From assembly GCA_012026655.1 (NCBI GenBank), contig JAAILG010000745.1:1-64000 (forward strand): a DNA stretch of 64,000 nucleotides, written 5' to 3'. Source of the stretch: Hydrolagus affinis (lineage: Eukaryota). Positions 1 through 64,000 of this stretch are shown one piece after another. Position numbers and translations under genes: made by a program. How positions within the stretch are numbered: position 1 is the stretch's first letter; every line of letters begins with the position of its first letter. Below the pieces are notes generated by a model that worked only from the letters and a program-made list of their open reading frames with translations, searched no databases and was not told the DNA's origin.

Positions 1-265
1 AAGTAGAGGGGAGCTGAGGAGAAATTTTTTCACTCAGCGAGTTGTTCGAATCTGGAATGCATTGCCTGAAAAGGTGGTGGAGGCTGATTCGATAACAACT
101 TTTAAAAGGGAATTAGATCTTTATTTAGGGAGAACAGGTCTATTAGGCTATGGGGAGCAGGCAGGGCAGTGAGATTGAATCGCTCTTTTCAAAGAGCCGG
201 CACAGACTAGATGGGCCGAATGGCCTCCTTTTGTGCCGTAAAATTCTATGAATCTATGAATCTAT
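1..265 (+). mobile_element. CR1-clade LINE 3' end (ORF2 C-terminus, 3' UTR and tail)
   Basis: Frame 2..172 reads RGELRRNFFTQRVVRIWNALPEKVVEADSITTFKRELDLYL...GYGEQAGQ*, a typical CR1 ORF2 C-terminus. It is followed by GATGGGCCGAATGGCCTCCT and an ATTCTATG/AATCTATG tail. Confidence 0.95.
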
Positions 266-273
266 AAAAGTGG

Positions 274-340
274 TACAAATAGAAACCCTCATTATAATGA
301 AGTTTCGGTAACCGGGCGTTCGATAAGCGGGGTCTACCTA
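274..340. mobile_element. Possible tiny Tigger/Tc1-mariner-like MITE remnant
   Basis: Degenerate inverted ends TACAAATAGAAACCCTCATTATA ... GATAAGCGGGGTCTACCTA resemble the TIRs at 40208-40752. Confidence 0.35.
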
Positions 341-622
341 CTTAACTATTGGAATAGGTTATCAGTGAGAATGGTTTAAGCCATTTAGAAGTGAGTTAAC
401 CACAACTTGGAACTGTACTGGAGAGACCCAAGGTTGATGTGCTGAAAGGATCAGATCAAAAGGCCTAAAAGGTTTTTTTTCAACTCAACCTCAGTTATGA
501 TTCCTAGTTACAAAAGGCCAGAAAAAGTACAACAACAATCATTTGATATGGTGTCTTATCGTGCCATTGATATATCTCAAAACGCTTCACAGGATTTTTG
601 CTATAAAGTGTAGTGAATGTGT

Positions 623-824
623 GACAAAAACAGAAGTTGCTAGGGAAACTCAGCAGGTCAGGCAGCATCCATGGAGAAAGGAAAAAGAGTCAATGTTTCG
701 GGTCTACAACCCTTCGTCAGAACTGGGGCTTGTTCCTTTCTCCATGGATGCTGCCTGACCTACCGAGTTTCCCCAGCAACTTCTGTTTTTGTTTCAGATT
801 CCCAGCACTGTAGTATTTTGTGTT
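623..824 (-). mobile_element. Penelope-like element terminal (pseudo-LTR) fragment with inverted duplication
   Basis: 60-bp inverted arms at 624-683 and 733-792 (57/60 match), a hammerhead motif in the loop, and the flanking 12-bp direct repeat TAGTGAATGTGT at 611-622 and 825-836. Confidence 0.8.
688..724 (-). ncRNA. Minimal type I hammerhead ribozyme motif (Penelope-type), possibly inactive
   Basis: The minus strand reads AGUU-CUGACGA-A-GGGUU-GUA-GACCC-GAAA-CAUU-GACU. It has both core boxes (CUGANGA, GAAA), a 5-bp stem II and a 4-bp stem I. Stem III is reduced and reads ACAU rather than the palindromic ACGU. Confidence 0.7.
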
Positions 825-1395
825 TAGTGAATGTGTTGTTTGTAGGCAAACCTGACAGCCAATTTGTGCACAGCTATTCCCCGCAAAGATCTGTGAACCT
901 GAATGGTCAATTTTATCTGGGGTGGGGGGCATTGGTCAATACACCGGGAGACATTCACTTCTCTTTTCGAATAGTACCATAGGATCTATAATACCCACCT
1001 GATCATGCACACTTGACCCCCAGTTTAACATCTCATCCAAAGGAAGACATCCCTAATAATGCACTGAATGAACAATTGTATCTGAGTGGGAGGGGATTTT
1101 TGGCAAGGTTGATTCCCAATGAGAAGGCCAAAGTCCACTGTCGTAGAAGGAGGATTCGCGAGTGGGGTGGGGGAAATGTGAATTGTCATAATTAAATGTG
1201 AGCTGATAACATTACCGGTAACAATTAGCACATCATATTCCCCCCTCCCACCACCACCCCCACCTCAACAATATTATGATGCAACAAAGAAAAAAATCAA
1301 ATAGAAAGCGACGTGTAGACTCAGAGTTCTCCCCTAAATACACCTTGTTGTTTGTTTCCATTCAAACTGAATCAGTACTTAAAGTGATCTGAACT

Positions 1396-1588
1396 ATAAT
1401 AATAATTAATCTTACCCCTGGAAAAGCCTTCTGCTGATTGACTAACAACTGGGTTCCTACTTACTGCTAGGTAAACAGAGGCGTGTGGAGTAAGGAAACT
1501 TGCTCAATAATTTGCTCTGCCGGGAATGGAGCCCAGGTCTCTCGCTTGCGAGGCGAGCGTGCTAAACACTGAGCAACAGGACGCCACA
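1396..1588 (-). mobile_element. Young tRNA-SINE (family A), head plus CORE-like part, long variant
   Basis: The reverse complement reads GTGGCGTCCTGTTGCTCAGTGTTTAGCAC...CCTGGGCTCCATTCCCGG...GCAAGTTTCCTTACTCCACACGCCTCTGTTTACCTAGCAGTAAGTAGG. Confidence 0.9.
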
Positions 1589-3290
1589 AGTTTAGAACTT
1601 TAGATCTTTGTGAACTAACCTTTTTCTGTTTAAAATTGAAAGGCGTAAAAGAAGCACAATGCAGTGCCTGTAATACAATGCATCACCAATTTTGAAAGGA
1701 GGAGGGGAATAAATAATTACAAAAGTGGAGAAATGGTTAGGTGAGGCCAAGGCTGCATATATAGAATATAAGTCTATAAGTCAAGTCTATAAAGGACATG
1801 AGGTGATGGTGATGATGATCCAGTTTGGGCAGCTTTGTGTGAGGAATTTTTGTTACTTCTTTATCTTTCGGTTGCTGTGCACAATTGGCTGCCGTATTTT
1901 GCCCACAATATATACAGTCAATTATCTTTACTATATATGATGAGGGGTTTAATCTACAAATGGGTGGTCGAGCACCAATTGGGGATTTCCAAAAGTCTCC
2001 AAAGCGTGAGAAAGTCAAACACCATCTCACTCAGGGAGCCGTCCAGCTCACTTCCCAATCCTTCCTTGCACCCTCGACAATCTCCGACCTTGAGGCCGAG
2101 AGTGCAGGCTCAAATTGAAGCTTCCAACGCCTTCTGTTAATATCACAAATTAAAACTCCCAGACTATTCTTCACCAGCTGAACAAAATCTTTTCAAATGT
2201 ACGAGGATCATAAGTTGGCCGAATCTTTGTTTATAAGATTCGTTCCAACAAAAAAATGACAAAGAAATCAATAGGTAATTCCTTTCCTTTAAAAAACACT
2301 TGTGTCTCCAAAATGATTTAGTGCCTGCAAAATGTGTAATAGAAACTGCAATAGAAAGACATAATACTTTAATTGAATCATCATTGTACACCTACACTGT
2401 ATTTTTGTTGTGAATATAATGACTATTGAAAGTTTATTTTTTGTAAAGCGAAATTAATTCAAATTAATTTTCCCTTTAATGTCTTTACCCATCTGTGTAA
2501 ATATAACAAAAATCCATGATTTTATTGCTATGGTCTTGTCCTGTTTTACCAGAAGCTTCAGATTGTGCAACTGAAAATAAACTAGAAATAGCAGTGGGGT
2601 GGAGAGGGGGGAGCGGGCGGTGAGGGAATAGTGCCATATGCAATGTGATAATTATCACATCAAATTTTTCCACATTTCCCCCCCTAGACTGCAATAAAAT
2701 AACACAGTGCATATGTTACCAGATAGTTGTTTTGCTCAAGTGCCACATAGCTAGCTATGCAAGTCATCCAATAAATTTGGAAGCTAAATCTGTTTGCAGG
2801 CAACCGTGAAAATCATGTGAGGGTGCACAGGTGCAAGCGTGTTCCTCAGGCATCGTAAAGATTATTACTATTATGTTTAATATTGGTCATGTTGAGTATA
2901 TCTGAGTGTGTTGGAGGTAGATCCACTGCTACACAGTTCTCAATAGAATATGTGAAGCCCAACCCATGGCAATTCATTCTAGTTCCCAGTTGGAGGGATG
3001 CTGCATTTTATACTGAACAAAATAATAAATATCCCACTATCCCAGCAGTCAAAAGTCATGATCTATGAAGTGGAGGTCAGTTTGACCCACAAAATATCCA
3101 GTCAATTCACTTTACAGTCTATTCTGTGAAGCACATTCAGTGTGATAAATGTTGAACACATCACTAAAGTGACCACAATATTCACCACAATCTGGCCAGA
3201 TGAAACAATATATGGCTTGTCCTGTAAGATCTCACAATCCTCTCTATATTAATCATGCTTTACTTACTTAGTTTTAGTGAGATACCTGTG

Positions 3291-3420
3291 CACTGGGAAG
3301 CAATGGAATTAATCAGTAATACTGCGAGGCATTGGTATAGCATTCAGAATCATTGGGAAACACTGGATAATATTGAATAGAATTGGGCAGCACTGAACAG
3401 CAGTGGGTAATATGAGGTAA
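3291..3420. repeat. Degenerate 10-bp-period tandem repeat
   Basis: About 13 units resembling CAYTGGRNAR (cactgggaag, cattgggaaa, cactggataa, aattgggcag, cactgaacag, cagtgggtaa). Confidence 0.6.
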
Positions 3421-4494
3421 CAAAAAAAAACTCAGTCTCTACATTATTTAGGTTGGTTCAGTTACAACAAGAACAACAAAATTACACTGGCATAGCGTGT
3501 TTTACGTTGGGAGGACGTCCCAAGATGCTGATGATCAAATGCATCAAATATTCACAAAACATATGGTCAATTCACTTTACAGTATATTTTGTGAAGTACT
3601 TTGAGACGTCTTGAAGATGTGATAAGACGCCATATCAAATGGAAGGATTATTATTGTTGTTGTCATGGTATGCAGCACACATGGCACATTGCAAACATTA
3701 CATTGCGATAGGGAATGAGCCTTACCGAGTTACTTGTAGATAGTCCCGGTGATCAGTTTTATTGCCTGGTATAAGTATCTGGGTTGCAGATTGCGGTTGT
3801 GTCTGCCACCGCATGCCACAGCTCTGTGAGCTGTCACAGTAACTGTCAGTGCTAGTCATACCATGTAGGGGTTGTTGCCAGTCAGATGCTCTCAGTGGGT
3901 CAAGAATGGGGACCAGGGAGCAGACTCCTGACTCAGTCTCAGTGAGCACACAATCTTCTCGGATCGGTCACATTCCATAGTTGCTAAACCCACCATGGAG
4001 CGGATAATATCCGCCTGACACCACCTCAGTGCCGTACCAACACCCTCAGGGAAAGAAACCCAGCACTTGGGACCAGTGGGTCTGTATGAGAAAGACAAGG
4101 AAGGAATGCAATGTGACAGATTGTGTAATTTTATTGAAGTTATTTGTTAAAGAATGCTTCATGGCTGCTGGTGGGATATTGATGTGCGCACATCGGCTGC
4201 TGTGTTTGCCCACACGATCTTTACACTTTACAGTAAAACCAATGAAACACTTTGAGACGTCTTCCCAACATGACAAGTCACTATATCAAGAGTAGGAAAT
4301 TGCTATTATTAACATTTATAAGAAAGTTAAATGTTCCAGTACCTCAAACGAAAGACACATTGTAAACTAGTATAAAGCAGGACAATTTGTTAATTAGTTT
4401 TGGATTTGAAGAGAAATTATGCAAATACTGCATTTGTTTTACTTAGATAGAAAATGTAAGCCCTGTATGTTATACCACAGGTCATGATGATATA

Positions 4495-4807
4495 TAATAA
4501 TAATACTTGCATTTGATATAGTGCTTTTCATGTCTTCCAGAAATCTCAAAGTGTTTCAGATAATACTGTATACTGTAAAGTGAATTGTCTATTTGTTGGT
4601 GAAATGAGGCATCCAATTGCGCACAGCAGTGTCACACAAACAGTCATGGATTGAAATGACCAATTTATTATTGTTATTTATTGATGAGGGACTTTTAAAA
4701 TTAGACATGGAGTATGAAAACTTGCCCAAGATTTTGCCCTGTCGTGAATCAAACCCAGGTCTCTCACTTGCGAGGAGAATCCTCTAACCACTGAGCTACA
4801 CGACTCC
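4495..4807 (-). mobile_element. SINE family A, near full length, short variant
   Basis: tRNA head with A/B boxes at 4745-4807, Deu-like 3' segment, L2-like tail and (TTA)n end on the minus strand. Confidence 0.9.
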
Positions 4808-5459
4808 ATTGTACATCATATTATAGTGAGTGCCAATAGTGTGGTGTATGGTGTGATGTGGTGATGTCTGAACAGAAGATTATGATCACGTTATAAAATG
4901 CGCTGATCATTGATACTTTAACAGTGTTTCTAGTTTTAATACCATAGCTTTGAGTGTTCATTAATAATGCATTATATTTAACTACTGAAATGTCTATTTA
5001 AATGCCATGTTTTAAATTGATTTACCCAATAAAATGATTCTGCAGTACGTGCATATTACTCTCTTGTTTCTTTCCCCCAACTGTTAACAGTCTTTTATAA
5101 CCAGGTCTCTGCTGCTAAATAATATGTCAGGGAGGATAACGAAGGAAGAAAGAATAGGAATAACAGGAACATAATATGTTGGAATTAGCCATCTGAATTT
5201 GGTTTGGGGAAAGGGAAAGTGGAAGAGAAAAATTGCAAAGGTATTTTGGCAGACAGTTCAGGTTGAGTTAAAATGAACATAGATACCATGCTGAGGCTGG
5301 AAAAGGACTCGAACAGGTAAATCATTCATGGTGTGAGCGACTCCTGGGGAAAGGATATTACATAAAGTGTGTCTCATGCAAGGATGTAAAGTGCGTCTCA
5401 TGCATACATTGTAAGAACTCTGGTCCATGATGATATAGGGTCAGAATCAAAGCCTTGTG

Positions 5460-5900
5460 AATTTCCCATCATCCATAGGATCCAATTCAAGATCCTGGTC
5501 CTCACATTTAAAGCCCTCCACAACCTCGCCCCACCCTACATCCGTGACCTCCTATCTCCTTACCAACCTGCCCGCCTCCTCCACTCAGCAGGCTCTGGCT
5601 TGCTCCACATCCCTCGACCCAGCCGTCCCACCATTGGTAGGCAAGCCTTCAGTCACTCTGCCCCCAACCTCTGGAACTCCATCCCGAGGTCCCTCCACCT
5701 TGCCACCTCCCTGGCCTCCTTCAAGTCTCGCCTCAAGACTCTCAGCTTCGATGGACCCATTGGCAACTCCTAATCCCCCACTTTCCACCCACCCCGCCCT
5801 GGCCTCAGTTCAGGTCTGCAGCAGTAACTGTCCAGTGCCTTGGGACACCCTCCTGATGTGAAAGGCACTATACAAGTGTAATTTTGTTGTTGTTGTTGCT
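5460..5900 (+). mobile_element. L2 LINE 3' fragment
   Basis: Encodes RIQFKILVLTFKALHNLAPPYIRDLL...GRQAFSHSAPNLWNSIP (L2 ORF2 C-terminus) and ends GTGAAAGGCACTATACAAGTGTAATTT(TTG)n. Confidence 0.9.
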
Positions 5901-6124
5901 GAGACTTACATCGAGATCCCTGGAAAAGATGTGCTTTACATCGCAAAGCCCTTTTCCAGAGCTTCCATCATTCATGCTGTTGTTTTGCCATGGGAGCGCT
6001 TTCTCAAACCTGAACAGAATTTGCACTGAGCCATCATGCTCCAGTTGGTAAAGATATGGAAATAATTCACACAGACCTGGAATGTCCAAGGTTCAATATG
6101 CTCAGTGGACTCTGGCCTGCTCCA

Positions 6125-6400
6125 TGGCCTGGTCTAGCCCTCCGCATTATTGGTGGTCAGGCCTTCAGCCTCTCTGCCCTATCCTTTGGAACTGCATCCC
6201 ATAGTTCCTTACCTTGCTCCCTTCCATGCCATCTTGAAGGCATATTTCTTCAACAGTGCCTTCGGACACTCTCTTACCCCTACCCTCCCTGCCCTCTACC
6301 TTCCCTGATCCCAACCACCAGCTCAGGTGCAAATATTTCACTGTATGGTGCCTTGTGACATCCTCCTGATATTAAAGATGCTACACAAATGTAATTTGAT
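6125..6400 (+). mobile_element. Older L2 LINE 3' fragment
   Basis: TGGTGGTCAGGCCTTCAGCC...TGGAACT motif and a tail AAAGATGCTACACAAATGTAATT homologous to 5630-5890. Confidence 0.75.
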
Positions 6401-6799
6401 ATAGTTGATCGCAGCACTGTGGTGGGTTAGTTGATCATAGAAGTAGGAATGAAATAATTGGAGTTATTATGCCATGGTTAGGTTCTTTCCATTCAGTGCC
6501 CTGTAGGAAAGTGTTTTTAAATAGATTTTAAATAGTGAATGAGACATGATTGGGCTGGGCTGCTGTGCTCCCAGGGTCACATAGAAAGCTAACATTTGCT
6601 GAACAGTAGATATGGGGCAAGTTAGCAGTAGGATAGTGTCTATTGAGCCACCAAGGTCATTCAAGGTTTTACCAGTGGAAAGGACAACAATAGAAGGGAA
6701 TAAAACGTTTCACTTTATTGGTGTAACCTGTGATTGAGAGAGAATAATTGTACTAAAGGCAATTTAGAAAAAACAGTGTCTAGATTGAGACTCACTGCT

Positions 6800-7025
6800 G
6801 GGGAGAGATGGGTCTAGTTTCGCTCTTAGAGCAGCCAGAATTTGGCAAATGGTTGAATTCAGCCTTAACCTTGAAGTACTTTTCTTTCTCTCGTTCTGAA
6901 AATAACTCATAGTAAACAGGCTTCAAATTTAAGGCTGTGTTTAACAAGTTGCCAAATTTTCTGGAGGTTCTAAAATGTTGCATAACTCGAGCAAATCTGC
7001 ACTTAGGTGAAATTTCTCTCCACCT
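6800..7025. repeat. Palindromic (hairpin) MITE-like element, family H
   Basis: Inverted arms CCAGAATTTGGCAAATGGTTGAATTCAGCCTTAA / TTAAGGCTGTGTTTAACAAGTTGCCAAATTTTCTGG; homologous to 56761-57006. Confidence 0.75.
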
Positions 7026-7351
7026 CTGCATTGGGTTATTTATATATAAGAATGTTCAATTTCAAACAAATTACAGGAAAGGAGAAGAACTGCTTTGACC
7101 TTGTGCACACCTATGTTTTGTGATTTTCTTTGAAGCTGAAAGCCTACATATGTTAGGCATGTGTCTTTTCTCTGTTGTATCAGTGTGTACCTCTAATGAC
7201 CCTGACAAGTCTGAACATATGTTTGTAGAGAGGAGAAGGGGGAGTGCAAGGGACAGGATAAAGCTCTAAACACAAATGTATTACTTCTAAACCCTGTGTG
7301 CGTAGCCATATCAAAATACAATACATCTAAAAGGCCTGTGGATGTTTTTCC

Positions 7352-7376
7352 TTCTTCTTCTTCTTCTTCTTCTTCT
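7352..7376. repeat. (CTT)n microsatellite
   Basis: About 8 perfect CTT units. Confidence 0.95.
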
Positions 7377-8566
7377 ACTTTCTCTAGAGAGCTAAGTTGC
7401 TGAGCGCTTATTCACAGCGATCCCATTACTTTTGAAGATGTCCAGATGGATTGATTTCCTTTTCACTGACAGCATCCGAAAATGGAAGAAACATGAGATT
7501 GTGCATTGAGCAGAACTGGCTTGGCTGTATCTTGGGTTCTGGCACTCTGCCCTAACCAAGCAATACAACCTCTTCTTCTGACCTGACCAAACTGCCACTG
7601 TCTGCAACGCTGTCAGAGGGAATGGAGATAAATAGCAAGAGTGAATTAAGTGAGGAAACACCCTTTCTTTGAGGAAGAAACTAGCTGCTGTAAATTCTCA
7701 ACAGCCGCCACCATGATTTATACTGATTACGCAGCAAATGGCTTTTATCGACGCTAATAGACCACAAAGAAATTTTTCAGTGTGTTTTAATAAAAGAGTG
7801 ATTTATTGGCTTGGAAGTGCTCGCACCATTCCTAAAATTACACGGCATCAACAAAAACATGGCAAGGAAAGCAGGAAAAATGCCACTGATAAGAAGAATT
7901 TGTTCCAGAAGCTAGAGCTGTACTGATACCATTTTGACCCTCTCCCCCTCCAAGCAAAAACCTCCTTGCTATACAGATATTTGTATTAGTGGGTTTCCAT
8001 AGTTCAGTCAACTTCATTTGCCAAAAACGATGAATCATCAGGTTGGATTAGCAACACAGCTGCACTCCCCTGCATTGAGGGTCAGGGAGTTATTCTGTTG
8101 TGTTTTAATTAGCATTGCTCACTTTCTACTGAATATCACCATGGTTTAAAATGAAAATGCAATGTCCCATAGTAACCAAACCATAGATTTCCACCTACTC
8201 ACCTTCCACCCCCGCCCCCACCCCACCACCCCCCATCTCACCCTCCCTCCTACCTCAATTTGGGTTTATTTTGCAAAGCTGCAATTTTAAGTATAAACCT
8301 GATGTTAATGTTGACTGGTACAAACACAACTATTTTGCAGGTAATAAATCTTATGGTAAAAAGATCTCAAGCATGTTGCAATGTATTTGGTACCATTCTG
8401 CCCCCGATCCTGTGTCAGTGCACTCTGAAGGCAGAGGACTCATGCGCAAAACAATTGTCAAGCAGGGCTGTCTGCATTTCATGTAGTCGTAATGATAATT
8501 CTTCCCTTTGGTTTAAGGGAGTTATCATGCCATCTAAACTTCTGAATGTTCAGGACTTACTCTTGT

Positions 8567-9100
8567 GGAGTTCTGTAGATCAGTGGTTAGAGCACTCACC
8601 TTACAAGTGAAAGACCTGGGTTCAATTCCCGTCAGGGCAAAACCTTAGGCAAGTTTATAATAATATAATAATAATAATAATCCTTGCATTTGATATAGCG
8701 CTTTTCACATCTTATTGACGTCCCAAAGCGCTTCACGGAATATACTGTAAAGTGAATTGACTGTATATTTGTGGGCGAATCGCGGCAGCCAATTGCGCAC
8801 AGCAGTGTCCCACAAACAGTCGTGGATTGAAATGCCCAATTTTATTATTGTGGTTCTTTTGGAGGGATTATTATTAGGCATTTCCTTACTGCACACACCT
8901 AATAATCCCTCAAAAAAAATTGATCATTTCAATCCATGACTGTGGGACACTGCTCTGCGCAATTTGCTGCTGCATTTCGCCCACATATATACAGTCAATT
9001 CACTTTACAGTACATTCTGTGAAGCGCTTTGAGATGCCTAGAAGACGTGAAAAGCGCTATATCAAATGCAAGAATTTTTTGTATGTTTATTATTATTATT
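8567..9100 (+). mobile_element. SINE family A full copy, split by an inverted copy of the same family
   Basis: The head at 8567-8656 ends ...GGCAAGTTT and resumes TTTCCTTACT at 8881, continuing to the TTA tail. Confidence 0.9.
8657..8880 (-). mobile_element. 5'-truncated SINE family A copy nested in antisense
   Basis: (AAT)n-CCTTGCATTTGATATAGCGCTTTTCAC...GGAGGGATTATTATTAGGC is the reverse complement of the family 3' half. Confidence 0.92.
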
Positions 9101-10189
9101 GAATGTAGTAACTACATTTTGTAGTTATGCAATTTGCTCACAGTAATGTCCCACGAACAGTCATGAAGTGAAGACCGACAGAAACTCCCTTCTGTTTTCA
9201 CCTAGTGGCTTTGCATCTTCAATAGGTAATGACAAAACTACATAGATCTCCTTTGGAGGAGGTGGGTGGGGGTGGCAATCTGATGTTACAGGTTGTTTGC
9301 CTTGTGCAGATTTAAATTTTTTTGTTGAATGCCAGTAATTTCAGAACGTCCTACAATTGAACATTTTGCTTCGTAAAAGGCAGTGGCCAGGTTTCTGAAG
9401 AGGAATTCTGTTTTCTTCTTGTGTCAGGTCTTATATTATCGATTTTGTTTTCCTGGTAATGATGTGAATGCTGACTCCTGACCTTTCACTCTGACAAAAT
9501 GAAATGCTGCACACAGACTGTGTACCTTGGCAGAAGATTTTCTTTGAAACATCAGAACTGTTCTCAGTTGGTGCAATCTATATGCCATCATCTGCAATCT
9601 GGTGGGTGCGCTGTGTATGTTTCAAACAGGTTTGCTTTACTGCTTTAAAAATACTCTAAAGTGATACCTTAAGAGGGAAAATAAATCAAGCTACATAATA
9701 ATTCTTGCATTTGATGTAGCGCTTTTCACGTCTTCTAAACATCTCAAAGTATCACAACAACATAGTAGATACATTCTATTAAATGGAATCCCATGCCCAT
9801 GACCATATTAAAGATAAAGGCTATGTGTCAATTTCATTTCAGGCATTTTTATTTACAGTCTGTGTGTCAATCATTTCACTTTACTAGCTCATTTGGTCAC
9901 AGAAGATCCGTGGTTCAATTCTCAGTCCACACTGAGTTACTTGATTCCATTTTGACTCTGAGGGAGGAGAGAAATAAAAAAAAGCAATTGTTTACATGGT
10001 GACTTTTAAGGCGGGAAGACATTTCAAAGTGCTTCACACAGCTGAATCAGAACGGCGGTGGAGGGCCGAGAGAGAGAGAGAGATGGGGTGGGGGTGGAAG
10101 GGAGCTGAGAGGGAGGTAGATGAAGGTAGCTGAGAAGAGGGCAAACGTGTTTGCTGTCAGCTAGCAAGAATATTTTGATGAAGTAATTT

Positions 10190-10314
10190 TAAGATCATGC
10201 AGAACTGTGCAGAAATTTTAAATCCATTCGGAATTTAGAAGCCGATTTTCTGCAGTCCTTAAATAGAATTGTTTTCCGAATTAAAATTGAATTGGATTTT
10301 TATAGAATTCCATG
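10190..10314. repeat. Hairpin family H copy truncated by the assembly gap
   Basis: Its reverse complement aligns with 63433-63546 (CATGGA...TTAAGGACTGCAGAAAA...CTTC). Confidence 0.6.
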
Positions 10315-10414
10315 NNNNNNNNNNNNNNNNNNNNNNNNNNNNNNNNNNNNNNNNNNNNNNNNNNNNNNNNNNNNNNNNNNNNNNNNNNNNNNNNNNNNNN
10401 NNNNNNNNNNNNNN
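10315..10414. other. Assembly gap (100 N)
   Basis: Exactly 100 Ns, the usual placeholder for a gap of unknown size. Confidence 0.99.
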
Positions 10415-10636
10415 GGGGGGGTGATTGAGAGCTGGAGGTGGGGGGTTAGGAAGTGGAATAGGTTATTCTCCCAACATGAAAGATACTATATAAATGCAAT
10501 TTGTTGTTGACTGTTGAAACAGGCTGCTGACTGAATACTCACTGTACCTGGCTCACACATGAAGAATGATTATTTGGACGAGGTGTGGAGCGGAAGGAAG
10601 CCTGCCAGAGCCTAGGAGGAATCTTAATCCAGCAAT

Positions 10637-12085
10637 AACAACAACAACTTTGATTTAAATAGCGCCCTCCACACCGGACGACGTCTCAGAGCACTTAACA
10701 GTAGCGGATCCCGGGACTGAGCCAGGGGCAGGGATAGAAAGGTGACCAAATGCGCGGTCGAAGAGAAAGGTCTTTAGCTGTGACCTGAAACTGGAAAGAG
10801 AGGGGGCGAAGCGAAGAGAGTGAGGAAGGGAGTTCCAGAGCCTTGGGGCTAAAGGACTGGAGTAATTGGGGAGCGAAGCTTGGTGTGGGTGAGTATGCGG
10901 TTGGCAGAGTTTTTAATTAGCTGGATCTTGCGGATTATGGTGGCGGGGAGACTGACGAGAAGGGCATTGCAGTAGTCCAGCCGAGAGGTGACAAAGGCAT
11001 GGACCAAGGTTTCAGTGGCTTTTAGGGTAAGGTATTGCCAGAGATGGGCAATCCGTTGGAGGTGGTAGAAGGCAGTGCTGGTGAGGGTCCGGATGTGGGG
11101 AGGAAGGACAGTTGGGGGTTGAACCTGATGCCTAGGTTGCGCACAGGTTTGGAGAGTTTTAGGGGTAGGCCGGGAAGGTGGAGGAGGTGAGAACCATGCG
11201 AATGGAGACATTGATGAGAGCCAAAGAGTATGGCCTCCGTCTTGTCAACATTCAGCTGCAAGAAATTTGCGCTCATCCAGCTCCTGACAGGAAGGCTGAC
11301 AGAACATCAGGGGACTGGGGGTTGCAAAGTGAAGTGGAGAATAGAGTTGGGTGTCATCTGCGTACGTATGGCAGTGTGCCCCATGTCTGTCCAAGACATC
11401 CCCAAGAGGGAGCATATAGATGAGGAAGAGGAGGGGGCCAAGGATGGATCCCTGGGGTACCCCAAAGGTAACTGGGTAAGAGTGGGAGGAAAAGCCATTT
11501 GTGGAGATGTACTGCTGGAGGTTTGTGAGGTAGGACTCGAACCAGGCGAGTGTGGTCCCACTGAGGTGGATGGCGGAGGACAGACGGTGAAGGAGGATGG
11601 CGTGGTCGACTGTGTCGAACGAGGTGGACAGGTCCAGGAGGATAAGGAGGCAGAGGGAGCCCTGGTCGCAGATAGCGAGGATGTCATTTGTGACTTTCAC
11701 AAGCGCAGGCTCTGTACTGTGGGCAGGGCGGAAACCGGACTGGAGGGGTTCGAAGAGGGAGTGGGAGGAGAGGTGGGCATGCAGTTGGTTTGCAACAACG
11801 CATTCCAATGCTTTTGAAAGAAAGGGTAGGTTAGAAATAGAGTGGTAGTGGCTAGGGTTTGAGGGATCTAGGGAGCGTTTTTTAAGGAGGGAGGTGACGG
11901 CAGCAGTTTTGGTGGGGTGCAGGGACTGATTCTGTGGAAAGGGACTAATTGATGATTAGTCAGCAGTGGGCAGAGGAAGGGAGCTGGGAGAGCAGTAGGT
12001 TGGTGGGGATGGGGTCGAGGCAGCAGGTGGTGGGCTTCATGGAGGAGAGCAAGAGTCAGAGAGTCCTCGGCAGGAAAGGGGGAAG
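10637..12085 (-). mobile_element. L2 LINE, 5'-truncated, frameshifted RT region plus 3' end
   Basis: ORF 11245..11808(-) has QSGFRPAHSTE, LLDLSTSFDTVDH, GVPQGSILGPLLF and YADDTQLY. Downstream frames give NFLQLNVDKTE and LVHAFVTSRLDYCNALL. The element ends in a (TTG)n tail at about 10637-10650. Confidence 0.97.
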
Positions 12086-13053
12086 CAAAATTGTCAAAGC
12101 TCTTTGCATCAATGTACAGAAATAGTTCATCCTCAAGCAGAAAGAGTGGCCTTAACCTTTTGTGCAATTCCAAATAAAGCACTGAAGGCTACACCCTGCG
12201 GGGTGTGCAGAATCCTTCCCTAAGTGTGTTTCCCTTCACACAATAAATCTATGCCTTTCTTCACTAAAGCATCTGTGTGAATCTGTCTGAACCCTTCTTT
12301 CACTCGAGTTGTTTTTCTCTCTCTCTTTCTCTCAAATCCAAATCCACCTCTTATGAATTTGAGCAGCAGGGGCTGTATGTGGTGTGTGGGTGGGGGGAGG
12401 GAATAGGGCGTAGGTCACAGGAAGGAATTTTGATTATGACTTGACAACCACCAGTGAAGTTCTGAAACTCTCAAAAGACCAAATTTTTCAAATAAAGCTT
12501 CTACAGCGGCAGGGGCTGTTGAGGTTGGTAAGTGGCAGGGTATAGGATGGGGGGTGGGGAAGGGTGTCGATGTAAGTATCTCACAGCTGACCCCTAGCAG
12601 TCAGCCTTTATCGCCACAGAGCATTGGGTTACAAGCTGGTGAGAAGATAAATCCTGCTCTAAAAACACAATTGACTCTGGCTGCCTGGTTGCCCACTGCC
12701 TGCAGACCTATCAGGAGGCTCCGCAGTTCACAAAATTGGTCAGTTCACAATCACAGGCAACTGTCTTTCCCATTAAAAGCACAATCTGCACCAGCCACAG
12801 GTAAATCAATTCAGAATAGATGTCATGCAAAATTAATGATGCAGCCCATGTGTCACAATCGCAGTTTAAGAATACAGTACACACCAGCTGAACAAAACCA
12901 CAGAAAGCAATGATTTCATCCTTTCTTTGTGGATCAACATCACGCCCGACAGTAACATTGCAGCTGGTCCGCAGACCTCCTGTAAAAATCAGAGACCCGG
13001 TTTTCTCAGGCTACATTATCACTTATTGATTTTGTGGGAAGTAAGATTAAACA

Positions 13054-13525
13054 TGTCAGCTTGGCTCAATTAGTGACAGTCTTGCCTCTGGGTCAGAAGG
13101 TTATGGGTTCAAGTCCCAAGTTAGGACTTTGAACCCCACAGTCCAGCTGACACTTGAATGCAGTGCTGTGGGTATGCTGCATTGTCAGTGGTCCTGTCCT
13201 TCGGGTGAGTTGTGAAACCCAGGTTCCATCTGCATGTTCAGGTGGGCAGTAAAGATCATATGATACTATTGGAAAAGAGAAGGGGGTTTCTCCTGGTGTC
13301 CTGCCTAACGATTCCTCCGATAAAATTGTCTGTACAACATTGCTGTGCACAAATTAGTTGTGGGACGTCCTCCTGACGTGAAAGGCGGTCTATAAATGTA
13401 ATTTTGTTGCTGTTGTTGCCTACAAATTATACAGTCACTACATTAGTGACTCATGTTGAGCACTTTGAGATGTCCTTGTGAGATGAGAGGCACTGTACAA
13501 AAGGTAAAGATGATGATTATTATTA
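13054..13525 (+). mobile_element. Old DeuSINE (SacSINE1/AmnSINE2-like), near full length
   Basis: Head TGTCAGCTTGGCTCAATT...GAAGGTTATGGGTTCAAGTCCCA, Deu domain AAAGATCATATGATACTATTGGAAAAGAG...TGGTGTCCTG, and an L2-like tail. Confidence 0.88.
13361..13418 (+). mobile_element. 58-bp L2 3'-terminal fragment inserted in the DeuSINE
   Basis: GGGACGTCCTCCTGACGTGAAAGGCGGTCTATAAATGTAATTT(TTG)n matches the L2 end at 5840-5898. Confidence 0.8.
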
Positions 13526-16256
13526 TCAATGAGCCATTAAAAAGTCTACATTTTTCTATCACTCTTGGGAACAGCTTCCATTTTTATTTTTTTGGGGAAA
13601 ATATTCAATCAAATGATGTAATTATTTACAACAGTTTTGTATATATTACAAATCAAAATGTGGTGAGATTTTGATAATGTTCATAGAACACACACGGCGC
13701 TCAACAATTTGTTTTAGAGCTAAACATATCCAACGATAAATAGGATGTGCAAAGCTGTTCACTCTACTACATGGCGCTGCACACTGTGTAGAGCTGCTTT
13801 GTTAACTGTCGAGCTCGTCAGGACTGAAACTGTCAGAATATACTATATTTCTTTGCCTTTGCAAAATGAATAAGGACATCAATAGCTAGCAATGAATACT
13901 GTATGTTATTCTGTTCCAAATCCATCCAGAATTGCACAGTATTTGAAGCCATGTTTCAGGACAGGCCTGATTTTTGTTCTGGTTATGTGAGAGTGACACT
14001 AGTGGATGTGAAAGGGATCACATAACACTATCTATACCCCAGCGTAACATATGCGGCATAGTGTTTTTGAACACGTTTATTCATATATTACGAAACTTTT
14101 TTTAAATAATGTCTTTGTTGTTTACAAAAAAAAGGGTGAGCTTTAATCACTGGGTTGTTTTTCTTTGTTGTTGTTTTTTGTTTGTTTTTAAGCTGTATTG
14201 GTTTTTGTTTTCCGTTCAGAAGTTCATTGTTACAATTGCGGAAACATACCTGGTGCTTTTATATATATATAAATAAGACAGGAGGCACTTATTTGTCCAT
14301 TAGCTTTCCATGAAAGTCCCCCCACCTCATCCCAGCATTAGAGTGTTTTTTTTCCTCTTTCACAGGAGGCGGGAGCTGTGCTTTTTGCACAGTTTCCAGT
14401 GTAATGGTAAGGAAAAGCTAATCAAAACAGCACAAATTATTTTCTTGGTAAACAGTGCCATTAGAGATGGGTGGATAAGACAGACAGCTTTGAAACTCAT
14501 TAACAGCATGGCACAGTTCCAGAAAGAGAAGAGCAATTAAAATAATACAGTACATTTCAAGTCATTTTCTTCCTGCGAAATGTAAAGCCTATTGTGCGAC
14601 TTCAATTCAGGAAGCAGGGCTTTTTCCATGTGCTTTCCCATCCTTTTTATTTTAAATAGCAAAAGGGTGAGATATCGCTGAACAGGGGCCAGAGAAAAAT
14701 GACAGATGCTTTTCAGGCTCTTAACAAATACTATTCTTACAAGCTGCCTATATCAGCCTAAGGCAAAGTAGGGAGAGAGGATTAGACTCTGTTGTTTTCT
14801 CATTTAAACCTCACCACTGAGGCGTAGTAGACAGCTGAGCTGTTGAAAGATAAGGAACACACAGATTGTAGAAGGCATTAGGGAGCTGTAGGAAAGCAGA
14901 AACATTTGAATTTTCTTGTCGCAATAAAATGAGTTTTCAGAATTGTCAGAGATTATGGACTCTGCAATCCTGGTCTTCCTAATTAAGTCTCGGCATTACT
15001 CTCCTCACTATGTTTGAGTAGGAGAGAAGGTCAAAGGTAGCTAAGGGATTTAATGAAGTAGTTATTATTCAGGGATAAGGAAAAGGAGAAAAACTTTTAA
15101 TGAAAGGACATGTGTTGAAATATTTTAATTACATAATGCGAGCAGCAGGACAAAGATTACACTACGTCCTGTGCTGACACAGCTTTCCAGTGCTTAATTG
15201 TCTTGTACCATTTTCCCGCTTAACAAAAGATGGTGCCTTTTTGCAGACATGCATCAGCTGCAGTTGGCATTATAAAAAAAACCACAGAACATCTGTCTCC
15301 ACAAAGCACAAGCTTTCTGTCAAATTCCACACTTTTCTTTTTTTAACACAAATCTGTTACATAATGCAATAGTTACTTATGTTTTAAGTGTTGGATCTTT
15401 AAAACAAAGTATTTTCTTTCTAAAAACAAAGCCCCCCACCCCACCCACCACCCTTGCTGTAGATTTCAAAGTAATGAGTGTAAAATTACCAAGTGCACTT
15501 GCAAAATAGAAAAAATAAGATCTTTAAATATAAAGCTTTGATGTTTGAGTAGATTCTAACAATTTATTTGATTTGATGTGATGCCTCGTGTCATCAAAAT
15601 GTCTCAAAGAGCTTCAGGTCATTTATGGCAAAGTGTAGTGACTGTATATTTATAGGAGAACAGCCAATTTGCCTACAGCAACATTCATCATGGCACATAG
15701 CCTTACAAAATAATGAGGTAATCCTTGCAAAGGATGGTTGGTTGGGTTGGTAAAGTGAGGTTTTCAGTGAATTTTCAGTGTATTCTGAAGCAAACGAGCG
15801 AAAGAGAGATTTTTTCAAAGAAGGCTGCAGCATATTAAAAAGAACAATAGAGAGACTTGAGGTTTAAGAGTGGTTAAACACTGTAAAGTTTGTGACGACA
15901 ATCAAAAGAGATAATGCCTCTTTAACAAGAAGGGCATTCAAAGTACAAATAATCTCCTGCTAGGAAGTACTTATTATCATTCCAGCTGTGACCCTTTCTC
16001 TCCCTCTCCCCTCCTTCTGCCTATATATGAACTGAATTGTGGATGAGAGGAGAGACAAACTTACATTTCTCTGTTCACCTGGTATGTCAATGCAGAAAGC
16101 CTTGGTGGCTATTAAGGCTGTATCTTGTCTTTTTAAAAAATCAAAATAAATGATCAACAAGATGTAATAATAATTATCCAAGATTCTAGTGTTAAGTGCA
16201 TTCCCAAGAGTCTTTGTGATGAACACAGCAAGCAATTTGTACACAAACATAATATT

Positions 16257-16414
16257 GGGGTTGATTTTGTAATATTTTGTAACAGATTTCTTTATTAAGA
16301 AATCCAGAAGCCTATATTGATCACAGAAACTTGATCAATCGAGTTCATCTGGTTTACTCTGGCAGACATCGCCATTTGGATTCCATATTAAGAAATACTG
16401 CAAAAATTGACCCC
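16257..16414. repeat. Small hairpin MITE-like element
   Basis: Termini GGGGTTGATTTTGTAATATTT / AAATACTGCAAAAATTGACCCC, with inner complementarity TTTCTTTATTAAGAAATCCA / TGGATTCCATATTAAGAAA. Confidence 0.6.
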
Positions 16415-16837
16415 AGTGTCTCCAAACTGATGTTGCAATTTGAGGGATGTCAACGATTTTTTTCTCCCATTATTTTCTCTCTTGTTTCCTCTTTCGTTCC
16501 TCCTTCATCTCCTCACCTGCTGTATTTTCCAGCAGGAGGTTACTGAATAACATTAAGAAGTATCTAGTGCCTTGACTGATTTCCTTTCCACCTCCTTAGT
16601 CCAAAGGGAACACCTAAAATAATTGTTTTTGTTACACGTTAGTTTATTTTTGAACTTTCAGATTTTTTTTTAAAATGGCAATATTACCAATGCAGTGTTC
16701 TTTGTATAACATTGATCTAAAAATAAACTAAATAAATGTCAGAGATTTAGGTGATAGTAAACAGGATTTTGTAACTGAAAATTACTTTTTAAATAATTCT
16801 GAAGGGAGTCTGCAGCTCTGACCCAATCTACAATAAT

Positions 16838-16876
16838 CACACACATATACACTCACTCACTCACTCATACACACAC
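16838..16876. repeat. Compound (CA)n/(CACT)n microsatellite
   Basis: cacacacatatacactcactcactcactcatacacacac. Confidence 0.85.
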
Positions 16877-19800
16877 AAGTACTAGGATACAGATGGCACG
16901 TCAAATCCATCACCAGTTGATTGGAATAGATTACTGAGTTGATGGAGCCGTGGGATTAGGTATGTCTTTCTGCAGGAGACTGTGAACACAGCCCCATAAT
17001 AATGATGATAGGTTATTGTCTGAATGGTCTGCCGACCAAAACAGTGCAGTGCAAACAGATCCTCCCAGGGCATTCTGCAAATCAGCAGAGATAAAAACAA
17101 CTGTTATGTGCATAATACATACTACATACATAATTTGTACATCATGTCTTGTGCTTTGAGAACCTCAAACTCACACCATAATTTTTTTTAAATTTTTTTT
17201 TTAGGGTGCAGTAAAAGCAATCAAACATCTAATCTAAACTAACCTTTGCTGACATGTGCCAGCTTTGTACAAATGTCGCATTTTTCTTCAAACAAAAATA
17301 GGTTTTTATGGAGGGAGAGAGGTTTCCTGTGTTTCCAATAAAAAGAAGGCAGCAGTCAAACATGGCAGTATTTTTAGATTCTGCTGTCATGTAAAAAGCA
17401 TAGAGTGTATTGGAAATGAAATTGGACTATAAAGGTTATTACAGAGTGATACGGCAGCTTTAACACCCAATGCTAATGACATCTTTTGAAACATAATACT
17501 ATAGTGGAATAAATAAGATCTTTCACATTATGGATTGAATACTTTCACTGTGGCCAGCTTTAACCTTGCTTTCTTGAGCGGCATTTGCCTGCAACTTTGT
17601 CATTTGTCCTTTAAGATGAATGACATGCAGCACACAATGCACAAAGCACTGTGCATAAATTAAACACATCACTGGGGCGTTAGCCAAACAGGGAAAAGAT
17701 GTCAATTAGCACCAATTATTTTCATGTCCAACGAGATTCCGGCTTCACCCCCTTTTCCCACTCCCCGTGTGAAGATCATATCAGTTCTGAAAATCATGGC
17801 GATTTGCTGTTGTGTGTTTATACAGCTTACAGCGGTATTGTGGGGATTATTCTAAAGCTGTGTTTGCTGCATTAACACTAGATTAGTGCACCCACTTAAT
17901 TCAGATGTAATACAGAAATTTGATTGAATGACTCCACGTGACCCAGTTAACTGCAAGTGCAGTCCGGTATTCTAATTTATGATCATGTACCTATTGACCT
18001 TAATGAAAGAACACAAAAGGACTGTTATAATGCTAATGTTTGCCTGCAAGCGGTCTCGCTCACGCTGTGACTAATCATTGCTCTGCATTAGACTGTGGAA
18101 GGCAATCAGATCCAGTGCCTCATGGTGAACTTTATGTACTCTTTCTAATACTTAAATAAATCCTTTTTAGAGTCAGGAAAAGCACCTGATAAGTCAATTC
18201 AGTTCAGGCTCAGTTCAGCTGCTCAAACCGATCTGCACCCAATTTTATGACTGCGCAATCAGCCTTTTGTTCTCACACATTATAGTAGTTCCTTTGAAAT
18301 CGTAAACAGGAGAAATTTCATCTCCGAATCGGTAATCTCAGAGAAATGACATTAGATTGAATTGATTGTGTACCAGCTACTGGAAGTAAATCATGTTAGT
18401 CACAGCAAAGTCACTTAACAGCAGTATAATTGTAACCTATTTTATAAGGTACCTCAATAAATAATGCATATAAAATATAATAAAAGGTACAAGAGGTCAA
18501 ATGTGTAATTCGATCCAGGATTCAGTAATGTCATTTTAGCTTTCGAGAAAACACACGAGGGTTTATAACGTTGTGAATTTTGACAGTGAATTGAAAAACA
18601 CGACAGCCATTGCTTTAATTCTCTCTGATATACCACTGTAGATGTACGATAAAAAATAGACATACAGTATTACTACTATATGCATACCTATATGTTGACT
18701 GTAAAATGGTGGTATACCACTGTATGCATGTCTCTATGTTTATTGTAAAATTTTGATATACAGTTTCACTGCAGATGTACTATACCATTGCCTATACTTT
18801 ACAGTAAAGTGCTTTGAGACATTTTGATGACATGATAATCCACTATATCAAATGCAAGGATTGTTGTAATCTGGGACTGCAAATTTGACTATAAAACGTT
18901 CCTAATACATTACTGATGGTGCTCTCTAATGCAATGCCGCAGATCTTACTGAAAAACCATGACATGCAGACTAGGACGAGAGGGAAAAAAAATCAATGAG
19001 GATTTTAGCTCCTGATCAATATCCAGTGAGCTTCACTGGGCAGAGGAGAATAATTAAAATATAGCCGTTAACTGTTCTATGCACATTTGTGGGCCATGTT
19101 AAGGGGCGTGATCACTGGAAAAATACTCCTAACTTTCTCATAATGCACAGCATATACAAATAAGTGGGCGTCACTGTGTATATTAGACAACATGACAATG
19201 TCAATATCTTCCTGCTTCATCATGAAGCAACAAAACACATGAGCCACAAAGACGCTGGTACCATCGAGTATTTAATGAATATTTATTGGATAAAAAGCAC
19301 ACACAAACACAAACACATACTTGTAATGTGCAGCTGAGGTCTGTTGGGACATATTTATATGCTGTTATAATGGGCCTAAAGCAGGCAACCTAATTATGAA
19401 AGGTTAAACTCAAAATAATCTTGTGAGTGTGTTTTATGTTGTTATTTTTAGTAAATGAAGACATCATTTGCTGAAGTATGTTACACTTATAGAGCCAGTA
19501 TGAAAAGGTATTAACAGCACTTAAGTGCACACATTTAGATGACAGTTATCTTTCAGCGGTGGTTGGAGAAGGTCCCATAAGATAGTGCACTCAGAGGGAA
19601 ATGTGGTGCTGTTATTATAGAGGATTAACCTATAATACAGCCATTTACCTTTACTCTTTATGCACTAACACCACACCACCCCCGCTACCCACACCCCCTC
19701 TTCCCAGGGCCACCTTCCCCTTCCCCCTCAAACATGACAGTGAATGTCCTTAGTTAGCAACAATAGCATATTCTAAAGCTAATTTAGAGCATTTTAATTC

Positions 19801-20489
19801 AGAAAATAATAACCTTCCCCCTCTCCTCAAACAAAATGGGTACTGGCAGTGGAATATTTTGGTCCATTTCTTTCCATTGGCTACAAACTGATACCAAACT
19901 TTTGCTGGCTTCCAACAGATGTGTTAAAAACACAGGAGGATATGATTATTGATCTGAAAATAGATACTGAAGCTGGAAAGGGAATTTGCAGAGGGCAGTG
20001 ATGGTGGTTTGTTTTGGTGCTTTGAAAGAGCGAGACTAGTTTTGTATACTGCAACGGTTTTATACTGTAATCATTTCACATAAGGACTTATTTAATTCTA
20101 AGATGTGATGAGAGAGAATGGAGTTAGTGGAGCAAAATTCCCAAGGCTCAGGACTATGCAAACTTTAATGGCGGCTCGCACCCCACAGTGGTCCTTAATT
20201 ATTATTCTTTGCAGACAGCTTAATTTCTTAGTCTAGACTATAAAGGCTCAACACACTTCCTCCCAGCTAGCTGTGAATTCCAAGTGCTCATTTCTTTAAT
20301 ATTGGATCAGGGTTTGTTGGTGATTATTTAATATGACCAACACAGTATTTCCTTATCATGACCAACATCTGCTACCCATCCCAATCCCTGAATAAGAGAG
20401 AACCAATATCAGCCATTCCAGTACTCAGCTACATCCCCTATTTACATCCTATTTCTTTAGAAAATGTCTCTATGTTGAGGCTTCTGTCC

Positions 20490-20915
20490 TGTGGTACTGA
20501 CTGATACTAATATGATGTGCTGCACTTTGGTCTTGCCCAGTATCACTAATTTGTGTCCTTCAGGTGACATGTTAAACCAAGGTCCCATTTGCCTATTCAG
20601 GCGGATGTGAAAGATCCCATAGTTCAAAAATAGAAGGGAATTTTTCTGATGTCTTGGGAAACAATACTCCCAAATAAATGTTAAAAGTCATTCACTTTAT
20701 AGCTGTTTGTGGGAACACTGCTAACAATAACAATAATATGCATTTATTATAGTGCCCTTCTTGCCAGGCGGGGTTTTAGAGTGCTTAAGCATAAATTGGC
20801 TCCTGTTTTTACCTATGTAATAGTCATTCCACTTTACAGATGATCCTATAAAGTGCTTTGAGATATCTCGACGATGTGATAAGGTGCTATTTCAAATGCA
20901 AGGATTATTATAGCA
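20490..20915 (+). mobile_element. Old DeuSINE, 5'-truncated, with an antisense L2 tail at 20723-20787
   Basis: GTTAAACCAAGGTCCCATTTGCCTATTCAGGCGGATGTGAAAGATCCCAT and tail AAGGTGCTATTTCAAATGCAAGGATTATT. Confidence 0.82.
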
Positions 20916-21347
20916 TTATTATTAATAATTTAACATTTCAGATTGGATTTTGCAGTTAATTCTAACCCAGAACATGATCCTGACCAGCTGTATTGTTTCT
21001 GGCCTCCCTGCATATGCTTAACTGCCTCATCTTACCCCACTTTGCAGCGTCTCCCAATTGCTCTGAGAAGGTTAGACCCTTCCAATAAGAAAATCAGTTG
21101 CTGATGAATGAAAATCAGTCGCTTTACATCATCTAGAAACACCGAATTGTCATGATTACCATCAGTTCACTGAATCCAGCAACATTTATTCATCATGATA
21201 AAAAAAACAAGATAACTGTAACTGTCAGTGATAATTGGGTTAATAGAGAAACAGATGGTGTGTTACAACTATTTGCTTTTCTTTTCCTCTCCAATTTGCA
21301 CCCCTTGTCTGAAGACAATTGACTGATCCTCCCTTCCAGAGTACAGG

Positions 21348-21905
21348 TATCAGCCTGACTCAGTTGGTAGCACTCTCTCTTCTGAGCCAGAAAGATGTGG
21401 GTTCAAGCTTTGCATCAAAACTTTGAATTGACATATTTGTTCAAATCCAGTCAGGGCGAAAGCTTGGGCATGTTTCCTTATTTCACACGTCTAATAATAA
21501 TTATCTCTCAAAAATTAAAACTATAATAAATCGGTCATTTCAATCCACGACTGTTTGTGCGACACTGCTGTGCGCAATTGGCTGCCGTATTTCACCTACA
21601 TATATACAGTCAATTCACTTTACAGTATATTCTGTGAAGCACTTTGAGATGTCTAGAAGATGCGAAAAGCACTATAACAAATGCAAGGATTATTATATTA
21701 TTATTATCTGAGGCTGATATTATTGGATATGTCATCCTTCAGGTGAGAAGCTAAATCAAGGTTTGCTTATTCTGTTAAATATCCAACAGCATAATTCAAA
21801 AACAGAAGTGAATTTCTCCTATTGTCCTGGTCAATAACTAAATACAATTGGTCAATCCCACCATAACTGTTTGTGGGACATTATATCAAAAGCAAGGATT
21901 ATTAT
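21348..21905 (+). mobile_element. Old DeuSINE hosting a nested family A SINE
   Basis: Head TATCAGCCTGACTCAGTTGGTAGCACTCTC...GGGTTCAAG. The Deu part resumes near 21710 (AGGCTGA...CCTTCAGGTGAGA). Confidence 0.8.
21438..21707 (+). mobile_element. SINE family A, 5'-truncated at the B box, short variant
   Basis: GTTCAAATCC...AGGGCGAAAGCTTGGGCATGTTTCCTTA...GCAAGGATTATT. Confidence 0.9.
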
Positions 21906-21924
21906 TCGTATAATTCCACATGTG

Positions 21925-22150
21925 CCAGGCTCCAATTGGTACCTCACATGTGGCTTTTATTTTTGTGCGTGCTTTGACAGTGAGTGTAAGTGTACTGCTT
22001 GATCAGAGGAGGTGTCACAGCCAAGCCTGACTCTGCTTTTGGATGCAAGCAGCTCATCAGATACTAATCCCAAGCTGGGGAAGAAATGAAAATCAGCCCA
22101 GGAGTGGCAAGCATGGCTTTATTTTCTCCTCTCCAGCTGGGGGTTCTGAG
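21925..22150 (-). mobile_element. Old SINE-like family B fragment
   Basis: The reverse complement GGCTTGGCTGTGACACC...ACACTCACTGTCAAAGCACGCACA matches 10530-10570 and 51890-51960. Confidence 0.55.
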
Positions 22151-23149
22151 TGGGGATTGTTGTCATACCCTCGTTAGGGTCCCAATCTTTTGGGAGCTTT
22201 TATAATATTTGATATAATGTCAGAAGGATATCTCAGGGTAGCTTCAAAGGATTTACTGTAAAGTGTATTTTGTAGGCGAACATTACTACAGTAATTTTTT
22301 TTAATGTGGCAAGGATTTTTAAAATTATTTTAATCCATTAATTATTTCTATAATTATTATTTAGTTTTATTAATATTCATTTCAGTTCTTAATTGCATTT
22401 CATGTCCAGGTTCCTCCAGCACTGCTACCAAACAGAATCACAGCCAAACTGGACATGCCATCTTGTGAAACGCAGTGCTATAATAATTCTAGCAACAATC
22501 AGTTAGCAAGCTATTCAGCATTTTAAACTCATTCACTGGTTCCACAAGAGTGCCGTAAATGTCTCAGTTTCCACAGAATGTTTTCACAAAACCAGTAAAT
22601 TTCAGCAGACAGATTATTACAAGCTAAACAAACCATTCATGTCAAAACTTTGACTAATTGCCTCCACTAGTTTTCAGCCGGTTTACATTGTTATCCAGTT
22701 CTTTCCTACCTCATATTTTCTAATCTTGCAGAAGTAAAACAAATCTATTCAACAGAAGTTCCATAGAGAGGGGAGAAATGTGATAGGCGATCACATTACC
22801 AAAAATTGCAGCCCAAGACAGTGATTAATTATCGACTGGTTTGGGTGTGAACATTCTTTCCTCCCTCCCACTACACGAGGGTTAGCACAAGGGTTTGGCT
22901 TGAAGCCAGCCAAAGTCTCCAACCGCCACCACTGTTAGAGTTGCTTCATTACTTCTATAGGCCCGTCACAGTTAGGGTCCTATACAAAGCTATGCCATTG
23001 AACAGCCCTGCACTATGGGCTGCAAAAACAACAGTGTTGATTGGAGGCTTTGTGCTGAACTATTATGCTAACGTTGAAGGGGCTGATCACACCCAGTCAG
23101 TAAATAAAGATTGTTGTTACACTGCAATTTTTAGTATTGTGATTTTTTT

Positions 23150-23370
23150 TACATAGAACACTACAGTATGCCATTTTGATGCAACTTTTTCATGCCAGTG
23201 AAATCCACACTAGCCTCACACCTCTTTTAGTTCCCACTCCCATTCCATTCCCTTCTCCCTCATGTATGCACCAAGCTGCCTCTTAAATGTATCGATGCTT
23301 TCTGCTTGAACCACAGGCTCGGGCAGTGAGTTCTACATTTCTATTTGCCTGTGCCCTCTGTGAAAAGTCC
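23150..23370 (-). mobile_element. Old CR1 3' fragment
   Basis: CATAGAA tail remnant plus CTCTTAAATG...GCTTGAACCAC...GGCAGTGAGTTCTACA (antisense of the WNSLP...FK region). Confidence 0.7.
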
Positions 23371-25119
23371 TTGCTGTTTCTGTGCATTGTGGTTTAACCA
23401 GCCAAAACTGTGCGGTCAGCTTCTGAAGAGCTCTGCTAACCTTCTCACTGCATGTCCAGCAAGGACTCAGTGGGAAGAATCCAGTGACTCGTCCTCTCTT
23501 CCAAATCCTGCCATTTCACCTTTAACCTGTCTCCCAAGAAGTAGTCACCACTTGACCATTGGAAGTCTGACAAGTGCAGGCTTGAGGCCCAATGAGGTGG
23601 ATAACTGATGCCCCAAATAATTCATGAGGTGTGGCCAAAAGGATAGCAGCAATATACTAAGGCATATTATGCTGAGGTGTGCTGCTGACCAATAGATAAC
23701 AGCAAGAAAACCATAAAGAACATAAACAGTGTTATTTCAAAATAACCTTTATACCACATGCTACAACGAATAACACATTTCTGGTAACTTCAAGGTGGTA
23801 ATTCAATCTCTGTGGTTTGTTCAATTTTTCTGCTCTTGTGGTTTACGAGATCAGAAACACAGGATTGAATTACTGTCTCGTAACTCAATTTATTAGCCTA
23901 GTGCATATTTTCTTTTTGGAGGAAAGGGTTACAAGGAAGTCCTTTTTACCAAATGTAACCAAACACGGTACATAATGAAAGAGTAAGCAATTGTCCACTG
24001 TAGACTAGTGATTAAATGTAGTTGCCTGAGATCATAACCACATGTATAGGGTTAGCTCCTGCTGTGGGTAGACTGAACTGAAGGAGTAATTAGCCCACGC
24101 AGGCCACTCTACATAAATGAGTCAACTGATGAACGTCTCATGATGAGTTTCAAATATATTGATAAATATATTGCTATATTTTGGGGGTACAATCTGTGAT
24201 TCCAGTCATTTTGTAATATTTTTGGACTTTGACCCCTATGGCCGGGTCACAGTGCACTGTATCAGTCTAATCCAAAGAGATTAACTGCACAGCTGTTCTC
24301 AATGGGAATCACTCGGATTCCTGTAAATCAGTGGTGGCACAACACCAGATACCAGCAGAATTTCCTTACACTGACTCGGAATCAGAATCAAAATAAATAG
24401 TGGACAGGATTGAAACACAACAACCTTAACTCTTTAACTGTTATATAAAAAAACAGGCTGGGCCTTTCTGCCCTCTAATTTCTTGACACCAGCATTTTCT
24501 ATTGTGAGGGACTGGGCTCAGACTCTCAAGGAGTTTCTTTAGCAGTGTTTCTTTTGGGACATCCTCTTGATCTAAAATGCGCTATATCAATGTAAATTTT
24601 TATAGTATTGTAAGTAATTTTACCCACAAAATATCCAATAAAAGCATTTTACAGCATATCCTGTGAAGCGCTTTGAGACTTCTTGACAATATAAGGTGCT
24701 ATATCAAATGCAAAGAGTATTATTGGTATAATCACGTACATTGAAGGGGAAGAGGATGTTCCAATTTAATTACTTTCTGTCTAAACATATTGTTAAGTTC
24801 TAAGTTGCCTCAACACATTTACTACCAATCTGATGCCTTAATGAGGTTTATACAAGGTTTACCTTGTTTATCTTTGTTATTAGTTTACAAAGGTAAATAA
24901 TGGAATGTTTTGGGACAATTTAATTTGATATTTCCATCTGTGGCTTCATTTTACGGTTTAATTTTATTTAATGTAGTTACTTGCTAAACACAATACTCAC
25001 AGCTAAACCGCAATCCTGTCAACTGGTGAGCGTGCGCCCCAAATTGGCTTCACTTGGCATTGAGAATGGAATTGGTAGGAAGGGAGACAGATCTGTTTCT
25101 GTCATAAATGAGTAATAAT

Positions 25120-25256
25120 AGCTTTCTATGTGATCATCTGAGTGTCTGACACGCGTAGAAACCGATCACCATGCTTAAGCATATCCAAATCAGACTGAAA
25201 GTTCCATGCATGTCAACTATACATGGAAATTCCTATGTCTGGAATGAAATGTACAC
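25120..25256. repeat. Unclassified interspersed repeat, copy 1
   Basis: TGTCTGACACGCGTAGAAACCGATCACCATGCTTAAGCATATCCAAATCAGACTGAAAGTTCCATGCAT recurs in direct orientation from about 43882. Confidence 0.8.
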
Positions 25257-26096
25257 TCTTTCCCTGGAGGATCGTACCATAATGACCTAATTCTGGAGAG
25301 TATTAGGTGAAAATTTGGCAAGATTCAAGGTTTGGGGACTCCAAAGTATGTGCTAGACTAGACTTTAATCAACTAAAATCACATTTTTTATATTGAGAGG
25401 ACGCTCTGGCAAGCTTCTGGCCTCTTGTCCATCTGCGGGCATAAGCAATTGTCTGTTTTAAGACGTAGGTCTTTGACTTTTGGTCATCTTTCCCTCCCAC
25501 CCTTTTGGCTCCCATTCCCAGCTTGGGTGCCCAGCCAGCAGTGTTACACTTTGTGGCGTCCTCCAGATGTGAAAGGTGTTGTATGAATGTAAATTGTATT
25601 GTATATGATTTTTTAAATTTACTTGCATATCATTTGTATAATAAAGGTTCACTATGCAATTTCATACAGTTGTATAGCCAATTATATGCATCTCTGATCA
25701 GCCCTTTTTGGAAACAACACTGTTGCTATGCAACAGCTCCCATTAAACCCGTACTACCCACTATATTGGAAAGATTTGTATCAGACTTTGCCATACAATG
25801 AAAAGCCCCTTAATCGTATACATCTGTCCTTTGCTAATGAACACTGATGAAGGCTGCAACAATCGTCTGAATTGCACGTAGCTAATCATTTTCTTACAGC
25901 GCCTAAAAAGTGCCATCTGCACAGCTTCAGTATTGGGGTGAAAATGCGAGGTCACTGGTGATGATTATCACATCGTCGAAAATTGCTGTTGAGCCAGTCA
26001 ATAATTATTGACTGTCAGTGGATATTTCCGATCCTTCAAAAAAACCACAGTAGAGAACAAGGCCATTTGAGCCTAGAAGCCTACATTGGTACAATG

Positions 26097-26540
26097 TATC
26101 AGCCTGGTTCATTTGATAGCACACTCGCCTGTGAGTCAAAGGTTGTAGGTTCAAGTCCCATGTCAGAACTTTGAACTCTTATAGTCTAGACTCCAGTGCA
26201 GGGAGAGAGCCGGAATGTCAGAGGTGCCATACTTAGGCACGTAATTGTACTTGTTAAACCGAGGTCCCGACTGCCTATTTAGAGGGACGTTAAAGATCTC
26301 ATAGCACTATTCGAAAAGAGAAAGGAATTTCTCCCAGTGTTCTGTTCAACAAACCCCTAAATAAAACTGATCATTCATTTCATGGCTATTTATGGGACAT
26401 TGCTATGTGCAAATTGGATATCACATTCTCCTGGAAAATTAGTCAGTACATGTAACAGTGAATCCTGTGAAGCGCTTTGAGATGGACCCCTGTGACATGA
26501 AAAATACTAAATCAAATACAAGGATTATTTTATTATATTA
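26097..26540 (+). mobile_element. Old DeuSINE, near full length
   Basis: Head TATCAGCCTGGTTCATTTGATAGCAC...GGTTCAAGTCCCA, Deu domain GTTAAACCGAGGTCCCGACTGCC...AAAGATCTCATAGCACTATTCGAA, and an L2-like tail. Confidence 0.9.
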
Positions 26541-27787
26541 TTTGACTATTCACTGGCTCACCGCAGATAATTATCACATCACCTTTCACGATTTTCACCC
26601 CTGCAGCTGCTTAAGGATTGTACATTTCCTCTATAAACTGCTGTTTCCAATACCAGTGCAAAAGAGATCCTTATATGGGCTTGGTAGCTTCCTTTTAATC
26701 AGCTCATGGGCTGATCCTTGTTAGAAAATTGACTGTGATGAAAGCTCAATCAGCATATGGTTACTGGCCTGCGCCCACTCCCATTAAATCATTGCTGCTG
26801 CTGTTTAAATAACTGACACATGCTGACTGACTCACCTTTCTGTCAGCTATTACCCGCAAAGATAGTATTCAGTTGTCTGCTGCTCACTCTGTGTCTAGCA
26901 CTAAAGCCAAAAAAACAAACTCCTAAGATCTTAGGTTACTTTTAGTTCACTTGTGATTCAATCTAGTAGGAATGCAATCATTTCCTCCCCACCACCACCA
27001 CCCCCTTAAAAATACTCTTTATTGAAAAAATTACCAAATATAACCAGTCATTGAAAAACAGTCAAGCAAAAGCTCCACTGAAACCTGTGTGGACCAGCAA
27101 AGTTTTCACGTAATTATCCTACCAGAAGAATATGTAATTGCTGTGAACAACGAGGCTCTATTACATCTTTCAATGATCTTCCCTCTACCACCCTGAAGTG
27201 CTCCAGTAATAGCACAGTAGTTATCTGAAATTCTGCCCAATACGTTTTAGAGTGAGCTAGGCAATAGACAGGCTAAATTAGAGCCTTTTACAAAACACTC
27301 TGCGGCTAAGTAATAAAGAGATATTACATAAAGATAGATCATGATAGCACTTGGATACAATGCCGCCAGTAGACAAGGGAGGGGGCAAAGGAGTGAAGTA
27401 ATTAGAATAAATGAAAGCTGTAGAGAAACAGTTTCTTAGTCAACTGTGAGATGAGGAGTCGAGTCAGGTACTAAAAGATAGAGCTGAATTGTATCCTGAC
27501 TCCAAACTGATTTTTAACAACACCACAGTGTTATTTGTTTTAATTCAATGACGGTCGAGGAGACATTTGCTTGGTCGTGTTATCACATTTGTTAAGTAAT
27601 GCAGAATTTATTCATTTCAAGCTTGACTTGATTATTGATTTTTTTAAAAACATACTACAGTATTATTCTCAATCTTCTTCCAGTATACCGGGGATCGGAA
27701 AGTACATTGTGTTGAAATAAAATACAGCAGTGCTGCCAGGCTCCACATGCATAACAAATCTGTAAAAGAACCACAACAGTAGTTTGT

Positions 27788-28073
27788 GGAGTGCTGTAGC
27801 TCAGGGTTTACAACATTCGGCTCGCAAGTGAGAGACCTGGGTTTGATTCCCGGCAGGTCAAAACCTTAGGCAAGTTTCCTTACTCCATACACCTGATGAT
27901 AATCCGTCAAGAAAAAAAATAAAGAATTAGTCACTTCAATCCACAACTGTTTTTGGGACACTGCTGTGTGCAATTGGCTGGCATGCTTCGCCCCAATTAT
28001 ACAATCAATTCATTTTACAGTATATTCTAGAAGACATGAAAAGTGCTATATCAAATGCAAGGTTATTATTATT
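27788..28073 (+). mobile_element. SINE family A, full length, short variant
   Basis: GGAGTGCTGTAGCTCAGGG...GGGTTTGATTCCCGGCAGG...AAATGCAAGGTTATTATT. Confidence 0.92.
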
Positions 28074-28469
28074 AACAGTAATAACTAGTATAGTGCCCAA
28101 CACTCAGGGTAGCATGTCAGAGCACTAAGATCTCAAATTCACTTACAAAAAAGCACCAAACTGAATTTAATAAATTTCCAAATTTTGCAGACTTTGCAAT
28201 ACTGTACTAATGAAATAATGTAACTCTGGTCTCAGGTTGAATTTCTCCTGCAATATGGTTCTATGAGCCTTTTGTTTGGTACAGTATTACAATTAAGGTC
28301 AGGTGGAATTTAACAACACTGTTAAATGTGGTGTTCTCAAGTCTTTTTTTCTATCTTTTTTTCTATGTTTCTATGTTTTTCTATGTTTGGTTCATGCCCA
28401 AGGGGAACTAATCAAAGTGCAGTCTCTCTGACTGTACCAATGGAACCTATCAATCACTGGATCGCAAGA

Positions 28470-28910
28470 TTCACAAGAAAGGTTTGGATGAAAATGGTCC
28501 TTCGGCTCATTTGATCTCATCCTCTGGACCCTACCATCCTCACTTTACAATATCAAGCTTTTTTAAAAAGCAAATTAAAAAAAAGGCCGCAACTAAACTT
28601 TCTGGTGACCCATTCCAGCTGTTAAGTATCCTGAGGAAATGGTGAAGAATTGCTCCTGGTATCTGTCTTGAAGTTGCCCTTTACCCTAAACCTAAGTCCC
28701 CCTGTTCTGTTGTTGCAAAGCATTCAAAAGTATTTTCCTAGGATTACTTTCTCAATCCTTTTTAAAATCTTATATACCTCTGTTAAGTCCCTCGCTGCAA
28801 TGTTTCTTTTCAAGACTGAAGAGCTCCAGCTTATCTAATCATTGCTCATAGATCATTCTCCTAACACGAGGGATCATCCTCATTGCTCTCCTCTGCACTG
28901 CCTCCAGGGC
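28470..28910 (-). mobile_element. Old CR1 fragment (ORF2 C-terminus and 3' UTR)
   Basis: The minus strand encodes ALEAVQRRAMRMIP...LELFSLEK...LTEVYKIL-like CR1 motifs. Confidence 0.82.
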
Positions 28911-29699
28911 CTGGGAGAAGTGTCTTTTTTCGATTGGTTGATTTACACTTTAGTAAACGTGCACATTTCAGTCAGAAGTTGAAGTGTTGTGAATGATTGA
29001 TGGCCCAGTGTCCCACGGACCATTTGCTGAGTTGCTCTGGTGTAGAAATGATGTGGTTGTACACCATCTCTTACACCATGTTAGAAGGGCTGTGATAGGA
29101 GGTACATTTGATTCCTCCACAGCATTGAATTTACGGTTCATGACTAAATTGTTGCACATTACTCTTTACAAAAAGTACAGCTGTAAATGTTGAAAGAAAG
29201 AACTCGTGCAGTAGTTAAGTAGCACCTGAACAACCTGGCACTTCAATTTCTTTTACCTGGAAAGCACTTAGAAGGGGTTCTGATTATAGTACTATCACTG
29301 TCAGCTTTGATGAAGTAAGTACATGATGGGCAAAAATTGTTTTCAAGATTTTACCAATTCACAGAAGAAGCACGGAACAAGAGAAGAGCATTTTCATGTC
29401 AAGCCAATTCTTCTACAAACCATGCATAACTCACGATTGCTCTATTATGAGCTAATTGTTCTGGAGCTTGCAGCAGACAATAAGGATGTTAACCACCTTA
29501 TTGTAAGTAAACTGCAGGAGAGAAGTTGTTATAACAACAACTTGCATTTATATAGCACCTTTATGTGGCATTTGAGCTTCCAAAAATTAGCCTTCATAGA
29601 GATATTGATGTGTAATTTGATTACACTGTTAAATAGAGATGTAAAGACAAGGGGGAAGCTTTATGCCAATTATTAGGCTATGACTTGAGTAAGGAGAAT

Positions 29700-29865
29700 C
29701 CACACATTTTCATCAACAGGAATTAGACAGATGCTTGAATAAGAGGAATATTGAAGGGTGTGCAGAATGAGCATGAGAATGGAATTAGATTGGATCATGT
29801 GGAGAAAAATACTAGTGCAGACTCGATGTGCCAAATGACCTATTCATAAGTGTAATGTTGTATGA
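29700..29865 (+). mobile_element. Old CR1 3' end
   Basis: GGAATTAGACAG...GAAGGG...GACTCGATGTGCCAAATGACCT resembles positions 100-230 of this window. Confidence 0.65.
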
Positions 29866-31199
29866 TATATAATACAAGGGTTAGGATTGCTGTTCGGTAG
29901 GAATTACGCCACAAATAGGTTATTCACTGAATTAATTATTGTATAAAAGATAATGAATGTAGATCAGTCAACTAACCCAACATTATATAAAAAAATTTTG
30001 ACAAGCAAAGTCAATATTCATGAAACCCATAAACAGTGTAATTTTGTTGCTGTGGTAACCAGTGGTGGCTCCAGTAGTGAATGAGCTGACTGTCAATTAA
30101 ATCTGTGTTGCTTGTGATACCATATTTGGAGCAGTATGGAATTTCACGGCTTCTCTTTGAGATATCACATATTGATAGCCACAATCAATGCTGGGTGCTG
30201 ACAGAGGACTCTGAAAGGGTGACGAATGGATGCAATTTACTGTTATAGCCCAAGAGGACAGATAAATGCTCCAAAATTTGCCTTTGTCATCTGCATTGGT
30301 TGTGTAAAACTCTCATATTTTTATTAGATCCTATTGTATTATGCATGTAATCAGATAAACACTGAACAGACCTGACAGGGAGATAATGTGCCAGCATTTG
30401 CAATTGATTCTCTTTATGCATTTCATTGCATTTTCCAACAGTAACTCATTTACCCAGACAAGATGTGCTGCAGAGCAGAGCCTGATTAAAAGCAATCAAA
30501 CTGCTTTGGCTTGCAGGCCTGGGCAATTTAAAATCCTTCATATGCAGCAATAACTGTTAATAACTGTCATCCTGCACTGCGCTGAAATGAGGTCAGAAAC
30601 CACAGCAGAAAGAGTAAACAATTTCAACTTGCTTACATTGCATTGCCAGAGTTTTAGCAAATGGTGTATGGGATTAAAGGGACACCGACTTCATGAGAAA
30701 CAAAGTGCCTGCAAACCCTTTTTGGCTGGTGGGGAAGAGAGAAGATCTGTGTGTTATTTCTGTCACAACCGTATTATGCCACAACAATTAATGGTGATGT
30801 GATTCATGTTGTTTGTTTAGAAATAAATACATAAACTGCCAACACTTTTCTCATAAAGAGAGTTCCTTTTTTATAACATAAATATTATGGGAGACGGTCT
30901 AATTTGCAATAATTCTTAATGGAATTCCTTGATTCTATTAGAATTCCTGTTAACCCAGCTTTAATCGGAGCAACATTGATTAAAATGATGCATCTGAAAA
31001 AGACCTAATTTGTACGTATTCCTTGACAAGAATCCCTTTGGTGGACAAGCATTCAGCCTTTGTGCCCCAGTCTCTAGAACTGCAAGCTGCAGTCCATCTG
31101 CCTTGTCTCCTCCCTCCCCATTTTCAATACCCACCATAGGACCTATCTTTCGACTGCTCTTACAGCCATCTTACCCCTCTCCCAACAGCTCCTCAATAA

Positions 31200-31300
31200 C
31201 GTCCACCTGAACAGGCAGGTGTAACCTCAGTTTTGATGTCTCACCTGAATACCATCATCTCTTACAAAGCAGCAATACCACAGCACTCTACTGGAGATTC
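31200..31300 (-). mobile_element. DeuSINE internal fragment, preceded by an L2 3' remnant at 31025-31190
   Basis: GTCCACCTGAACAGGCAG...CTCAGTTTTGATGTCTCACCTGAA is antisense Deu domain. Confidence 0.65.
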
Positions 31301-32989
31301 AATCTTGCTGCTGTTGCTGCCGCCACCAGGAAATCCATATACATAAATGCACAAATCAAACTTTATTAATATCTTTTACCCAGCCCAGAGTCAGCAGTAT
31401 GAATGTGAGTTCCTCCCTAGTCTCTACGAGTGCAGAAAAATGCATTGTTTTAGTCACACTTCTAGAACTGGAGTGTTCTTATAATGAATAGCATTGAGCC
31501 ACTGTTGTTCCAGGCCTGCCAATGACACAGTGCAAATATAATCGCTCCCACTGAAAGAGTGTGCAGAACCATTGTTGATGACAACTATGAAGAACAGCAC
31601 AGAGAAGGCAGTAATCACTGGTGCAAAGCATGCCATAGCTACAGAGATGCTCCGGGGAGAACAAATCTAGGTGAAAGAGATAATAATAGCAGTTCTATTG
31701 AAAACTATACTCTTCTTTCCTGACAGAAACAATAAACGACTACACAGGAAAAATAGGTGAGATGCCTGGCTTATTTTGCCTGTAAAAATTCCCCTGGATC
31801 CACACTTATTGTGTTCCTTAACATCAAATGAAAGAAGGAAACAACAGGTTTGGAGGATTGCCTGCTCTGTGAGGATTGCAATATAAACAGAACGTTACAA
31901 TGATATGTCACTAATGCGTTTCTGAGTGCCTTGATCTCACATGACTTAAAACGCTTACCATCTTGATCTTGTGGCAAAGACTGAGAAGCCACAGAGACAG
32001 TTGACAAATCAGCGCTGCCTTCCCAGTGCTCACTCCCTTTACATTAGTGGACTTTTTCTCCACATTGCCATAATGGGTGGGGGTGGGGGAAGCAATTGTG
32101 AGGTGATATCATGCATAGAATGTATAGACATTCATCGTACAATAGTTATGGTAAAGTCAAAGCTATTGCACATATCGCTGCTGCCGAAATACCGTCAGAA
32201 GGTGCACTTGAATATTAAGTGATTTTACTCCTAGTTATTTTTCTGTGGTTCAGTCACCCTTAGTTCATTAGTGATTGTGAGATGGGGGTAAAACAGACTC
32301 ATAATATCTTTTTAGCATGCGCACACCGTGCCTTAGGTCATCGCAGCGTTGGCTTGAGCAGTCAGAGGTGGAATAACACCTTGACCTTCCAATTCAGCTC
32401 GGACCCCCTTTTGCACGCTGCAGTCTATGTGAGGTCTGATTGCGCAAAGTGTCTGGAGTGATGGTCTGCTGAGAAAATTCAGCTGCTTTACAATACGGTT
32501 TGCCTGCAAAGGCAGGTTTGACTCCACAGGTAAACTCTAAATGCAAGGGTGGTACTAGTTACTGAGGTCTCTTCTACGAGTGAAACGGCGAGGCAAAGCC
32601 AAATTGCTGTGAGCTGATCTATAATTCTGTCATCATTATTCGCTTTAAATAAAAACAATCCGGAGTTGCGCTGCAGGCAATTAACCCTTTCACCCACTGT
32701 TTAGCGATTCAGTAAAGCATGGTGCTAAGCTGTAGCAGTTGTGAAGTTGAGTGTGAATGGTGCGTTATTTTCCTGCTAATTAATGCTAATTAATTTTTAA
32801 TTTTGTTAAAATTCCTGCCGAGTTGCATCTAGTTTATGTGAATTTGATCCACCAAATTTCAAATGGGGAGAACATTACTGCTGAAAACTATCCTCACTGC
32901 TTGGTGCTTTTCCTTCCAAAAATAATAATATTTGTAAACCTCGCATTTGATATAGTGCCTACAGCATCAAAATGATTTGAGAAATCATT

Positions 32990-33345
32990 CTCTCACGCTC
33001 AAAGTTTCATGAACCCAGCATTCCCCTCACCCTCTCAGTGGTACATTGGCTCCTGTCCCTCTGCAGAATGACTTGAAGATCCTTATCCTCAGCCTCAAAT
33101 CCCTTGCTGGCCTTGTAACACCCTACCTCTGTGATCCTCTTCTTTTTTGTTGAGCCCACTCCACCCCAGCACCAATGGGTGAACTTCCAGTCACTTTGCC
33201 CTGCTCTCTGGAACTCTCTTTTGAAATCCCTCCAACATGTTCCCTCTCTCTGTCTCTACTTTCAAAACCTGTTTAATAAAAGGATCTCTCCTTCTGTGTT
33301 CTCATTCACCTCCCCCTCTACCCTCCTCCCAAACAGTCAGGGCTC
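32990..33345 (+). mobile_element. Old L2 3' fragment
   Basis: ACATTGGCTCC...AAGATCCTTATCCTC...CCCTACCTCTGTGA...CTCTGGAACTCTCT (LHWLP/KILIL/LWNSL motifs). Confidence 0.75.
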
Positions 33346-33374
33346 CCAATTCATCTTTGTAAAGACCTGAAGCA

Positions 33375-33715
33375 GGCCAGTTGGCTTACAGTCACAGTCT
33401 AGGATGACTTCATTTTCAGAGGTGCCTTCCTTCACATGACAAGTTAAACTGAAGTCCCATCTGCCTGTACAGTTGGACGTTAAAGATTTCATGATGCAAT
33501 TTGAAAAGACTACAGAATTTGTCCCAAAAACCTGGTCAACAATCTCCCAAATAAAACAAGCCATTTACCTTATGGCTGTTTGTGGGACATTGCTGTGTGC
33601 AAATTGGCTGTCACATTCACTTACAAAATACACAATATCTACGCTTTACACTATCTATCCTGTAAGCAATTTGAGACATGCTCCCGATGTGAAAGCCACT
33701 ATGTCAAATATAACA
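33375..33715 (+). mobile_element. Old DeuSINE, 5'-truncated
   Basis: CAGAGGTGCC...GTTAAACTGAAGTCCCATCTGCCTG...TAAAGAT...GGCTGTTTGTGGGACATTGCTGTGTGCAAATTGGCTG. Confidence 0.8.
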
Positions 33716-33850
33716 ATTAATCTCATTGAGAGTATTTGAGAACCCAAATCTTCTATAGTGCGGCTGAGGAATTATAATGCAAAGGCTCAGCTAGCTAACA
33801 TGGTTTCCTTGCGAGACAGAATGGTGGCTGAACCAATTTTTCCGGACACT

Positions 33851-34081
33851 CCATATTTTGTGGGCGAAACAGTTGTGGATTGAAGTGGCCAATTATTTAA
33901 ATTAAATTTTTTAGGGAAGGAATTATTATCCCTCAAAAAGTGATATGCCAATCGACTGACTGGATTCATACTTACTGCTAGGTAAACAGAGGCGTATGGA
34001 ATAAGGAAACTTAAACATTTTGCTGTGTGGGAATCGAACACAGGTCTCTGAGTTCGAGCTACACTGAGCTACAGAAGTCCA
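33851..34081 (-). mobile_element. SINE family A, long variant, internally deleted
   Basis: TTACTGCTAGGTAAACAGAGGCG...AAGGAAACTT...ACTGAGCTACAG on the plus strand. Confidence 0.85.
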
Positions 34082-34124
34082 CAAAATCAACAACAATTTA
34101 CATTTACAAGTTGCGACTTGCATT

Positions 34125-35230
34125 TATATTCCCATCCCTCAAAGTTGCAACAAACACTCCCATCCTGAAGAAACCTTCCCTGAATGGATTCCTGCTTTCC
34201 AGTTACTGGCCCATCTCCAAACCCCCTTTTCTTCCCAAGGTTCTTGCTTCCCAGCTTCGCTCTTTCCTTTCCTCCCACTCCCTCTATGAACCCCTCCAAC
34301 TGGGCTTTCATGCTGCCCACAGCACAGAAATTGCTCTGGTCAAGGTCACAAATGATATCCTGTCCATCTGTGACCAGGGCTCCTTCTGCCGCCTCGTCCT
34401 CCTCGACCTCACTGCTGCCTTCGACCGTGTACCACTCAATCCTCCTCCACCACCTCTCCTTCAACCTCAACTTTCAAGGTTCTGTGCTTGATTGGTTCAG
34501 GTGTTATCTCTCACACCATGTCCAATTTGTCCCCGGTAGTGGTTTCTCACACCATTCTTAGGGCTCTGTCCTCGGTCCCCTCCTCTTCAACCTCTACATG
34601 GTGGAGGCATCATCCACAGACACGAAGTAACTTTCCACATGTACTCAGATGACCCCCAACTCTATCTCTCTGCCTCCACCCTTGATTCCAGGACAACTGG
34701 GGATCTGACAGACTGTCTATCAGACCTCAAGTCCTGGATGATGACAACTTTCTACAGTGAACATCAGAAAACCTGAGGCTATCCTGATTGGCTCACGATA
34801 GTGCCTCTGCACATCAGGCACTGGCAGCATCAGCATCCACAGATGCAAACTCCACCTCACCAAGCCAGTCAGGAACCTAGGCCTCTTGTACGATCCTTAA
34901 CTGTCCTTTCTCCTCCATATCCATGCCATAATTAGCACTGCCTTCCACCACCTCCGCAACATTGCCCGACTCCGCCACTGCCTCACCCCTCAGGTCGCTG
35001 AAACCCTCACACACGCACTTGTCACCTCAAGGCTCCATTATGGAAACTCACTTCTTGTCGGCCTCCCCATCTCTTCCCTCCACAAGCTGCATATCATCCA
35101 AAACTCTGCAGCTTGTGTCTTCTACCACACCTGTCAGCTCCCTCCCTTCAGCAGGATCCGGCCTGCTGCATATCTCCCGCCCAACAAACCCTACGATTGG
35201 CAATCGGGCTTTCAGACTCTCTGCCTCCCC
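34125..35230 (+). mobile_element. L2 LINE RT fragment with frameshifts
   Basis: PILKKPSL...YWPISKPPFLPKVL...LQLGFHAAHSTEIALVKVTNDIL...LLDLTAAFD, then MYSDDPQLY (degenerate YADD) and VRNLG motifs. Confidence 0.95.
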
Positions 35231-35654
35231 AAACAAGAAGCCAAGGATCCGGACTGGCTCAGTGAGATGGAGTGTGCGTCCACGGATGGTAATGCTGTCA
35301 GCTCCTGAAGTGTGTAGCCATTGACTGGAACCGATCAGGAGGGCCCCCAGTCTTGTTTGTAGCAGTTCAAGTTCAATGCTTTCTTCGTACCCTCTGTACA
35401 ATGTAACAGTCAGCACAAAATGGCAACTACTTCCTATGTACTTACTATTATTGCTGAAGAACAAGGTAATGATAAGTTGGAATGCAGCTGAAGCACTTAC
35501 ACACAATCATTTGTTGGAAGTTATCTTTTCCAGATATCATGAAGGTTCTGCAAAAGGTTTCAGGCATCTGGTCAACCCTGCTTTTTCACACATCTGGTGC
35601 TTTGTATCGCTAATCAACCTCCCCGCTCCCCCTTCCTTCTCCCCTGCTGGGTAG

Positions 35655-36025
35655 CATCTCAGAGCTCTTAACAGTGGCGGAGTCTGACTCCGAGCTGAAG
35701 GGGGGTGAGGTGTGGGGTGAGGAGGTTTGGGGGGAAGTGGCCGTAAACACGGTTGAAGAGGAATGTTTTTAGGCAGGTCTTGAAAAAGGGGAGAGTGGGG
35801 GCATGGCGGAGGGATTGAGGGAGAATGTTCCAAAGTTTGGGGGCGTGTTGGCTGAAAGCGCGACCTACGATGGTGGGGCAGGGGTTAGAGGGTCGAGCAG
35901 GAGGCCGGTGTCAGTCAAGCGGAGGCTCTGGTTGGAGGATTGGGGAGTGAGGAGGTTGGAGAGATAGGGAGGTGCCAGGGAGTGAGTGGATTTGAACACG
36001 TGTGGGGATGTAGAAGTCAATCCAA
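35655..36025 (-). mobile_element. L2 3' fragment
   Basis: Antisense of the GGRAFS...KLWNILP...FQDLPK-type L2 end; homologous to 10680-10850. Confidence 0.82.
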
Positions 36026-37356
36026 TAAGATTTTATGTAAAATTAAAGGATTATGATTATAAATATTAGATCACCCACCTAGATTCCCTATCCCCATCTC
36101 TAAAGTCACTACATTTACTATAAGGCTCTTTGAGAAACAACAAGATGTTACAAATATCCAAGTCCTTTCCTTTTTCTAAATTTGAGCACTGTGAGACAGA
36201 ACAATACTGTACTGAGAAACAGCATGGGAATGAGTGGAAAGCAATCACATTCTCATTTATTATCTGTGTTCCGCACCTAAAATATCAGTCAGCGTCAGTG
36301 AATGTCAATATATTTACTGCCGAGAGGAAGCTTCTTCATTTTTATTTTCTATTGACTTTATTCTGCATTACACAGAAAGAGACGCGCTCTAATTATACAG
36401 TGCAAGCAGATGATGAAGAAATCAGGATATTGATCGTGACGTGAAGACCTGGGGACCTTGCACATAGTTTATTAGTTTTATTATTATTAGAAAGTGGTTT
36501 GACAACGGTAAATACCAGGGATCTATCAATTGCTGTCAAATGGTTCACAGAATTTAACTCCCAATAATTGCGAGCCCCTTCACCCCATTCAGTACCTTTT
36601 CTTTATTGTGTCTTTTTAATAAAAAAGAATTAGAGTGAAATATGATTTATGGTAAACCGATACAGCATAATCCCACACATCAGACATATCCATTATGCAC
36701 ATGCTTTTTCCTCCCCAGAAGTCTAGAAATAAAGATTTATTGCACTGTGTCAGTTTGGCTCATTGGCAGCAGTCTCGCTTCGGAGTCAGTAGATTGTGTG
36801 TTCATCCTCGTGTGTGTAGATCTCATAGGGTGTTTTGGTCAGCCAGGCGTCTGTGCCTAAGGGTATCTAAACAGATACATGAACAATTTTTGGGGTTGTC
36901 TGGAATAAAGTGTTCTCTCTCTCCCTGGAAGGACCTTTCCTGTTTTCCTAAGTCTGGAAAGCACTGTGTGCTGGAATTTTAATCAGCTAAAATCATTATG
37001 AACAATCTGGCAAGTTTTATGTTTCTAGTCCTGCAAGGAACACCCTATTAATTAGGGCTTTGGTTTGCAGGATTAACAGGAGCTGAGTGGGAAGAATCCC
37101 TCTTCATAGCCCAGGGCGTAGACTAACACTCCAATGCAGTACTGGAAGAAAGGGTCTTTGTCAGAAGTACTGTTTTTTAAAAATAAGTTGTTTATAACAT
37201 TTCTTACTGGATTTTCAAAGGTCCTATCACAAATTCAAAGAGAGAAGCAATTACTCCAAGCCCTGAATCCTCCAAATAAATTGGCCATTCGCTTAATCCT
37301 TGTCCGTGGAACATTGATGCTTGCAAAATGTCTACTATGTGTGCCAGCCATACATA

Positions 37357-37583
37357 ATAACAATAATAATAATCCTTGCATTTGATGTAGCACTTTTCAC
37401 ATCTCCTAGATGTGTCAAAGCAAGATAATTGATTGTATATATGGGTGAAACGCGGCAGCTAATTGCACACAGCAGTGTCCCACAAACAGTCGTGGATTGA
37501 AGTGACAATTTATTTTTTAATTTGTTGAGGGATTATTATTAGGCATGTGGAGTAAGGAAACTTGCCCAAGCTTTCACCCTGCC
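37357..37583 (-). mobile_element. SINE family A, 5'-truncated
   Basis: (AAT)n CCTTGCATTTGATGTAGC...GGAGTAAGGAAACTTGCCCAAG. Confidence 0.9.
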
Positions 37584-38053
37584 TGATATAAAGCACAATA
37601 ACAATGTTCTTTCTTTTCCACCTACTACAAATCATTCACTTACTGGACTCCAAATCAAAGATTCCCTTTCCTCTCTCTTTTTCTTTCCCCCTATATTCTA
37701 TGGGTTTTTTAAATGTAGGATGAGCCACACATTGATCACTGTTTCTTGAATACTTTTAATTTGGTGAAATTTTATACTGTGTGCCTTTACCATTAATCAG
37801 GTTTCTTAATAGAAGAGAAACAATGGTTTGTGGAATTGGAGAATTTATAATCTGTCATCAAGAATACAGATTGATCAGGTAAAACTGCAAACAATTATAC
37901 AGCATTTCTATTTTATTCTATGGGTCAGTAAAATCTCGCTTAAAACCTGTAAATATCCTGTAGGTGGGTACTACAACTGGCATCAATGTTCCTGAGCTTG
38001 GAAACGGAAGAAAATAGGGGGAGAGGGAGTGGGAGAACACACAACAACAACTT

Positions 38054-38348
38054 ATAATAATCATTGCATTTGATATAGCGTGTTTCACATCTTGTAGAAT
38101 GAAGAGTGTTATACTGTAAAATTGATTGACTGTATATTTTATGGGTGAAAAGCAGTAGCCAATTGCACACAACAGTGTCCCACAAACAGCTGTGGATTGA
38201 TATGACTAATTTATTATTATTTTATTTTGAGGAATTATGATCAGGCGTGTGGAGTAAGGAAACTTGCCCAAGGTTTCGCCCTGCCTGGGTCCGAACCCAG
38301 ATCTCTCACTTGCAAGGCAATTCTAACCACGGAGCTACAGGACTCCAC
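38054..38348 (-). mobile_element. SINE family A, full length, short variant
   Basis: Complete antisense copy ending GAGCTACAGGACTCCAC. Confidence 0.92.
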
Positions 38349-38445
38349 TTGCATTTATACAGCTCAGTGGCAGGGTTGGATGCTGAGCATGGGAGAAGAG
38401 GGAGGGGAAGATGACCATGGTTGGGGGGAGTGGGAGATAACTGCA

Positions 38446-38683
38446 GTTTCCTTACTCCACACACCTGATAATAATAATAATCCGTCCAAAAAAACACAAT
38501 AATAAAATTGGTCATTTTCAATCCACGACTGTTTGTGGGACATTGGTGTGCGAAATTGGCTGCCGCGGTTCGTCCACAAATACACAGTCAATTTACTTTA
38601 CAATATATTCTGTGAAGTGCTTTGAAATGTCTAGAACATGTGAAAAGCACTATATCAAATTGAAGGATTATTCTAATATTATT
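38446..38683 (+). mobile_element. SINE family A, 5'-truncated
   Basis: GTTTCCTTACTCCACACACCTGATAATAAT...AAAAGCACTATATCAAAT. Confidence 0.92.
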
Positions 38684-38689
38684 AGGTGG

Positions 38690-38945
38690 GAATAATAGAT
38701 AAAGAGGGGCTAGACGGAGAGATTGAGACAAGCAATTCTAGAGGATAGTGGGACTGAAGCCACTGCGGGCTGGTGTTATATGAGTGAAGGAGTGGGAGGA
38801 GGAGTGGGTAATGGACAGGTCAGGTAGATAGGGTAGGGCTGGGGTGTGAAGGGATTTTTATGTGAGATTAAGAATCTTGATATCGAACCCTCACAGACAG
38901 GGATTCAGTGCAGTCCGGTGAGGACTGGATTGATGGACTTGTGGA
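38690..38945 (-). mobile_element. Old L2 fragment
   Basis: GAGATTAAGAATCTTGA...GGATTCAGTGCAG is antisense of the LH-IP...IKILI region. Confidence 0.6.
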
Positions 38946-39463
38946 GGCATTCATACTCACTATCCAATGACTTGCTGGAAAAGGCATTAGAGATGAGGAC
39001 AGATGTCCGTGATCTAACAAACATGACATTTTCATTCAATGTCATGAAAAAAACACCAGTTTTTAGAGCCCTTGCTCATGCGTCACTGCACTCAAAGGAC
39101 AAGGTGAAGTTGGAGGAAGGAAATATAGCAAATTCATGCATCTTTCCTCTGTAGAGTACAACAAAATAAATGTCAGTTTTTTTAAAAAAAACTATCCATG
39201 TTAATTGCTATGTATTTGCAAGATATAATAATTTATTCATCACGCTTCCCAACAGCCTCTCAGCAATTTAAAAATCACCATTTTGGGAATGCAGAATTTC
39301 ACACTGACATCACCAACCCCATGAGGCAGCGATTGTCTTTCAAAATATATTCTTGAAAGGCACAGATAATTATGCAGCATAATACCATAGCTCTAAGCAC
39401 TTGAGCTGTTGTGTGTATTTAATAAAATCAGCTTCTGTTTGCCAAGAAGTGCTGCTCATGATA

Positions 39464-39766
39464 ATAATTATAATAATAATAATATTCTGTGCATTTGATT
39501 TGATACAGCTCCTTTATCACTTCTATGAGATTTCTCAAAGTGTCTGTTACACAGAATATATTGCAAACTGAATTGACTGTATATTTTGGGGGTGGAATGC
39601 AGAAGCCATTTGCACACAGCAGTGTCCCACAAACAATCGTGGATTGAGTGACCATTTAATTTTTTATTTTATTTATTAATTTTCTTTTGAAGGGATTATT
39701 ACCGTGGAAAAAGCAATCCGCTAATTAAGTAACAACTGGATTCCTATTTACTGCTAGATAAATAGA
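39464..39766 (-). mobile_element. SINE family A, long variant, 5'-truncated
   Basis: AACAACTGGATTCCTATTTACTGCTAGATAAATAGAG plus the antisense 3' half. Confidence 0.88.
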
Positions 39767-40151
39767 GTTAATAATTCTGAATGTGGCTAGAATATATTCA
39801 CCATAGGATAATAATTGGGTCTAAATTACAACTTTTGCAAAAGATATTGTACATAGTAAATCCTACACAAAACCGGTGTATCTCTTGAGCACTGTTTGGA
39901 TCTGATCTCAATTTGGTCTCATCTCACCATTGGAGTAAAGTGGGTATACCATTGTCTCCCCTGACTGAGCTCCAAGTGATTAATGTGGAATAGTCTCGCT
40001 GATGTGGCTTTTAATTCGATTATTCCTTGTCCAAAGCAAGCACATATGATGGCTATGAATGAAACCCCATTTCAAATACTTTGCACATAGAAAACAATTT
40101 CTTAATGTCCACATTCATATGGATGCATTTGACTGTAGATTTAGACATTGC

Positions 40152-40183
40152 CAATTCCCCATGAATTCATTCATGGGGAATTG
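40152..40183. repeat. Perfect 15-bp inverted repeat with a 2-nt spacer
   Basis: CAATTCCCCATGAAT-TC-ATTCATGGGGAATTG. Confidence 0.95.
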
Positions 40184-40207
40184 AGATCAAAGAACATGTT
40201 GACAATA

Positions 40208-40752
40208 CAGTAAAACCTCGATAATCCGGCAAGGTTGGGATCACTCACCTTCTGGATTTTGAAATTTGCCAGTACAGTAAAAGCCCGTTTATCCGGCACC
40301 CAATCAACCATGACTTCCGAATAACCGGCATCGCAAAAAAAAAAGGTCCGCATTCGATTAACCGGAATTTATCCGGAAAAATGCATTAAAAAAAAAACTT
40401 TTTTTGCGTTTTCGTCCAAATATCCAGCAGCTGCTTTAACCGGCATTGGCCAGGTCCTGAGGGTGTCAGATAAACGGGCTTTTACTGTACTTAAAACCTA
40501 CCCTAGAAATGGCTTGGGAAGCTCTGCCCCATATGCTGTAAACACAGCACTGAAGCCAAACAATGCCCGAGCTCCACCCACAGCGCCGGATGATAGAGCG
40601 GTCACACTGGGAACAACAAGCAGATGTTCTGAACTTCGGGAGATTTGACGGACATCGGAAAAAAATTAACATTGTACAGTTTATATTTTGAAAACTTGCC
40701 GGTTTTAGGGAGTTGCCGAATTTCGGAATGTCGGACTATCAAGATTTTACTG
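40208..40752. mobile_element. Tc1/mariner (Tigger/pogo-like) MITE, outer element
   Basis: TIRs CAGTAAAACCTCGATAATCCG / CGGACTATCAAGATTTTACTG, with TA on both sides (40206-40207 and 40753-40754). Confidence 0.85.
40275..40487. mobile_element. Tc1/mariner (Tigger/pogo-like) MITE nested in the outer MITE
   Basis: TIRs CAGTAAAAGCCCGTTTATCCGGCACC / GGTGTCAGATAAACGGGCTTTTACTG, with TA duplication at 40273-40274 and 40488-40489. Confidence 0.92.
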
Positions 40753-41315
40753 TATTTTGGCAAGAACCAAGACTTGTGACCCCAGGGGTATTGCTGGAGT
40801 CTGACCAACTAAAACCACATAGCGTGTTATTGAAAGCACTGTGTGGGAAACTTATTGCTGTTTATGCAGCTAGTACTTTGGCTTGCAGGGTGAATGGGAG
40901 CTGAGTGGAATGCCCCACTGCCTCCAAGTGATCTCCTCCCTGCTCTGTCAATGAGCCAGGCTGGCTGATCTGTTATCATCAATAGCACAGGTTAAATGAT
41001 TAATAATTCAGTGGTGGTTCGCCTCTCTCTTTCACAGAGATTAAAGAAGAAAAAAACATTAATTTTATTGCACTTTATCACAAATTTCTTACTGAATTTT
41101 TACTTTGATCACTATTAAGTATAGTCATTATGTTTTGTAGAGAAACAACATAGACATTTTGAACGCTGCTAGGAGCTGCAAAAAGCTCTTTGGATGAATT
41201 GTCAAACAATGTAAAGGATTGTTTGCCAGGACGATAGTAGAATATTTCCAAATAGTATCACGGGATCATTAAAAGTAATGATCCTTGCATAGATAACATA
41301 TGGTTTGGTATGGTT

Positions 41316-41349
41316 GGTCATAGAGTTAGGGTGGTCATAGAGTTAGGGT
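41316..41349. repeat. 17-bp tandem duplication
   Basis: GGTCATAGAGTTAGGGT occurs twice in tandem. Confidence 0.9.
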
Positions 41350-41589
41350 GTGGGGGGATTTGAAGATGAGAATGATTGTGTTGAATTTGATCTGTGCGGT
41401 CAGGAAGCCAGGATAGAGGTGATAGGATAATGGAGCATGGTGTGGGTGATAACATGGGCTCTTCGTATGGCACACACCCCTCCTTGAGGGGTGCTATATA
41501 AGTGCAAATTGTTGCTGTTGTTGGGCTACAGAGTTCTGGATAGTCATTAGGCTTACTTGTAATATAATAATATTCCACAATGGGCAGAT

Positions 41590-41825
41590 CCCTCAGTATC
41601 TCTATCTGATTTTATAGCTATGCCTCTCTGTAATGAATCCCTCTAATAAAGCAACGAGTTGATCACTAGCTAACCTGTCAAATCTTTTCATTGTTTTTAT
41701 GCATCAATCATCTTTTCACATACTTTAACCTCCTTTGCTCTAAGGAATAGTGTATCCTTAAGACAGGGTATACTGAACACAGTACAGCAGTCCATTTGAG
41801 GTTTAACCAGCACTTTATGTAACTG
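41590..41825 (-). mobile_element. Old CR1 ORF2 fragment
   Basis: The minus strand reads LHKVLVKPQMDCCTV (LYKALVRPHLEYC-like) and continues with CR1-like sequence. Confidence 0.6.
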
Positions 41826-42031
41826 GAGAAGCATGTCCTAAAAATACTTGTTAATGACTAATTCTATGCATGTTGTCAACAACAACAACTTGCACTGATA
41901 TAGTGCCCTCCAGCCGGACAAGGAAGAGGGATTGAAAGATTGAAACACTGTTCCAGAGTTTGGAGGCGTAGTGACTGAAAGCGTGACCTCCCATGGTGGG
42001 GTGGAGGAAACTACGCAGTATGTATCTAATG

Positions 42032-42346
42032 AATAATAATCCTTGCATTTGATATAGCGCTTTTTATATTTTCTAGACATCTCAAAGTGCTTCACAGAAT
42101 ATACTATAAAGTGAATTGACTGTATATTTGTGGGCGAAACGTGGCAGCCAATTGCGCACACCAGTGTCCCACAAACAGTTGTGGATTAAAAATGACCAAT
42201 TTTATTAATGTGTTTTTTTTGGGTGGGATTATTATTAGGCGTGTGGAGTAAGGAAACATGCCAAAGTTTCGCCCTGACCTGCCCGGATTCGAACACAGGT
42301 CTCAAGCTTGTAAGGCAAGTGCTCTAACCACTGAGCTACAGGACTC
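42032..42346 (-). mobile_element. SINE family A, full length, short variant, following an antisense L2 end at 41878-42005
   Basis: Low-divergence antisense copy ending GCTCTAACCACTGAGCTACAGGACTC. Confidence 0.94.
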
Positions 42347-43869
42347 TGTTAGCATGAATGTATAAACAAAAGAGGTAAAACAACAAAATACGCATAGTGT
42401 GCATTTCTCTGAAAGATATTGTGAGGGCAGAGTGAAAAGCATTCGACAATCTCTATCAGTTTTTGTAACTGGTCGTGTCCTATATTATATTGAAACGTAA
42501 CTGATGTTTATGTTTGTTCTTGACATCCTGTCACTGACAGTCCCATTCTACACCACCCTCCTGTATGTTGTTGGGTGGAACCTCCTTCACCAGCTACTCA
42601 ATCCTCTCTCACACTGCAAGACTTGAACTCACTGAACTGATACACAACAAAACCTGTTTCATCAGGGAAAAATTTAAAAGCAAATATTATGAGGGCAAAA
42701 TATTCTTTGGTTGATATGAATGGATTAAATGTGTCAAGAGTTTTTCCGATTTATTCTCTCCCTCCCCTCATTCAAGGCATGTGTCACAAAATGTATTTGT
42801 TTAACCGTGTTTTCAGTCACCTTTCCACTCCGTTACGCCTTCAACTCCCATTCTCAGCCTATTTAGATTTCTGAAGCGCTTTGAGGAGTTCCCATCACGT
42901 GAAATGTTTGTTATTACCATAGAAAATAATCCTTTGATAGAGTGCCTTATCTGTCATCGCAATACCTCAAAGCACTTTGCAAGATTTACTGTAAAATGTA
43001 GTGACTGTATTTAAAGGTGAACACCCAATTTACACAGAGCAGTGAGCCACAATCCATGGAGTGAGTGATCAGTTTTATTTGGGGGATTTTGAGCGTGGAA
43101 ACAGGGAGAGGCTTACTCTTCATTTTGATCAGCTCCCTCTGTTCAATGTTGTACTCAGTACACTCCGAGTAACTTCAGCGTTTTCTTTACGAGAATGAAT
43201 ACTCCCTGTGTCCACCATATGATCCAAGCGCATGACCCTCGCTTGAAAAGTATGTGCTCACTTTTCATTCCCCGCAAGTTATCATGTTGGAATTGGGACA
43301 CTTCTTCTGTCTTATTCCCAGAATTAAACTGTCACCCAAGAACCTATCCATTCAATCCATTCCTCGCAGGATCCAAACCATGTCTGACTAGAAGATGGTA
43401 GATGCTGATGAAATTCCACAGGGTAACCTGGAATATTTTTTAAAAATCTTCTATGAATATTTGAGGAATGTTTACGACTCTGGAGCTAACTTCAGTGAGC
43501 TGGTAGGTCTGCGATAAATCTAGCTCTCTGTAAAATGTACCACCTGCTCACACAGCAAAGAGGTCTTCTGAGCTGGGCAACAAGTACGATTGCACCTAAC
43601 ATATTGATTTATAGTTACTTGATCGTTCTCGCAAATTCTGCTGCACAAATTCAGCTTTCAGAACTGGGAGAATGCTTTTGATCTGTGTGCAATCTGGGTT
43701 CCTCTTTACAGTAATTGACTTGTTTTTCCATGATCTTGCTCAAGCAACAAAGTGATGGCTCTTGGATTGTTAAAAAGTGGTTCATCCACTGAGTTCTGCC
43801 TCAAACCCATCACATCTATCACACCATACTCAAAGGTTAATTTGTGAAGCCAACCGTGTAATTTTTTTC

Positions 43870-43992
43870 TGGACAGCCTCATGTCTGACACATGCAGAAA
43901 CCTATCACCATACTTAAGAGTATCCAATTCAGACTGAGAGTTCCATGCATCCCTGATCCCACCTACACATAAGAATTCCCATATTTGGAATC
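43870..43992. repeat. Unclassified interspersed repeat, copy 2
   Basis: TGTCTGACACATGCAGAAACCTATCACCATACTTAAGAGTATCCAATTCAGACTGAGAGTTCCATGCAT is homologous to about 25143-25211. Confidence 0.8.
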
Positions 43993-46900
43993 ACACAGTT
44001 GAACTTCCAGCTCTCATATCATTGCATTCGGTTGCTGGCTCACTCAACACCTTGAGACGTCCTCCCGATGTGAAAGATGCTCTATAAATGTAATTTTGTT
44101 GTTGTTGTTGTAGCTGGATATCAGCTTTACGGAATGGAGCTATACTCTATATGAATGCACTGGTGACATAGAATGAGTTTTGTGCAAGCTATATAACTAT
44201 ACCAGAGGCATGAAGTGATGGATACAAGTTCAACCTTTCCTCTGTTGTGTTCTTGATGTTAGTCACACTGCAATGTGGGATAGAGGCCAGGCAGGAAAAT
44301 ACAAGGAAGCATCACTCTGAGCCATTCTCGTACACTTCCAAGCGACTGTTCAGAGAAGGTGTATTGGAGCCAGCTACTCTCCCAACCTTCTGGTGTGAGA
44401 TTGGTGCGAGAGAACAAAGAGGACTTAAGATTTCATCTCTGGAAGGAAAGAGTGTTGGAGCAGATGCTGTGTATGACCTGAAGTAATGGGGCAAACTAGA
44501 CTGGCAGAGTAGTGATTGAATTTTTTTCTACCTTTTCATGTTCTTATGGATGGCCGTTGCTTTCAGGTGCATGTCCGTGCAGGAAAAGTGACATAAACAG
44601 CACCTTTGCATGTCTAACTCAAGGGCTTTGTGTTAAACCAAGGAAATTTCAACTCCTCTCTTTTGAACTCTGTGGCCATGCTGTGTAAATTATGCTACTG
44701 TCAGGACATAATAAATATCCAGCAGTGCAGACAGTTGCAGTGCAGCAGACATCTGGAACACATTCTAAGTTAAAAATAAAATCCAACTGAATGAAAACAG
44801 ATCCTGCTGGAAGAAGCTTGATGATGCTTTTCCTAACCTCTCGAGCCAGATTTTAATGATTACTGAACTGGGTGACACAAATTAACTGTTCTTTAAAATT
44901 TGATTGTAAGCTCTACATTTTTAAAAATGTACTGTACAAATAACTTGTTAGTAATGCATTTTTTAAGGCTCCCATACAGTACCCAGCCCTTTTTGGAAAT
45001 AATCCAGGGATGTGTTTTACCGCTTCTGGCCATATGCTTCCTTTAAAATAACAAGAGAATTGATTTTTTTTGAAAGAAGATGAAAAAAATCCTCCTCTCC
45101 CCATTTAAAAATAAAGAATGAGCCCCACTCTCTCCCTCCCAGCTTTATTGGGGTGAGTTATATCCCATCCATCTTCCCCCACTCCCACAAAAAAAACACT
45201 CCCTTTTCTCAATTATTGAGACTATAGGCCACCTCCTTCTTGTTCAGTAAACACAATATAATTACTGCCATATCCTTAAAATATTAATGTGTCGGATGCC
45301 TCTAAACCCTTCTAAAGCACAAGGCCTATTACTGCACTTAAAAGGAAAGCAATTTAATAAATTGTTGCCGCATAAAAAGCAACTCAGCTGGCACAGACAA
45401 ATCCCCTGAGGATTGTCGCGAGCCCTAATCTTCAGTGGCAGCAACCCTAGCTAAAGAGAAATGATAACTCTGGTGCTGAGTGGAAGTGCATTTACACTAA
45501 CTACTGTGAAATAAGCTGTTGTAGTATCATTAGGATTTGAAGTGTAGTTGAATCTGCGAACATCATCTTCAATCTGCTACAACAAAAAATCTTGATCTTA
45601 AAGAGACAGCATACCCTCTTGTCAGCCTGTCTCGGCTGAAAGGTGGAGCTGTCAGAAAATTCTAACCCACTCGTCACACTGCTGCAGCCTTCCCCAATAT
45701 TATTATGGAGCCTTTTTAAAAAAAAAGAAATATGACTCATGAGGAGATGTCAGGCAATTGCCGCAGCATATTTGTCATTTGCTTTGAAAGGAAAGACATT
45801 AAAAACACTATATCCGAACGCTGTCAAGATTTACAGAGCTTTACGTAGCTTTGGTTACAACAATCCTGTCTACATTGCAGTTGAGCCTAATCTTAGCCCT
45901 CCGCTAGCTGAATACTGTAATAGGAAATGTTTTAGTGTACACCACAACTCGGACAACCAATGCCGTAATTGGCACTTCATAGTTAGAAAGGGGAAAAGAT
46001 ATTAAGAGTATTGAACTGGGACGTCTAAGATGATAGCCTTCAATTGATTGTAATCTTGGTGAATGATCTTTAGTGTTAGATTCCCTCATGTACCATTAGA
46101 TTGTGATAATTTTAATATACTGCTCTTAATTGATTGTGATATCAACTTTACATATCAAACATGTACAATTATGTTCTGGTCCACTAGGCTGAAAGAGTGT
46201 CTGAATGCTAGTCTGTGTCCAGGACATTTTTTCCAGCAATGGCAAGTGACAATTGCTTAAATGCAGTCCAGCAATAATAGTGTTACCCCTGGAATGATTT
46301 GTGAGGTCTTCAAGCACTTGATATTGTGTGAAGGGAAATGAGTTGGCAAGTAAATGGAAACTATGAAATAACCCTATCAAAGGCCTGTAAATCCAGCTAA
46401 ACCTACTGAGACTCAGCAGAGTTTGAAGAAAGTACTGATAGTCTGGTTTTGAGCTCCCAACTTGATCTGACATTTGTGAACCTCTGCCTCAGCTTTTTTA
46501 ACTAAGACAGTCATTGCTGTTTCTCTCCATCAGCAGAACTAAGGTACAGACAATCACCCATTCAGATATATAAAACCATCAATAAAACGATAGAATGTCC
46601 TGATTAAATGAGCATTCGCTGGCTTTCACAACAGGATGCTGATATCCTGTTGATATAATCCCAACTCTTATAGATTAGATTTGTTAGCACTATGTGTGTT
46701 GTCATTTGGCAGGTTAGTAAAAGAAAGAATGTAGTTTATTATCAAAACAAAATCATCAGGCATCTGCAAAACAGGGCTGAAACATGATCAGACATAGCCA
46801 CACCCAACAGCAAAGATAGAAAAGAATTGCAAGGCGCTTATCAGGCAGCAATTTAGTCTTACGCAAATGACAGAATGAAGGATTATAAAGGGCTATTATA

Positions 46901-49244
46901 TTTGGTTATTTGACACTTTATGAAATTGTTCCCTTCTCTGAATCCTTTTCTGGGCTCGTCATTATATAAATACATCACATTTTCCGCCAGTTGCATCTGC
47001 TCTGCGCTGTTAGCTGTCGCTGATATGCCAGCCCTCTTCAGAAAGCAATTTGTGAAATAAAATGGCATTTACCCACACAGGCGGGAAAAACAGTTGTAAT
47101 TTCCCAGCAAGGAAAAATTAAGCGAACGGGATATGTTAATAAGTGTTTCAATCAATAATAGAGCACAACGTACTGTATAATGTCAACTGGAAAAAAATAT
47201 TCTTCATAACGAGTCTGAGAAACCTGTACTGCTTGCACCTAAAATGCCTCCTGGGTAGTTAGTTGGTGCGACACTTTATTTAGCACAATATCAGCTCATG
47301 GGTATAGAATCACACAAAAGCAATTCACATTATTTCTTTTAATGAAAATGGTTTTGTAAGGATCATTTCCAGTTGCTCGTTTATGTCATGTTGACTCCAA
47401 ACTCACACTGGTTATATAGGAAGATGACATTAGCTTGCGTACAGTAAGTCTGAAATAAGTATCACAATAGTAGTACTTGGCTGGGTTTGTTCCTAAACTG
47501 TACGTGACATTTACATTATTTTCCAGCTGCAGTAACTGCTGTCACTGCACTTGCCCTCACCCCCAGAGGAGATACTGTGTGATGTAACCAAGTGACTCTT
47601 CCCGGCCAAGCTATCAACACGCAAACACCCCTCACTGCAGAATTAGCCTCAAGCAAACTCGTGACCTGTGCTGCAAAGCAGAAATTATTCTGCATAGAAT
47701 TAGAGGGGAAAAAAAACAGGCTGTGGATGGTTTATTTCACAATTGTTCTAAAATCAAAGGTAATGGAGCAGTGCCACAAGTGAATTACTGCCAGATGTAT
47801 TAATTTTATTCAAAAAAACATAAACAATGAGCACTTTTTTTTCCCTCTGTAGTGGAAAGACTGATTTTAATTTACTCTGTCAAACAAGTCTATCCAATCA
47901 CCGGGCAAATACATACTGTATATGAACATAAAGAGTTTTTATCAATAAGAGCATCAATCAGTACTTATTTACAGGCTGCAAGATGTACTCAGCCGAGTGC
48001 TGAGGAGTAGGCTCCTTCCGGATTAAAATTGTTTATTCTAGAGTGTGTTAAAGAGAAGGAATTTGAGACCATTTAGTCTTCTTCACTATTCAGATTATGG
48101 GACCAGTCGATGCATGGAACATGCTGAGGCAAATCCCCTGGGATTCATTTTACAAGATCATCATTACACCATGCCAAGCCTCGTGATTGCTTGTGATTTA
48201 TTGCTGCTTGGCAGAACAATATAGTGGCAGCGTGTGTATAGTTTCCTTTTAAAATAATATACTCGTGTCCTGTTATTGCTGTTTGTGCGAGGTTTAAAAT
48301 TAGCATTTAGATAAAAGCGATGAAGGTTCAAAAGGCATCCATTCAATTCCATTTCCAGGCAGCATTTACAGTGAAAGCCTCACAAAAAATACGCTGATTC
48401 CAAGATAAACAATTCACAGCAAGAAACGTGTATGAAATCTAAACGTTGTAACTGTTTAAGATGAGTTAAGAGTTGCATGTTCCGCAATAATCTTCAAAAG
48501 CACAGTTTTCAAGGTATAAGGAATGCTGCACACATCAGCCAATTCTGAATGAACACTGCAAAATGCACTGGGCCAGATCATGCATAATTTATTAAAATAC
48601 AGTACGAGCTATTATGCATTGAAATGAATTGTAAAAAGCATATGCTACTGTACATTAAAAATGAATGTCATTCTTCTCGGTGAGATGGAGTTGGTTTGTG
48701 CTGTCCATCTCCGCTTGACAGCAAGCAATAAAATGTGGCCATGTCATACTCTTTCAGTCGGTTGCTCTGAACGATTGTTCTTATCAGGAAAAGTGGGGAT
48801 GATTCATGTATGAATATAAAAGAATAATGGCTATGCTGTGTTAGGGAAGTTTATCTGGGGAGATTCTCTTCCTGCAACTAGTTCCTATTTCATTGCTTGG
48901 TTTGACGGCAGCTGGAAAACAAGTCCTGTACCTTGTTGTATGACATTTAGCAGCATTTGACATTGTGTATTACTCGCATTTCAAGGTCATTGAGCATTAT
49001 ATCCGTAAGTGGAAAAGAATGAAACTTCATTCAAATGATAAGGTTGCTTTTCAGATGGTTTTAACCCAATAATCAAAGCACTCAAAGACCTGTGTTCTGC
49101 TGGATACAGAAGGAAAGCTTTTGCTTAAAGTTTAAAATATCTTTCTAACACAAATAGAATTGATAAAAGTTTTCACTAATGAGGGCTATTTATTTATGTG
49201 TTAAGGATATCGCAACTCACTTAGCAACTTTGCTTTAAATATCT

Positions 49245-49740
49245 GTGCGTTTCTTTGTATCTGCAGATGGCTTCTCTTCCTGCCCCCACATCCACACATG
49301 CAATGATCTTCAGGGCTCTATGCTCAGTGATCTCCTCTTTAATATTTATATCTACCTGCTACCACGCAGTGATGTCATCCACAGGTATAGGGTTAATTTC
49401 CTCATATATGCAGATAAAACCAACTCTATATCTCTGCCTCCACCTTCAGTTCGAGGACCACTGCTGTTCTGTCAGATATCAAGATGTCCTGGATGAGATA
49501 TAACTTTCTCCCAATGAATTAGACAGATGCTCTCCTGCTTGGCTCCCTTCAGCGCCTTCTCACCTGAGGCACTGACAGCATCAATCTACACGGATGTTCA
49601 TTCCACCTCAGGGATCCAGTATGGAATCACAATGTCTTCTTTGACACTCAACTGTCCTTTAAACTCTCGACTGTCCAACAGCTTGGGATGCCCTTCTGAT
49701 GTGCAATGCACTACACAAATGCAATTCGTCATCGTTGTTT
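49245..49740 (+). mobile_element. Old L2 RT fragment with tail
   Basis: LQGSMLSDLLFNIY...FLIYADKT corresponds to the PQGSVLGPLLF / YADD motifs; tail GCACTACACAAATGCAA. Confidence 0.82.
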
Positions 49741-50515
49741 GTTGGAGGGTGAGGAGAAATGGAAGGAATAAGCACTGTATGACGATAAAGATATAAGTCT
49801 AGCTAAAGGAATCACCGTGTGGCATTTCTAAATGTTACAAAGAATTACGTGGCATAGAAACAAGCCAATCAGCCAGATAATCTGTGCCAGATGCTCAGTG
49901 AGAGTATCTAAGAACAAAAAAAATTATATTTCATTTTTCTAAAACAAAATGTTGTGTCATCCAGTATAGAGAGACGTGTGCTTTAGAGTGTGAGTGTGTG
50001 GGGTGGGAAGGAAGGTATTTGTTTGAGTTTGACTTACTTCAATGTCATTTCTTCTGGGAACTAAAGAATCTATTGTGGGTCATACCACCCAAATCTGCAT
50101 CTGTTCTTTAAAGGGCAATAAGATTGTTTTTTTTAAAAATCCACTAACTTGACTTCCAGTACTAACATAGATTTTTTTAGTCACTTTAGTCTACTGACAG
50201 CATTACTGATAGCGCAGTGAGCATACTTTGTTTTATTTCTTTTGAAAAAAGAAGTTCCTCTTGAGTCCCGTGTGTAATCATGGCTTTGTTGACTAAACAA
50301 GTTTACTGTTTCACCCTTATACATTTCAGGAGATTTTTCGCTCATTGAGATGAGGGATGTCAGTTTAGAAAAATTGTGATCCTTACATTTGATATTGTTT
50401 GTTCTGGGACTCTACTGAGGGATTCAAGTTGTTGCCTTATATATTATATACTGTATATATATAAAATAAATAAATAGTATATGTTTCATTTTGAGCACTT
50501 GCACATTGCATTACT

Positions 50516-50946
50516 GGAGTTCTGCAGCTCAGTGGTTAGAGCACTCACCTCACAAGCAAGAGAATTGGGTTTGATTCCCAGCTGGGCAAAATGTTGAGCA
50601 AGTTTCCTTACTCCACTGTCCTGTTTACCTAGCAGTAAATAGGAACCCAGTTATTAGTCAATTGGCTAACAATTATTCCAGGGGTAATAATTCCTTTAAA
50701 AATATAATAATAATGAATTAGTCACTTCAATCCATGACTTTCATCCTGACATGAAAGGAGCAACACAAATTTAATTTTGTTGTTGTTGTTTGTGGGACAC
50801 TGTTTTGTGCAATTGGTTCTATGTTTCCCCTACAAAATATATAGTCAATTCACTTTACAGTACATGTAAAGCTCTAAATCTGTAGAGCGCTTTGAAATGT
50901 CTCAAATATGTGATAAAGCACTATATCAAAGCAAGGATTATTATTA
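50516..50946 (+). mobile_element. SINE family A, full length, long variant, with an L2 tail inserted at about 50740-50787
   Basis: tRNA head, CORE-like GCAAGTTTCCTTACTCC...CTGTTTACCTAGCAGTAAATAGG, Deu-like 3' part and TTA tail. Confidence 0.92.
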
Positions 50947-51699
50947 CATATTCCCAAACCACATGTAGACCAGTTTAGCAACCGCTCTTTAATTGTGTTA
51001 ACTTAGTCACTTTCCAGCCATTCTTGACAGAGCTCTTTCCTCTGATTTTGAATGAGCTTGCCATCTATTCCATTGTTGAAGTTGTCTCCAGGAAACTTGG
51101 TTTTCCTGTTTCAGAGGAAGGAATTTAGTTTGTTTAACTCTCTATAAATTGTAAGTCTGATCCAGATTTGAACCCTGTTCCTGTATCTGCAACACCATCT
51201 ATCATGTATTGCCACACAGAATACAAAAGAAGTAATGTCAATATATGATGCTGTCTTCACTCCTAGCCTCCAACCCTTATTTTTTCATCATTCCTGTTTT
51301 GTTTTCTTCTAAATTATCATCTGAATTTTCTTATCTTGTTTCTCTCACGATCCAAATAAACCTATTGTATGATCTTACTCGCCACTGTGGTCTAAGTTGA
51401 GTAAATAGCAAAAGGATTCACAATTTTCTTACATCTGCACTTCAAGTTTTGTATCACTGGAATACGTATGGCTCAAAAACATGCTTGGCTCAGATATGGG
51501 ATCGCTGAGTTCATGACAGTTTCCATCCTTAGGATTAGGGTTAGGCTCTGCTCTCCCTTTGGCTGACTTGTCACCAATGGGCTATTGTTACCCAGAGATT
51601 TGTACAAAGAATCTCAACTATGTGATAAGGCATGACAACAATCGCAAGAATTATTATATATTTATAAAGTCTGCCCAGATAACTCATCATATAAAGCCA

Positions 51700-52010
51700 C
51701 TATCCAATGGGAAACTGAGCCTTGCAGATCTGGAAGGCCCCATGTTCAATCCTTGGTTGTTGCTGAGTAAACTAACCTCAGGTGAGGCAATTGTTGCATT
51801 TGAGGTTAGTGTGTCTAACTGGGGTGATCTTGTAATCCTTGTTGGACAGTGGACATGTCTGGCTATCTGTTGAGGACAGGTGGGAACTGAGTCCAGCTGT
51901 GATACCCTCATGTATGAATAGGTTGCCAAAACTCACAGTCTAAACTCCAACATGAACAATGGACACCCGGGAGAAGTCCAACTGATACAATTGGACCTGT
52001 AATTCAGAAT
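51700..52010 (+). mobile_element. Old SINE-like family B, most complete copy
   Basis: B-box-like GGAAGGCCCCATGTTCAATCC, then TGAGGACAGG...GCTGTGATACC...ACTCACAGTCTAAACTCCAACATGAACAATGG, shared with 10510-10600 and 21925-22150. Confidence 0.6.
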
Positions 52011-53310
52011 ACATAAAGAACTACAGGAGAGGGTGGGGCTGGGGCTGGGGGGGGTGGATGTTGTAGCAGAATGGAAGAAGGAAATCAAAAATTGGGAGAA
52101 CAGAGCTGGCTAATGTTCTGCTAGTGATGGCATGAAAGAACACAATTACCACACCAAATACTGGCAAGCTCAGTCTGCCTCACACACTGTGCCAACGTTC
52201 CCTCCCTGGGCCCCAATGTTTGGAAGAAGCTAAATCACTTTTTAAAACGTTCCCTTTTTATAAACCTTCCCTAAGAATTTTTGTGATAAAGATCTGGTTA
52301 AAACGTATGTGAAAAAAACACACGTAGTTTCAATCAAATCTTACAGATGTTTGATTTTTTGCAGACCCACAGGAAGATTGGCAGCTAATCTCTGGAGTGT
52401 TGTTGCTCTGACCTTTGACTCAATCAATTTTGAAATACCTTCAACACTGGAACAAAATAGGGCTGTACATCAGAAAAAATAATGTCGGCATAGGCATTTG
52501 ATTGGGAGTAAAATTGGGAGTAATTCAAAGACATGGCCAGACTAAAGGTTGCTAATGCCTGGGTACATAAGAAACATAAGTATTGCTGGATAAAAGAAGA
52601 CTAAGGTCCATCTAGTTTGCCTTCCACTATTCTGGCAGTTGCATGCACATGTCATGTCCCAAACCACATACTGTATCCCGAGACATTATTAAAAATAAAT
52701 CTATCTGATTTGTTTTTGAAAGAAATCGGCTATCCTGGAAGCTGTTGGTTGATGGAGCCTTGAAATTGGCTCTGCCAGGCAAATCTGGAGACTCATTACC
52801 ATATGACATATCCTTCATCAATAGTGCCTATAGGTTTGGAAGTTGTCTGTTCTCAGTATTTCTTTGTGTCTGCCATGTCATCGCTACTGACAAGCCTGCA
52901 TGTTTATGATGAGGATGTTGTGTAGATTTGCAGTTTGTCTAAATCGACAAAAGCTGTCTCACCAGCTGAAAACAACACAGAGATGTGAGGCCGTTACTGC
53001 ATGTTTTAAGACACTGCGGTGTTCTTGAAAACAAAGAAGCGAGAAGCTTTGCAGTATTTGTTGAGTCTCAGATTAGCATAAGTATATCTCAGTGGAGGAG
53101 TTTTGCTTCATCTGCAAGGTAATCAACTCTTCTTTGCTAAAGTGTAAAAGGACCATTAATTATTTCTGTCCAGACTCACTAGATATTCTTGTTATTCATT
53201 GCAAGAAGTCAGCAAAATAATTCTAAATTAATGTTTTACAGTATTAACAGTTTAAACAAAAAAATATTCTTCCATCCCAATTTTCTTACTTCCCCTCCCC
53301 TCATCTCCTG

Positions 53311-53619
53311 AATAATAATAATAATAATCCTTGCATTTGGTATAACGCTTTTCACATCTTAGATGTCTCAAAGCACTTCACAGAATATACAGTCAAGTGA
53401 ATTGACTGTATATTTGTGAGAGAAACTTGGCAGCCAATTGCGCACACAGTGGCCCACAAACAGTCATGGATTGAAATGACCTATTAATTATTGCTTTTTT
53501 GAGGGATTATTATTAGGTGTGTAGAGTAAGGAAACTTGCCCAAGGTTTCACTCTGCCTAGAAATGAACCCATGTCTCCCGCTTGTAAGGCGAGTGCTCTA
53601 ACCACTGAGCTACAGGACT
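53311..53619 (-). mobile_element. SINE family A, full length, short variant
   Basis: Complete antisense copy ending ACCACTGAGCTACAGGACT. Confidence 0.93.
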
Positions 53620-53954
53620 GAAATCAATTATCTATACTGAACAGCATTTGTGTATTGAATGTTGACAAGTTATTTCACACTAGGGTCTGATGCTTTCCTC
53701 ATGTACTTCTTCATAAATTCCTCATGTAATTACATTAATTTCGCATATAAGACACAAATAGAGTCACTTCCAGCACTTAGAAGTGTGAATGAATGCTGAC
53801 TTACTTTTCCCTAGATTAGAAACATTGAGTGCAACTGCACTATCCCTACGATCATCCTTACTAACATATCATAAGCCATGAGCCTGAAATGACACTTTCT
53901 TGATTTATATGGCTGAGTATCACACTGCTCAGTGTATTTAGCTATTGATCCTTA

Positions 53955-54578
53955 AGAAGAGTACAAGAGTAGGGAAGTCTTGCTGCAACTGTATAGGGCT
54001 TTGGTGAGACCGTACCTAGAGTGTTGTGTACAGTTTTGGTCTCCTTATTTATAAAAGGACATACTTGCCTTAGAGGGGGTGCAGCGTAGATTCACTAGGT
54101 TAGTTCCTGGGATGAGGGGACTGACCTATGAGATAGGTTGAATAAACTAGGGCTGTATTCTCTAGAGAACAGAAGAATTAGGGGGGATCTTATTGAAACA
54201 TATAAGATTCTTAAAGGGCTAGATAAAGTAGACACTGAGGGACTTTTTCCCCTGGTAGGAGAATCTATAACCAGGGGTCACAGTCTTAAAATTAAGCATC
54301 AGCCTTTTAGAACAGAGTTGAGGAAGCATTTCTTCACTCAGAGGGTAGTGAATTTATGGAATTCAATACCCCAGAAGGCTGTAGATGCTCAGTCCTTGAA
54401 CATTTTCAAGGCTGAGACTGAAAGATTTTTGAAAAATAGAGGGATTAGGGGATATGGGGATAGGGCAGGTAATTAGAGTTAGGTGAGAAGATCAGCCATG
54501 ATCTTATTGAATGGCGGGGCAGGCTCGAAGGGCCAAATGGCCTACTCCTGCTCCTAATTCTTATGTTCTTATGTTCTT
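53955..54578 (+). mobile_element. CR1 LINE 3' fragment (second subfamily)
   Basis: [33 protein letters not shown]..., then LGLYSLENRRIRGDLIETYKILKG...FFTQRVVNLWNSIP. It has one in-frame stop and one frameshift and ends in a (TTCTTATG)n tail. Confidence 0.97.
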
Positions 54579-54639
54579 AAGATCTCTCTCTTGTTACGAT
54601 ATTTTTCTCCAGCCAACCATGTGCACTCAGCCACAAAGC

Positions 54640-54810
54640 ATTCCATATTACTTTGCAGGTATGTAAAAACATTATTTGCGTCCTGTTCATCTATATACTT
54701 TAGAATATTTCACACTTCAGTTAGATTTCCTCTGAACCTCCAATTTAAACAAACCTCCCCAGCTCTCTACAGCCTCTCTTCATAGTTCAAACACCTATTC
54801 CCAGGTTTGA
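54640..54810 (-). mobile_element. Old CR1 fragment
   Basis: The minus strand reads LNYEERL...RGNLTEV-like CR1 motifs. Confidence 0.6.
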
Positions 54811-56760
54811 TCCACGGTGTCACATACATAACCTGTTCATTAGCAATGATTTGCGCTGAATATTTTCGGTCAGGACACAGATGGATGATGGTTCAATACA
54901 AGGCCTCTGGGCCACTCAAACCGGGAGAAGAACATATCAAGCTTGCTTAGTCTTTGCTAAACCATGTGTTGATTGGTTGCATTAGATAAATCTTGGACAA
55001 CCAAAACTCATAATAATAATAATAATAAACCCTGCATTTGATATAACGCTTTTCACAAATGGGACATAAAGGCTGAAATAATCAATTTTAACAATAAGGT
55101 CCAAATAATTTACCTTGTTCTACAAGTACATTTCTACTCCCTACACATCATCCTTCACAGGAATTGCAGCCTCATGGTTAGGCCTTAGAACTTACCATCA
55201 ATGTCTGACCACCATGGAAACAGCGTGAGATGCTCTCCTCAAACTGAATTCCCGTTGCCTCTGCTATGTGATGGTGGATCTCACAAATCTACAGCAGTGC
55301 TGTGGGTTGTGGGCATGTTCAATCTGAAATTCACACAGACGTCCAACCAATACACAGCTCATGGAATGAGCATCTTAAGTGGCTGAGATTAAAGTCACCT
55401 TTGCCTCTGCAGTATGGCACAAGCAGCATGTGGTGAATGTAAGTCATCATTCACACACTGCATTGTTAGATTTGCACCTCAGGACGTTAATGCCAGCACA
55501 TATGTGCAGTACCATACCACAAGGGCAACACAATCTATCTGCATGCACACTTCTTTATTCTCTTAGCCAACTTTTCAATAACACTCAAATGACGAACACT
55601 CAAGTGAAACACAGATAGGCAGAAGAAATATTGAAGTAAAACATATGATACATCTGGCACAGCAAATAAATGATTACTGTGAAAAGAGAGGCCAGTTGCC
55701 GCAAATTGATTTTGTTTTTCCCACCGGTAAAGAGGAGAATTTAAAATGGATTAGAGGATGCGGTGGAAATAGTATAAAGTCATTGCACAAATCAGAGAAT
55801 GAGGGATGGTAGATCAGACCTTTCATTGCTACCTCCTGCAAGTGATGTTTTTTTTTATCTCATTTTGATAAATCTGTTTCTGAAAAATGGATTTCAAAAC
55901 AAATCAGAATAAATACATACATAAAAGAGAGCAAACAGCTGAGAACAACATACTGTACACCCCAAAAATTCAAAATACTGTACATCCTTATAAATTAGAC
56001 AATAATTTAGAGCAGAGTTCAAGTTAATTCCCTGCCATTTTCCGAATAAAATTCTACACTAAAAATGAAATATACAATACCTACCTCGTTGATAAAAATT
56101 GAACAGACTCGAGTTTCTGCTAATGCCTATGATTTACAGAAACAGATGGTTATGGCAAAGAAGTTAAAATATGCAGGATGGCAGCCAGCAATAATTTCTT
56201 GGCATTGCACATACGTTCCTCAGTTCTCTCCTCATGTCAGTAATAAGCCTTAACCCAATCTGTGATCTCGTCCTAAACTGAGCAGTCAGAGTCCTTCTGC
56301 ACTTCCGAAAGCTGAGTTTTGGGTTCCAGGTAGGGGGACCCATAGTAAACTACTGTACCAGTAATTTCCATTTTACAGAGTGCTTGTGAATGAACCTTGA
56401 AACAAACCATGTGCAATTATCTACAGAAAGCGGAGGAGGTTGAGAGCTGGAGAGCACAAAAGATTGTCAGCTCTTATGATCCATTAACATCACTGGGCTC
56501 AGGGCTGTCAGTGACAATACAAATACCAAAGATAACTTAGTTTAGATATTATTCAGTATTATTTTTTAAAAGGCCAAACTGAGATGTTCAAGAACTCTAA
56601 ATTCAATGCCAAGGTCCTGCAGTCCTTTTACAGCTCTATATTCAGATATGTACCCACAAAGGGAGATGGGAATGAACCAGCAGAATGGGACCGGGAGTCT
56701 TATATGATAATTATCACCATTGGCAATTATCACATCGCACACAGCATTTTTCACTTATAT

Positions 56761-57006
56761 GTGAGATAAAATTCCACCTGGGTCTAAATTTATTCCATTA
56801 ATGTAGCATTTCAGAGTGTGCAGAATTTGGCAAATTGTTGAATTCAGTTCTCACTTTGAAACCTGTTCTATGCAGTTCTTAACAGAACTTAAGAGAAAAC
56901 CAGCTTCGAGGTTAGAGGCTGTATTTAATAATTTGACAAATCCTGGATGTTCTGAAATGCTATGTTAATAGATTAAATCCAGATCCAGATGGAATTTCTA
57001 CTCAAC
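56761..57006. repeat. Hairpin family H, best-preserved copy
   Basis: About 100-bp imperfect arms from GTGAGATAAAATTCCACCTGGGTCTAAA to AAATCCAGATCCAGATGGAATTTCTACTCAAC, around a loop of about 35 nt. Confidence 0.8.
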
Positions 57007-57559
57007 GGTTTACATCCAAAATTTAAATTAGTATGAATATATTAATTCAGATATGTCTCAGGTCCCTGTGAGTGATGCAATGTGATACTGGGTTACTTTA
57101 AAGTACTGTATTTTATATATTGTGGACTAATTTACAATATTCCTATTTTTTGCACAAAGCTATTCATAAACTAATATTCAAAAATAATGTAGCAAATCCA
57201 ATATATGAATGTCACCAACCAGACCTTAACATTTGAGAAACACAATCCTAGCTGAACATTTTCAATTTAATCTATTAGTCAGTAAATGTTGTTATTACAG
57301 ACATTCTTGGATTTCTGTATTTTCCTGTAGATCAGATATTTCTGTGCAGAAATTTCCCAGATGCCCTTTTAAGCCACCCATGCACTCCTTGCCTAATAAA
57401 GTCAAATCCGATAATATTTTTCACGCAGAAAGAATTTACATTTTTAACAGAACTAATTGTATTTTGTGGGAAAAGCAGCAGTTATTTGCATCACAGGAAA
57501 CGGTGAGTTGATCAGTTAATCTGGAGGATTCTTGACAATCACATAAAGAAGTTCTGTTC

Positions 57560-57740
57560 TCTTTACAAATATTATCAGTGGATCCACCTGAACATGACTG
57601 TGGATTTTAATGTCTCATCCAAAGCTTTGTATATCTGACACTTTGTTAGCCTAGAGTATGAGCTCAAGTTTCATCATGAGATGTGAACCCATGACCTTTT
57701 GACCGAGAGGTGAGAAGGCTACCAATTGAGCCAGCCTTAC
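57560..57740 (-). mobile_element. Old DeuSINE 5' part
   Basis: GAACCCATGACCTTTTGACCGAGAGGTGAGAAGGCTACCAATTGAGCCA is the antisense head; TTTAATGTCTCATCCAAA is antisense Deu. Confidence 0.75.
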
Positions 57741-58139
57741 ACATATTTCTGCCTCAGCCTATCTTTTCTTATTCCTCCAAGGAATGAGTAGTTGGATTGA
57801 GTTTTATTCTGCTATCTTTGGCAATCAAGGAATATGTATGCATAAATCCCTCATGAGATGGAATAGATGAAAGGAACAGAATGTATGACAGGTATATTGA
57901 AAACGTGCCGATGGCGCAAATGGCAGCATAAATGCTGTCGCATATTACAAACATTACATGGTGTCAGAAGTGGAAACAGAACCTGCAGTGAAATGTACTA
58001 CAAGATTCAATACGGATTGAAAAGCAATATGCTGAAAGGAGCAGAATTGAATGTTGAGGAGATTCCTTGTCTATAAGGTGTAGACAGAGTGCGAGTGATA
58101 AACCTTTCATTTTCATGCTCAGAAGAAATCTTATTATTG

Positions 58140-58202
58140 GGAAGTGCTCTGAGACGCCGTCCGGCATGGAGGGCGCAATATAAATCCAAGTTGTTGTTGT
58201 TG
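58140..58202 (+). mobile_element. Short L2 3'-terminal fragment
   Basis: AAGTGCTCTGAGACGCCGTCCGGCATGGAGGGCGCAATATAAATCCAAG(TTG)n matches the reverse complement of 10640-10697. Confidence 0.88.
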
Positions 58203-58680
58203 TAGGAAAAAAAAGTCCAATAAATGAGAGTGGGATCTTTAGATTATGGACACCCACTTTAACCCTTCATTGTTCAGTCATGCTCCAATAATCTCTGTAA
58301 ATTCATTCACAAACTACACACGATCACACCACTTTACTGTGAAGCACTTTGAGACATCTTGACAATGTGATCAGGTGCTATATCAAATACAAGGAATATC
58401 ATATTATTATTGTATGTTATTGCATCCTCAGTTTCTGTATTTCTCTTCAAATTCTAATCACTTTGAGGTAGTGTTCTTTTGGAAAAAAAAATCTTCCAAA
58501 CAGCAAGCTAATTTGCAAAAATTTGAGACTTTTTAGGCATCACCTTGTTAATTAACACAGGCATTAATTAAAGAACAAGCAGCAGTGTTTTAATGTTTTC
58601 ACTAGATGGCTAATTGGTGACAATATATCCCTCACTGCTCCTCAGATGCAATGCCTGTCATTTGTATGCTATACTATACA

Positions 58681-59090
58681 TCTTGTAGCGCATTGGTTAG
58701 AGCACTCACCAAGCAAGAGAGGACCCAGGTTTGATTCCCAGGCACAGCGAAACCTTAGGCAAGTTTCCTCACTCCACACGCCTCTGTTTACCTAGCAGTA
58801 AATAGGAACCTGGTTGTTAGTCAATTGGTGGAATAGTTCCTGGAGGTAAGAATCTCCTTAAATCATTTTTAAAATGTGGTCACTCAATCCACGACTGTTT
58901 GTGAGTCACTGCTGTGTACAATAACCCCCCAATACTACAGCCAATTCACTTTACAGTATATTCCGCGAAGCCTTTGAGACATCTCAATGACATGATAATG
59001 GATAATTACTCTGAGACGCCATGCAGCGTGAAGGGCGCTATATAAATCGAAGTTGTTGATGTTGTTGGATCAAATGAAAGGATTATCATT
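58681..59090 (+). mobile_element. SINE family A, long variant, with an L2 tail inserted at 59009-59067
   Basis: ACCTTAGGCAAGTTTCCTCACTCCACACGCCTCTGTTTACCTAGCAGTAAATAGGAACC...CACTTTACAGTATATTCC. Confidence 0.92.
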
Positions 59091-59841
59091 TGTTTATAAT
59101 TTTGAGTGAAGTAAATTTGTATTTGTAAATTGTAGCCCATGGTGCAGCTTCTAAAATTTAGTTTTAACATTTTTTTAGGGGTAATTTGCTGAAGAGGAGC
59201 AAATTAGTCCCAGGTCCCCCAAAAACTTTTGAGTTTTTTGAAAACATTTTTTACCAATTGCTAGGCTTTGACCAAAGGCTTGAGGGGCCATTCTGTCACA
59301 AGGCAGTTGTAATACCATAAGAGTCTTGTCTTGCTGACTCCCTACTCACGCACTATTTATCCAGTTTTACACCATTCGTCTGTGCAATACTTAGAAAAAT
59401 AAACACATTTATGACTGGTTAGTTGCTCAATAACCCAAAATGCCCTGAGGTTACCTAAACAAGTCTGTCAGTGAAGAATAATTACTTGCAAGTAATCTCC
59501 TGAGTAAACTAACACGTAAATTTTATCCTTCAAAAAATAGTCGCCACACTTAACAGGAATTACTGTAACATGCCTTGAGACAGTTAAATGTGATAAGGTC
59601 CTATAAAAATGCAACTTGTTTCTTTTTCATGGACGTTATTAATCATAATTTGTATTTCCACAAGGCTCTTTCATTTTGTCTGGGTCTGTGAGTGATAAGA
59701 ACAAAGAGTCTCTGCCAGTCTGAAACATTCGAAACTCATACCACAAACCAAAATTTTCAGCTCGACAACAGCTAATTGGGACATCTACAAACTTCAGGGC
59801 TCTGGAGGGCAGTCTGTTATTCAATTTTAGTTTATGTTTGA

Positions 59842-60130
59842 TGTCACCTTAGCTCAGTTGGTAGTATTCTCGCCTCCGAGTCCGAAGATTATGTGTTCAA
59901 GCTTCACAATCGAGGCTGAGGTGTCATCCTGAAACATTAAACCAAGAACCTAACTGTCTGTTCAAGTTACCATGGCACTTGCTGAAAAGAAGGAAGTTTC
60001 TCTTGCTATCTGGCCAAAAATCCCCCAATTAAATGAATCATTCAATTTGATTCATGGCTGCTTGTGGGACATCAATTTGTGCAGACTGGCTACCATGTTG
60101 GCCTGCTGGATGCACAGTCACTACTTTTCA
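59842..60130 (+). mobile_element. Old DeuSINE, internally deleted
   Basis: TGTCACCTTAGCTCAGTTGGTAGTATTCTCGCCTCCGAGTCCGAAG...GTTCAAG head plus CCATGGCACTT Deu motif. Confidence 0.78.
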
Positions 60131-60490
60131 CAATCCTCTGGCACTGTCAAGCTCTGCCATTGTTGAGCACTCCGAGATTCTACTGCACGTGAAGGGCACT
60201 ACAGTAGATAAATCCAAGGTATTGTTTTTGTTGAACCTTGTGAAACATTTGGAGGCAGCCTTTGTGGAGTCCTAAAGCTTAGTGGTTAGAGCACTCGCCT
60301 CGCAAGCGAGAGACTTGCGTTTGATTCCCAGCAAGTTGAAACGTTAGGCAAGTTTTCTTACACCGCATGCCTGATAATAAGCCCTCAAAAACAATTGTTG
60401 CTTCAATCCACGATTGCTTGTGGGACACTGCTGTGCGCAAATGTCTGTCGCATTTCGCTCACAAATATTCAGTCAATTCACTTTACAATA

Positions 60491-60531
60491 TGAGTTCTGA
60501 CGAAAGGTCGTGGACCCGAAACATTGACTCA
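60491..60531 (+). ncRNA. Minimal type I hammerhead ribozyme motif (Penelope-type), possibly inactive
   Basis: UGAGUU-CUGACGA-A-AGGUC-GUG-GACCC-GAAA-CAUU-GACUCA has a 6-bp stem I, a 4-bp stem II closed by an A-C mismatch, and intact core boxes. Confidence 0.68.
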
Positions 60532-60630
60532 CTTTCCTTTCTCCATATATGCTGCCTGACCTGCTGAGTGTTCCAAGTGATTTCAGTTTCTCTTTTAGAT
60601 TTCCAGCATCTACAGTATATTGCGTTTTTG
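60492..60630 (+). mobile_element. Penelope-like terminal fragment (139 bp)
   Basis: Homologous to 623-824 (CTCCA..ATGCTGCCTGACCTGCTGAG...AGATTTCCAGCA). Flanked by a degenerate 15-bp duplication at 60477-60491 and 60631-60645. Confidence 0.82.
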
Positions 60631-62369
60631 TTCAGTTTAAAGTATATTTTGTGCAGCGCTTTGAGACGTATAGAAGATATGAAATGCACTGTATCAAAAG
60701 CAAGGATTATTTTTCATTATTTATCCTCCTGATGTGAAAGATGTTTTATCAAGTGCAAGAATTATTAAAGACTATCATTTATTGCTACAATTTAAGTGCA
60801 GCAAAGAATGATTCAAATCTTGATTATTGCATTAGCATTTAGGAAAAAAACATTGCTCTTTTTCAGCTTGCTCTCAGTTACACTTTGTGACCAAAACAAT
60901 CTCATTGTTTACATATGTGCCTTCGCTTTTGAGTCCAATGATCAGTAAAACATATGACCACCATACAGGCAACTGGAAACTTCTTCATAGAACCATATAA
61001 ATTTATAGCACAGAAACGACCATTCTGCTCATTGGGTCCACCCTGACACTTTTAAGAGCGCTCCTTTCAATCCTAATTTACCTGGCCTTTTGCAAAGTAG
61101 CTTACCTTTCTTTTTAGTTATTAGGGTTCCCAACACCAGCCCAGGAACAGTGTAGTTCAAATGCAACACAGTATAAATACATAACATGGGAATGGCATCG
61201 AGCTTGTTCCCCCATGGTCCAATGATAGCTCTCAATCAGTCGTTGAACCACTCAGAAAGACTGTCTATTGAAGAGTTAAACACGCAGATAACCAAAATCA
61301 TTTCAGCGGTTTTACAGTACTGATATGATGCAATGTGGAGCAAGATGTATAAATTTGTCTTCCAACTCCAATATTATTTTTATAGCAGCTTTATGATCAG
61401 AAGTTTGAATATAGTAAAAGCTGGAAATGCTTGTGAAGTTTTGCATTTGGTGAGCCTTTGAAATGCACTTATCAGCCCATGTTTCTATAAATCGATATTC
61501 TTAGGGCAGAGCAAGTTCTTATAGTATTCTTCTCAGCCTTGCTTGTGTGTAATAAACCAGGTGGGAGAAAGGGGTTAAGAGATAAGAATGAAGTATGTTT
61601 GCCCTTGCTAAGGATTTCTATAAGGCACTCTTCCATGACACTTATTTATTAGGCCACAGTGTTTAGCGTTGCTGTGCCAGTTCATTGTAATTGCAGCACA
61701 TAATGTATGCTCAGAAACGAGCATTGAAGATCAAACCTTACCTTTCCATCTTCTTTGAGAGACATAAAAGAAAACGTATTAACAACAGAATCTATATTTC
61801 ATTTGCACAGTGCTTTTAAAGCCAAACATATTTACTTTCTTTCATTTGCTATTGTAAAGAAAACACATCTATTCTCTTTCAATGCATCTTACAGCATAGA
61901 CTGGGCTTTATGGCAATTTGTCAAAAAATAATTTGGCTGGAGCAGAGATAGCTCATGACTTGCTAAGACAATGCCCCCATAATCAAATACACTTTATGAT
62001 GCTATCATGTTCCATGTAATCTGGATTTGTCAGCACAATAACCATATTTGTCCAATAGAAACACTTAGGCTTTATCTCCCCCATAATATCAGTTCATGAC
62101 TGAGAAAATATTTGCACAAGGAAATGGATTATCAACTAAACGCCTGATATTAAGGGAGCTTTTGAAACAAATGAGGAAAAGTAAATATAAAACACAGAAA
62201 AAAAACACAAGGAAACTAATCTAAAAAAAAGAGAAGCATCAATTTTAAATTGGCATCCTGCCAAGATTCCATTCAAGCCCTTCTAGTCACACCATAAAAT
62301 GTGCTGATGGTATGAAGCTATGTGGGCGGGTTAATAACACAAGGAGGATGCATAATGTTCAGCATGGTG

Positions 62370-62480
62370 TAGAACACTTAAAAAGATAGGCCAAGAAATG
62401 GCAGATGGGTTTTTGTATTGACAAATGCAAAGTCATCAAAAATGGACCAAGAAACAGCAAACATGTGTACACAGTGTAAA
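62370..62480 (+). mobile_element. Old CR1 RT fragment
   Basis: Encodes AKKWQMGFCIDKCKVIKNGPRN, matching the CR1 motif WQMxFNxDKCKVMHxGxxN. Confidence 0.7.
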
Positions 62481-62574
62481 CATCGTCATTAACAGGGGTG
62501 GAGAACAAAAAGGATTTTGATTGTTGATCATTCATTGGAGGTTTGCACAACATGGAAGGATTGTGTCAGCAAAA

Positions 62575-62800
62575 CACTGTCAAGTATTCGGTTGACATTT
62601 AACTGTACGGCTTTTCGAATAAGAGGTTAAACTGAGGCTCACTTGTCTATGCATGCAGATGTTGAAGATTTCATGACATCTGGTTTCTTGCCAATAGTTC
62701 ACTCATATTCAGCTTCACCAGAACTACAGATGAATAGGTCATTGAATTCAATATTGTTGTCAAAGATTTGGTGCAATATTTGCTTGTAAAATAAGTTATT
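62575..62800 (+). mobile_element. Highly decayed DeuSINE fragment
   Basis: TTTTCGAATAAGAGGTTAAACTGAGGCTC...GATGTTGAAGATTTCATGAC. Confidence 0.6.
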
Positions 62801-63084
62801 ACTCTTAAAAATAACTAATTGTTAGAAACATTGGGAGACATTTCAAAGTGTTATGGAAAAATGTGTAATGTAGGTAGATTTAAGCTACCCTAACTTCACA
62901 TTTAATATTGGAGCATTAGAGGGAGTTTAGAGAAAAATAATAGATTTGGTTAAATAATTTATTGGAGCTTTAGAATATGAGGAATGAACTTTTCCTCATA
63001 AGAAAGAAATAAGAGAGGGAACATGAGCCAGGTCATTAGAATGATGAAGCTGAGATGGGTTAGATGAAAACAAGCTACTATATT

Positions 63085-63258
63085 TATAATAATAATAAAA
63101 ATCCATGCATTTAGTATAACTCTTTTCACACCTTCTGGATGCCTCAAAGGATGCCTCTGGATACACAATATACTGTAAAGTGAATTGACTGTATATTTTG
63201 TGGGTGAAAAGCGGCTGCCAATTGCACACAGCAGTGATCCATAAACAGTCATGGATTG
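63085..63258 (-). mobile_element. SINE family A 3' half
   Basis: ATATACTGTAAAGTGAATTGACTGTATATTTTGTGGG...AAACAGTCATGGATTG. Confidence 0.88.
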
Positions 63259-63359
63259 TTTTTTTTAACTATATATGCTAACTATAATATATTTATATAC
63301 TGTACTGTATTTGAGACCAGATATACTGGGCATTAATATAAAATTAATATTACAAAGGT

Positions 63360-63556
63360 GAGAGGCCAAATATTCCACCTTGCCTTGGTCTGTAAGACCA
63401 ATTACTTTTAGTGCTTAAGAATGTGCAGAATCATGGATTTTTTTTAAAAAAAATTCTGTCTTAATTTGGAAGCCAGTTGTTTTAAGAACTGCAGAAAAAC
63501 TAACTTCCAAATTAAAACTCAATTTAACAATTTTCCGCAATTCTACATCATGTTAA
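63360..63556. repeat. Hairpin family H copy
   Basis: TTAATTTGGAAGCCAGTT / AACTAACTTCCAAATTAA arms around TTTAAGAACTGCAG. The outer sequence TTCCACCT...AGAATGTGCAGAAT matches the left arm of 56761-57006. Confidence 0.62.
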
Positions 63557-64000
63557 ATTTTAAAACAAAATGTTTGCTCCCACAGAGTAGAGGATATGTG
63601 ATATGTGATCACACCAATGAAAGCAGTTGATGGTTTGTTGACTAATTCCTTCCTAAAAAGCCTGGTTAAATATTTGCTTGAAAACAGCATTTAAAGGTAC
63701 AATACAGGGAAATGTGCAAAGCAGAAACTGTAAAAAAAAAATTTAGCTCCTAATATTTTGCTCCAGGCATCATGAAACAGACTGTCAGATATGAACAACC
63801 ACCAAACTTGGTAAATTTACAATCAGTAGAATAATGTGTCAATTTTGCCTATGAAATACACAATAATTATTCCACCTTGGAGTAAATCTTGTGACCTGCT
63901 TTTCGATATCCCCTTGATGTGAGGGGCACTAAATCAAATGTGAGGATTATCATAATAATTTCCAACGGCGGAATAAACCAGGGAAGAAGAAAAGGTCATT

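What the first reader, a model, noticed from the sequence alone, without database searches (positions are those of the whole stretch)
623..824. 202-bp mobile hairpin with a hammerhead ribozyme motif in its loop
Seen: two 60-bp inverted arms (624-683 and 733-792, 3 mismatches) enclose a 49-nt loop. On the minus strand the loop reads AGUU-CUGACGA-A-GGGUU-GUA-GACCC-GAAA-CAUU-GACU. The unit is bounded by a perfect 12-bp target duplication (TAGTGAATGTGT), so it inserted as one non-coding unit. Known: Penelope-like retroelements carry minimal type I hammerheads in their pseudo-LTRs and often form inverted terminal duplications. Inference: this is either a truncated, inverted PLE end or a member of a small non-autonomous, retrozyme-like family. 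Stem III reads ACAU rather than the self-complementary ACGU needed for dimeric cleavage, which could be CpG decay.
Basis: partly seen in the sequence, partly recalled or inferred. Interest (0 to 1): 0.7.

Follow-up and report, generated by a model that had tools for sequence, protein, structure and literature searches.

The report
Hairpin stub of a Penelope retrotransposon
This small DNA hairpin is a real but ordinary leftover: two truncated, back-to-back ends of a common Penelope-type jumping gene, whose self-cutting RNA motif is mutated in this copy, and the shared stopping point of many such stubs likely marks where the element's RNA begins.

Summary
In detail: 60-bp arms with 3 mismatches, a 12-bp target duplication, and a minimal hammerhead motif on the minus strand. 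It is not a separate mobile family. A near full-length parent with RT and GIY-YIG frames has the same 3' end. Outer ends are shared genome-wide, inner junctions vary, and this junction is unique. Of 80 classified insertions, 44 are such pairs and 36 are solos. ACAU is CpG decay (ACGT 927, ACAT 161, ATGT 138), so this copy's ribozyme is predicted dead. One pattern I did not find in print: 49 of 124 arms stop at -132..-140, the 5' edge of the hammerhead, against 4 near its cleavage site. The stubs are likely run-off cDNAs to the RNA start, primed from both cut strands. This scan has noted the same pattern before in other genomes.

The parts
611..622 (.). Left copy of the target-site duplication (12 bp exact; 608-622 matches 822-836 at 14 of 15)
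624..734 (-). Inverted, tail-less pLTR arm: element positions about -34 to -147, counted from the element's 3' end; holds the hammerhead
688..724 (-). Minimal type I hammerhead motif; predicted cut between 692 and 691; base 694 is a CpG-decay change from the family's majority state
720..726 (-). Initiator-like heptamer (YYANWYY, consensus recalled) whose A at 724 is position -137, the boundary at which family arms pile up; inferred RNA start
   Evidence: inference
733..792 (+). Direct pLTR arm, 5'-truncated at about -95 (3' of the hammerhead); shares 1-2 T of microhomology with the left arm at 733-734
793..824 (+). 32-bp PLE tail, present on this arm only
   Evidence: definition in PMC8557442
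825..836 (.). Right copy of the target-site duplication
60493..60628 (+). Second, more diverged (80%) solo copy: tail-bearing, starts at -137

Best explanation
The unit is a dead-end, 5'-truncated insertion of an endonuclease-positive Penelope-like retrotransposon, likely made in one event by reverse transcription primed from both cut strands of the target. Shown: the parent element, the layout (tail-less inverted arm, tail-bearing arm, one 12-15 bp duplication), variable inner junctions, and the pile-up of 5' ends near -137. Taken from PMC11167929 for another PLE: the protein cuts and extends both strands and starts at two internal RNA sites that bound the tail. Inferred: one strand primes at about -35 and the other at -1 on the transcript's 5' pLTR; both cDNAs run off at the RNA start (A -137) or stop earlier, and are joined head to head through short microhomology. 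The hammerhead is a passenger; uncut RNA is the likely template. This copy is slightly atypical: its left arm reaches -147, so its template extended at least 10 nt further 5'. Its hammerhead is predicted inactive because CpG decay broke the palindrome needed for dimeric helix III.
For: Parent L167: duplication, partial upstream pLTR, ORF, pLTR with hammerhead and tail, duplication. GIY-YIG passes the Pfam cut-off in L148; RVT_1 at E 1.5e-6 and 3.1e-6 in L140 and L142. C-x4-CxxC linker and CxxC inside the GIY-YIG. Sample of 81 insertions, 80 classified: 44 pairs, all with one tail-less and one tail-bearing arm, 20 tail solos, 16 tail-less solos; duplication of 9 bp or more in 35 of 44 pairs against 1 of 44 in a control. 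49 of 124 arms, and 16 of 36 solos, end at -132..-140 (about 2.0 and 0.5 expected); 4 of 124 and 0 of 36 end within 3 nt of the cleavage site. Four pairs have a tail arm running 15-29 nt on into the leader, with duplications, and six chimeras join leader to an arm starting at -136..-141. Arms of one pair share variants: 17 against a shuffled mean of 5.5, maximum 13 (24 pairs). Read depth in a related organism falls several-fold across the same boundary.
Against: RVT_1 scores (28.6, 27.5 bits) are just under the curated cut-off of 29.6. No RNA start was mapped; the Initiator match is a short recalled consensus and the TATA-like stretch is weak. Arm ends come from BLAST and are uncertain by 1-3 nt. 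This copy's left arm overshoots the boundary (only 1 of 124 arms ends at -141..-160). One complex copy, L315, has a tail-bearing inverted arm and ends at +110. Duplications were found in only 9 of 20 tail solos and 6 of 16 tail-less solos. Shared variants could also reflect gene conversion or one subfamily being active at a time. The sample is the first 100 of 2065 hits, from the largest contigs.
Confidence: 0.8

Rival explanations
1. Same PLE origin, but the pile-up near -137 is a reverse-transcriptase stop, or an exonuclease-trimmed end protected by the folded or protein-bound hammerhead, not a transcription start.
For: The boundary coincides exactly with the first base of stem I; ends are spread over about 9 nt with a shoulder at -126..-131.
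Against: A copying enzyme meets the structure from its 3' side (-104..-101), where there is no peak; the rate drops back to background 5' of -140; the upstream stretch is pyrimidine-rich with little predicted structure.
Confidence: 0.25
2. A short non-autonomous hairpin master (MITE-like or retrozyme-like) moves as a unit, and the loop later suffers deletions.
For: Many pairs have both arms near -136; some loops show deletions between short direct repeats and a few junctions recur; arms of a pair share variants.
Against: Solos with duplications stop at the same boundary; arms range up to kilobases with the same outer ends; this junction is unique; duplications vary from 9 to 17 bp; only 1 same-strand pair of hammerhead cores within 1.5 kb, 955 bp apart, among the loci held (L001-L306; that scan missed the partial tandem L078).
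Confidence: 0.06
3. The boundary is a splice acceptor (CAG at -138..-136 after a pyrimidine tract), as in D. virilis Penelope, where the intron ends at helix I, and the stubs come from spliced RNA.
For: Sequence looks like an acceptor; PMC4209133 maps the D. virilis intron end to the 5' end of helix I.
Against: No shared upstream exon in the arms listed; 29 arms reach -136..-140 and so keep acceptor bases, against 4 that start at -135.
Confidence: 0.05
4. Hammerhead cleavage makes the template's 5' end, and this locus is a working ribozyme switch.
For: The arms prolong stem I in the predicted fold; the core is intact.
Against: No peak of ends at the cleavage site; the window's helix III hexamer self-pairs at +2.8 kcal/mol against -3.5 for the majority form; in the anole PLE, ribozyme mutants insert normally.
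Confidence: 0.04

Closest known systems
EN+ PLE insertions with an inverted 5'-truncated pLTR and one-sided tail (PMC8557442, passages; Adineta vaga Pen2a, PMC3846280, passages; D. virilis Penelope, PMC2377424, passages)
   Same: Head-to-head inverted copy, 30-40 bp tail on one end only, single target duplication, partial upstream pLTR in the parent.
   Different: Here the ORF is lost and only about 100-140 bp per arm remains; duplications are 12-15 bp rather than 8-10; 5' ends pile up at one place, which the passages I read do not report.
Minimal type I hammerheads of metazoan PLEs (PMC4209133; read abstract, results, discussion and the start of methods)
   Same: Short helix I, extra base between positions 9 and 10.1, G10.1-C11.1 pair, palindromic 15.2-16.2 in the family majority; opposite-strand pairs 100-700 bp apart are mentioned there.
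   Different: This copy has lost the palindrome by CpG decay; the parts I read do not list cartilaginous fishes; its supplement was not opened.
Poseidon_Ac of the green anole (PMC11167929; read main text and the start of methods)
   Same: Two internal start sites bounding the tail; both strands extended; no ends at the ribozyme cut site.
   Different: Different clade (this element has the extra Cys linker). That study saw no difference in start site between strands, whereas all 44 pairs here have one end of each kind.
Non-LTR retrozymes (PMC7229834, passages; bioRxiv 10.64898/2026.07.22.740005, parts 1-2 of 5 plus a term search)
   Same: Small, non-coding, type I hammerhead, PLE-related.
   Different: Retrozymes are head-to-tail tandem units with a hammerhead in each; this is head-to-head, with one damaged motif.

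Membership tests
EN+ Penelope-like element (parent and stub) | One ORF with RT and C-terminal GIY-YIG endonuclease linked to this 3' end | tested here: met
   GIY-YIG above cut-off (L148); RVT_1 E about 1e-6 but just under cut-off (L140, L142); all copies seen are interrupted
EN+ Penelope-like element (parent and stub) | pLTR formed by partial tandem | tested here: met
   L167 has -78..-1 upstream of the leader; 39 tail-to-leader junctions in the genome
EN+ Penelope-like element (parent and stub) | Inverted 5'-truncated copy, 30-40 bp tail on one end, variable target duplication | tested here: met
   44 of 44 pairs; duplications in 35 of 44
EN+ Penelope-like element (parent and stub) | CCHH motif with two Cys inside GIY-YIG | tested here: met
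   Seen by eye in L143; definition
Neptune/Nematis clades | CX2-5CxxC linker before the endonuclease | tested here: met
   C-x4-CxxC in L143 and L148; definition
Neptune/Nematis clades | Placement in an RT tree with named reference elements | not tested
   No named reference PLE proteins were held; the hits carry no clade names
Minimal type I hammerhead | Core CUGANGA / GAAA / NUH with helices I and II | tested here: met
   2913 matches of a core pattern against 1 in the control
Minimal type I hammerhead | Palindromic 15.2-16.2 for dimeric helix III | tested here: not met
   Not met in this copy; met in the family majority (927 against 161 and 138)
Minimal type I hammerhead | Compensatory changes in the helices | tested here: inconclusive
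   Only a one-sided U-G to C-G change between subfamilies, seen by eye; no formal pair count run
Minimal type I hammerhead | Self-cleavage | not testable with these tools
   Needs a bench assay
Non-LTR retrozyme | Head-to-tail tandem units each with a hammerhead | tested here: not met
   Window unit is head-to-head; 0 of 81 sampled insertions is such an array; definition
Non-LTR retrozyme | Abundant circular monomer RNA | not testable with these tools
   No suitable RNA library
MITE (DNA transposon derivative) | Terminal inverted repeats at both ends, fixed short duplication, uniform interior (definition recalled) | tested here: not met
   One-sided tail, 9-17 bp duplications, variable junctions

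The most novel reading that the evidence does not exclude
The hairpin stubs are a genomic record of how PLEs insert: one complex primes both cut strands from two different sites of the transcript's 5' pLTR, both cDNAs run off at an RNA start that coincides with the first base of the hammerhead, and run-off ends can jump to a new template position. The stubs would map the transcription start to a few bases and show that uncut RNA is the template in vivo.
Probability: 0.55. Interest if true: 0.5.

Novelty: new member of a known kind. Interest (0 to 1): 0.3.

Why it matters
As an element it is ordinary, and annotators should file such hairpins as PLE stubs rather than MITEs, microRNA precursors (Rfam's best, below-threshold hits) or retrozymes. 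The origin of PLE inverted structures is still called undefined in PMC8557442, and the roughly one thousand stubs here give countable end positions that make a two-strand, two-start-site model directly testable with an existing in vitro system.

Tried and rejected
Rfam found no hammerhead; its microRNA hits are generic hairpin matches below gathering score. The first sample (L002-L030) suggested that ACAU was typical of left arms; this was query bias and was rejected by genome-wide counts. Pfam gave nothing useful on four short broken frames. An empty-site test against paralogues of the host repeat gave only 1 adjacent hit besides the window itself, which is weak; no empty allele was seen among the joints shown. 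No RNA holder of the window stretch was listed. The RNA reads come from a related organism, mostly run on into unlike flanks, and the library cannot map RNA ends. Look-up of earlier scan notes by sequence gave nothing. Literature searches showed no paper on a pile-up of PLE 5' ends at the hammerhead or on such hairpins in cartilaginous fishes; Repbase, Dfam, subscription papers and all supplements were not seen and may hold this family. No host gene was identified in the window; I only listed frames of 130 aa or more and did not scan them.

Full report
Observation. The minus-strand motif at 688-724 has the hammerhead core and helices I and II, although Rfam does not score it. Contigs of a public run cross both outer junctions.

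Family. The genome (1.11 Gb) holds many copies: 40 of 1971 candidates were scored and nearly all cover the same outer ends. An alignment of 30 shows fixed outer ends, different duplications and different inner junctions. The window's junction occurs once with up to 1 mismatch. A 21-nt arm pattern has 2065 exact hits; scaling the sample below gives about 900 hairpins with an exact hit, a rough lower bound.

Parent. Longer copies continue 5' of the hammerhead into coding sequence. L167 is near full length: duplication, upstream pLTR piece (-78..-1), leader, ORF, pLTR with hammerhead and tail, duplication. Pfam finds GIY-YIG above cut-off in L148 and RVT_1 at E about 1e-6, just under cut-off, in L140 and L142; L143 gave no family. 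The C-x4-CxxC linker points to the Neptune or Nematis clades as defined in PMC8557442; I built no tree. The most identical named proteins among the 120 listed are from sharks and rays (58-64%), so the host is likely a cartilaginous fish. Positions below count from the 3' end of L167: C3 is -133, the cut lies between -105 and -104, tail-less ends lie near -35.

Anatomy in a sample not chosen by 5' structure. The first 100 of the 2065 hits are 81 insertions; 80 were classified (L200 fell under the identity filter). There are 44 head-to-head pairs, 20 tail-bearing solos and 16 tail-less solos. Every pair has one arm of each kind. Duplications of 9 bp or more, mostly 12-15, were found in 35 of 44 pairs (control 1 of 44), 9 of 20 and 6 of 16 solos (controls 0). 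This is the layout described for PLEs in PMC8557442 and PMC3846280 (passages). Junctions show short microhomology or fillers.

Breakpoints. 49 of 124 arms end at -132..-140, against about 2 expected from the rate outside -126..-140; for solos 16 of 36 against 0.5. Only 4 of 124 arms, and no solo, end within 3 nt of the cut site. By eye, 23 of 30 loci chosen by a core pattern, which includes a second subfamily, stop within about 10 nt 5' of C3 (some loci overlap earlier samples and two are duplicates of each other). Reads of a related organism drop several-fold across the same place. No shared exon lies upstream, and 29 arms reach -136..-140 against 4 at -135, which argues against a splice junction. 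A -137 sits in an Initiator-like heptamer (consensus recalled). Among 30 of 39 tail-to-leader junctions examined, four pairs run 15-29 nt into the leader and still have duplications, which shows that the template went on past the tail; six chimeras join leader of variable length to an arm starting at -136..-141. The window's own left arm reaches -147 and is an exception to the pile-up.

Ribozyme state. Exact 27-nt patterns give ACGT 927, ACAT 161, ATGT 138 and both transversions together 24: symmetric CpG decay from a palindromic majority. The window's hexamer self-pairs at +2.8 kcal/mol against -3.5. PMC4209133 reports that such motifs need dimers and cleave weakly. This copy is therefore predicted inactive; that is untested.

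Mechanism. Shown here: parentage, layout, asymmetry, pile-up. From PMC11167929: a PLE protein cuts and extends both strands, starts at two internal sites that bound the tail, and does not need ribozyme cleavage. Inferred: each arm is a cDNA primed from one cut strand, one from -35 and one from -1, running to the RNA start or stopping earlier, then joined. Arms of one pair share variants more than shuffled pairs do (17 against mean 5.5, maximum 13; 24 pairs), which fits a shared template but also conversion or timing. I put the PLE-stub identity at about 0.9 and the run-off step at about 0.55-0.6.

Comparison and novelty. It works like, and is, a PLE insertion; it fails the tests for retrozyme and MITE. 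I found no paper on the pile-up in eight searches, but repeat databases and supplements were not seen. I had noted the pile-up and the Initiator-like site before looking up earlier scan notes; 372 notes hold my search words, and several of the 8 shown give the same reading for other genomes. They are not independent support. One of them also sees junctions at the cut site; this genome does not show that. Verdict: real, a new member of a known kind, interest 0.3.

Noticed in passing
window 60493-60628: Older solo copy of the same family, tail-bearing, starting at -137, inside a host repeat.
   Followed up: partly
window about 540-622 and 837-880; L198, L225, L257, L270, L273: The insertion sits in a host SINE-like repeat (label recalled); 5 of 55 tail-less ends lie next to one motif of such a repeat. 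Possible target preference; not corrected for how abundant the repeat is.
   Followed up: partly
L320-L330: Eleven copies of one tail-leader-arm chimera with over 1 kb of shared flanks (85-93% alike); amplified with host DNA, not tandem within the four loci checked, hammerhead 5' core missing.
   Followed up: partly
L307 (=L078), L317: Complex insertions with a tail-bearing inverted arm, a leader and a final tail-less arm: outer ends are again one tail-bearing and one tail-less.
   Followed up: partly
L167 3' pLTR, -85..-1: Predicted nested stems whose 3' strands share a CAGCA motif, one upstream of each of the two 3' ends; possible start-site signal.
   Followed up: no
L009, L010, L024: Loops look like arms starting at -136/-137 with stem II deleted between short direct repeats.
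   Followed up: no
L092 and L093 (G000:C7797): The two ends of one contig are near-identical reverse complements (L131/L132, 99.97%); recent inverted duplication or assembly artefact.
   Followed up: no
window 1512-1575 (-), 8657-9099: tRNA-like SINE head (Rfam tRNA 30.4 bits), one of many related repeats in the window; 8657-9099 is another inverted pair.
   Followed up: no
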